NCBI GenBank assembly: GCA_040954595.2
Contig: CM082577.2
Coordinates: forward strand, 16,871,903-16,935,902
DNA: 64,000 nucleotides
Reading direction: 5' to 3'
DNA from: Balanoglossus misakiensis
Lineage: Eukaryota > Animalia > Hemichordata
Within the stretch, counting starts at the first letter, position 1. Each line of letters opens with the position of its first letter. The notes below the pieces were generated by a model. It saw only the letters and a list, made by a program, of their open reading frames with translations, did no database searches and was not told the DNA's origin. Position numbers and translations under genes: made by a program. This document shows positions 1-64,000 of this stretch, piece after piece.

Positions 1-610
1 TAAAAAGTCAGCAGGTGATCTAGAAATATATTGTGATGCTCTCTATGAACTGGATGTGAAAAATCAAAAGTAATAACTACAATCAATGAGTACTAATGGC
101 TGTGATGTTTTGGTCGAGGTGGCTTGGAATTTGATCGTGCGATGTCACAGATGTCTGTGACGGCCTGTCGGAGGTGTTCATTGTGCGGGTTTGCATATGT
201 TGTAGGAGCAATTTTGACTGGCATGGATAGATTCTGTACATGTCTGTGCTTCCGTTACATTCTATGATGAGCGTCATGGTGCTTGTTTTTTTTTTTGCAG
301 AAGGTGCATCTGGCGAAGTATGAGCATGTTGTTCGTCGAGAGGGAGGTTAGGGATAAGGGTTAGGGTAAGCGACATACCCGGTACAGAGACATTCAATAT
401 GAGGTGCTGTCATATTTTATTTATCATACATGTTTGTGTCAATTACATTTCAACAATTAATACGTTTGTGAAGAATCAGAGGAAATCTCAATGACATCGC
501 TGTTGTTTTCATCACTGCTATCATGTAAGTATATTGGTCGTGGTGGTCGGCTTCTTCTAGAGTTAGTGGTTGCGTCCTTGTCTTCTGATTCGCTTGTGAT
601 GTGAGCGTAC

Positions 611-802
611 TGTTGTGAAAGCCGATTTGCTCACCTTAGGTTATAATAAAGGATACTGAAGTTGTAGTTGGGTTGGTAATTTCGCTAGGAGGTCAGTAGA
701 AGCGTGTTGCTCGTTGCTGCTCTCAAAGTAGAAGGGTCGAACTATTTCCGCCCAGGGGGTGAGTGGGGTCGGTGACGTCATCACGGATGTAGATTCACAA
801 CA
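611..802 (-). repeat. 3' LTR
   Basis: 192 bp with TG...CA ends and a 9-bp terminal inverted repeat. It differs from 10643-10834 at 3 positions by eye. Confidence 0.97.
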
Positions 803-814
803 CTCTTCTCTACC
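803..814 (-). promoter_or_regulatory. Polypurine tract
   Basis: Minus strand GGTAGAGAAGAG directly abuts the 3' LTR. Confidence 0.8.
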
Positions 815-1174
815 ATATTTTTGAAGGGCGTCGTCTTCTTCCCCCAAAACACCGGGGGATAACACAACATTGAACACAACAATAACAAAAATCGAAAAAT
901 AGAAGGTCCAGCTGGGCTTTACTAGGTATGCTCCACTGGTCGGCCGGTTCGTTTCTTTTGTTCCCCTTTTAGATAAAAATTCCCTCCAGCTGGGCGTTAC
1001 AACATATGCCCCACTGGTCCATTTGCTGGATTTTTTCCTTTTGTTGAATATCAATTCCCTCCAGATACAAATTTCCCAGGTGGTTCCCGTCCTTCCCCTA
1101 TATTTGGCCTTTCTGGTAAAACCCCTGGTACCCCCATCCCAAACAGTAGGTTCCCAAAATCCTCTTTCCTTCCT

Positions 1175-3629
1175 TTAAAACAGGAATAGGCGACTGGTGT
1201 TGTTGGCGGCGGCCTCCAGCAACTCTTCTGCCGCAACCCCTCGCACCTGGGCTGCTTCCCGAGCCACCTCACCCAGAAAAACAGGGGAGTTGAATCGCTG
1301 ACTCCCCCGCAGGGCTAGATGTGGGGCGTCCGTCTCCAACAGGATTCGGTCCTCGTGAACTTCCCTCAGCGCTTGGGCTTGGGCTTGTCGAAGCAGGCCA
1401 CGCTGGCAGAAAAGCTGAAATAGCAGTTCTGGAATGCCTGGGTCCATCTATTTAGGGTGCGTCTGTCCCCCCCCCCCCCCTGAAGGTGTGCAGCTGGATT
1501 GGTTGGGTTGAAGGGCAGGTTTCAGACACCAACATCAGGGCCAGGGCATGTACGTCACTGGCGTGTGGATCTCTCCTCGCGCCTCTGATGTGAAGCACGA
1601 TTAGTTTGTCTTCGGGTGCCACTTCCAACAGGCGTTGGAGGGCTTCCTCCTGCTGACCCCATTTCTGGACTGGTGCGGTCCTGTCCAGGCCTATCTCGCC
1701 CATGGCCGCTACCAGGGGGTGGGTTACTAGTCCCTTAATCCGCTGCAACAGCTCCTCTGTCATTTTCTTGGCCTTTTTGGGGTGAAGCCCAACCGCAACT
1801 TTCCACCCCGGCTCCCTTAGCAGGATCTTTGGATATTCTTCGGGGTCGCAATAAATCTCCACACCCCCCACCACTTCCACTGGCACTTCCGGCTCTCGCC
1901 CTGGCGACAATTGCAACAGTTCACGGGAAGTGGTGGCTCCTTCACTTTGGGGAGCCTTGGCTCTCATGCGGTCCGGGTGAAAATGAGCGTCTATAGCCTG
2001 GGGTAATCCCCCGGCTGGTGACGCCACACAGGGTCGGCTAACGTCTGGGCTTCCGGCGCTTGCTTGGGGCAGTTTCCCTCTGGGCCACTTCTTGATAGTC
2101 TCCTGTTCCTCCGGCGACAGGTCCCCAAGGAGCGTGAGAAGAATCCTCCAGTGAATCAGCACCGCTGGTGTGTTGGGCGGTGACAACCGTATCTTTTGGG
2201 GTACTTCCCATCCCATTCGGTGGCACACTCGTCTCATAATTTCTTCACCTTCCGGGAGAATTTTGGCTGTCGTCGGAAAACGTCCGAGGCCATGCGTCAA
2301 GAAGTAGTGGAAAAGGGCGACGATGGGCTGTTCCATCCCCACAAGAAGCTGGGTCAAGCCCCCTAGTAAGCCGACGCTTGCGTCTGGATCGGCTTTGCGA
2401 ATCTCTCCCCACATGTAGGATGGTAAGTGGCGCTTGTATACGTGCTCCTTCAGCCACTTGGAAGAATGTCCGCAATCCGGTATGGGGCAAGATGATTTCC
2501 CTGGAATCGGACAGTAGGATGTTTTCCCGCGGGGCTGTGGTCGTGGTGCCGCTGGGGCTTCCGCTGCTGGAGGCTCTCCCACTGTCCCCGAGAGGCCAGG
2601 TGGCCTCTCTGGGCTTGCTTTCTTGGGTGGCCTCCAAGGCTCATTCTCTGATGGCCTTTTCTCCGGTCTCTCCACCGATGCCGACACTCGGGAGCGGGAG
2701 CTTGCGGATCTCCAGCGCCGACTCGAACTGTTTTTCCCTTTCTTGCGCTTGGTGGTGGCTGTCGTGGACTCAGGGTGGCTCGGGCTTGGTGTATACCCCG
2801 CCGGTCTTAAGATTAACCGTCTGGGCGGTTCTTCCGTTTCTTCCGTTTCTTCCATCGCTTCGGCAGCCTTCGGATGCCCCGGCTCAGCACCTGGGCTTTC
2901 CGTAGTCTGCCGGAACTCGCTGCAGGTGATGGTACGGATGATGAGCCTTCGTGCCCCGACACTGAAATTCACGCCGAGCTCGTATGGCGATATGGGCATC
3001 TCCTCCACCTCACTCTCTTCCGACCGGCTCACGACCATGGAGACTTCTCTCCTATAAGGACTGGAGTCCCCTCACCGCTCAGTTGGGCCCTGTCCCCGCT
3101 CCAGAGAACCTGGGGAAACCCCTGGTCCCGCAGAGCTGGGCGGTGGACCCGATGAGCTGGGCGCACTCCACCCTCCGGATGCGACTTCCTGGGTTCCGCT
3201 GCCGGTTTCCAGGGTGCGTCGGACGGGTAAGTCTGGTTGCGTCAGTAAGCGGATGTCCCTACACATACCCCGCTCGGAATATTCCTCCGGCATCGCCATC
3301 GCCTTCTTGGGGCGTGGGGGCTGGTGGTCCTTCGCTGGGTTAATGTGCGGCATATTCTGGACGATCCAGGGGATTGGGAACATAACGTCCGCTTCCCGTT
3401 GGATAGTAAACACCCACCCCCAGTTCCCCTTGGATTTGGCTACCGCATATTGGTCTAGGAGTGCCTCTTGGGCTTCTCGCTTGGGGGCCATCATGATGCC
3501 GTGGATGACCTCTCTGGGGCTTAGAAGGCGGCGTGCCTGAGTGGCACTCCGGACATCCTCAATGGTTAGCTTGGGCATGGGTCTTGGCATATTGAATGGG
3601 GCTGGGTCTGTGGACATAAAGAAGAACAT
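1175..3629 (-). pseudogene. Retrotransposon ORF3: unknown N-terminal region, basic/Pro-rich linker, C2H2-like finger and TatD-family nuclease
   Basis: ORFs 3072-3722 and 1452-3038 are in the same frame, separated by one TGA (3072-3074). TatD motifs IDAHFH, AVGLHP, MGEIGLD, VLHIR, QLHTF, CYFSFS, RILLETDAP and NTSRLF occur in order, across frameshifts at the C14 run (1467-1480) and near 1385. CPIPDC-x9-H-x4-H lies at about 2428-2490. Confidence 0.88.
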
Positions 3630-3630
3630 G

Positions 3631-6600
3631 TTAGGCTTGTTGAGTGCACTGGGGGCAGAAATAGTCCCCCGTGCTTCCCTTTCCTGACTGAATTCCCACA
3701 CAGGACATATGGAACCAGTCAAAACACTTGTCGCATTGGATCATTGGGCTGCCATCGTTCGGTCCCCGACAAATGCAGTACTGGTCATTCCCTGGGCTTT
3801 CGGTTTCCCCCGTGTCGTTGGCTATGTTTGCCTGGTGCCTAACGATCCACTGGGGTAAGACCCGATCCCTACATAGTTTGATCCTGTCATGGTGCACAGT
3901 CATCTCTGCCCTTTTCAACCTCACTTTGTACAGGTATGGGGAGAATTTCCCAATGATCACGGCTGGGCCCTTCCAGGGGGGACTGAGCTTGCGACATTTC
4001 CACTTTTGTTGTGGCGGTATCTAAAATGTATACACAATCCCCCACCCCATAAGCTTTGGTGTGTGTTTTCAAATCATAGTCCCTTTTCATTCCTTCCTGG
4101 GTGGCCCTTAAGGTATTACGGGCGCTTTCATGGGCCGTGCTGATTGCTCTCTCCAATTCCCTAACATACCCCTCGGCCCTTTCCCCTTCATTGGAAAACT
4201 TGTCAGTGCTGTCTCTCCCCTGCCCTGTGGTCACCCCAAACACCAGATCTGCTGGCAAGTTAAGTTCCCTTCCCAACATTAAATGGTTTGGCGTGTATCC
4301 TGTGCTACGATTCACTGATGCGCGCATTGCCCCTGCTATCTGGGGTAGGTGTACATCCCACTCGCGCTGATTTCCGATGAAGCAACGCACTGCGTCCATG
4401 AGCGTACGGTTATTTCTTTCCGCCTGGCCATTCGCGGACGGTCTATAGGGGGTCGTTTTGCATTTGTGAATACGCAACAGCTCGCAAATCGCTACGAAAA
4501 GTTGGCTTTCGAAATTACGCCCCTGGTCGGTAAAGATCTCGAAAGGGTACCCGAAGCGCGCAAAGAATTCATTCACTGCTGCTTGGGCGGTGACCTCCGC
4601 CGTTTGTGACGGTAGTGGGATACACTCCACCCATTTTGAGAACTGATCGACCATCATCAGGATGTATTCGTTCCCCCCTTGTGTCTTGGGGAGGGGCCCG
4701 AGAAAGTCCAGATGGACTCGCTCCATGGGAGAACCTGCATGGAAACTTTTCATTTCTGCCCTGCCATACCGGTGGGTTTTCTTATTCTGACTACACTCTG
4801 AGCATGTGGCCACAAAATCCTTCACTTCCTCCTGCATTTTGTACCAGACGTATTTCTGTCTTATTCTGGACAAGGTCCGTTGGACACCTTGATGTCGGGC
4901 AGAGGGGATAGTGTGATTTAAGTCTATGACCACCTCTTTCATGTCTCGGGGGACCACAAATAATTTGTGGCCTGAGTCAATTTCCTCCCTCCATAGGACT
5001 CCATCAATCCACACAGAACAATTCCCGGTTCACCCAATAATTCTTGGCGGCTGGGCTTGATAGCATAAGTTTCCCTTCTAGGGGTTCTTTCCCTGTCTCT
5101 ACCCAATGTAATAAATTGCTAAGGTCTGGGTCTTTTTGTTGCATTTCCCGGAATTCGGCCATGCTTATCCCGACGATAGCGGTGCCCTCCTGCTTTTCAC
5201 TAGCACACGTTACTACATATGCTTTGGGCTTCCCCTGTTCTCTATCCCAACTCTGTTCAATATCAATGTGGGATTGAGGGGCTTCCAACCAATTTCCCTC
5301 ATGCACATTTTGGCCCTCGGATGACTCGCCTGGGTCCCAGGGCCAGGGTGGACAGTCACACCCCTGGGGAATTGGTGCGTCCCGGCCTGGGGATAAGGCT
5401 TCCCTCGGCGGAGGTTCTGCCCCTGGTGTGTCGCTGACCGTCTCCCCCTGCCCTATTGCCCTAGCTAAGGGGACCACATCGTCTACCTCATCGATGAAAA
5501 CACTCCATCTCAAGTGGGCCTTCTCACAGTAGCTACAACCCCCACAAGGAAGGTCTTGGGGGCTTATCCCATGGCTGAAATTGGAACATTGCTTGGGGTC
5601 TTGCACCCGTGAGAGTGCGTCGGCGTTTACATGTTTCTTCCCCGGGCGGTGCTCTACCTTCATGTCATATTGACTCAGCTCTTCAAGCCAACGAGCTAAC
5701 TGTCCCTGGGGTTCCTTGAAACTAAGCAGCCAAGTCAAACTGCTGTGGTCTGTTCTTAGTAGGAAACGCTTCCCTACCAAATAATGGCGATACTGCCGGG
5801 TAAACCTAATTACGGCCAACAGCTCTTGTCTAGTAGTGCAATACCAGCGCTGTTCAGGGGTCATGCTCACGCTGCCATACGCCACTACCCGTTCCCTACC
5901 ATCCTGCACCTGAATTAATTCTGCCCCAAGCGCATGATTTGACGCATCGGTATCTTATATGAATGGGTCTTCGTCGTTGGGCAAGGTCAGTACTGGTGGC
6001 GACATTAGCGCGGTCTTAATTTCTTCGAATGCGCGTTGCTGTTCGGGTCCCCATGCGTATGCCTGTTTCCCTGTGATTGCGTATAGGGGGGCGGCCATTT
6101 CTGCAAATCCCTTAATGAACGAACGATGGTAATTTGCAAGCCCTCCAGTTCGATGGAATTTTGCTTTACCCTGCGCCCAAGGAAAGTCACTTCAGTGCAG
6201 ATCAATTCGCATTTCCTTGGTTTTAACTTGAGCTGATAGTCACGCATGCGCTGGAAAACACCGCGCAAGTTCTGTAGATGGTGGTCAAAATCGGTCCCTA
6301 GTACCATAATGTCGTCCAAAAATGCGAGGACGACATCCCAGGTCAAACCCCGCAACACTAAATTCATTACCAGTGAGTAAGTGGCTGGGGCATTGCACAA
6401 CCCGAAGGGCATTCTAGTAAACTCGAAGAGCCCGTACTTGGTGACAAATGCAGTTTTCTTACAATCGGCGGGATCAACCCTCACCTGCCAATAGGCGGAG
6501 TTTGCGTCTAGTTTGGAGAACCAACGGTTTCCGGACAGCGTGTCCATGCAGTCTTCGATTAACGGAAGAGGGAACACGTCCTTAACCGTTTGGTTATTGA

Positions 6601-8059
6601 ACGCGCGATAGTCTACGCACCAACACACGCTGCCGTCGCGCTTGCGGACTAGAACAGGGGCAGATGCCCATTCCGATACGGAGGGCCGAATGACCTTTGC
6701 ATCAAACATTTTCTTCAAATGCGTTTCTTCCTCGCCTGCGAAACAACGCGGGGTGCGTCGCATCTTTTGTTTGACGGGTCTCGCGTCCCCAGTGTCAATG
6801 CGATGGCTAAGGGCGGTAAAGTTCCCAAGATCAAACTCATTGGCTGCAAACACGTCCTGGTAATCATTCAACAGCTCTTTAAGTTTGCCTGTCTCCCCCG
6901 AACTTAGATTTGTACATGATTTTTGGAACAAATCCTCTAAATGGCTGGGTACGTCTGGCTTGTCAGTTTCCCTTTTCCCCAGTGAGGCCTCAACTTTCTG
7001 GACAGTGATTTCTTCCGTTGTCCCAGGGGGCCCCACTCCCTCGACTTCTGATGCTGTTGCCACCAGCTTTCCCTTGCTAAGGGTGACTGATCTATCCGAT
7101 GGGTTAACTAAGCAAACTTTGGGCAACCGTCCCCCACTATTGACTGTCCTTGGCACTATCACCCGTAAATTCCCCACTGGCTCGATGATATACTCGGACA
7201 AAGGGCAATCCATCCCACAACGTACCCTTACTACTGAATTTGGGGGAATTCTAGTCCGTTTGGGCAACGTGACCTTTGCCACTTTCTTTTTTGTCCCTTC
7301 CCGACCATATGTCATGTGTACACTTTCACCCCCAAACCGCAACTGATTTCTTCGCATATCTAGGATCGCTCTCCTTGACCGCATAAAGTCTGCCCCTAGC
7401 AACATGTCGTCCCCTATCGGCGCTACATACACATCCTCTGTGAATTTGGTCCTTCCCAACTTCAGGCGCAAGGGACCTACTTTATGGGCTTTCATTTCCA
7501 TTTCCCGCCCTGCAGTTTGCATGATGGTGGTTTTGAGTACTGGGGGGCGGTTCCCAAGACGGCTATAGAGACGGTCTGAAATGATGGTGACTTCTGCTGC
7601 CGTGTCTACTACTGCCTGTACTTTAATCCCTTCGACTAAAATAGGTACACTATACATAGACCCTGACACTAACTGACATATGGTTATGGGCTGGGTGTCT
7701 TCACCGCTGGAGGTCTCGTTTGCTGTGGATTCATCAGTGTCCGAATTCGGGGAATCATACTCCTGTTCGTCCAAAGACTCCCCTGACGAGTTGTACTGTT
7801 CGTCGGTTCGAGTCTCCCTAGGGTGTAGATAGAACCCGTGCTCTTGCGATGTATCGTCAGCGTGGGTATCTAAAGTGGCCTGACACACTGACCCCCCTTC
7901 TTGGACTTTGGCACCACCCTTGGTGTCAGTGTGTGCTGTCACCCTGCCAATTTCATTTCCTCCCCCCTTTACTTTGGGACCATTTCCCTTGAGTATTGGG
8001 CCCTTTTGTGGCTTTTGGGTCAAACTTAGGCCCTCTGGTCTGACCCTTTCCCATTTAAA
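3631..8059 (-). pseudogene. pol: Pol polyprotein: aspartic protease, RT, RNase H, integrase and C-terminal PHD finger
   Basis: Protease VVDTAAEVTI; RT KLDANSAYWQ, RMPFGLCNAP and FLDD; RNase H DTDAS...TRQELLAV...RTDHSSL; integrase HHCC and HLDFLGP, FTDQGRNFES, NGQAERNNRT. Interrupted by a deletion/frameshift near 6140, a stop near 5956 and frameshifts near 5010 and 3990. Confidence 0.95.
7998..8059 (-). promoter_or_regulatory. Programmed -1 ribosomal frameshift signal (slippery heptamer plus pseudoknot)
   Basis: T TTA AAT in the gag frame at 8059-8053 slips into the pol frame (FKW). It is followed by a 6-nt spacer and the stem GGGTCAGAC/GTTTGACCC. Loop GGGCC is complementary to a downstream GGCCC. 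Confidence 0.8.
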
Positions 8060-10064
8060 TGCTCGGCGAATGTTACCCGCTTCTCCCTGGAATCTGAGGT
8101 TACTCTTTCCCTTCCCTTGGGGCATTCCCTATGTAAGTGTCCAGATTCCCCACAGTTAAAGCATTCCCGTCCCCTTTGGGAGGGTGACCGAGACCGGCCT
8201 GCCTCGCGTGGGGATAGGGCAACCACTGTCTTCCTCAAACTCTCTAAAGTTTTGACTACTTCAGTCATTTGTTCTCTAAGGGTATTTATCTCGCGACTGG
8301 GACTCTGGCTCGGGTTACGTGGGGTTCGAAACCTCCCCCGCGAGCCTGTTCTGCCGTCGGTGGGTGATAAAGCCTGATCTCTGGGGGGTCGCTCCCGAGC
8401 GGCTGATCGCACGCGTACAAATTCGCCGTCACTATCTGTCTCAGATGTTACTCGTTTTACTTCCCGACGCGAGATTCGGCGGCCGAAGATTTCGCGATTG
8501 TTATATTGAAACCAACGTATTTGGTCTATGGCTTCTTCCATGGAGGATACGCGTTGGTTAGCAACTGAAAGCCCTGCCTCGCGATCGGAGCATCCCTGAC
8601 AAAACTTCTTTATCGCCTGACGGTCCATAGCGCGCTCCGTCAGTTCAGGGAAAGCGTTTGCCGCGAGGGACAGGAGTCGATCGGCCCATTTTTCGAGTGA
8701 CTCCCCTTCTTTCTGATGGGACTGCTGAAATCTCATTTGCGCGGTTTCTTGTAGTTCTTGGTGCCCGAAACGCTTTTCAAGCTTACTGATCAGCCGCTGG
8801 TAGCTGATATTTTGCTCGCGCCTGAGTAGTGTCGAGTGAAATTCACTGGCGTCGCTGTCTAAGCAAAAACACAAGCAACATTTGCGTTCGCTCTCTGTCC
8901 AACCCTGGGCATCCGCGTAACTGGTGAATTTATCGAAAAACACGCCCACTTTCTCTCCCCAGTGCAAACTAACGTTTTGTAACGTATTAAACATCCTAGA
9001 GCCGAAGGCGGGCCCTTCCCTGCCCCACCTTGCCTCATGAACGAAGATTCACCATAAGGGTGGCTTGGCTGCACATTCCCATACGTCGGAGTCCAGGTGA
9101 CATTGGATGGGGCGTATGGGCTAGGACTGCTTCCCGCTTGAGAGGGTGGGCCATAGTACGTGGGATAGGGGATCCCCGGTACTGGAGGGGCGCCACCACG
9201 GTTTTCGGTGGGAAATCGCCAATCCCCGCGTTCGTAAGGGCTGGCTGCTGGGAGCGGTGTGGACCCCATCGGATATGGTGGCGGTGGGGTAAAATACCTT
9301 GGGAAGTTGTCTGGTGGATACGGTGGAGACACCCCAACCTGGTTCCCTGGGTAACGGCTTTGCTCTGTTGTGTGAAAATTATCCCTGTCTCGGGGTGCCC
9401 CATAATTTGGTGTTTGACCCCTGGGAATTATTGGTTCATGTTCTCCCCCTTCCCCTTCATTCGGGTCTGACCCTTCATGGCCATTATGTGAAAAACGGAC
9501 CCTACGCTGCAAAGCACTTCTGGGTTGGGTTCCAGGACCCCCCTCCCCATCACTGGCTCTACTTGATCCCCTGTGGTACTCACTTGCTGTGGAAGGGTAA
9601 CCCCCACTATCCAATTCTTGACGTTAGCCAATTTTCTCCCTTCCCTCGGGAAATGGGGTTGTCCTGGGCCTTGTACTATTCCCCCTTCCATACTCCAGTG
9701 ATAACTGATCAATTTTGCTAGCCAGCTCTGAAAGTGGGATTTCCGGTGGCCCCTGGAATTTCCCTGTTTTGCGTGCATTTCTGCGGGACGGTGTCTGCTG
9801 GTCCTCCTCACTACTGCTGCTGTAGGTATTTGAGTGGGTCAGGGCTGGAGGAAACTCAGCTTCCCTGATTTCATAGGACACCAATTCGTGAAAGTCTAGT
9901 GTGGGCCTGAAACAGGGGATTTCCCCTAGGATTTCTTTTGAGACCCTCCCGTATCTACTTCTGGCTCTCAAAATTGCCTTTGCCACTTTTTTTCCTACCC
10001 CTGGCAAGGTCTTAAGGGTCATGAAGTCACACGTATTAATATAGACTGGACCCTTGCAGGCCAT
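8026..10064 (-). pseudogene. gag: Gag: N-terminal helix-hairpin-helix, Pro-rich linker, capsid-like domain and CCHC knuckle
   Basis: ORFs 9624-10094 and 8859-9614 are in frame across one TAA, then frameshift near 8945 into 8026-8994. Knuckle CFNCGESGHLHREC; HhH motif INTCDFMTLKTLPGVGKKVAKAILRAR. Confidence 0.88.
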
Positions 10065-10628
10065 CGTGACGTGGTCTATTGGCCCTTTAAACAATCTAAT
10101 AACTAATTACCCACTCCCTTACACTCTACACAACACGTAGGATTTACACGAGTGAAGTCTTTTATTAACAAGAATAATCCTAACACACAAAAGCTCACTC
10201 CCACACAAAAGAAACTCGAATGCTTGCTAAAGAAAAGTTCTGCGCATGCGCCGAACGCCGCACTCCAAACACGTTTTTCGTAATGATGACCCCTCTAGCA
10301 ATAGAAATGGGCCCTATGTGCCAAGATGGCGGCCGAATTTCCGCCCACGCTGTTTTGGGAAAAAACGCAGAAAATTGGTTACAACTGCCTCCCAAACCCC
10401 GGTACCTACCCAGCACCGACTCTAAACTTTCCTCAAAAAATCCCCGCGGTCCCCGAGAGTTTGCCCAGTGTCCTTCTGCCCCGGCTATCCCCGATTTCCC
10501 GTTTTTTCCTAGCCCAGAAAAAAACCCACGTCTCACCCGGACGCAATCGCTGAATTCCGGCCACAGAAACACCACTCTCCCCCGCTTATCAAAGAAAACC
10601 CGTTTCCCCGCACAAAGTAGGAACACAG

Positions 10629-10641
10629 GCTCGCAGCGCCA
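10629..10641 (-). promoter_or_regulatory. Primer binding site, tRNA-Ser-like
   Basis: TGGCGCTGCGAGC starts 1 nt after the 5' LTR. It is complementary to a tRNA 3' end ...GCUCGCAGCG-CCA. The Ser assignment is from recalled tRNA acceptor stems and was not checked. Confidence 0.75.
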
Positions 10642-10642
10642 A

Positions 10643-10834
10643 TGTTGTGAAAGCTGATTTGCTCACCTTAGGTTATAATAAAGGATACTGAAGTTGTAGT
10701 TGGGTTGGTAATTTCGCTAGGAGGTCAGTAGAAGCGTGTTGCTCGTTGCTGCTCTCAAAGTAGAAGGGTCGAACTATTTCCGCCCAAGGGGTGAGTGGGG
10801 TCAGTGACGTCATCACGGATGTAGATTCACAACA
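10643..10834 (-). repeat. 5' LTR
   Basis: 192-bp copy of 611-802. It contains a TGACGTCA (CRE) palindrome, a GGGCGG box and a splice-donor-like AAG/GTGAGC. Confidence 0.97.
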
Positions 10835-11558
10835 GTACGTATACTCTACATTGTTATGCAAATTAGAGGTCAAACGTGAGGTGGCCATAGGTCAGGTGCT
10901 GGCTAGTATTACCCAGCACCTGTGGCCAGTGGCCAGGGCTGGCGTGATTTCACCCTCTAGCGGTGAAATACGCCCCAACTTTTGTTTATGTTGTAACTGT
11001 TGGTCTGTAGAATGAGCATGTTGCGTGCGTGACCGATGTTGCCCTACTGAGGTTTTAGGGTCAGTTCCCCACCTAGCGTGATCCACTGGCGTGGGGGTGT
11101 TCAGGCTAGAAAGGATTCGGGTAAGCGACAGACGTTTAATTTTTGTGTGGTGTATCCTTCATTTAATTTAATTCTTGGTTCTTTTAATTACATTTCAATT
11201 GATGAAGCATCGGAAGAAATTTCAATGATTTCGTCATCGTCGTCTAGAATATAGATTAATCGAGGTAATTTTATTGGTGCATTGTTGTCGTCATGTGTGT
11301 CGTCTTCATCACTGGGGGTATTTCCTCTTCCTGTGCATTGTTGTCTTGTTCGTCAGCTGCTGCAGGTTGTCTGGTAAATTCGTGTACTACTTTTTGGTTT
11401 AGGGGTAACAAAAACTAACCTATCCTAACAATTTACTTGCTCACCAAAGCAGCCGAAACAACTAGACTATATGCGAACAGCAAATCATAAAAATAGCGTC
11501 AAGGACACTGTGGTCCCATTTGAGGACATAGCACATAGCAACATAGCAATAAGCATAT

Positions 11559-12000
11559 CTGCTCTGGATGCCAAGATATGGAAAAGTAGGTCAAAGGTCA
11601 CCTGAGGTCATGCAACATTTGGGCAAGAAATTTTGACCCTATACTGGTCCATGTTCAATAAAAACCAAACCTATAGCCCTATTGGTTAGCCTGGAATTAG
11701 GTATGCACATAATTAATGAGATATGCAGGTGTCACAGGTGACCCCCAATTTTGGCTTTTCAATTTTAGTGCCAACCCTCCAAACGCCAAGTCTGTACCTG
11801 CTCTGGATGCCGAGATATGGTAAAGTAGGTCAAAGGTCACCTGAGGTCATGCAAAATTTGGGCAAGAAATTTTGACCCTATACTGGTCCATGTTCAACAA
11901 AAACCAAACCTACAGCCCAATTGGTTAGCCTGGAATTAGGTATGCACATAATTAATGAGGTAAGCAGGTGTTACAGGTGAGCCCAAAAATTTGCCTTTTA
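11559..12000. repeat. Two tandem copies of a ~239-bp unit of a dispersed repeat family
   Basis: CTGCTCTGGATGCC...AGGTCAAAGGTCACCTGAGG... starts at 11559 and again at 11798. Related sequence occurs in reverse orientation near 23271 and 24255. Confidence 0.85.
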
Positions 12001-12095
12001 TTTTTGCCCCGTTGTGCTCACTGACCAATAGACAGTCACTGTACAGGACTATTGCACAGACCAGAATTCCACAATAAGACGTGGACATAGCTTAA

Positions 12096-13081
12096 GGTAG
12101 TTGGAAAGGCTATTTTTGAAGCAAATTCTCTCAATGTTTGTGAATTTATTTTCACAAGTTAGAATAAAGATAATGACTTGAAATTTGCAGCATGTATTCT
12201 TAACAAACTAAAAAGTGAGGGAAAAATATGACTGTAAAAATATCTGCTAAAATTATGAAATTTGATACGCCTAAATATAAATATTCATAATTTTACAAAA
12301 TATTGATTGAATCTTGACATGTTTTCACAAATTATTGAATAATTTGTATTCATTTTAATATTAAGCAACCCCTCCAGCAATGTACGGGACACTTTCAGCA
12401 TAAACTTATTTTTTTCAAAGTTATCACTCAGGAAAACACAGTTTTTGTTGATATTTTGTATACAACTTTAACGTGCTGCCAAAACACAACGGGAAAACTT
12501 ATGAAAAAACTGTCCCATAAAATTGTTCTTTGGGATGTCCCGAGCCTTTCCTGAAAAATTCATGATAAAAAAAATATCTGGCATACCAATTCAATCACAA
12601 ATAAAAACCATTACATTATGGCGAAGGGCAGAAAAGTAGCGAAATACGCAAAGTTTAGCGGCAGTTCACGGCGAAGGATCGCATTTATCTGGGTCAAACG
12701 CTTTTCCGCTGGCCTTTCGGGTTCCCTAGAAATGCAAAAATGTCCATAATTTGGTAGCCTTTAATAAACAAGCAAGGTTATCTATCGCTGAAAATTGCAA
12801 GAATCGGTGTTTGCAAGTTACATTTAAATGCCCTTGGCTAGGGGAACCCGTCCTTGTGTGCATAGCCTAGGAGAAGTCTTCCCCTAGAGGGCGCTCAAAT
12901 AAGGCTCCCTAGCTTCATTGCCAGATGTATGAAATTAGGTATCATAAAACCAGCCATATCTTGTTACACGTTTATTGCCCCGAATTTTTCATAAGTTTAA
13001 TTGTTCTCTAATACATTTCTAGATATAAATTCAGTGTTTTTAAATGAAATTTTAACTGACGCCCTAGCCTTTCCAACTACC
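12096..13081. mobile_element. Non-autonomous DNA transposon with TTAA TSD (Kolobok-like termini)
   Basis: 17-bp perfect TIR GGTAGTTGGAAAGGCTA with TTAA on both sides. Confidence 0.85.
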
Positions 13082-13299
13082 TTAACCATAGAGGTATAAG
13101 TAAAGGTATAAATTTAATAAAAAGACTAAAAAATTCATAAAAAATAAAACATCCATGATATCCACTGAACACTTACAGGTCGGTGTGAGGTTGACATAAG
13201 GTACATGCATACCTATTTTCAAAGCAATCTGACCAGTAATTGTTGACTTACAGAGTTTTGATCAATTTCACATTTTACAAGCTAATTTGCATATTTTTG

Positions 13300-15986
13300 G
13301 GCCTGGCAACTTGGAAGTGGCACCCGAAGACAAGCGTTATCAGTGACTAAGGCTGTGTTGTCCTCAGCATATTGCAACAGTTTAACTGAATGTGGATAAC
13401 CAGGAATGTTAAAGCCCTGACTTTTTTGCTCTGCCTGGATGACTGCGGCAAGCGGCTCAATAAACAAAATATAAAGGATAGGAGAAAGAGGACATCCCTG
13501 ACGGACACCCCTCGCATCATTCACAGGATCAGTGAGAAAACCGTTAACTAAGAACGAACTGGAAATATCAGTATAAAATATATGCACCCAGTCCTGAAAA
13601 ACTGGGCCGAAATAAAATTTCAAAAGAACTCTGTGCCAAAACGTCCAGTCAACTGTATCGAAGGCCTTTCGCTGGTCCAGCGAAATGACAGCACCCTGAC
13701 TACCACGTGTGTTACAACGATAGATAAAGTCATGAACAATATGTAAATTATCAACGATGGACCGACCCTTGACCCCACAGGTCTGCAATGGGTTAATAAT
13801 GTCAGGTAAAACGGAACTAAGGCGATTACATAATACTTTGGCGATAATCTTCACATTCAAAAGAGAAATTGGGTGCATGTTCTCAGGCCGATATGGTCCC
13901 TCAACATCTTCAACAGAAGAGGACTTACTCAAAAGGGTAACAATGGCCAACCTCTGTGACCCCCCCCCCCCCAAAAAAAAAAAAAAAAACGTTTTTCGGC
14001 CAGGATAATATTGCATACCTGAAGATAGATGGAGCCAATAAAGTCCCATAGCCAAAGATAAAATTCCTTCTTGAACCCATCGGACCCCGGGGCTTTACCA
14101 TTCTTCATACTCTTCAATGTGGAGGTCAATTCCTCCAAAGTAAAGGGGCGTCCAAACAAGCCTACTGCTGCTTATCTAACGACCTCTCTAGCTTAGAAAA
14201 AAAATCCTGTATTGGGTGTGTCTGATTCTGACAAAAGACTGGAAAAATAATTACGGATGACTGAAGAAATGCCCTCTTGCTCCGTGTGCACTTTCCCTTC
14301 TTCGCCAAACAAACTGGACAAACTCTTGTTGCAGCTCTCGTGCGCTCACGCGCAAAGAAAAAACGCGAACATTTTTCGTTGTGCTCCTGCCAAAGCGCAC
14401 GAGAGCGGATCTTAGCACCTGCAAGTTTCTCCTACGTGAGCTTGTTAATACGATCTTTAATGGCGTTATAACTATTGATAATGAAGCGGGAATGCTTTCC
14501 TGAGTTTAGAGACGATGTTATGTCTTGTAGCTGCGTAAACAAGGAAGAGAGCAGAAATTTCTTCTTACGAGCAACTCGCCGGGAGTGTTTTTAACAACGG
14601 CCTTTATACGTGTCTTTACCATGTCCCACCAATGGGACAAATATGGGAAAGCCTCCTGCAGGGTGACCCAATGGGAGATGTGTTACCGGATTTCGTCAAC
14701 GACCGAGGGATCAGTCAAAATTGAGAGATTACACTTCCAGACACCTTGGCCTCTGCGAGGCACCTGACCGCCTCTTAAACACACCGTACACATGTCATGG
14801 TCAGACATAGAGCAAGGAACAATACTGGACGAGGTTTTAAACGCACCAGACATGTAAAAACGATCAAGACGACTACCAACCGAACAAGAACGATTACGCC
14901 ATGTATATTCGTGTAGGTTTTCATGCTGACAGCGCCAAACATCAAACAAGCCGTAATCAGTACATAACTTAAAGGCACATAAGCTGCAACTTTTGGGATA
15001 ATTGTCATAATTTTTGTTTCAAAGTCTACTACCATTAGTCTATGCATATGAAGGCAGTGAACTATACACAAACATTATAAACCCTAAATATGAGTGCATA
15101 TGCAAGTTTTAACCAGATAAATAATAAAGCTTTACCGCAAGCGATTATGGCCGTCACCGTGGGAAACTGCCAGAAACAATGAAAATATTGCATTTCCGGT
15201 TATGAAACTTCGTTCATAAACAAAACATGATCTCATCCACTTGAGCTCATGGAAGTAAATGTACACTGCTGAAACATTATATTTTCCTTTTTCATTGCAA
15301 TATTGCACTTTTCTAAAAATTGCAGGAATTTTCGTTTTTCTTTAATTTTTGGCCATTTTGTCATAAATAAGTGTTGAGCTTGATATATTATCATGAAATA
15401 TCATTTAATAGATCTAATTAAAAGCATATATGAGATTATTTAAAACTTTATTTTGTTATCCAGTTGCAGCTCATGTGCCTTTAATATGCAGAACTTCACT
15501 ACCCATGAAGCAGGTTGTATTCGAAGCGGACCCCCCAAACGGATCAACAGGAGAAGAAACACAATTAAAGTCACCACCCAAAATAATATTGCTATGGCTA
15601 CCGATGAAATCAGATAAACCGGAAAAGAAATTAATCCTACCTGAAGGACTATTAGGCGCATACACATTAACTAAACGGCAAGGAAAGGAACTTCAAGAGA
15701 CAGTACCCGCCACCAGACGCCCATCCACATCTGAAGTAAAATCCTGCAGGGAAAAACCCGATGACGGAGAGATCAAAATGCCCACTCCCCTGCTGCTATT
15801 GGACCAAGCTCCAATAATTGGGGCCTCGCCACTCCCTTCCCACATTGCCATCTCACTAGAAGAACTACAATGAGTCTCCTGCAAAAAGATAATATCAAAC
15901 TTACTGTCTCTAAACGAAGCGAATAAAGAGTTACGCTTAACAGAATCCTTCAAGCCATTAACATTAATGGAACATAAATTCAACAT
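13300..15986 (-). mobile_element. Decayed Tx1/L1-clade LINE ORF2 (APE endonuclease plus RT), truncated after the YADD-type motif
   Basis: SINVNGL, IFLQETH, VYAPN, ILGGDFNC, SRLDRFY, SDHD, KAPGSDG, PISLLN, SLDQRKAFD, GVRQGCPLSP and QYAED in order, with many frameshifts. Confidence 0.92.
14973..15480. mobile_element. 508-bp MITE with TTAA TSD (Kolobok-like) inserted in the LINE endonuclease
   Basis: 19-bp TIR AGGCACATAAGCTGCAACT (1 mismatch). Removing the element and one TTAA restores the frame SEVLHIKLCTDYGLFDVWR. Confidence 0.92.
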
Positions 15987-16439
15987 AGTAAAAAGAAGAA
16001 AAAGACAACAGGCCATCAAGAAACCAAAACACAAATCAACAAGTTCAGATATTCACCTTGAAAATACATGATATATGGGAGTTCCAACGTTTTCTTTGAT
16101 AAGACTCATCGTGGCTTAAAGGTTCAGTCCAAACGCAGCGACACCTTAACTTATTTGGAAACAATCAATGTTTGTCTTAATATTCATGATTGCATGACTA
16201 GTTCTCTTTTAATACGTTTTAAATAATTCATGCCAGTTACACTCGAGTGTAACCTTGTAAAAGTGTTTACCATCTTAAGATCCGGCGTGATTTTATTCGG
16301 AATACTGTTGTATTTCTGTGATGGTTATCTTCATTAAAAAACATATTTACATAAACTTAACGTGGTGTTCACAGATTTTCATTATACACACACAGGATAA
16401 TCCAACGTTAATTTTGAAACGAGGCTTCCGATTGCTTGC

Positions 16440-16850
16440 AAGGTCACATGGCCCAATCGAGGGCTTAGGGGTTCTTCTTCCCTTGAATGCAAAAGAAAAT
16501 ATCTTGGCTCCGAATTATACACCGAAAATTCGGTCCATGAAAGCCCTGCTTGGCATATGGTCTATGAAAAATCTTTCTCTCGACGAGATAATTGTTATTC
16601 TGAAGAGCTCACCTATATCCAAATTTACATATCTTACTTCTGTCTTACCAACCCGCCAAACGAAACTATTGACGAAATTAATACTATTGTTTTCAAATTT
16701 GTGTGAAATAATAAAGGAGATGGAATAAAAAGGAACATCCTTATGAATAACAAAGAGTATTGAGGATTAAATGCTCCAAATTTCAGAGCGACATGTATGA
16801 CAATGAAGGTTCGATGGGTCAAAAGGTTGATTCAAAAAGACAATGATAAT
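16440..16850 (+). mobile_element. Old fragment of a second L1/Tx1-like ORF2 (post-RT region)
   Basis: LGIWSMKNLSL...ILKS.PISKFTYLTSVLP, then GLNAPNF and KVRWVKRL in shifted frames. Confidence 0.65.
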
Positions 16851-19800
16851 CAAATATTTCGATTTTCAGCCATCTTTTATCACTGTTGGGTGGTTTCCTT
16901 TTATTCAAGTGTAATTTACATATCAGTCACATCCCAGTTTCTTCTAAGGATTATCCGTTACTCTATGACATTATGTACACATCCTGTAAACTAATTTCCA
17001 GAAATGGCCATGCTCACAGGCCGATCGCATTGTTGGAATAATTCTGATCATGCGAGATGTGAATATTTCTATAGACGTCATTTAACAGAGTCCGAGTATC
17101 CTTCCACGTTACACCTTCACGTTTGCCAAATAATTCCGCATTAATATAGTGCCAACTTTTATCGTTTGAAGTTGATGTTGGCAAAATCATTGCAAGAACC
17201 AAGTGGATATGGACCAAGTGATGTAACGGTCTCGGGAAGTCCCATAGACAGTCTGGGGAAATCTCATAGGAATCCCGTAGGAAAATCTCCGAGTCGCGAG
17301 AAAATGGATGCGAAAAAAAAATGCGTGATTCACATCGGATACGCGAAAATTCATCGTCCCGTAACGGTTGCCTGCTTTGCTATAGCGAAAACTTCCAGTC
17401 GCGAAAATGTCCCGGTTTACACTTTGTAGTTGACATGGAAGCAGGCCAGTTCCAAGCAGAAGTCGACATAAGCGCTGCGCCCCCATTACATTTATCTTAC
17501 ATAGTAGCGTTACATACATACATCGTGTTTTTCATATAAAAGTGGTATAAGCTGACATAGCTACAGACAATATATGGTTTGACTTCCCCCGATGCATCTA
17601 TCATTACACACTGACACCAACGTTGAGCACAGGGTCACACTACTTTGAACTTTCGCATGCATATTCAACCCTTACGCTCAATTTATGTTTAACGTTTCGG
17701 TCACGCACTAGCACCAGTATTTCCACTAGAAGATGACTACTGAATATTTTCTTTGGATAAAATGTGTTCTTGCATATGTTTTGACATCTGGTGGAGTCTG
17801 TAATGCTATAGCGGGTGAGTACATCTTCCTTTACACGATCGATGTTTGGTATATCTGTTGAATTCAGTTTCTAGCCGTCAACGATTACGCATGTCTTTAT
17901 TAATACCCTGATCAAATATACATGAGACTGCCAAGGAGAGACGTATTGCCGAATTATCGCTCGCGGAAACGGGTGAATATTGTTCAGCATCACTTCGCAT
18001 TTGTGAATATAATCCGAAAGACGACAAAAATGATCAAAACTTGAGTACAACGGGAGAAATAACGTCTTATGCTATGTGCATATAACTTTATTACCTCAAC
18101 AAGTCGGTGTGCGGTTACATCACCCGGTATATATGAGGCTTGCCAGCCGAGCTGGTTACTTAGGATCTGCCATGAAGTTTGTCACAGCTGCTTTATTCTG
18201 ACACCGTTATCAATACTAGAGATATGACCAATTTCACTTGAATGCAAGCGCCTTGTGGTGAACCAAGATCATAACAACAATTGTTAAAGTTTAGTTTTTG
18301 TTAACACGGCTTACTGTCGTGTGGAAATAATTCAGAGAAGGTGTTTGGTGTGTTTCAGCTGCCTATACAAGCACAGTATAACATAGATTCCATGACCACT
18401 ACTTGTAATTACCAAGTTAACTTTCGACTGACCTCGGGATTTAAGTTTTGGAAACATTGGTATATGTGCAGAATAGCCAGACGGAGCTAAAATTTCCCTT
18501 TGTGTAAAGTTCGGCGTCTCACTGGAACCTAAGCAGTGGAAATTAAACACTTTTTATAGGCTAAGGAGGTCATACATTTGAATGTATGTTATTTCCTTTC
18601 ATGAGCGGAGAATGATGGCATCCTCTGGGTCTTGGGTTCAAAAGTCGCGTCGGAGAAAAATGATCCCGCCCGTAAATGTAACGGATACCTTCATCTGTGT
18701 TGGTCAGATTTATACTATAAACTTTTATCGCTTTACCACACGACACTGTACAACTGTCTTAACAAAGGAGATAAACATTAATTACTCACCAGGCAATGTA
18801 CACGCCTAATAATTATCTGCAACTGGCGGGCCTGCATACTCTGACACTGAGTGGAGGGGAGGGGTCTTATGACTCATAGATACAAATACGGTCTTGTATA
18901 ATAATAATAATTTTATTCCACTTGCACTACAGGCCTCCAGCCCAATGTACTGGAATATTTTAAATACATTTCAGGAAAAAAATAAAATGTTACAGAACAC
19001 AGTGACCTTGAGAGTGTTAAGATTTGCAGGGGGTTTCTTTTACAGGAAGTCAGTTCGCCAACTCCTTCCTTTTGTTAAAGGCATAAAATAAGTAAAGGCT
19101 TAGCTTTCTTAAGATATTCGGATTTTGTGTTGACATAATTTGCATAATTTTATCAATTTTAAATACGGTCTTGTCCGATCCTATGTTTGAATTTTGGCGA
19201 TCGGTTTGCCTTGAATTTTATAGGAGCGTTTGATTTGACCTTTTTCACATCTGTTAAATACAATGACAGAAGTCCATGACTTCTGCACATGATCTGTGCC
19301 GTTCACGTGTGGTATTGTTTATTCAGTGCTGTCATGAGGGCCGCAGAATAACATGCACCACGAACGCTAATCTAACTTCTGTAAGAAACAGAGATCATGG
19401 AGACTCTGTTATTATTGCACGTTACCATATAGTTGGTATTTGTTTCGATCTTGGCGTCTTGATATTCGGAACAGTGACGCGGCAGTGACGTGCACAGCCC
19501 AGACGGCCGTTCATTTGCCAAGTTACGCGGCTTTTGTTATGCAAATTTGGGTCATGTTGGGTCACCTCATCAGTGGTTTGACCCAGAGTAATATTCGAGA
19601 ACCCCGGCGATAGGAAGAGATGTGCGTTAATTGTAAGGTTTCCGAATATACCAACAAATAGATATTCTCTCCGTCTGACGAAAGACAGGAAGGACTGTAA
19701 ATAACTTGTCAAAATATCAATATTCACCACCTTTCGCTGATCGTGATTCTTGACTCCAGCTTCCATGGTGTTCAATACGTACCAGATAAAATTAGTTCCC

Positions 19801-20364
19801 TGTTCTTACATTTGAATATTTACTCATGAAATACCGAAATTATTTTAATAACCACGTGAACGGAGAAAACTGTTAGTGCATGTGATGTATAGATGAAGTT
19901 TGTTTTACTTGTATATGCATTGTTCTTGATGGAAAAGGAATTGTCCATTTTAACATTTTAACAAGGACTATTTTATCTCATTTGCACATCACCTGTAGAA
20001 AATGCTGGTTGTATTTTGTCGACAAGAACGACGTAACAGGCGGTACACGTGCAATGCTATTTTGTATTGGTATGCCAAGTAGGGAAAGGAAAAGGCCAAA
20101 ATTCCTAGTAAATATCCCGACAAACTCAAATATCAAGTGAAATACAGTTATTGTCGACATATTTTTAATGGGACTGCAATGGAAAAATAAAGCATAATAA
20201 AGCTTTTTGGCTGAAGATAAACATTCCACAGTTTACCTCACTCGCGAATGTAAAATTACAGTTGTGCTAATTTAAGCAATTAGGATTTCTAAAGATATTT
20301 GGTTTTGTCGAGATAATGTCGTTAACTAGTGACAGTTTTTTTTTTTCGATCCCTTCGATATAAG

Positions 20365-23300
20365 GTGCTGCGGCGGACAGTGTTCGGTTGGTGAACGGAG
20401 CCAACAAATATGAAGGAAGGGTAGAAGTATATCGCCCTGAAGCTGGTTGGACGCCCGTCTGTCTGTGGATGTGGGATTTGCTTCGCGCAAACATTCTTTG
20501 CCGGGAACTGGGTGAGGATGCATGCCCATGTAAAGGGGCAAACGGTCTATTCTGAGCAATAATATATCGTCATTGTTTCAAATATGTATACCAAATTGTG
20601 ATTCTGTGGCAATTTCCCATCCAGTTGACGATCAGTCGATGTTAGTGCGTAAATAGTTTGGACTGTCGGAAATCAATCTGTTTTAACACAATTGGAATGT
20701 AGAATTTCGGTTGAGTTTTATAGCTATATATCAGTATTCTTACGTATTATGCACAGTTAACCACTAAAAGAGAGGGTATATGAGTTAACTATATACACAC
20801 CACCTATGTGAACATGTCAATGTTATTTTTTGTGTTTGTGGTTTCGTCATATGTCAAACATGTCAAGTTTTGAAGGCCGTTTATGAAAATTATCATATGC
20901 CTATATTCACGTGCCCATGTAAAGTCTATGGGGAAAAGCGCCCTCACATCCATGCAGTTTTTTTGCTTATCACGCCCCGGCCCGGTGACCATATTTGGAA
21001 GACGCGTTCAATATCCGGATCTAGTTTTGTGTTTATTGCGCGAGATTCGAAAGTTGTTGTTGCTACGTTCTGAATTAAATTTTTCTGGTGCGGTGTCAGT
21101 GACTAGTGCACTTGCAGTGTGTGTATGTCCTATGCCGCTACCGAATCCCATCATCTCCCGTAATCGCTGCATGTTGTAGAGCTTTATTTGGAAATATGAA
21201 TAGTAAAATTGATGATTTGATCTGATTAATGTGTGACTGTCGGCGTCGATCGTCGCGAAGAAAAAATAATGTTTTGCTCGCGCTCGGCTCTGTGAGTTCG
21301 AGCGCGTCTATATCTCACGTGCAATAGAATGTAAACAAATGACATCGTGCATATCAATCCGCAAGAACTGGAGGAATGCGCCTCTATGCTACGGGATAGA
21401 TCATTTCAAAACGATAGATAAACACGTAATATTTACATTCCAAAATATTACAGAATGTGTATTTTATTAGTTTCTTGTAGATTATCGTTCAATAAGGCAT
21501 ATGATAAAACCTTTACGGCCCTGATACGGGTTTTGCGGCCCTCGGTCGTACGGCGATTCGCGCCCTCCCTGCGGTCGGGCGCTTCCGCCGTACGACCTCG
21601 GGCCGCAAAACCCGTATCAGGGCCGTAAAGATTAGAATTATATACAAGTCTAATGAATACCGAGAATAAAAATATAACTAAAATAGTATTAGAGGGGTCG
21701 GTTTCACATCTTCACTTGCAGGACGGCCAGGTGCCATGTTAAATGGTGCATCGTTTACAGTCTTCGTCGGCGATGGCCGTCCACGCATAGTAATAACTAG
21801 TTGCGACGAAACTGAAGACTCCATAGCCAACTGTGAATACCGTGAATTATTACCGGATTGTCCTAATTCAGCGACAGCAAAGTGTAATTGTAAGTATGAC
21901 GTAGACTATATGTGACAATCGAAGTGTGACACGTGACGTAAATGTGACTCATGACACTGTGATATTCATTTGTAACATGATCTCCGTACAGTTGTAATGG
22001 AATCCGGTTTTGTAACTTGATGCTTCGCTTGAAACTTAAGTAAATTCCTATGCCAAAGAAACTTTATCATTCAACGCCTTTATATTTTTATAATTATCAA
22101 AGAGTGTGAACCATGTAACTATCAATGAATACCAGATTTTACAGAAATTACATGCATTATGTTTAGAGACATCTAAATGTGTTGAACATACGTTGCTATT
22201 TCCCATGGAATTTTAACACATTTACAGTTTGCCTGCTCCTCCAAGCGGACACCCTATGCAGGGCAGAACTGAGAAGTAAACAAAAACTGGGGGGGGGGGT
22301 GAATTGGGATTTGGAGGGATTGTGCCATAGCGTCATACGTTTTCAATTCTTAGGGACCGTTCAGTTTTTACGGCCGGGGGGCCCGGCAAAATCCAGGGGG
22401 GGGGGGTTAGGGTCACTTAAATTTTGAAGTCCACAAGGGGGGGGGGTCATCTGGTTTTTTTAAACGTTTAGGGGGGGTCACATACTTTTGCCACCGAACT
22501 TTTGCTTTTGAGTCCACAAAATTGCAGTTTCGCACCCTTTATTTTACAAAATTTCTAATGTGGGAGGGGGACACCCCCTCCCACACCCATCCCCTTCATT
22601 CTCCGCCGCATTTCATTTTTGCTGGTTTGTCTAGTGTACCAGGGCAGAGTGCTTGCCACCCCAACCCCACCGATGATAATATTTAACAAAGTGAATACAT
22701 AAAGGAGGATAATTGTTTAAACCATTATTCATAACTGATAGTTTCGCTCTGCATCTTCTATATACTAGAAGTTTTATAAATGATGTCATGACAAGATGAC
22801 GCCAAATCTTCTAACTTTGAGTGGAGTGGCAAAAAGTAAAATTTGTCTTCCCTAACATTGAGTAAATTTGCTTTTGAGTTCATTAAATTGCAACTTTGAG
22901 CACCGTATTTTGCAAAAATTTCTTATGTGGGAGGGGGACACCCCTGTTGCCGTTCAAATGTTTCTATCTAGACCCGGCTACACTGGTTAACATTCAATGT
23001 AATGCGGCAGCGGACTTTGACCCTCAGTCGCTAATGTGGCCGAAATACGTCAGCAGACCAATGATTTTCTTGCACGAAGGGAGTATGGTACCAGCAATAA
23101 TCAGAGATCAGGCTTCTTTGCCGTTCAACAGTTCCTACTTCAGTCGTGACGTTGCAACTGAACGTTCAGTATGGGGGTTGGCCCGCAGGTAGCCGTGGGG
23201 GTTATCAGGTCGCCCGTAATGGCACGCAGCTTCATGCAGCTGTATGGGACCAAAATAATACGCCCGATTCGGGGGTCACCTGTGACACCTGCGTAACTCA

Positions 23301-26300
23301 ATTATGTGCATGCGTAATTGTGGGGTCAATGAAAGGGATGCTAGTGTGGTATTTGTTGCAAATGGATCAATATGAAGTCTGATTTTCCTGTCAAGTTAGG
23401 CTGCATTCACAAACACTTCAGGAGGGGGGGCAGGAGAATTGAGGGGGGATTTGAAAAAAATTGAGGGTATGTAAGGGGGGGTTTGAAATAATTTAGGGAC
23501 TGAAAGGGGGGGACTTGAAAACTTTGACGACTAAATATTTATTTTGAGTCCACAAAAATGCAGTTTCGCGCCCTTTATTTTACAAAATTTTCTAATGGGG
23601 AGGGGGACACCCCCTCCCACACCCACCCCCTCCATTCATCAACACCTTTCAATCTTTGATTGGTTTATCTAGTGTCCCAGGTCAGGGGACTTGCCCCAAC
23701 CCCATGATAACTCTGAGCGTCGACGGTTAAATTTGTCCTCCCCAACATACCGGTAGTTGAGTTAATTTGCCTTTGCCGGGTTCATTAAAATGCAGCTTTG
23801 AGCTCTGTATTTTATAAAATTTTCTTACGTGCACCCCCTCCCAAACCCACCCCCTTCAATTCTCGGTTTACAATGTCTCCCAACACAGGATACAAATACT
23901 TATAAAATGGGAGCGCTGTTTTTCTTTTTTTACAAGATAGATACTAGGTGATGTGTTTTGCTCTGTGAAAGAAAAATGGGGAGGGGGGGATTTCAAAATT
24001 TTGGCAGTTCGGAAGGGGGGGATTTGAAATTTTTCGGGTTGTGTACGGGGGGCATGTGAAAATTAGCGGTAAAAAAAATTGAATTCTCCCGCCCTCCCCC
24101 CCCCTCAAGAGGTGTTTGTGAATGCAGCCTTATGGGCGATCTTATGTGACATTTCACCTACTTTTGCTTAGTGAGCATCCACAGCAGATGCATGCAGTTT
24201 TGGCGCGGGGGGGGGGGGCATATACGGATGGGATCATAAAGATATACCAAAGGCGGGGTCACCTGTTGCACCTGCCTAAGTCATTGATTTTGTACATTTA
24301 ATTGGACACTAACCAACAGGGCAATAGGTGTGGTTTTTGTTCCACAGGGACGAATGTAAGTGTCAGTTTGTTTTTGCCCAAATGTATAAGTTGATTTGGA
24401 TGACCTCTGTCGTACAGTGCCATATCTCAGCCCGTTGTACAAGTGCAGCTTTGGTATTCGGAGCGAAACTATCATGAAATGCCAAATACAGGCGGATACC
24501 TGCGACACCTGCTTGATTCATGTATTACGTACATACCTAATGGTAGGCAAAGTGAAAGGGCTGCAAATGTAGGATTTGTTGCACATGACATAAACAGGAA
24601 TGAACATTTTTTGTCAAATTTTTGGGTGACATCAGGTGTCCATTGACCTGCTTTCCATATGTTAGCATGCACATCATGTATAGCCAGGTGTTTGGAGGGG
24701 TCGGGTAGGACCCTCTGCGTCATGAAATGCTAAATTTTAGGGGCTACCTGTAACTTACTTGCGTAACTCATTATTATGGCCATATCTAATTTGACAAACC
24801 CAAACAGCGAGGATTTTCCGTTGTCTTGAATATGAACCAAATAAGAATCCTAATTTTTGGCCCAATTTTTGGATACCCTCAGCTGACCTTTGAAGTAATT
24901 GAAGTACTTACAACGTAGAAGTTCACCTTTGATTGTTGTCTTTGTACTTGTAAGACATCCATTTCGGGTGGTTGCCTACTTCCCCATATCTCCACATCCA
25001 GAGCAAATACAGCCTACGCATTTGAATGGTACAACCCTGAATGGAGTCTAATGGTTATTAACTCTATGCTTGGGCCCCTTCAACGCTGCTTGCAGCTTTA
25101 ATTTCATTCTATCATTGCCTCTTGACACCGATGCAGAATCATGTGTGCAAACATACTTCAAATAATTCTGATCTCAATTTTTATTGCAAAGGACGGAACA
25201 TTCCTGATATTAAGGGGTATAACATGAACGGGTTTGAACCCACATAAAGCGATAATATCGTGGTATTACACCATTCTATGGATAATATGCGTTGTGTATT
25301 AATAAAGTCATGACATTGAACCTTATATGCATGGTACGTGGATACACAAAATACAATATTTTGTCTCTGACAGATGACGGATACATTGGTTGCTATGGTA
25401 GACTTCAAGACAAACAAATACCCGGATTTGAAGTCATGGATGACAGTTCAATGACAATTCAGGCATGCTTAGATTATTGCCGCGATACAGGTAAACCGTA
25501 TGCCGGACTGACTAGAGCTACAAGCTGTTATTGCGGAAATGACGTCGCATTTTGGGGTAGTGATGAATCATGGGATGCCTGTACAACAAGGTGTGGTGGT
25601 GATGTGAACCAAGCGTGTGGAGGACACCACCATGTGTCAGTTTATTCAAGTATGTACCGATGCAGTGTATTTCTTAATATGCTGACTGTATATATTATGG
25701 TGGACATATAAACACTTCACCGTCAAATAAGCAACCCTATTTCACCAACAATCTGCCATGTGTACACATGTATATTCAATTTCAAGGCGTGTGTAGTATA
25801 TCTCCAAGACACCATATAGGGTGCGGCTTTGGATACAGTGTAATGATACAATTGACACCATCGCAAACAATGTGTTTACACCATGGCAAAAATGCGTCGT
25901 TAATTTTTATCACTTTTTTATTTAACGTTACTTTTCCAAGTAAACATCATGTATTGGTTGGTTGGGTCTCCATGAACAGTGGTGTGTTCATAAACAGAAA
26001 AGTCGCATAGGGACTTCTTTTCTTTCCATTTCAGCTGGCGTTGGTGCCTGTGGTGGCAACATTAATATTACCAAACCATGGACAGTCTACTCGCCAGGTT
26101 TCCCCGGCAACGTTTCGCGCCATACTGACTGCACCTGGAATATCGACGCCCTGCAAGACATGTCATTGAAGTTAGAGTTTATTCTTTGGGACGATTCAGA
26201 AACACCGGATTTATTACGGATTGAAGAAGACTTCCTGGGTCGCCGTCGGGAGTTAGAGTTTACTGGGTCGGTTGTGACGTCATGCTCAAGCGGAATTGTG

Positions 26301-29300
26301 ATCCAGATGCGCAGCGGTGTAAACACTGCGAGAGCATTCACCATTGAGGTTACAGGTATATATTTGTTTTCGTACTCAGAAAGTCTTGATTGGTCTATTA
26401 TTCGTGATGCTTTTATACAATTTTCAATCACAGGTTATGTAATATTAACCTCGGCGTTGCTTCTGTAGCAGTTAGGTTTGACCAACAGGCAGGAACCAAG
26501 ACATGTTATCTTATATGTTGTCTTTGTAATTACACTATGTTCCCTTCTTGTCTTTAAAGCGCCATTTTGCCGGATGCCATTAAATCCAGATTTGACAAGG
26601 CATTTTGACATTCACTTCAGTTGCCCTTTTTCCGTCGGCGACAACATTTCCATCAGCTGTCACACTGGTTACTCGCTGGCCTCCCTACACAGCACCATAG
26701 TATGCCAAGAAGGTGGATTATGGAACGATACAATTCCTTATTGCGAAGGTGACAATTATTTGTTACATTGTTTTCATTAATGGTACAAATTTACTCACGG
26801 TTCCCAAAGAAGATTGACATCTATGTGATCAGAGATTTTCGTGGGGAAGCCACGCAAAAAAAGTTCGCCACCAAACGGTCATTCGAAGACAATGACACGC
26901 CCATTTAACCATTTAATACAGACATCAAGTAATTGGTGGGAAGAATATAAACATGTTCTGGTTAAATTATTGTTTCTGATATAATGACACTAAAATAGTA
27001 TATTTTAATAGTAATAGAGTGCGATGCACCAGGAAATGTGGACAACGCATACATGGAAGGCGCATCTTTCCATTATCAGAGTTGGGTGAAATACATATGC
27101 CATGTAGGATTCACTGGTGGCGGCGAGATATCATGCACCGCGTCAGGTGTGTGGACCAAACAACCATTGTGTAGCCCAATAGGTAAGGGAGACTATAAAT
27201 GATTGAAATGTTCTTGTTTATATGAACAGCAGTAACAAAGAAAGTGAAAGATGAAATTTCACGAGGTGACCTAGTCGCATGGAGTAATTGTTATTAAAAT
27301 GTAACAATTCATTACATATCTCTGTTTTCATTGTGTATGTTAGAATGGACAGATATGCCATAAAGCAGTGGTAAACGCACTCTAAATACTTAACAACATA
27401 AAAATAGTGGATATAATATTACATGAAACATATGAAGTGATCATGTATTGCTTTTAAGACTGTGGTAACCCTGGTACTGTGGAGAATGCAGACAAGGAAG
27501 GTGGCAAATACACATACAACCATACAGTTTATTATCATTGTCATCAAGGTTACTATGGGAACCAAAGCATGGAGATAACATGCCAAGAAAATGCAACCTG
27601 GACAGACAAGCCAGGATGTGCCAAGATCAGTAAGTCTGTATTAATTTATTGTCAAGAAAATACAATATTCGTGGCAATATTCCTCTTCTAGAGAATCCAA
27701 AAATATATTGCCACCATCTATGGTTTTTATCATATCAAAACATAACATGGTGTTCAGAGATTTCAAATACCAGTTTACTGATGTCGGTTTCTTGGCTTGT
27801 CAAAGAAACATTCAACTCAGTCTATGATTTTAGCGCCTCGCAAAAATTCTGATTTTCTCTGTAAAAATGTTTAGTAACAATTCGTTTCAATTGTTAATAG
27901 ATTTTAGAAGTAATGATATCAATGCCAAGTATCTAATAGTGTTACAATATTATTGGTAATTGCTTCATAATAACTTTAGGTTATTCATCGTAACATTATA
28001 TTATAGATTGTGGAGATCCTGGCCTTGTTGAGAATGCAGAAAACGTAGGCGGCATATATGCTTTCAATGACAGTGTTACCTACAATTGCCATGAGGGATA
28101 TTTTATTAATGGAAGTAGCATGATAACCTGTTTGGAAAACTCGTCCTGGACAGAAAAACCAACGTGTATTTGGAATGGTACATCATTCTATTAACTCTCC
28201 AGGTTATAACTATGTCCATTACACCAACCTATGTTTCTTCAATACGTTTATTAGACACACGCAGAAATATACATAAACGAATGTGTTGTATTAAATTAAT
28301 TATACCGCACTGCCCAAAATCAATTATGTAACATGTAAAACGAAGCAGATGTAGATGTTCACGTTTGATACTATTTAGATGTCATTTCAGCCACAGGACA
28401 AGATATCACAGTTCGAGAAAGCAATGGAAGGAAACGTACAGTTAACATTGGTAAGTTTTTTTCTGTCGCGGCGTACAGCGATGAACTTTCGAATGAAAGT
28501 GTTAACTGGTACTTAAATGGTACTTAAAGTATAACCTTGGTTTAATACACCGAAGGAAAATAGTAAGGATGCATGATGTTTAAAGCCAGCCTTCTTGTAT
28601 GGTACTTTTAGGTCTCATAGCTGGAATATGTTGCGGTGTGTTGACCAAAATCGCGATCATTATTGTGTTGTCCATCGTAATCCGCAGGAGGTAAGTATGT
28701 TACCGTTAATATAAACATAAATCTGCATAACATGTATCAAACTAATGCGAAATACATTATCTCCGTTTCATTTCCCCCCAAAAGGCTAGCATGATTCAGA
28801 TAAGAAAATAAATCATGTGATATACCAGGCGGTGATAATTTGTAATACCTGGCAGTCCTGTGGATCCGTGTTTGGTATAGCCACAAGTTGATGAACAAGT
28901 GCAGTTTGAACACGTGTTAATATATTTTTGATGAAAGGTACTTAACGTCTATCTGTCAATTGAATCTGCGAACCTGTTGCAAAGTGAGCGTAGAATTGTT
29001 ATGCAATGAACGTCCAATTTCAACATATCCCGTTTCCTGTTTCAGACAACTCCAAAAGAAGAGAAGTTCGACAGATACATCTTTCAATAAACATCATTAT
29101 AACAGTTCCGACGATGAAACAGTGGTGAAGGACGACAGCAAGCGGCGGAAAACTGGAGCTACTACAATTCTGACCAATGCGGTGGAAATGAAGAAGGCTC
29201 CGTGTGGAAGGAATGTGTCCACTTCAAGCACAGTGACAACTGACTGTGACGACGGAGGTTTTTCAGGAATGGTGGAAAACATCGCTTATGAATCATATGA

Positions 29301-29628
29301 CGACATCAGCAAAACAGAAAATACAAACAGGTGTGGAGTCAATCATCCAAGGGCAGGGTGGCATCGCGGATACAGACCTGGCAGTAAATTTATGTACTGT
29401 CAAAGCGGAAATACTATCCTTAATTATGGAAATGACGCATTTGGAATGGTTGACAACGTGTTGTACGAATCTGTTGATGGAAGTGACGATGGTGATGATG
29501 TGTATGCCGAAATTGATGATTTAGTGCTCAGAGACGACAACACGAGAAGCACCGAAAACATTCCTTGTGAATCTCAAACAGAGAATACATCAGCCGAAGT
29601 GTTATATTACGTATTAGAGGGACCTTAA
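20365..29628 (+). CDS. Multi-exon type I membrane receptor: SRCR-WSC-CUB-4x Sushi-TM-Tyr-motif tail; 5' exon(s) not resolved
   Basis: Phase-compatible GT-AG exons: 20365-20511 and 21722-21889 (SRCR, VRLVNGANKYEGRVEV), 25374-25649 (WSC), 26035-26355 (CUB), 26560-26748, 27012-27182, 27459-27629 and 28007-28177 (Sushi), 28379-28450, 28612-28690 (TM), 29046-29628 (tail). A possible upstream exon lies at 19999-20069. Confidence 0.88.
21511..21630. repeat. 120-bp GC-rich imperfect hairpin
   Basis: CTTTACGGCCCTGATACGGGTTTTGCGGCCC...GGGCCGCAAAACCCGTATCAGGGCCGTAAAG. Confidence 0.9.
23205..25100. repeat. Dispersed repeat related to 11559-12000 (reverse orientation), interrupted by a MITE; boundaries approximate
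   Basis: GGGGGTCACCTGTGACACCTGC at 23271 is the reverse complement of 11725-11746. Variants recur near 24255 and 24745. It ends in the short palindrome GCTGCTTGCAGC. Confidence 0.55.
23399..24129. mobile_element. MITE with TTA TSD (PIF/Harbinger/Tourist-like)
   Basis: 18-bp TIR GGCTGCATTCACAAACAC with TTA on both sides and G-rich subterminal runs. The interior resembles 22500-22940. Confidence 0.85.
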
Positions 29629-30627
29629 TTTTGTAATAATATTACATTTAAAACAACATAACTTCTCACACAGTTTTGTTAATAATCTAGATATAAACGA
29701 CGACTGAGAAAACAGTAATGCAAATGTTATTAGTGTTTATAACCATCATGCAAAGAGTAACATGTTTACAATCGTCTGATGTTGAAATGATACCGAGTAA
29801 AATAAGATTACGCTAAAAAAGTTATCTCAGTATGTTTTCCATCCATATATTGGTATATTTTAGTGAGGGACGTCCGTAACACTCATATGAGCCACGTCAT
29901 TATGTAAAACTTGTAAATAGAATTTATGGCTTATTTGGGACTCTTCCACTTTTATATAAAATGAGAGATCTCTGTTTTAAGCAATGTATATGTGACTATT
30001 CTCTAACAGGGAAAGGGTCTGGAGAAATAATATAACATCCATGAAAATAATCAATGCAATGTTTCCTTGACAACTGCGATGGCATATTGTGAGGCTGCTC
30101 TTCACAAGACGGCATCAACATTCTGCAGTATAAAGTTCAGTGCACGACAATGTTTTTTTCTGGATAGCAAAGAATACTGTAACGTCCTACTGAACATTTT
30201 CATCAGAATTGGCAAATCATTTTCAGTCTTTTCACGCTTTTCACGCTACGTCCCTCTGAATACATGGCGTGTATGACTCGAGGATGGAATAAAATGACTA
30301 ATTCATGCACTTGTCATGTATTATGTACATGTATAGTCAAAAATCAAATCAATTATCAAACTCAACATGTAGAAGAAAATGTGTTAGGTCATTTAAGAAC
30401 CACTGGCTGGGATAACATAGGAATCATTATCAATGCTCAGAAGATCAGTTAGCAGTGAAACCAATTGTTCAGTATTTGTCATTTTGCCTTAAAATCGCAT
30501 CATGTATTAACGACACGTAATAATGCTGAATCATAATGCTGAATAAATCAATACCTTTGACACTGACTAGGGTGGTGAACAGATTATTAATTATGGATTA
30601 GGGTTAGGGTTAGGCGTTTTGGGACAT

Positions 30628-31036
30628 TACACCCCGATTTGGACTAAACCGTTATCAGTGTCTAACAAGGGGCTGAAAACGGTTTAGTGCGAATCGACGT
30701 GTAGAAGCAGGATCTGAAAGTGTGCCCCAACGGTAATTTTTACAATATAGAAATAATGGACGACACCCTGACCATAAACGTTTGTGGTCATGGCGGAGTC
30801 GGTTATTTCCATTATATTACCAACAAACTCAAGAAAACCGTCAAAATTTACGAAAATGTCCCACTGGGGGCCCCTGAACTTGTGTTACGCAAAACGATGT
30901 ATTCACTGAACTTTTTGCTAATATTACTATTCAGATTTACGGGCATGTAAACAAACCATTACTGAGTATTTGTGGTCAGTAACGTCGTTCATCTCGACCA
31001 ATGAAAATGCGACTCACAGGCCATGGTAATATAATA
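30628..31036 (-). mobile_element. Degenerate hairpin-ended element
   Basis: Hairpin CGATTTGGACTAAACCGTTATCAG/CTGAAAACGGTTTAGTGCGAATCG at one end and a GACCAATG motif near the other. Confidence 0.5.
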
Positions 31037-32186
31037 GTAAACAATGCGTACCGGAACCCGTTAGGTTTTCGAAAGTTAGCCAAATGCAAATAAAACGAGA
31101 TTGCTTATTGGCTTAAATAAGCCACAGTTAGACCACTGAGATGCAGCTATATTCATGGGGAAAACTGTTTCGGGTGCTTCCACATCGTTTGAGGTGAGCT
31201 CTTGCTGACGAATCTCGCTAACTGTCACCATCTCGATCACGTGATTTAGCTAAGGATCGAAATTTTACCTGTGAAGCTGCAAATTGTGGCGTAATTTTTA
31301 AATTTAAAAAGTAGAAAAGTTAGCTCTTGCGGCGACGATTGATATAGAAAAAATGGCGACGTAGGCTCAGTCTGCGCTCATGTATTGCGTTTTGAATAAC
31401 GGCAGGTCAAATTCATATGAACTACGTATGAAAATGTTCGTATTTTCAGAAAGATTTTCAGTTTTCACACTTATCGTCACATGCATCATGTGACTACGGG
31501 TATCAACTTTGCAATTTATCCAGTAATTTTAAAAGTTGGTCAGTAATTTGGTGGTTTTAGCTGAAGAAATCGACCCCTCACAAAATGGATTGTTGTTGCC
31601 ATGGTGACCATTTCAATTTTTTACGTGCGCTGTTTGCTATTGTAATGGTGACATTTGTAAATAAAATAAAGTAGAATTTTTTCAAAATATAATCGATATT
31701 CCATATGTGAAATTATGCTTTTGTAGCTTACAAATTGGTAGATATTATTATTATTATTTGATTTTTCATATCTAGCTTGCAATAATATTACCTGTCGTGG
31801 CCAATATTGATGACAATGGTACGTATGAAACGGAACTGGCGATTCAACGTAGGGCAGTGGCAGATGAACAGAAAGAATATGTGGGCTGAGATACTAAGTT
31901 GTATGAAGTAAAATTTCAATGAAAGACACTGCAATATTTACCTTGTAGGCACCAAATGCAATGATTCCTTTGCTGGCAATGTGCATAAGATTCATGACAA
32001 CATTTTTCAGATGTTGGTCAACTTTGGTACATCATATTGAAGAAAATCCTGTTCTCTCAATTTCCTATTTGACTTAACATTTTCTTTCTTCACAGACAAT
32101 ATTTATGAATCATAGCTCAAAGCAATAGGCTAGAGGGCACACTGTTAGTTTAGCCATTGCAAACTTTTAGATTTTCCCAATGAAAT

Positions 32187-34380
32187 GTGTGTGTTTGTTG
32201 TCATACTCTTTACAAGGTAAATGAAGAACCTTCTATGAAGAAGGTGTGTACTGAGAGAGTGCAAGTATCTAGGAAAAGATTGCCAACACAACTGACAGAA
32301 GATGGTTGCATTGCTCTTTCTTCATCAAATATAAAGAAGAGACGACAGAAAACTGTTATGAAGCCCTATGCAGCCTGCATCGCTTGGACTTTTTGATGCT
32401 GTAACCAGTTCCTGTTCTGACAAAGAACTAACTGAATTATGTTCTGAATCAATTAAAGTAAAAGGACAAGTTATTCCAAAATAAGTAAAATATGAAGTCA
32501 TGCAATTCGAAAACAGCCATGAAAACATGACTAGGAGTGTTAAAACATTATATTCTCATGGTATTTTGAGTGCCAGAAAATACATTGCTATTAGACAGGC
32601 CCAGCGAAACACATATATCGGAGGCGGGCCAAAAAACAACAGCAATGTTTATGAAAAACTGTCCAGTGCCTAGTATTTTGCCATACAAAACTGTGAAGGA
32701 TTTTGTTAATAAAATAGATATTGGAGAGCTTCGAGATGTTTCTGAGTTGTGTGAAATGCTTGGTCTTGAGGATGATTCTATTGTTGATGGAAAGTATCGA
32801 CATTATGACTCAGCTGTTGTTAAACTGCCACATTTATATGTATTTCTAGCATCAAAAGGGTTTGTAAATATGCGGGATTTTTATGATGGAGATGTGTACA
32901 CATTCAAAGTTGCTATTGGGTGTGATAGAGCCCCATTTGGGAAACACAGTAATTCAATGTCCTGGTTGATCAGCTTTTTAAATATTGGAGAAAGAGTGGC
33001 GTCCCCGGATGATAATCGTCTTCTTTTCGGTGCTTCATGCACCGAAACCCATCCAGTGGTGGAAGCGTACATTAAAATATTGTTATGTGACATTGAGACG
33101 GTTGCAGACAAAACATATGTAATTAATGGGAAACCATGCAAGTTTGAAGTGGCTGCTGTTCCTTCAGATATGAAATTTCTTTGTTTCATTAGGGGTGAGT
33201 TGTCTAATGCAGGTAGGTATTTATCAACGTTTGCAAATGTATCATGAGAAACGAAAACGATCATGGGAGGAAAAATTGGGGAAACGTGACATAATAGGGG
33301 AATATAAAGACGAATTAAATGTTGCTGAAGAGGTGGCTAAGGAGAAAAACAAACTAAAGTCAAAAATATTGAAATAAACCACAGTGAGAAATAAAATTAC
33401 CAGCTTCATATCAACCTTAGGGTCTCGAAAAGCATTTCCACCATTGATTGGTGTACACATTGATAAGGCTAAGGCTGAAACACTCCATCTCAATAACAAT
33501 GCACGGGGTTATTTGTTTGAGGAAATGTTCACATATGCATTGGCATTGTCCGCAAGCGATATAAAGAAAGCAAATGATTTCGCTGATTTACCCAAAACTT
33601 CTATATTCAGCCAGTTTGTAAGGTGTTTATGGAAACCTATTAACAACAAACGTTTATGTAATAAAATTCTGAGATGGTTCCGTGGTGATCGGAAAAAATC
33701 TAAATATCACATATCAGTTTACAGGGGATGATGCAAGGAAACTTTCACAGAATTTCATATCATTGATTGTATGTTTTGATCCATTGAAGGCTATTGAGAA
33801 TCATCAGTTGAAAGTGCATGTGTTTGCATACATTGCACTTCAATTGCGAGAAGCACGCAGACTTTTCTGTAAAATCAATGTAACACAAGATGACTTGGAC
33901 AAACTCGAAATTCGTTGTACAAAGTATTTTAATGCCTGTGCTCTATTCCTTGGTCGTGTTACTCCAACTACGTGGACCATTGGTTATGCTGTTCCCCTAC
34001 ATGCCAGGGAAATGTATAGTGCATTTGATTTTGGTCTTGGAATTAATTCCTTGCAGGGCCGTGAGGCAAAGCATGAGCGTTTGAATCTTTATAGCGTAAC
34101 AACCAGTCCAAAAAATAAATGGATGCAAATTTTCCGGCATGAATTTGTGATTCTTATCTGGCTGCGATTTCTTAGTCCTGCTTCAGATAAATATAAACCT
34201 TCCAAACTTAAATATAAACCAAACCATGTCAATTATGAGGATCTCGATCGAATATTGCCAATGCGGTAATAAGAAAGAGTGCATGTGATATTGATATGTT
34301 CACACCCAATAAGAAAAGGTATAGAGGATAGTGTTTCCTCTCACAAAATCAGTGCTAAATTGAATGGATTTTTAAATTGA
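32187..34380 (+). pseudogene. Decayed DDE transposase-like gene with RAG1/Transib-core motif order
   Basis: Frameshifted ORFs 32187-32396, 32570-33247, 33384-33731 and 33682-34269 carry IGCDRAPF, PSDMKFL, AETLHLNNN, FTGDDARKL, TTWTIGYAVP and GINSLQGREAKH. Confidence 0.65.
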
Positions 34381-34773
34381 AGGGCATTGTCAACTGACAT
34401 AATGTTATAACAAATTCAAATTCAGATAAGAGACTCTGTGTATGTATTTTAAACTTGCTATTCAAAATTGCTAGTCAATTGAATATTGTTAATACTTTTT
34501 GTGTGTATACTAGAATTTTTCAGACATGTACATATTTTTCAAAAATGAAAGGGCGGTAAATTTCCAGAATATTTTCACTGGTTTTGAGACAAATCTTGGT
34601 TTCATCCATGAGATCTTGTGAAAAAGAAATGGTCAAAAGCTACTGCTACTATGGTTTTTATTGTTTGCATATTCCACAAACAATACTACACAATACATTC
34701 CGAAAATTGACACTCAGTTAATCTGGATAAATAAACTATGGTTGTAATGTAAGTGCACAAGTTGTATATTTCT

Positions 34774-35302
34774 GCAATAACCCCGCCGCAGGCGGGTATA
34801 CACGAGATTTGGGTACAATTCGAGAGGGTACAATTCGAGGAGCGAATTGTACCCAAATCGAGTGTATACCCGACTGAGGCGGGGTTATTGCTATTATATT
34901 ACATCAACTTACAATTGTTTTTGTTGCATATCATTGTCATTTTCTTACCGAAACGGCGTCAGAAAGAGAAATTACGATCGTGGACCAACATGGCAACGAT
35001 GGATGTAAACACGAGGGGCCGGGATCGAGCATTAAATATGAAGCAGACGACAAAAAGTGACAAGACGGGCATCGCGCGTTGCAAAGTGACACATATTTCC
35101 AGAGTGCAGTTTCAAAATAAAACGTTCGTTAATTCAACAGAATTTTAATTTTATTTATTTGCGACTGTGGTTTAATCGCACATTTTGCTGCCACATGCTG
35201 GTTCAGGGGCCCGTTTTAGCAGTGCTATATTGATTATTTTAGCATCGCTGGATTGAGCTCTCGTACAATCATAATGGTGGACGTTAGCATGATATAATAT
35301 AA
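34774..35302 (-). mobile_element. Hairpin-ended non-autonomous element, homologous to 61688-62257
   Basis: Terminal hairpin GCAATAACCCCGCC...GGCGGGGTTATTGC. The body is the diverged reverse complement of 61688-62110. Confidence 0.8.
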
Positions 35303-35692
35303 TATACAATTTTGTAATGTCATTGCATCAGTTAATAAATGATATGTCTTAAGGCTATGAACATACTATGTGAATACGTTCCATCTCATTTGCATAGCAT
35401 GGGTTCTTGCGTGATGCGCGCGATTTCGTCATAGTTCTCGCGTGATTCCAAAAATTGTATATTTGACATCGATATTTTTACTTCCAGGTTTACGAAGCTC
35501 TAAACAGTTTAGGGTCGGCGGGTTAAATTAGGGTAGGTCGGGTAATCGGAACAGCAAATATTTTTTTTATTTGGCCATATGATGAAAAATGAGCGTGGAT
35601 ATTATCCCGATTCCAAATAATTTAATCAATGAGATGGTGCTAACTGCAAAGTTGGAAATACAAAGCTAACTGCACACTGCAAACAATGCTGC

Positions 35693-36194
35693 TGTCATGT
35701 CTCCCAATTGTAGGTAGAACACGTTCTCGGGTGAGGGTGAGGGTGATTGATGAAGAGACGGGAACACGTGCGGAGTGTAGATTTAAACGCCGATGACTTT
35801 ATTTAGAAAGGCCAGCCGTGGACATACAGGACAAGCCTGCAGTTCCGGCAGGACCAGCGGAACGACCGCACTCCTAGAATTCTGGAACTGAACTCCCGTT
35901 TTTACTAAGATACAGAATCATTTTTATAACACATCAAACTGCCCGCGTGGGGTCTGTACAAAACACTATTGTTCTTCGCCCAAGCTGAGAACAAGACAAA
36001 GACATAATTTAACATTTACAATAATGATAGCCCAGGCTGAAGAATTATACAAAGACTCTACTTCACAGTTAGAATTCCGACAAAGGGACAAATGAAACTT
36101 GGAATGCGGGCTTCTGCATGGATGTAACTACATTTCCAAGGTGTGAACTCGCCCGCATGGTGTGCTGAGTTTCTCACGCTTTGGGTGTGTGACA
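35693..36194 (-). mobile_element. Candidate solo LTR
   Basis: TGTCA...TGACA ends with an imperfect inverted repeat. TATAAAA and AATAAA are correctly ordered on the minus strand. Flanks CTGC and CAGC match only imperfectly. Confidence 0.4.
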
Positions 36195-36407
36195 CAGCTA
36201 TGAACTGGGCTTGGCTTCCCTACTGGGATAAACAGTAACCCTTTCACTGCCAGAACAAAAACGTTTGTGATCTGAGGTAGAGTTGCTCTTGGTGGGTTTA
36301 TTGAGTTCGCATGGGAACGAATGGACTTATGTCTGTTGGTGAGGGAATCACTAAAAGGCTAGCTAACTGTTAATGCACATTATTTTCCACTTTTCCACAG
36401 ACGTTAA

Positions 36408-36589
36408 AGGTATACAGTCCCCTCCAATTTATATGCCCATATATGGCTGAAATGGCGTATTTGGGCATTCTAAAGAACATATGGTGGCGCCCTTTTTTCG
36501 CGTGTGCCACCCACTGAAAATCAGTGATTGGCTAGATCTCATTTTGCCATGGTAACTATAGCTAATTTTCAATGGGTGACCGTATACCT
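36408..36589. mobile_element. 182-bp MITE with TTAA TSD (Kolobok-like)
   Basis: TIR AGGTATAC(A/G)GTC flanked by TTAA on both sides. Confidence 0.8.
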
Positions 36590-37031
36590 TTAACGATAGA
36601 TTTATTCACTTGGGCGCGAACAAGTAAATTAATAGGTGACGTTATATGTTACGCCTATTATATATCCAATTTTGACAACAGGGACGTCATTGTACGCAAA
36701 AGGCTGTGGAGAAACGTCAGGAGATAATTTGAACACGTAACAATATGCAGATATCACAAGATGTTGGCAGATGGTGCTCAAAGGTATAACGTGTTTTGAC
36801 ATCTTTCCACAAGGCCAACCCATGCTCAGGGAAAATGATTTGCAGAGCGAATCCATGCGTGGTCGTTGAGATTGATTGACGGACATCTTTTTATTGCTAA
36901 GCGAACGTAGAGAGAGAGAGCGTAATCAATACCATTGTCGTTAAGCCATCCTCGAACACGCACTTCAAAGACAATTCATAAAAAAATTCATTCTCCCGTC
37001 AATTACTTGACACATTCTCAAGAAGCCCATG

Positions 37032-37185
37032 TATATAAGTGTTTTCGTCAGACAGTCAACACACCTTTTAAGAGAGAGAGGGGAGTCGTGACTTCAACAT
37101 CTGTTCAGCAATCCGCGCAACAGCAAGAAACACCTTTGCCTGCTGTCTCAGCTTGATTCTGTCTGTACCTGATCATATCACTCAG
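37032..37185 (+). promoter_or_regulatory. Probable TATA box and non-coding first exon of the LRR-Ig gene
   Basis: TATATAA at 37032-37038, donor CAG/GTAATT after 37185, and acceptor TTTGTCTTCAG/ at 39219, 37 nt before the ATG. Confidence 0.5.
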
Positions 37186-39256
37186 GTAATTTATTTTACA
37201 AATCTTTGTCAACCGCGTCCAAATATGGCTTATTCTCTGTCAGAAGATCGTTCAAACTTCTGCATTTGTTTCCAGGACCCGGTAAATTTCTGACCACGAA
37301 TGATAATCAATATGAGATCCGTTTTGATTTCGTCTTAAGTTAGCCCGAGAGGTATATATGGTCATTTCATCCCTAATTTTAGAAAAGGGAAAATCATTTA
37401 AATTTTAATGATATTTAAGGGTGACAAATCCTCAACAAAGAAACCGAAACCGAAAGCCTGTTACCTTTCTTTGAAGCCATTGTTTAACACCACAAGCGCT
37501 GCCATTTTTACGTATTTGTTTAAAAAATCTTAAATATTTTCTTCATATCAGTTAAAATCATCTACATTAAGCCATTTTACTTGTCTTTGCATAAGTGTAA
37601 GCGATGCATAGCCCACGAGTTGTGTTATCTTGCTATGGGGACCGATTAAAATGGTGCGACACCCGTTTTATGTATACCATGTTCAAATTGCAATGTGCAG
37701 TCACAATAAGATGTTGAAGGAAACATTCATGTAGGCCTATCAGTGACTATTTGTAAGCTTATTCAAATGGGTCAATCTATTAAAGCTTATAAGTAGAAAT
37801 GTGGCACCAGCACACATGGGGCTGTAACAGTGGTGTGTGTGGCAACATTTCTCAGTGTGTCATGATGTGTTACTTTGAATTTCTCTTAAATGATGATATT
37901 GTATCTAATTACGAACTTAGAATTCTGGACACACATAATCAGGCATATTCCGGCGCCTTTTGCTTGTTAGACCAATTCAGGTTTCAATTCATATTAACGA
38001 AATCCAAAGTAAATGTTGTTTCAAGTACAATGATGTTGGATGCACCCGGCCCCCGGCCTAAACTTTTCGTTGTCGACATTACCATCGTGAAACTGTAGTC
38101 TGGAGCCGTCGATATTTGAGTGCAATAAGGTTTATCTCATTTTTACAAAACCAGGTGGAAGTGCATTATTTGAGACAGGCTTAGGTTATGATTCAATCAC
38201 GCATTTTCCGATTCCTTCTCAAAAGAGAATACATTTTGCCACCGTGCACGGAAAATCAGGAGCGATTCTGTATTCGTGTCCATGTGATATTAATAGTCTA
38301 GGCCAAAGTCATTCAAAGAACATTAGCTTGTGGTTTCATTTTCAATATTTTTGTTCTATTTACTCAAATGAAATTTCTTGTTCTACTCCAAATAGCGTGT
38401 CAATATACTTACTTACTCCACTGTCAAAATTGCTGTATGTGTGTAATGGCCATTGTTATTGTTGGTATATTAATTCTAATCCGAACTTGAGTTCAAATTT
38501 TGCTCAATAACATTGCTGATTATACATATAGTTTGTATCAATGAGCACAATACTGACTATTTCATCATGCTTTAGGGATTTGAAACTGCAGTAGATAGAA
38601 AAAAAAACATACTGAAACGTAGCAAAAAATTACAGCTAATGGAGCTTTAATGCAATTATCGAAACTGTTAATGGCTTACAATCGACCGCTATAGTCTAGC
38701 AGAATTAACCGATTTGTCAAACAATGCGATAAGACAATTTACGGACGGGTGTTCAGTTGTTTAGTATGAATTGCTTGCCACGCCCTTGTGATTAGCCCAT
38801 GCATTTGTTTGTCCCAGCAGACACAAAGAGTTCAAATTGTTTTTTGTTTGTCGGCTTATCGGTTTATCGTCATTAATTGTTTAATTAGACTCATTCTGTA
38901 TCTCTATTATCCATATCTGTCAATTTCCTAGCATAATCTCCAACTGGGTGCGTGTCCTGCAGGCAGCTTTGGTGTCCACGTATAAAAAAGAGTCCTAGTA
39001 CAAATGTATACATCGACCCCTCGGCAGCTTCCCGAAGCCTCTTCGTAGTTTCATCGAAAATCAGGTTACCATAAGTAATGAAGCAAGCAAGTGTGCACAC
39101 GACACTATTTAGCCAACTCTGCTTAGAATGGATGGATCGTTACGTTAGACAATGTATTATACCCCCCCCCCCACCACCACAGGTTGTCAACTATATGTAT
39201 ATGTAATATTTGTCTTCAGGGGACGACGTCAACCGCCGTGGACACTGAAGTGCATC

Positions 39257-41521
39257 ATGGAGGATTCGCGAAGGATCACTTTGGTTGTTTTTATTTCAAC
39301 ACTACTGCAAGCAACACAAGGGTGTCCATCAGGCTGCGTTTGCTTTGGGACCACGGTTTCCTGCGCATACCGAGACATGACTGCCGTCCCTCCCGACATA
39401 CCATTGGCCACCACAATTCTCCACCTCGGCGATAACCTTTTGACACGTATTGAAAATGGCTCTTTCATCAGCAATCCCCACGTGGCACAGCTGTATCTGA
39501 ATTCCAATCAAATTGACCACATAGAAGAGCGTGCATTTACCGGTCTTCAACGCTTGACCATTCTGTTCCTAAACAGCAACCGTTTGGCTTCTTTGTCCGA
39601 GAATGTTTTCGGTGAGCTGCCTCAGCTGGTTCACCTTGACTTAGAGCAGAACAGGATAAGTGCATTACCAGAAACTGTACTAGACAATTGCCAGGAACTG
39701 ACAATACTCCGACTTGATCGCAACCAAATCACAACACTCCCGAACGACATATTTAAGAAAACGGTCAAATTAACAATAATAGACTTATCTTACAATCTAC
39801 TCACGTATTTACCAGGAACTGTCTTCCATGGCCTAACAAATCTGGAAGACATTACTCTAAATGACAATAAGCTCACTTGTCTCCCGGACATTTTATTTCA
39901 CGGCCTGGTAAATATTCAACGACTAAAATTGTCCAATAATGAGATCATCCTATTACATGAAAATATGTTTCGTGACGTAGGAGAACTAACCATGTTGCTT
40001 CTGAGCAGTAATTCTATACATTCGCTGCCAGAAACCATTTTCCATGGGCTGTCTAAGTTAAAAATCCTAAGTTTATCAGTCAATGCTCTCACATCTTTGC
40101 CAGAAAAGACTTTTCATGGGTTACATCAGTTGACAAACATCAATCTGCGGGATAATAATATTTCAACACTACCCGGAAATATTGTCCAAGAACAAGGCCA
40201 ATTACAAGCATTATGCTTGTATGGTAACCCATGGTCTTGTGACTGTCGTTTAAGGGACTTCATGGCATGGTTGAATGCTGAAGACAGATGGATAAACTTC
40301 GGCTATGAAAATGAAGTTACGAGATGCAAATCACCGGGTCTCCTTGCAGGACGTGATATGTTGCAGATTCCTTTAGAGAATTTTACATGTTACCCACTTC
40401 CGGTATTCAACGCACCAATCAAAACAATCATCACTGCAATTGGCAACAATGTAACTATGGACTGTGACGTATTTGGCGTGCCGGGACCCGATAGATATTG
40501 GATCAGTCCTGCAGGCAAGATTATCCGAAGTCAAACGGAGAACACATGCTCTGAAGAAAAGATTGTTCAACATGAAAACGGAAGCCTCTTCATCCCATCA
40601 GTAGAGATGTCAGAGTTGGGTTCGTATACGTGCGTGGCAACGAACTCGGAAGGGACATCCTTAGGAATTAGAATACTTAACAGGAATTCCACGGGACAGC
40701 CTATTCAAATTGGAACAACAGAAACCATGCCATCAACACCTGCAGACATATCAACGGTTTTCAAAGTTGACACTGCTCTCAAAACGGAAAAGCCTCCAGA
40801 AGGGCCAGTGTCAGGAGCCATCATACCACCAACAGCTCCCAATCACAACACAAGTCCAAGAATGGTCAATGCTGGCACAAAAGCAAGTGCAACAGATGAA
40901 GATACAGGTGAAGATGGAACTGCAGGTACAGATTCAGATACGGATACAACTGCAGATGTAGATGCAGGTACATATATAACTTCAGCTATAGGTACAGATA
41001 TATATATAGATACAGATGGAAATACGGACAGAGAGACATTTATAGATGCAGGAAGCGAAACATACGCAAATACTGCAGGTACTGATACAGATACAGATGC
41101 GGATACTTCTGGTATAGCTTCGGGAACGGATACAACTACTGGTATAACTGTGCATACAAACAGGCATATCGGTCAATTATCAACAGACGTGGCTGTCACA
41201 ACAGAAGGCTCAAGCATCACAACACAACCGGTGATTACTGATGAAGGGAAACCTACGGCAGCATCAACAAATGGCGCAGAGTTCGCATCGATCCAACCTG
41301 TGAACGGCTACACAGTGGTTGGCTTTTTTCTTGGAATGTTCACCGCCTTGGCGTCAGTTGGAACAGTGTTTGCGATCAGGTATTGCCGTCGTAAAGCGGT
41401 TACCAAGTCCCACAGCAAGACAGCGGGAGGTGTTCTGGAAGGTATCAACGACAGAAGCCGCTCTACCAAAGGCGATTCCACCACGGAGGTTTACTCCGAA
41501 ATTGCTTTGCCAGAAATATAA
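39257..41521 (+). CDS. Single-coding-exon LRR-Ig transmembrane receptor
   Basis: Signal peptide MEDSRRITLVVFISTLLQATQG, LRRNT CPSGCVC, about 12 LxxLxLxxN repeats, LRRCT NPWSCDC, Ig domain (C..W..YTCVATN), Thr/Asp-rich stalk, TM segment and a short tail ending VYSEIALPEI. Confidence 0.95.
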   Translation: MEDSRRITLVVFISTLLQATQGCPSGCVCFGTTVSCAYRDMTAVPPDIPLATTILHLGDNLLTRIENGSFISNPHVAQLYLNSNQIDHIEERAFTGLQRLTILFLNSNRLASLSENVFGELPQLVHLDLEQNRISALPETVLDNCQELTILRLDRNQITTLPNDIFKKTVKLTIIDLSYNLLTYLPGTVFHGLTNLEDITLNDNKLTCLPDILFHGLVNIQRLKLSNNEIILLHENMFRDVGELTMLLLSSNSIHSLPETIFHGLSKLKILSLSVNALTSLPEKTFHGLHQLTNINLRDNNISTLPGNIVQEQGQLQALCLYGNPWSCDCRLRDFMAWLNAEDRWINFGYENEVTRCKSPGLLAGRDMLQIPLENFTCYPLPVFNAPIKTIITAIGNNVTMDCDVFGVPGPDRYWISPAGKIIRSQTENTCSEEKIVQHENGSLFIPSVEMSELGSYTCVATNSEGTSLGIRILNRNSTGQPIQIGTTETMPSTPADISTVFKVDTALKTEKPPEGPVSGAIIPPTAPNHNTSPRMVNAGTKASATDEDTGEDGTAGTDSDTDTTADVDAGTYITSAIGTDIYIDTDGNTDRETFIDAGSETYANTAGTDTDTDADTSGIASGTDTTTGITVHTNRHIGQLSTDVAVTTEGSSITTQPVITDEGKPTAASTNGAEFASIQPVNGYTVVGFFLGMFTALASVGTVFAIRYCRRKAVTKSHSKTAGGVLEGINDRSRSTKGDSTTEVYSEIALPEI

Positions 41522-41608
41522 CCCTGTTGCAACAGGTAACCGCATCCATGCATGTCGACCGAATTCATGCTATCTGAGTGAAGACGTGCTGAAGAGAGAG
41601 GCGAACCA

Positions 41609-41754
41609 ATGGACCACTTCGCGGATAGCGTAACGCAGGGTGTTGTGGGACAATTTGCGTTCTGAGCGCGTGCGTTAGCCATGTACTAGACGCTATGTTT
41701 AACGCAAATTATACCATCATGCATTGCAGATACCCTATCCGCGAAGTGGTCTAT
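41609..41754. mobile_element. ~145-bp MITE-like element in the 3' region of the LRR gene
   Basis: 20-bp inverted repeat AT(G/A)GACCACTTCGCGGATAG. No clear TSD. Confidence 0.65.
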
Positions 41755-42375
41755 GTTCATATTTCTAAAATCAAAATTCACGCTTTGGCAGCTTTCTTGA
41801 TTCAGTGATAAATATTTAAACTATGTTATGTGTACATTACACAATTCAGGCATTCCGAACACTGAAACACGTCAAATTTGAATGTCGTTTTATACGTGTA
41901 CATGCATACATGTGATGATCACTGTTATTGTTGGCGAAAGAGTAAGAGTTTGGACTTGAAGTTAATTTTTAAGTAAAATAATGCTGATTTTGCGTATGTG
42001 GGTTCGTTTGAAGGTAACGGGAAATTTGTCCACATGACTTGTGAACGGTTAAACCGTAGTTCATTAGTTCATACAAAGGGAAACATTTATTTTCCCATAC
42101 AATAGTTGTGTTTATAATATACCTCATGCTAATACTGTGCCGTGATTCGCCAGAATCCGTCACGTGATAGGAAAATAGAATCGACTATGAACCGCTAGGG
42201 AAATAGCAGAAAAAATATAAACCGGTCACGTGACCAGCGTGAGTGCGCGCGCAGACTCGGTCACGTCAATCAGCGTCGCGTCGTCCGACACAATGGCCAC
42301 AGCGGAAGATGTAGTCTGCCAACCTCAAGAGAAAATTGCAAGATTTTCCCAGCTGTTAGCATGAGGTTTATTATA

Positions 42376-42568
42376 AAACACCTATAGCCTGGCCTATATT
42401 CGGGCCATAGCGGCCGTTTTTACCCCCTGGTGACTGTGAGTTACCAGAATCATATGCTATTTCCCTCGGCCTGCGGCCTCGGGAAATAGCATATGATTCT
42501 GGTAACTCACAGCCCCTCGGGTGTAATAAACGGCCGCTATGGCCCTCATGGCCAGGCAATAGGTGTTC
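42376..42568. repeat. ~190-bp imperfect hairpin ending a hairpin-type element (body probably starts near 42115)
   Basis: AACACCTATAGCCTGGCC...GAGTTACCAGAATCATATGCTATTTCCC-TCGGCCTGCGGCCTC-GGGAAATAGCATATGATTCTGGTAACTC...GGCCAGGCAATAGGTGTT. Confidence 0.88.
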
Positions 42569-44415
42569 ATTATGGTAAGGGAATTAACTCAAGGGTAAAT
42601 ATCCAGGCGATGGTGTGTAAGTAGCTTTGGTATAAAACACACATTCCAAGGGTAAAGTTTGGTAAAGTTTAAGAATAAAGAGAAATGTTTCAATAGACCA
42701 TTATATCCGAACTGCTCGAAACCTGTGTGCCAAGGCAACTTATATAAGAGGACATTCTCATGTGACATAGGACGAAAAAACATTTGTCGTGTTCGACGGC
42801 ACAACAGTTACAATTTATGTTTAACTCAGTACCTATTATAGTTTCCCATAGTTGAACTTGTATTACTAGGCTAGCAACCAGTTGCTTCGGTAATTGACCA
42901 ACTCTCGTGAGATCTCGGACAATCATCTATTCCTCGAGTAGTAAAGATGTTACACGGCTATTACGCATCTTTTATTGATTACTTATGTTATAGTTTTGAG
43001 GGTTTACATAATATGAAATTTACATAAACAATATAATGGTTTGATGAACATTTATTTGTAGGTATTTGCATTAATATTCAAAACATATTAAGGAACTTAC
43101 ATCCTTTTAAAGTCCTCATCGTTAATATTAGATAATCAGCTCATCTTTTGGGTTACTGTATTATGAATGAAGTACCAATATGGCACCCCAATAATAGACA
43201 ATAATCCTTAAACCCCGGTGCGGAAAGTCCTGGGGTTCGGATTAACGTGTGTTTGTATAGTTGTTTATTTGGGAGTGGTCGTCGTGCATAATGACTGTGT
43301 AATTGCTCTCATGTACACAGAAAATAATTGAACACTTCACACTTCCACGCGATTGACAACTGTTTGAATGGCGTGGTTATTGTTTCCCAGGGACGCTTCT
43401 GAAAAGCACTGAAACCAGATTTCTCCCAAAATCATCGTTGTTTCATAAGCTCGTGTACTTTTTCGTCGATAACTTTATGTTGTGTGTGTTTATAAAGCCA
43501 ACTACTGTCGTTGTGTGGTGTAATTCTTTATGCTTGGACCTGTTTGGGCCGATTTTCATAGAGCCAAGATCGTTGGTGTTGTCTGTTGTCAGTCAAACGG
43601 CATTAAGATTCGCCACTGATTTGGGGGGTCTTTTATACCCCGCACCGGGGTTTAAGATGCACGGTAGTAAATGCACGTTTGTCTGATGCAATAGGTGAAT
43701 CCGTATGTATTGAAGTACATGTACATAATTCGATATATTATTGTATATTAACACACCTAATATACACTTATTGGTTCTTTAGAGAAGCGGTGAAAAAAAT
43801 CGGCAATAAAGGCAGACTCAGTAGTGTCATGTGTTTAAAACTTGTAAGTTTGTCGTTTTTAGCGACTACTTTAAACACTCCAGGGAAACTTTGTCCGATT
43901 GTTTCGAAATTTGGTGGGACAAAGTCTTTCTCTCGCTCCCCTTTTCCCTTAATTACGTTTGATACGAGACACCGTTTTTGTTATTCTACATGTGGATATA
44001 GAGTGAATCAACATTTAAACACACACAATTTCCATCCCGTTTGTAAGATATGAGGGTAAAATTCACGCCAAAATGAATAAATGGTTTCTCAGATTGCATA
44101 CCACAACGCCTTGGTCACAGATTCTTACGTGTGCGGAAACTGGTCACAGAACCGAGTGTTGTGGTGTCTGGTAAATTTAGTTGACCCGACACGATAGGGA
44201 CCAGCTTGCGTATGTATGCGAATTTTCTCTGTGGTGTGTGAACGGCTTGTACCGCCAAGGTCTAGTATAGCCGGACAAAACCCGGCCAGATACTAGACTC
44301 GTAAACTGCAAAACAAATACCAGACTCAACCTGGAGCTACAGTACTACAGCTAAAATGTGCTGTACGTTGAATTGACCATGTAAATGTCATGTCTGACCT
44401 AAGAACTTTCGTTAA

Positions 44416-45914
44416 GGGACTGTCCAGAATTTACTTCCAGGGGGAGGCCGGAGGATTTTCAGGGGGGCCACCCATTTTCCCCAAGAAAAATTAGGGGGGG
44501 GGGTAGACATAAAAATCACAATCCTTTAGGGGGGCCATGTAAAAAACCCTCACAAACTCAATATTTGCCCAGAAGTACTGATTTATAAGAAACAAGCCAC
44601 CATGGCTACCTTGATGACAGATGAAATCCACAAGTGTATTAAATCTTCATAAGCTGGAATTTACTCTTAAGATGTGTTGACCTCAAAGTATTTGTCGATT
44701 TCTTTACTATTTTGTTCAAAATTGCATAATATATGGGCAAGAATTCTGATTCCTACAAACTAAAATAATACGCAATATTTATTTTAAAAATGTCTTTTTG
44801 TTTGCAGTCTGAATCGTGCTTCTCTACAATTTTTGTGAGGCTCAACACAGTCGAATTTGCAATTTCTGTCTCATTGAAAAGATATTAATGGCACCCTGCT
44901 TTCTGGTAATATTAAACTTAAAGAGACATTAGCTTTAACTTCTGTATGTTTTAGTCCTCTGTGTCAAGTGCACTTTATTGGTCTATTCCTCAGAGTATGC
45001 TCATGTGTAACAGCAAATATTCTGCCTGTGATGTACCTATTGTTTTGATTATAGTACAAACACATAAAATTACCGGTATATTATTTTGTGCCACCCAAAA
45101 TTGTTAAAAAAAAGTGTTTAAAAAAAACATAAAATTGTGCATGACTACATTATTGTTTTAATTTACCCATTGAAAAACAAGAAACATTTTATTCATGCTT
45201 TTGCCAAAACTTGCAATATATTTTGAAAATACTGTAAAGGACACAATCTCATGTTTGATTTGAATTTTCGAAAAAAATACTTGATTGTTGATTGTTAAAA
45301 GGAGAAAGTAAAATGTGAAATTGTTAAACAATTGATTATTGTCAATTTCCTGAGACTGTCACACATAACCCATTGAAAAATGCTGTATTGAAAAATATAA
45401 AACAAATACTATGTCACTCTGCTTGATAGTTAGATACAACGATCATAATTGTATTTTTTCCTTGGAAAAACCTCTGATGCAAAATTGCTGACGCAGCGTT
45501 TTTGACATGGCTTATTTGCAACTATTAAGTGTTTGATGTAGTGGACATAGTGACAGGAATTTTTGTAAAATTACAATCTTAGTTGCCAATTGCTAGGCTT
45601 CCCAAATGTGTGCCTCTTGCAGTCCCTGCAAAAACATGATTTTTAACTGTCCCCTGTAAAATTGGTTATATCAGTGAGTAAATGATCTCTTGATTGTTCT
45701 TGCAAAGGGTGATGAACTTGTCACATTGTATGTGACGTAGTCTGTAAGTATGCATGTATATATTGGGGGGGGGGCATTGAAAAAACTCAGAAAATTTAAG
45801 GGGGGGGGGGCACAGATTTCCTCCACAATTTACTAGGGGGCCATGGAAAAAAAAATCACCAGGAAAATTAGAAATCCTCCAGCCCCACCCTGGAAGTAAA
45901 TTCTGGACAGTCCC
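44416..45914. mobile_element. 1.5-kb non-autonomous TIR element flanked by TAA/TTA (Harbinger-like)
   Basis: 27-bp perfect TIR GGGACTGTCCAGAATTTACTTCCAGGG. Confidence 0.85.
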
Positions 45915-46763
45915 TTAGATGATTGAAATTACATAATGTTATCTATAGAATGAAAGCTTCAGTAACTGTAAAGCAGTAGCCTTTTGCATGTTATTTGGGG
46001 CATTTGTTCTACGTTTCAACTACATATCATGGACATGTTTAAATACACCTAAAGTCGCCTCAAGTTCACAGCTAATGTAAACCATGGGCGTACACGTGTA
46101 TATACAACCTGCACAGTTATTCGGAACAAGTGGGTGACCTCTTTACACGTGGGCGCATTTGCCGCGCATATCAAAACGGCGCACCTATAACATTAGCTGC
46201 AGTGCCATAAGTCGAAGATTGGCCATGTTTAGGGGTGATTGCACGGCACTACACCTCAGCTCAGCATCAGGATAAACCTCGGTCTATGTTATTATCATCG
46301 AGCCTCTTTTTACCCGGCAGTTCTCGGGCAACCACAGGCAGTAATTACTAGGACCCAGCAACTATACTGTACTCATAACATATGTTCGTGGTCATTTCAC
46401 GTTGCAATTGTAGAAACGCAGTCATGCACAGCGTCAAAAACACGTACGTAAGTTACAGGTAGGCTTTCTAGAAGGGATAGTGTGTATAGAGCTCGATCAA
46501 AGGGCATAGTTTCACTGGGACATGCTAATTGTACGGTGGAAGTCATATGAACGGTTGTTTTTTGTGAGAGCGTTCGGAGGTATAGACTGAAGGACAATCT
46601 GAAAGCACGCGTGGGGTAAATAAACGGGCATTGGTATTTAGTGTGACCCTTCAAATCTTTGACAAATGTTGAAAAGAAAAAACCTGTCTAGTGTTGCCAT
46701 AGATCTGCGTGGTCCACTGTCAAAAGCGCGTGTGTACTCTCAACTTGAAAATTAGAAAGGCTG

Positions 46764-47006
46764 ACATACATACATACATACATACATACATACATACATA
46801 CATACATACATACATACATACATACATACATACATACATACATACATACATACATACATACATACATACATACATACATACATACATACATACATACATA
46901 CATACATACATACATACATACATACATACATACATACATACATACATACATACATACATACATACATACATACATACATACATACATACATACATACATA
47001 CATACA
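46764..47006. repeat. (ACAT)n microsatellite, about 60 units
   Basis: Read directly from the sequence. Confidence 0.99.
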
Positions 47007-47880
47007 CACACACACATACACACAAAGAAATGATGTACACACATGAGCTAATAAGGTGTGGAAAGTATATACAGGATAGGCCATTAATTCTGTTCAACGA
47101 TTTTATTGTACATAGTATCATCAGGGTGCAAAATTCAATCGAGATTATCTGGTGCTGTACTGACTTGTGATGACAGAAACAAAGGACCCCAAATACATTA
47201 CAATTAATGTTTATCCCTTGAATCTAAAGAGAACTGCATGCTGCCTGTATGACTGTTACCTATGATGACGTGTGACTTTATTATTGTTAGTCCGCAGTTA
47301 ATGACCAGCCATGGTTTTTTTATTCTTGTGACCGGAGGTGTTACTAAAATTGGAAACTCTTCGTCTGTATACCAGAGACATTATACATGTATGTACATTG
47401 TACACTGTTTTTCTATTAGCACTGAAATGATTCCTATTGGAATAACACGTGTCAAATAGTATAGGTAACAAAATAACCTCTGACTAAACTAGTATCTTAG
47501 CAGATCTTCTTCACCCACTTTTGTCTTCTTCCTATCAAGAAATAAAGATGTGAAGTTATCACCAGTCACAGTAAATAAACGACATAACATGACATTACAT
47601 CGCTGCATGAACCTGTGTTGATGAGCAGTTCACTTAAATGATCTCGAATGTCAGCTCGTCTCACCGCTAAACACAGCAGGTTCAGTTTTGATCAAAAGCA
47701 GTCACCCTACTTAAAGTGAGATGCTACATATCGAATGATTAGAAATTGAGTTTCGACAAGTCACTTGTTTATATTCTATCCGTGTATAGATTTGTTTATA
47801 TGTGATGTATTTGGGGGCAGGCACAGTTTTTAAAGGCGGTGGGCACCTATGTGACACACCTTGACTCTCTGTAAGAGCTT

Positions 47881-48080
47881 AACAAACAAACAAACAAACA
47901 AACAAACAAACAAACAAACAAACGAACAATTAAATAAATAATAAATAAATAAATAAGTAAGTAAATAAATAAATAAAAAATAAATAAATAAATAAATAAA
48001 TACACGAGGGAACGAATGGACGAACAAATAAGTGAATGAATGAATGAATGAATGAGAAAATAAATAAAGAAAGAAAGAAC
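47881..48080. repeat. Compound (AAAC)/(AAAT)/(GAAT) microsatellite
   Basis: Read directly from the sequence. Confidence 0.95.
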
Positions 48081-48669
48081 AAAAGGCGCAAATGCACAGA
48101 CTTTTATCACATAATGCATTTGTAACTGAAATCTCAGACATAATTGACGATTTGCCATTGTTTTACAAACTGTTTGAACAATTTACAAAATAGTTAAAAG
48201 AATTACAGAGTGTGGTTAGAATAATTGTAAATCTTTAGCTTGGACGACATTGTGCAATCATCACCAAGACTATATATTTTGCTGAGGTCAATGAACTTGA
48301 CTCAACCGACGATTTTCCCGCTATCAATTTCTTTAATACATGCATAAAAAATGTAAAAACTTTAGATCACTAGTGTCTAACGCGAAAATCTGTTTGAAGA
48401 GAAAAAAACTCACGCCCTTTGATTCCAGGAATTTCATGAGGTAGTTGTGAATACATGTATATACAAGCCTCTGAGAGGTGTTTGGAGAGAACACATTTTT
48501 CAACGATTATTTGCACGCATTGAAAAAATACTCGCAGATCATTTGCAAACCAAATCACAATATAGTGAAGTCAGTTATCTTGATGTTAAGCTTATACAAT
48601 TTTTTAAATGTAACAACCTCAATAAGCTATGGGGACTCGGGCAACAACGTCAGCACTTTCTTACCTGAT

Positions 48670-49825
48670 TTATAAGACAAATTCACAAATGAAGTAGTTG
48701 GGGAAGTAACAACTCCTATCATTCCATTTGTAGTCTGCCATCTCACTGTAAAATAAATATCATATGAATAACATCACGTAATTTTGTTGGTTGAATGGTA
48801 ACACATCCAGAAATCTAATATGTAAGATATGGTCTCTTGACTGGGACTAAGATTACTACTATAATTATAGTACACGTTTAGGGGGCATAGGTATAGGAGA
48901 CGACTGAAGTCCATCCTCTGCGAATCCACTGCGCAATTGCATTGCGTCGTTGTAAATTGATATGACAGTCACATAACTGACAGATTGGTTGCTATGGTAG
49001 CAACTTCCGCACATAGGCGCGCAATAAAAGAGATGAAGTGTTGTACAGCTGACCTGAGTTCAACGCAGTCTTCATTATCTTGGTTGTTGGGCTCCAGTCT
49101 AGCCCAGCTTCCCGTGTAACTCTGTTTTACTCCGTCGGATCGACACCAAACACCCTCTTCTTTGATGTCATTGACGTCAATCCAGTATCTTCCGGCTACA
49201 AATGACACGATAGTCAAATTCGCTAATCTGCAGTCAAAACCCTGCTCATGCACAGAAAGCAATGGTACCCGGAAATGCACAGTATTGCAAGTTAAGTGGC
49301 GCCGTTTGAATAATATGTAAATCAAATCATTCATACAAACCACCCTTCCAATTGAATTGGCATTGAAATAAATACGGTTACCAACACACGAATCGCTTTG
49401 ATTTCTTTTTAAACGGCAATACACACTTCCACAAAGATCCCGACCGTTTCATTCTATTATATGGCATGATATGACACGTGGAAAACTTATTACAGCATTT
49501 TACTACAGAAGTTGGTGAGTGAGAGATAGATTAATATTTAAATCATTAAATAATCTCCCCAAATGATTAATAACCGCATTTTAAAATTGCAACCGCAATA
49601 ATTCATAGTAGGCCTAAGTGCCCTCTTGCCTGGTTCGTCATTTGTGTCATATATCCAGCTAACAATGGCGATATCACGTTCAATATCAGGAACTCTTGCC
49701 AGACGGCCACCAATAAGACTCTGGCAATACTTCAATGCTCCAAAGTAAGTCTTTCTCAGGTAGACCACCTCATAGTGGCTAACTTCACCCTCGTTGGACA
49801 GCGTTGATGGAATTTCATTAATGAT
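48670..49825 (-). CDS. C-type lectin, single CTLD with EPN and WND motifs; first exon not resolved
   Basis: Exons 49825-49630 (GC donor), 49195-49054 and 48745-48670 splice in frame: ...ALKYCQSLIGGRLA...YWIDVNDIKEEGVW...WARLEPNNQDNEDCVELSEMADYKWNDRSCYFPNYFICEFVL*. Confidence 0.85.
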
Positions 49826-52800
49826 CTAAAGAAGAGAAAGTCATGTGATGTTAAAGAACGCATCTCAATAATTTTGGTTGTTTACGCAGGGTTCTGTGCA
49901 GAGTGTAAAAAGTTAAGTTCTATTTCATGTGGTTTCAAACCTAAGTTGTCGCGAAGTTCTGTCAGGTCATTTTTGTACACACGATGTATTTATTAAATTT
50001 GGGACAGAAAATTTCGCGCATTTGCAATAATTATGGTTGCGATTACAAATCAAACTCTTTTGTATAGCCAATCCTGGGCTATTGAAGACATGTTTCACCA
50101 TGTTTAACTTTCTTTGTCTCAACCATTTGCGCGTTGACCCCCCCCCCATTTTCCCATTAAATTGATTTGATATATTAAAATAATGTCTAACAAGTTTTAA
50201 AAAAGTACAAAATCAGGAAGTGGTACAAGTTATATAAAAGTGGATTTTAAGCAATTTCTGTGTTTAATTTAAAATTGGAAATGATATGCGATTGTCATAC
50301 TGAACGAGATTAGGCCTAAAATTGTTAAAACTCAAACATTCATTGCCGGGTAAGTTAAGATTCTATAATGGTAAAAAAATATATGACGAAACTCCATAAC
50401 TACTTTATTATGAGCAGCTTTCCAAATAACAACGAAAACTTGCAAAGCTTAAACAGGTGCTCGGTTGAAGACCCATTTTATTCCACGTATTAAATGTTTA
50501 GGAGTCATAGTATATCGTCTGTATTAATTTCAACATGATCAGAAGATTTCGAGGTGCATTCTACCTTAAACAACCTTGATACTTTTGATGCGATTAGTAT
50601 TCACACTTGGATAGAAGCTACTTTCTTCATATAAATTAATCATTCTATCATATGATAATTATATACAATTCTGTTTTTTTTAATTGACTGGTTAAAATTG
50701 GTAAAGAAAAACTGTTAAAATAAAGTGCAAAAAGCTATATACACTCTTTGCACACTCCCTTGCTCGAAGGGCTGAGTAATTATAAACAGCTTCCCAACTT
50801 TTCGAAAAAGATCTTGTGTTGGATCAAAGTTCAATGAATCAAGGTTGCGCGGTCGTTCTCACGTGATGTCGATCTAGGTCAGTCACGTTGCTGTGTCACG
50901 GTCCCGGGGCTGTGTCCAATTGACGGTGTAATTGTGTGAGTCTTTTCAAGAGTGAAAATTTGATGAGGCATTGCTGCTGAACATTGGCAGAAACCCTGAC
51001 ATAGAGGCAAATTATTGTGAAACGTGACGTAGTTTGACAGTGTGTAACTCTAACAAATCACGATGGCCCTATATGTCCACCGGGGTCCGGCTAATCGTGG
51101 TTTGTTTTCGTACAAAGGATACAGACGTAAAAAGGTGACCTTACTGTCTTATTGCTGTGATAGTCCATGCCGACACCGCCTTGAAGGTAGAGCATTAACG
51201 CCAAAACGGACAGGACAGGATTTCTCATGGCGAAGTCTTCAGGAGTAAACTTAACTAAACCAGACCAGACTGAGAACAATGGTCTCACAACAAGTTTGCT
51301 TTAATAGGTTACCGAGTGTATTCAAAATAGTGATAAAATGCCTGGTTTGTCAGGGTGCCATCGTCACTTCAGGGTCACTCACCAGTTGAAACTGGGAGCC
51401 GTGATTTGTTTACAAACCCATAACACATGTAGCGGGCAGCTAACTTTTGTCAGGTTTACCCTGTCATTGCCTCAGTTGTACTATTAAATGTTATGTCTGT
51501 CCGCAAACTAAAATCGTTACATACAATATATATAATGGTGGGGTTTAGCGTCAGTATTGTCAATGTCGAATAAACAGGTTGGCCTTTCCACATGGTTGGA
51601 ATATCCCTAAACACAGGTCTTTTGTCGCTATTAAAGCCCCAATAGCTGCCACGTTTTGCATATTTTTAATCGATAACAAAGTTCAATCTTCTCCCTATCC
51701 CAAGTCGACACACGACAAAATTTTGAATGTGTGGAGATTCTGTCGCCAATGTGCGTATACCACAGTAGTTTTAAACTCCTGCAAAGAGCGGCTGAATAAT
51801 GGGGTGCGGCACACTTTTATTTTTTAACGTGTTCATTTTTTTACGTTTACAGCAACAGTCAGAGTCAGACCATATGTTTGAGTATACCCATAAGTTAGCC
51901 CATTTAAATTGACCATTAAAAGAGTGAAAATAAAATCATGAAAATAACACAAAGGGTGGTTGGTAGAATATAAAGGAAAGTTTCATGTGTGTAAGTGGCG
52001 CCATGCAGAGCAGTTGCCCAGCGTAAACTCTTCGTAGCTGTGTGATAAAATGCAACTGTTGTTATTTAGTGCCATTCAGCAGTCACCCTAATGTCTGTGA
52101 AAACAAATGACATTTAATAACGTCTTGAAAACGATAACAGTTTGTCGGTACAAGAGGAATTTATATTATTTCGCAAAGCATCTCATTCCCAACAGTAAAA
52201 TACAAACGTAGAAAGCAAATCTATATTTGTTGGCGTTAAGCTTGGAGTGACACAAGATTGTTATCAAGTTAAAGTTCATACTTAGGTTAAAGATCATGTG
52301 TATTAAGAATATGTATAATCATTCAATTGTTTAAAGAAATTGCGATTCAGTGGAGTAAATAATAAGATTGTGTTACATTAATCCGTCTAATGTTCAGAAC
52401 TTTTTAAAAAGCCTTTGAGGAGATGTCGCGTAATCGACGTGGTCTGCTACATTCCAATATTTTGCACAATTATGTGGACTAATATGATAAGCATTGATTT
52501 GCATTTGAAACTTTCACTTTTCTAAACCTCGTTGAGTTAAAAAAAAACACGTTTTGCCAACAATAGAATTTTCGATTTGGCCCCGAGAGTCTGAGTAGTG
52601 ACTGCTATACAGACTGGAATAAACGTGACAATATGGGTAACATTTATTGCAGAAACCAAAATACTCATCATAAGTGCCCAATTACATACCTTGTAGGTTA
52701 AACATAAGAAGGCGATTTATGTAAATATAAGCTATGTAGACCTAATAATGGTTCATTTTATTCAGTGCGGCGCCTTGCCTTCTTGAATATTTTACGCGAA

Positions 52801-54326
52801 ATAAAGTGCGAATTTTATATTCCATGAATACAGTGAAATGACTTTATCAACAACGTCTATGAAACTTGACCTTAAACACGCGGACCCCGTCTTCATTTGT
52901 GAAAAGGGGTCATCCGTTGTAATGTTCCGAAAATTGTGATGGTGACGTCGGTCGTTCGATGCAAGGAAGCAGCGGACATGACACCATTGTGAAAGTCTGT
53001 TTCCTGAGAACATTTTGATGATCACACTGAACGAGCCTTGAGCACATCTGTAAAACGAATTCTCTCGACTCTGAAAGGATGAATTATTCATGACGAAAAT
53101 TAGACATCCTTTGTGGTGAGGCTGTTGAAGCTCTGTATCAAAGCAACGCACGCGGTTGATGCGTGTTCGTGTGAGCAATCTATACTCGATTGTTAAAGAT
53201 GTGCTTAATTTTGCTACTTTCCAGTATTCACTCGAAAGATTGCAGAGGCTTTAGAAGCAGTCAACCGCTATATTTATATGAACTCACCTTCGATAACTGA
53301 TGGCGGATATAAGTCGATAAAGACCTAAGATAATATTTTTAATGACATCACCGATTTCTACAGGCAAGTATGAGCTATATGTCTCTGTTGTTGCGTTCGA
53401 TTATCACAATTCAGGACCGCAGGGAATGACATACAAATACGATCTAACACTTATACACACTGAAATTTGACTCAAACCGAAAGAAGCCACCTTGTGAGTT
53501 TTTCAGAAAAACGAGTCTTAATGAGGACTTCGCACAAACATGATCTGCCAATATTAAGTGTATATGCATACAGTGCGTGGAATCTGGTTTATGATTACTT
53601 TACGTGTACTGAGTACAATTTCCATCAGATAGGACTGCACACTTTCCTTGGAGACTAGCAGAGTGTCCATAATGGTGTTTCACACTCCACAAAAGCCGTC
53701 GGCAAAATCCAGAGATTAGACTAGAGATTGGGAAATGAAAGGGAAAGCCTGCATTACCACGTAGAATTCTCGCAGTCATTGATAGGCTGACTGTAGTCGA
53801 CCAAATCAGGTAGATATTGACAGATCTGCGTTCAATGACCTATCCACATCTTCCATGATGGTTACCCGCATAAATCTACAGTGTCGTCGAGCTGTGTTAC
53901 TGAAACACACATCGCGAGATCGTCGACGTATAGTCACGCGGGAAGATTAATCTTTTCGGCCAAGCGGAATTTGGAAGATAAAAACTCACGTCTTCACGTC
54001 CTACAAATCTTCTTAAAATCCTGAGTGAGGTCGGTCTTGCCTATGACTTTATCGGTGTTTGCGTTGTGTTGATCTACAGTATAAGAGGAATCCATCTGCT
54101 TTTGAAAAGAAGTCATAGGATAGGCCTAACAGACTGTTATTCGCGCGGATACATGTCCACAACCGATTGCAATATTGAAACTGTCGTTTATATATCTCCG
54201 TAGGTGAAACCATGGTGTCCACACAGAAGACTTTAAAGTTGCAGCGTTTTAAATTTGCAGCGTTTTAATTTAATGTAATTTAATACCAGTTCCCCCTTCC
54301 ATTGGAAAGAATCGACAACACCAGGC

Positions 54327-54794
54327 ATGGGAAAATTCCGCAATTGTCACGACAAAATTCATCGTTGCACGAGCGTTTGTTCGGGAACCTCGCGAGGCCA
54401 GCGGATGGTGTCGTACTGTTTGATTGTACTCGGTATCCTAGTAACTGGTCCTGGAATTCTTATGGCGTCTTCAGGTCACTCGGACAACTTGAACCCTGCC
54501 TACGTAGGTGTGGGTTTCTTATCTTTTGGAGCGTTGATGTTTCTTATCGGTCTGTCACTGTGCTGCGTGCATCGATGGAGACGGAGGAATGATCAGCAAA
54601 CAACCTCACAAATCCAACATGATATGTGCGTCATCACCGAAGACCCAGACGGATTTGAGGATTATGTTGAGAGGCGAGGGCTGCCGCACAGCGAATCCCT
54701 GCCGGCCGAGCCCACACCACCCAGCCAAGGGCAGGAGATCATACGGTGCTATGTCCTGCCAACAAGTGTAAGCTGGCCCGGCATGTCCAGGTAG
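54327..54794 (+). CDS. Small protein with two predicted TM helices and a Cys/Arg juxtamembrane patch
   Basis: 155-aa ORF in a GC-richer patch. Hydrophobic segments VSYCLIVLGILVTGPGILMAS and AYVGVGFLSFGALMFLIGLSLCCV, followed by HRWRRR. Confidence 0.55.
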   Translation: MGKFRNCHDKIHRCTSVCSGTSRGQRMVSYCLIVLGILVTGPGILMASSGHSDNLNPAYVGVGFLSFGALMFLIGLSLCCVHRWRRRNDQQTTSQIQHDMCVITEDPDGFEDYVERRGLPHSESLPAEPTPPSQGQEIIRCYVLPTSVSWPGMSR

Positions 54795-57700
54795 GGGGGC
54801 TTAATGTTGATATCTACCTACACCGATAAATAACAGTGGGTCTAGCAGGGCATGACTTAGGCACGGAATATCCGATGTCATGATACGACATCAAAATTTT
54901 CCAACAGGTCTCCAAAAACAGTCTAGTTCAATGTCAGCACTTAAACATCTACCTTCAGAAAGTGAATATAGTAAATTTAATCTTCTAAAAGTGCTTTAGG
55001 TTAGTTTAAAGGAAAGCACTCAGTAGGAATAATCCTAAGGACTGAGTTCAACATACAAAGTTGAACTGTTTTCCAATTCATTTCCGTATCTCCTACCATT
55101 AAAGTGCATATTTGTTGTTGGGTTCACACCAGACCCATTACGGCGGTGTAGCACCGGTGATGGGCCTGGGATGGAGTCAAAAAACCAATGTGGACACGCT
55201 AAGTCGGCCTAGGGGTGCCTTAGTTTGGGCCGACGCAAAGTTGCGTATGTGGATGCGTTACGTCGGCCCAGTTGATCTTTCAGGTTGAGTGCCACGCATT
55301 TTTTCTCCACCGCTGATGTACATGTACCCTCGGCTCATCCCACAAATAGTTAAGATGTCTCTCATGATTAAAATGGCGAATAGCTGTCACATTTCCCCGT
55401 CTTGTGCGTAACAAAACACTAGAAAATCACGAACAGTAGAAATAGCGAGCCCTTATTCAAATCCGACATTTGAACTTTGACAGGTTAAGTGCGGGCGCGA
55501 CCCATATATTTGTATTGACTTGCACATGAATATTATGTTTAGAAAATTAAATATATTACGTCGACGTGGAGCAATGGTTACTATGGAAACTTTGTAAACA
55601 GAACAGATAATAGTCATCTCCATACGTGTGGCATTTTAGCGCCTCGGCTAACAGCTTTCGAGTTACATGTATTATCTGACAAGGTGCGAAACAGTTCTGA
55701 CAACTGTAATCTGGAAATAACCTGCGCAGATGATGACCGTTTGTGCATAGCCGATCAATTGTCTATGGTCTGTGGTATACAGCCGATCCGATGCAGGCTA
55801 CAAATCCCGTGAAGTGTGTTACAAAATACACATTGACTTGCCTCCGGGTAACAGTAAGTTGTGTCTCCCTGCTTTTTTTCACTGCCCTTAATTCTTGGTC
55901 TCCGGTAATAGACCGTCTTGGGGAGAGTAACTGTAATATTCCCTCGCGTGGACAGCCGCATATATGCTGTTATCCTCGCGGCAAGTCATTATGTGAATAA
56001 TTTATAAACCCAGTATCCTTCATCCGTTTCTTGATCAGACAACTATATGTTAGTAGAATTTTGATACAGAATCAGTGATAAATAAAATATATACAAAATG
56101 TACAAGGCACTATAATGAAACTAGACGATAATCTATCTAAAAACTTTTAAATACAGGTTAAATGTGAAGGAGTTATTTAAATATCATCATGCAATCGCAT
56201 CTGCCAGCATTTAGCGAGTTAAAGAAAATACACAGAAACAAACTGACACCCAAGATGGGTTTCTACAATTGTACCGATTTAGTCATTTATCTGTATGGCC
56301 ATCAAAAAAATATCTGCCAGCGCTGCACGTTTTAAGCAATGAATTATTGTAGACGATACGGAAAGAAAATTACGCGGCGTTATTCGATATCAGACACAAT
56401 CCATTCGATTTAAGTATATATACCAATGCAGATTTCCTTACGAAAGCCATTGCATACAGCCACTTTAATGTTAACATCATTAAATTCGAATGCGGTCAGT
56501 GACATACGATATTGCTTTCTCTGCCAATTTCATTAATACAGCCTACTCCTGGTACAAACGTCTTCTATGCTGTATATTGACGTATATTGCAGCAGAGCAG
56601 ACGCCAGCCGGGAAAGTAAAATGGAACAAGTAAACAATGGGTTTACAGCTAAACTTGGTGATTTTACTGGTATTTCCCCGTGGTTGTCAATTATTCTTTA
56701 CTCAGCCTGGATTTCAAACCCGTACGCGTCAATTTTCAAACCAATACAATTCTGCGGAACGAGACAGTTGGGGAATAATGTCCCATAAATGCCATATGTC
56801 AATGTCACCCTGGAGGATTTGTTCAACCTTTGGGTTATATGATATTTTATCATTAAATCGAAAAGCGAGTAACATGTTTGATATAATATATGACATAATG
56901 TTTGAAAAACCAAGTTAAAATATTTCAAATGATAAGTGGCTAATTTTGAGATTTTTCAAATTAAACCAATTTTTAGTTATTGGGAATGATTAGGCGATAT
57001 CAAACGGAACGGGCGTTTTTCTACCTAGAAGTCTTCATTCCACAGAGAAAATATAATGATTTCAGAATATTTGGATCGTGTGCATCGTGAAATTATTACA
57101 AGGAAGGCATTTTGTTAACTTGATAGAAAATCGATATGTCAACGAATGTTGCCTTTTTCTATTCAAATTTTAGTCAGTTGTCAGTTGATTAGTCTTAGAA
57201 TTGACGAACTGTCTGGGTATTTTCAAAAGCGGAGGCAGGTGTTATGCCGCAAATCAATCGTCGTATCATTTATTTGCCTATTTCGTTAATCAGGCCGTCA
57301 TACCTGAAATACCTCGGAGAATAGCCCAGATTGAATAAGCAAACAATAGCCAATAACTATGATCTACTGTGCAGTTCCCAAATGAACGTGTTTCAGTTGT
57401 AAAATTATCTCTACTATAGGTGTTTACGTATGCTTGTCGCTGAGGGAGGAATTTTTGATATTTGAGAAATAGTTTATAAATTGCTGTCTGTAGTTATTTC
57501 AGAACTGTTTTATCAAACATCAATATACTTACCAATTTTATCTGAAGATGACAAGTTGGTTGTTCCTTGCGGAACATGGAATGACCGGTAGTTCACGTGA
57601 AATGTCCCTAACAAAATAAAACACTACAGCATGTGTGCTTTCACTTGGGGGATATCCACGGAATTCAAAATTCTTAGCCAGTAGAAGAAAAAAAAACTAA

Positions 57701-58596
57701 CCTTGTCATGCCACGAATTCTAATGAAATACGAAGGCATCATTTTAAAATTCAGGACGAGCTCAAATTGACACAACAGATGTTTCAGTGTATTAATTTAA
57801 CCATAGACTCATAACATCACATAATCACTTCATCATTTTATTAATACATTCTCATTTGAAATGCCGTCTCGTAAATTCTTCTGTTGATTAAGATAGATGC
57901 CTCTTTCAGTTGGGATAGCCATAATGACAACTTGTACAAGAAACTGTTGGTCAGTTTAGGCGTCTTAGTCACGTTTTTGTTGAACTTCTCCTTGTGCTTT
58001 ATGCTAATCTTTGAATCTTTACGTCATTATAGCTGTACAGTATGGAGTAAAACTGCGAAGGCTTGTGTTGAACAAATTTTCTACCATGGCCCGTTCTAAG
58101 CGTCGTTGTAACAGTTTCGAAACTTACAATTTTGACGCCTTAATTGGCTACAAAATAATTCTGTTATTCATTGATTATTTCATTGCCAAGGTGACCTTCA
58201 AAACCCTCATTGGTTATTCAAACCAATTCCGCCGGCCATATTTCTTACCTTAATAATTCCAATAATATCCTCAGTTTTTGAACCATTTTGTATTCATCTT
58301 TGCTCAAACGTGTAACTGAAACAATCCTGTCTCTACAAATGTATTTTGCAAATATGATACTATTGAAAACTCTTTTATATGATTTACTACACACTAAATA
58401 AGATAAGACTTGTTTCTTTATCATAATCTTAAAACTAATTATTTATTCCTATTTTTCCTAGAGACTGATATTTTGTTTGTGTCTACTTGATTGTATCATT
58501 TGAGGGAGATAATGCAAACTATAATGTTTTGTGAATCATATTATCCAAATAATATTTTAATACGGTCAAGCGATCTGATCAGCTGACGAGAGAGTG

Positions 58597-58681
58597 GGAG
58601 ACAGAGACAGAGAGAGACATAGAGAGACAGAGACAGACAGAGAGACAGAGACAGATAGACAGACAGACAGACAGACAGACG
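58597..58681. repeat. (AG)/(AGAC) compound microsatellite
   Basis: Read directly from the sequence. Confidence 0.9.
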
Positions 58682-60784
58682 ACCACAGCCATGATGGTTA
58701 ACATTATTTTTAACTACAGTTGTCTAAACTACACCCTATACTCTCTGACGATCCTAACGTAAGCCTTTTACATTTGCAACATATTTTCGTTTATTTTGGA
58801 AGTTAATTTGCTAGCTACATGTCCGAGTTCTGTAATCTTGAAATGGTAGCGCATTGGCTGTTCCGTGTTTTTTCAAAGTAAGCATATATAAAAAGCTCGT
58901 AATGATTAGATGCCAAGTCTTTTGGTAGATGACATTTAAGTCCTTACAGTGGAATTCAAAGCATCAACTGAAGTAAAATGGGTTTATGTATTTAAAAAGT
59001 GTGCGTAGCTGGTTCTATAAATTCAAAAATATTAAGAGAACTGTTTTATTTCTAGTGTTAGCAAATATCGATCCAGTCACAAATGATAAAATTCGTGTAC
59101 CTTTGTTCAGAAAGCTTTTGGCTTTGGAAAGAAAATTATCGGTATTGAAGATGATAATTAAAATATAAATTTTGTGTTGATATTTAAATGTGAAAATATT
59201 CCCAATCAAGTTTAAAAGTTTGCATGCAATAACCATTATTACATCACAATTGTCCCTCCGTTCATAGTCATAAAACAAGGATTTTTGTTTTCGATCAAAT
59301 TCGCACCGACAATTAGAGAGAGAGCGCTGTTTCCATAGCACATTATTCATTCTGGCCTAACGACTAACTGGAGTTTGTACGCAGCGGAAAATGCGCACCG
59401 TGTTATTGGAAGGCACGCAAAACAGCTGCCACATTTTTGACATCTCAGAAATATGTATGGGACATTTAAATCATATTTCACCTGATAGACAGACATAGAT
59501 CGCACGCCCTGAAACAAAGTTTCAGTTAGAAAATGGCAATATGGAGAAAGATACAGATCAGATGAAGGCTAAATGAAAGACAGAAGGAGACACACACACA
59601 CACTTATCCGCATGCACAGTATACACACACTGTTAAGTTTGATCAGATGCGTGACGTGACGGATTCTTGTACGATGTAAAGATTGTACATGCAGCTACCA
59701 ACTAGATCAAACCCAACATTCCGTTTAACCCAACCTATACCACAGCCACTTATGCTCTACTAATAGGTTTAAAATTTTAATTACTCGTTAAAAATCATAT
59801 TTGTAGCAACATGGGTGATTAACTGTAGTTTTATATAAATGTAAGTTTGAAAGTTAGTGTGCTCGATTTTCTTTATAGCATACACAATCGACTGTTGTCA
59901 TTCAGTGCCGAAAGAATACGTTAAGGCGGAGTTACCTTTTTCGCAATAAGCTGTAAATTCGGTCTCAGATTTAATGAAATCATGGGGCCTATTAGATGGA
60001 TAGGAAATTGCATTGCGCAATTAAATTTGCATTGAGCTGTCATCCATACACGCTTGGTTACACGCCTGGTTACAAGTATAATACAAATGCCACAGCACAA
60101 AGCAGGAAACTATATGAAGCAAATTCAGTGCGTGAGCCGAATAAACGAATTTGTGACTCTTATGTTGAGTTTTCACGATAACTGAAGCCTCGAATGCGAT
60201 GCATGTGTCGATAACATAACATATATGATATGCGAGTTGGTTTACTTTCATGTTTCGTATTGGTGTTCGGTCTGTGCATGCTGTAAGATGGTGTTGCTAC
60301 TCAGCCAAAGGTATTTTATATAACAGCTTCCCTTATCACCAGGTTACTAGATCTGATCTCTTGTTATCAACCGATTGATCGACCGACTAATTTCAGTCGG
60401 TGTGTTTCGAGAACACTCATCTCATTATGCCTTACATCAATACTGATGATACTCGGTCTTATCTTGAACATTTTGCATGAACACTTCAAAAGATTAGCCA
60501 CGATGGAAGGAAATGTAGATCTTGTAAATGCAACATTTGATGCGTAAAACACATTGATACATAAACGTGAGCGTTGCAGGTCCAGACTTTGTCGTATATT
60601 TATCACGGTGTTTTAGCTCCGCTGTCAGCGGCGCAGGGTTTGTCGTATTATCTGAACTTGGAATGGAACACCCATGCAAACCTGACAAGCTATTTAATAT
60701 CGTTATACATGTATGTGTATTCGAATACTGTTTGCGTAGAAGCGGGGATGTCATTCATTCAATTGACAGAGGCATACAGACTAT

Positions 60785-61098
60785 TATATTATACCAGTAT
60801 ATTGATGGTGTAAATCACGCTATTTGATTGGTCGAGACACGACACGTGACCGTGATATATTAGCCATATACCACAGTCATATATCATAGTCAAAGAAAAT
60901 GCCTTTTTAAAATGTTTTATGCAAAGTTTCAATAAACTGGCATAATATAATAGCAATAAAACACCCCCAGCCATGGTATACCACTCGATTTTGACCAGTT
61001 CAACTCCATATACGCACTCGCTAACGCTCGTGCGTATATGTCGTGAACTGGTCAAAATCTCGTGGTATACCATGGCTGGAGGTGTTTTATTGCTTAAA
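60785..61098 (+). mobile_element. Short hairpin-ended element
   Basis: TGATTGG motif near 60826 and a ~145-bp hairpin AGCAATAAAACACC...GGTGTTTTATTGCT at 60951-61094. Confidence 0.75.
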
Positions 61099-61687
61099 TA
61101 AATAATAGCATTCGCAGATATGATTATAAAAAATAACTCTCCTGATATACACCCTGTAATTTAATTTCAAGAAGTGAAACTTACTTCCCCCAAATGTTGT
61201 ATTCTCTGAATGCCCATATTATTCAAGAATGGAACCACAGCTAATTGAATTGTTATTTATTTATTTTCAGAACGTCTTCTGGACCAGTCGTGTACTATGT
61301 TGGACGAGCAGTAGCACAGTCTTCGTTCAACAGCGTTTCATGAAGCAACCGTCCTCATGACATCACATGGAGAAGTTGGCCTGTCTATTACATATTAAAA
61401 TGTGAACACCGTATAAACGCGGGCGCACATCATGTACACACATCCATGTTAATGGAAAGTAGAAAATCGCCTATAGGAAAAAGTCAACACACGCCGAGTT
61501 TAGCAATTTCTTGATGCAAGACGAGCAGTAGTGTGGTTTTCTTGTGATTGTACATCTTTGTGAACGTGCCATATTACTTGTAGTCAAAACTTTAGGACAT
61601 TGAAGGTCGTGCATTTCATTATTGAGAACGGCGATGCCAATTACCCATAGTGTTTAGCACAAGTCGATCTTAGAGGATAATTAGCAT

Positions 61688-62257
61688 TATATTATATCAT
61701 GCTACCGTCCGCGATTCTGATTGGACGAGAGCGATGGTAAAATACTGTTTTACCACTGCTGGCAGTGGTAAAACGGGCCCCTGAACTAGCATGCAGCAGG
61801 GAAATGTGCAGTCAAACCACAGTCGCGTGGGGTTAAACTAAACAAATAAATAAACATGGTGTTGAATTGACGGACGATTTGTTCTAGAACTTCTCTGTTG
61901 GGAATATTTGGTATTTTGTTTTGCCCGATGCCTGTCTTGTCACTTTTTGTCGCCTGCTTCATGTTTAATGCTCGGTCCCGGGCGCTCGTGTTTACAATTA
62001 TCGTCACCATGTTGATTCGCGATCGTAACTTCTTTTTCTAAAAAAAAATTCGTTAAAAAAATAAGAAAATGACACCGATATGCCACAAAATCAATTGTTG
62101 GAATAATATAATAGCAATAACCCCTGTCTCAGTCTGGTATACACTCGATTTGGGTACAATTCGCTCCATATAGCACTCGCCTAACGGCTCGTGCTACATG
62201 TCTCGAATTGTACCAATATCTCGTGTATACCCGCCTGCGGCGGGGGTTATTGCTTAA
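61688..62257 (+). mobile_element. Hairpin-ended non-autonomous element, homologous to 34774-35302
   Basis: TCTGATTGGACGAG near the 5' end and a terminal hairpin at about 62113-62254 with loop CACTCGCCTAACGGCTCGTG. Confidence 0.8.
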
Positions 62258-63253
62258 ATATATAATGCTGTAAAACTGTGAAAGGTTGACAGACAAACCG
62301 ATAGATAACACACAAAAGAAAACAAAAGAATTGTTACACTAAATTTCTTCTTTTTGAAGCTTTCTACGTAATAATATTTTTGTACATTACTTAATGCACA
62401 AAACTATGACCATTTGCACCAAACATCGGGCGGACTAATGTTATCCCTTTCCGTGTGTCATGAGCAAATATACATGTGCGCATGACGTCATACTGTTACA
62501 TGTATGCTGAAGACAGTACAGCTACGTATTACCGATACTTCAACAACTTTTTATGAATCTGGAAAGAAGATGACTATCTCCATAATTTAATTTTCACTTT
62601 TATAGCGAATCGTTGCAAGTGCTATATGAGTGAGATTATTTTAATTAAGTATTATCACTTGAATGTTTCACTTGATATACTATTTACCTGAAAAGTGTCA
62701 TACTATTGGTATGTTGCTTTTCCACGGGAAGGTCAATATCTGGTTAGATTTTGATGGGCATAACACGCAAAATATGACGCAAAATCAATTTGTATAATTA
62801 AAAACTTTGGGTCTAAAAATTGTCATTTTCAAAATGTCATGATCATTAGGTATTTCCTGGACAACAAAATTATCTTAAAGTGTGAATATATCAGCGATTG
62901 CTTGATAACAGTCAGGCGAGTTGTTCATTTCTATAACCATCGGTAATCAGTCCATCTTTATTCATTGGTTGCAGCCTGGGTTTAATATAATGTATTGTAG
63001 TCTGGGGGTGGCGGGCCGGCAACAGGATTGGTACTGCAAAGCAACGAAGGAACAAGACACTATAAGTGAGTGTTTAGAAAACTTGCTCCCAGTCAAAAAT
63101 ATTACGGGTGCCATTCACCGATGTTATAAGATGTAATGGACAAATAAGCAGCTTTGTCAATAATTATTTTAATGTGTACATTTCAATATTATTGGTGACA
63201 TTTCAATTTTTGTCCAGGCAAAATTTCAATAGTCATCAACAACGACAACATTG

Positions 63254-63254
<1 letters not shown>

Positions 63255-63300
<46 letters not shown>
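63255..63300. repeat. (ATC)15 microsatellite
   Basis: Read directly from the sequence. Confidence 0.97.
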
Positions 63301-64000
63301 CCACCACTACCACTGTCACTGTATTGGTATTGTTGTTCTGTTCTTAGACTATTGCATAATCTGTGAAAACAAACATCGCCAACGATAGCAATAAGGCGTA
63401 GTCTTGGTTGGCTAATCTTTATTTTCCTTATTGGCAGTGATGATCGTAAGGAATAAGATGATAACATTTACCGCAGTCGGTGTAAAAATGGGACTATTCT
63501 GTAAGATGGGGCGCATTCGTGATGTGATAGTGAAATGACTTGAAAGCAAATATCTTCTTGGTATTACACTTTCAATTGAAAAGTGGACCATCAGTGTTAT
63601 TTCACGAGTACATAACACATGCATACTGATGAACCGAACATTCTGCTTTCAATGCCGCCAGATTAAAAAAATAAAGATAAGCATATGCCCTTGTTGTCAT
63701 TCAATCTACCTTACAGTACACAAAATTGCAGTCAAATTATAAACGTATGATGTTCAGATCTTTACAAATCTGTCCGGGGGCAGTGTACGTAAAATTATAA
63801 TCCTGTTATTTTAAAGAGTCATTAACTCTAACTACTCAAAATTGTATGACGTGGTTGGTCTCTTTGTTGTGCTGGATTTAGTGTACATACCTTTCGTTGT
63901 AACCAATATATCCAGGGGGTGGTGCACTTTGCTGTCCTGGCGTTGCACCTGGATAACTTTGCTGCTGAGCGACCACCTGCTGTTGTTGATCGTAAGGGTG

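Follow-up and report, generated by a model that had tools for sequence, protein, structure and literature searches.

The window, as we call the whole 64,000-nucleotide stretch of Balanoglossus misakiensis DNA that was analysed (contig CM082577.2), carries on its minus strand a 10.2-kb Ty3/Gypsy LTR retrotransposon. Unless stated otherwise, the features given below by window position lie on this strand. The 192-nt 5' LTR (10643-10834) and the 3' LTR (611-802) both have TG...CA ends, are identical at 189 of 192 nucleotides (3 differences) and are enclosed by the left (607-610) and right (10835-10838) copies of a 4-bp target-site duplication, to which no strand is assigned. A splice-donor-like site is found within the 5' LTR at 10666, a primer-binding-site-like stretch beginning with TGG just inside it (10629-10641), and a polypurine tract before the 3' LTR (803-814). 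The gag gene (8026-10064), split into several broken frames, matches in Pfam an N-terminal helix-hairpin-helix, a PNMA/Retrotrans_gag capsid and a CCHC knuckle. The pol gene (3631-8128, stop at 3631-3633) shows the Pfam order PR-RT-RNaseH-INT-PHD and contains three frame changes with respect to an intact relative. The LTR ends, the target-site duplication, the primer-binding site, the polypurine tract and the order PR-RT-RNaseH-INT all agree with membership of Ty3/Gypsy. The helix-hairpin-helix at the Gag N-terminus (9627-10064) and the PHD finger at the integrase C-terminus (3634-3790) recur in relatives and may be marks of the clade. Elsewhere in the window we recognised by eye a fragment resembling a non-LTR reverse transcriptase (13282-14094, minus strand), together with a direct repeat that has a 239-bp spacing, several long inverted repeats of hairpin-like (MITE-like) form and an 8-bp tandem array; these direct, inverted and tandem repeats occupy 11556-12005, 21508-21633, 34774-35303, 60952-61094, 61686-62261 and 46692-47055.

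A third reading frame, ORF3 (1175-3590, about 805 codons), separates the pol stop from the 3' LTR. The first-pass annotation had placed here an ORF of about 815 codons starting at 3629. Its position stands, and its start probably does not: the ATG at 3629 sits in the pyrimidine tract of a conserved acceptor-like site, so that translation probably begins at 3590. As had been described, three lesions break the frame: an in-frame stop at 3072-3074, a frame change near 1476-1488 and another near 1381-1402. Because pol is broken as well as ORF3, the window copy is dead throughout. The encoded protein begins with an all-helical domain kept in relatives (3300-3581), followed by a basic, low-complexity linker with a KRKKGK stretch (2733-2750) that is a possible nuclear signal or nucleic-acid-binding segment, by a C2H2-like finger (C-x-x-C..H..H) joined to a helical domain with a conserved PAxLxHW-type motif (2064-2498), and by a class II (HxH) TatD TIM-barrel (1178-2006). 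The finger and the KRKKGK stretch were both recovered as reported earlier, and so were all the TatD motifs: DAHFH, GEIGLD, LHIR, LHTF and ETDAP. Scanned separately, the two TatD-bearing pieces both exceeded the gathering cut-off of 27 of Pfam TatD_DNase (PF01026), with 54.4 bits (E 1.5e-14) for 1452-3068 and 46.5 bits (E 4e-12) for 1178-1447. The statement that the ORF is as GC-rich as gag-pol had to be corrected: ORF3 is richer, at 0.587, the values for pol, gag and the flank being 0.50-0.51, 0.52 and 0.395, respectively.

Contigs from two sequencing runs, all derived from one DNA sample, cover 30 of the 30 bins of the window element with many variants, none of them spanning the whole element. 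This shows that the window element belongs to a multicopy family. Within the frame at 1452-3071, four of the six differences listed fall on third codon positions, a number too small to use. The summed contig depth of the 5' half (7164-10400) is much above that of the pol core, and one contig joins positions 795-957, 1611-1652 and 1773-1825; these two observations hint at internally deleted derivatives in this species.

Relatives were detected by protein searches in Ptychodera flava, Pinctada imbricata, Elysia crispata, Ostrea edulis and further assemblies. Several of them cluster at 90% identity with 6, 28 and 125 members, located on different contigs where these are listed. The relatives in the named species are known from proteins alone, and genomic context was taken from separate scans of loci. 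A full search of representatives returned 928 clusters within E 0.001 and, within E 1e-10, 357 clusters (50% identity), part of the latter having been checked as element-borne. All 49 relatives scanned pass the TatD_DNase cut-off, and TatD_DNase was the only domain found in the Pfam scan of their proteins. Among the best 150 proteins, the finger-helical domain is present in 80 of the 83 that have at least 200 residues before TatD. One Pinctada gene model (P0004) consists of a sulfatase fused to an element TatD, probably a mis-prediction spanning an insertion.

Genomic context was examined from both directions; the first-pass annotation had suggested asking whether TatD matches in other genomes lie between integrase and an LTR. 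Starting from TatD, 81 loci were collected, one of them viral and the others the best 80 among 237 confirmed stretches of metagenome sequence; 30 of the 81 contain the finger-helical domain. An INT or PHD domain was found upstream on the same strand in 15 of the 15 finger-type loci with at least 2.5 kb of upstream sequence, and in 1 of 24 TatD loci without the finger-helical domain. Two further loci, L014 and L029, were missed by the motif pattern and stand outside the count of 15; in each of them INT, or its C-terminal/PHD portion, lies upstream. Locus L032 has an element-type TatD, yet no pol match in its 3.8 kb of upstream sequence. Starting from the integrase, 16 loci were selected: the finger-helical domain and TatD follow downstream in all 11 with at least 2.6 kb of downstream sequence, a twelfth, for which 1 kb is available, contains the N-domain, and four are too short. 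These 11 positives come from one set of assemblies, the integrase query was itself derived from families with TatD, and among the 16 loci 7 overlap with families encountered earlier, so that host sampling is narrow. The synteny is seen from both directions. Terminal direct repeats flank gag-pol-TatD in L082, L085 and L094, three open ORFs are present in each of L008 and L020, and many relatives have an open ORF3 of 630-1100 aa. No TatD-integrase fusion was detected among the 49 long relatives or the 6 matches of a longer-protein search. The viral contigs searched yielded one phage TatD and no integrase relatives.

Some of these loci deserve a separate description. L082-L097 are animal-type Gypsy elements whose records bear the titles of bacterial metagenome-assembled genomes (Sedimenticola in 13 of the 16), most likely through contamination by host DNA. 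A circular 6.5-kb contig (L014, 933-6318) encodes an intact HhH-Gag, a protease, an INT C-terminus/PHD and an intact ORF3 of 755 codons, without RT, RNase H or INT core; it is possibly a non-autonomous derivative retaining the nuclease, and could be a mis-assembly. L064 (2107-3549) and L039 (164-1618) hold TatD ORFs that are very divergent and match the finger-helical domain weakly; the one in L064 also lies behind an integrase.

The conservation of ORF3 was quantified at several levels. An alignment that combined 150 representatives with 12 loci, slightly overlapping, comprised 162 rows; 126 rows span the six metal or catalytic residues H, H, E, H, H and D, and all six are intact in 112 of them. 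Across the loci compared, TatD identity has a median of 38%. For dN/dS, a calculation already suggested by the first-pass annotation, we took the 14 closest TatD pairs, of which 12 were unsaturated; 11 of these gave values of 0.08-0.46, indicating purifying selection, and the remaining pair gave 0.93. For the pair L002/L018, dN/dS was 0.10 for TatD, 0.17 for the finger-helical domain, 0.13 for the N-domain and 0.06 for INT. Identities of INT and TatD were correlated across 18 loci (rho 0.57, 147 pairs, 0 of 5000 permutations), as expected if ORF3 travelled with pol. The proposal of a lineage of Gypsy elements bearing a TatD ORF in the env slot is therefore upheld by the TatD profile, the two-way synteny, the open ORFs, the selection and the co-divergence with INT. 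At the level of sequence comparison, TatD ORF3 is confirmed as a conserved third gene across a widespread Gypsy group in marine invertebrates.

ORF3 is no envelope gene. No membrane-like segment was found by hydropathy scan in any of 14 full ORF3s (peak 19-residue hydropathy 1.03-1.77), which rules out an env of errantivirus type, and none of the 10 ORF3s checked has a strongly hydrophobic N-terminus. In 8 of 9 full ORF3s, clusters of basic residues lie ahead of the finger. Both domains accompanying TatD fold with high confidence in structure models (pLDDT 92.6 for the N-terminal helical domain and 91.3 for the finger-helical domain). Neither had a significant match in Pfam or the PDB, nor did the finger-helical domain in BFVD. 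Their best structural Z-scores were 3.6 (rmsd 4.2, 88 aligned) and 7.4 (rmsd 4.2, 93 aligned), Foldseek returned no E below 0.001, and the best ESM Atlas cosine for the finger-helical domain, 0.82, is at chance level; these negatives fall short of establishing new folds.

The junction between pol and ORF3 contains a branch-point-like motif, a pyrimidine tract and an AG (3608-3634), a predicted splice acceptor for an ORF3 mRNA whose position is conserved across families. In the window the acceptor AG occupies 3609-3608, and the ATG that follows it is the one at 3590. Over 19 loci, the mean best acceptor score after the pol stop was 13.3 against a null of 10.9 +/- 0.4 (0 of 5000), the score being an ad hoc one set after viewing three examples and the null consisting of draws from integrase (coding) DNA. 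An ATG lies within 20 nt past the acceptor in 17 of the 19 loci, and in 10 of 12 it is in frame with the N-domain; the same close ATG is seen in 10 of the 12 integrase-selected loci with ORF3 sequence. Primer sites and donors were also sought in the 19 relatives, where too few sites were found for a comparison of donors. From these DNA signals it is predicted, and likely, that ORF3 is translated from a spliced sub-genomic mRNA.

The element TatD carries the N-terminal HxH and the E, H, H, E and D active-site residues of class II, as this class is defined in PMC10085689 and PMC10711561, and the HxH motif is common to TATDN2, TATDN3, YcfH and YjjV (PMC10085689). The element TatD profile scored a median of 186 bits on core TATDN2 against 96 on a small sample of bacterial TatDs, and human TATDN3 and TATDN1 reached 37 and 32 bits, respectively, on an element profile. 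Conversely, the TATDN2 profile was preferred by 19 of 24 element rows and not by the other 5. The best PDB sequence matches of the element TatD are YcfH-type. The scores favour a placement nearest to TATDN2 among the TatDs profiled. Two quick trees resolved the element TatDs as one fast-evolving clade outside the sponge-to-fish TATDN2 proteins, whose animal clade has SH-aLRT support of 95-98; these trees comprise three groups, with TATDN1/3 absent, and cannot by themselves show sisterhood to TATDN2 or name a donor. Pinctada and Elysia also possess ordinary TATDN2 proteins, which fall in a clade separate from the element TatDs. A CDP motif with fixed spacing occurs in 19 of 24 elements, 4 of 24 core TATDN2 proteins and 0 of 15 bacterial ones. 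Since the element TatDs form a separate and fast-evolving clade, their substrate preference may differ from that of TATDN2. A TATDN2-like subclade (P0009, P0201 and P0203) that includes sea-star proteins has the element-type CP-x-P-x-C..H..H finger and groups with TATDN2; it may be another mobile lineage or may be related to the donor.

Directly observed are where ORF3 lies, its conservation along with pol, the intact residues of its active site, a layout of three domains and the acceptor-like site. ORF3 of this lineage might encode a nuclear TATDN2-like RNase, made from a spliced message and clearing R-loops on the element's own DNA. We favour this reading tentatively and recognise that it may well prove wrong. 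It is drawn by analogy with TATDN2, the nearest characterised relative, which acts on R-loops. On R-loops, the human enzyme degrades the RNA strand starting at its 3' end; its activity is minimal when the substrate is a plain RNA:DNA duplex, and DNase activity was not appreciable (PMC10711561). This preference speaks for a nuclear R-loop role over the trimming of cDNA or the clearing of cytosolic DNA. It requires the glutamates of GE-x-G and E-T-D, both kept in the element TatDs, and a long disordered N-terminus for binding (PMC10711561). Moreover, Tatdn2 is reported to protect primordial germ cells (PMC12709183). The message would arise by splicing between a donor located in the 5' LTR or the leader and the acceptor after the pol stop; the protein would be imported into the nucleus via its basic linker, would bind nucleic acid through the linker and the finger-helical domain, and would remove the RNA strand from the 3' side in a metal-dependent manner. 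The element would benefit from full-length transcription or integration without R-loop damage in the host germ line.

Other activities can be envisaged for the same gene. The nuclease might act on DNA intermediates, by 3'-5' trimming of cDNA ends or flaps, or as an AP endonuclease in gap repair after integration or on uracil-damaged cDNA. TATDN1, TATDN3 and the bacterial TatDs are DNA exonucleases and AP endonucleases, AP-endonuclease activity being found in the class II TATDN3, YcfH and YjjV and 3' exonuclease activity also in TATDN3 (PMC10085689); the YcfH-type PDB matches, the helix-hairpin-helix of Gag and the PHD finger of INT point the same way. We nevertheless regard a DNA substrate as rather unlikely: the element profile is nearer to TATDN2, for which no appreciable DNase activity was seen (PMC10711561), ORF3 is unfused to Pol and likely on a separate message, and one circular contig (L014) keeps an intact ORF3 without RT, RNase H or INT core. 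The separate and likely spliced nature of this accessory gene would suit an anti-silencing protein that degrades or shields small RNAs or nascent transcripts of piRNA-type surveillance, or an RNA-regulatory protein that aids nuclear exit of the full-length RNA. Cer1 provides a precedent for the latter with its spliced accessory protein CERV, on which export of the genomic RNA depends (PMC10309623), TATDN2 cuts hairpin RNA too (PMC10711561), a silencing role has been raised for the DEDDy ORF3 of other retrotransposons (PMC5408684), and two conserved non-catalytic domains suggest partners. This is in our view unlikely, as those two domains match no known silencing or export factor in Pfam and fold searches and an RNase would endanger the element's own RNA.

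The location of ORF3 in the env slot behind an env-like acceptor also raises the idea that it removes cytosolic or extracellular DNA, dodging innate sensing or extracellular traps and substituting for env in cell-to-cell spread. TatDs of Plasmodium and trypanosomes do hydrolyse extracellular traps (PMC10085689). We hold this improbable for proteins with neither a membrane-like segment (14 of 14) nor a strongly hydrophobic N-terminus (10 checked) and mostly with basic clusters before the finger (8 of 9). Finally, ORF3 could stem from a host TATDN2 mRNA that a single copy or family captured recently and neutrally, a reading consistent with the broken ORF3 of the window copy and with the similar layout of host TATDN2 (PMC10711561). 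This is scarcely credible, given that the pol of the window copy is broken too, that the gene is open in many families with a median TatD identity of 38%, purifying selection and INT co-divergence, and that the ordinary TATDN2 proteins of Pinctada and Elysia fall in a separate clade. A one-off capture is refuted by the synteny, the intact residues, the dN/dS values and the integrase-selected loci.

Accessory genes reveal what limits a retroelement in its host. The long conservation of a nuclease with intact catalytic residues in place of env suggests that, in animal germ lines, the replication of LTR retrotransposons or their evasion of defences includes a step that has gone unrecognised. It is possible, although on the doubtful side, that these elements constitute an old, species-rich invertebrate Ty3/Gypsy clade in which an obligatory spliced gene combines two domains of undescribed fold with an active TATDN2-like nuclease. 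If so, they would be the first mobile elements known to bring an enzyme of their own for resolving R-loops, and hundreds of genes annotated as 'TatD/TATDN2-like' in molluscs, hemichordates and echinoderms would belong to transposons. In any event, multicopy 'TatD' genes in invertebrate annotations should be read with caution, as they may be transposon cargo. The lineage also yields two domains that are well folded in models and have no known match, together with a large natural set of TATDN2-like enzymes. Our literature search, the scope of which left out Repbase, GyDB, Dfam, most subscription journals and supplements, where such an arrangement may be recorded, found no paper on a TatD-bearing retrotransposon; matches for squid and wrasse were discarded as incidental gene names.

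The env of retroviruses and errantiviruses is an accessory gene made from a spliced message. ORF3 shares with it the slot after pol and, by prediction, the spliced message, and differs from it by having an enzyme domain and no membrane segment or envelope domain. By its description, CERV of the C. elegans element Cer1 (PMC10309623) is likewise comparable as a spliced accessory gene, splicing of ORF3 being predicted. A nuclease as retrotransposon ORF3 is already known: the Juno and Vesta LTR retrotransposons of bdelloid rotifers encode a DEDDy 3'-5' exonuclease in this position (PMC5408684), in a paper whose main text does not contain the term 'TatD'. Both systems are LTR retrotransposons with a non-env enzymatic ORF3 that has intact catalytic residues, no membrane domain and an unproven function (PMC5408684). 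The nuclease folds, however, are unrelated, a TIM-barrel TatD here and an RNase H-like DEDDy there; the present elements have two extra conserved domains, are spread across molluscs and hemichordates and show clear purifying selection, whereas no significant within-genome departure from neutrality was reported for Juno and Vesta (PMC5408684). With animal TATDN2, ORF3 shares the class II HxH, the catalytic glutamates and aspartate (PMC10711561, PMC10085689) and a C-terminal nuclease following a long disordered N-terminal region (PMC10711561). Unlike animal TATDN2, the element proteins form a separate clade, are multicopy and have no internal introns where DNA was seen, and they add to core TATDN2 the N-terminal helical and finger-helical domains, for which a weak partial match was found in 4 of 120 TATDN2-like proteins. 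QatD of the anti-phage system QatABCD is another class II TatD-like nuclease engaged in genetic conflict (PMC13434339); it serves bacterial host defence, whereas ORF3 is the cargo of a selfish element.
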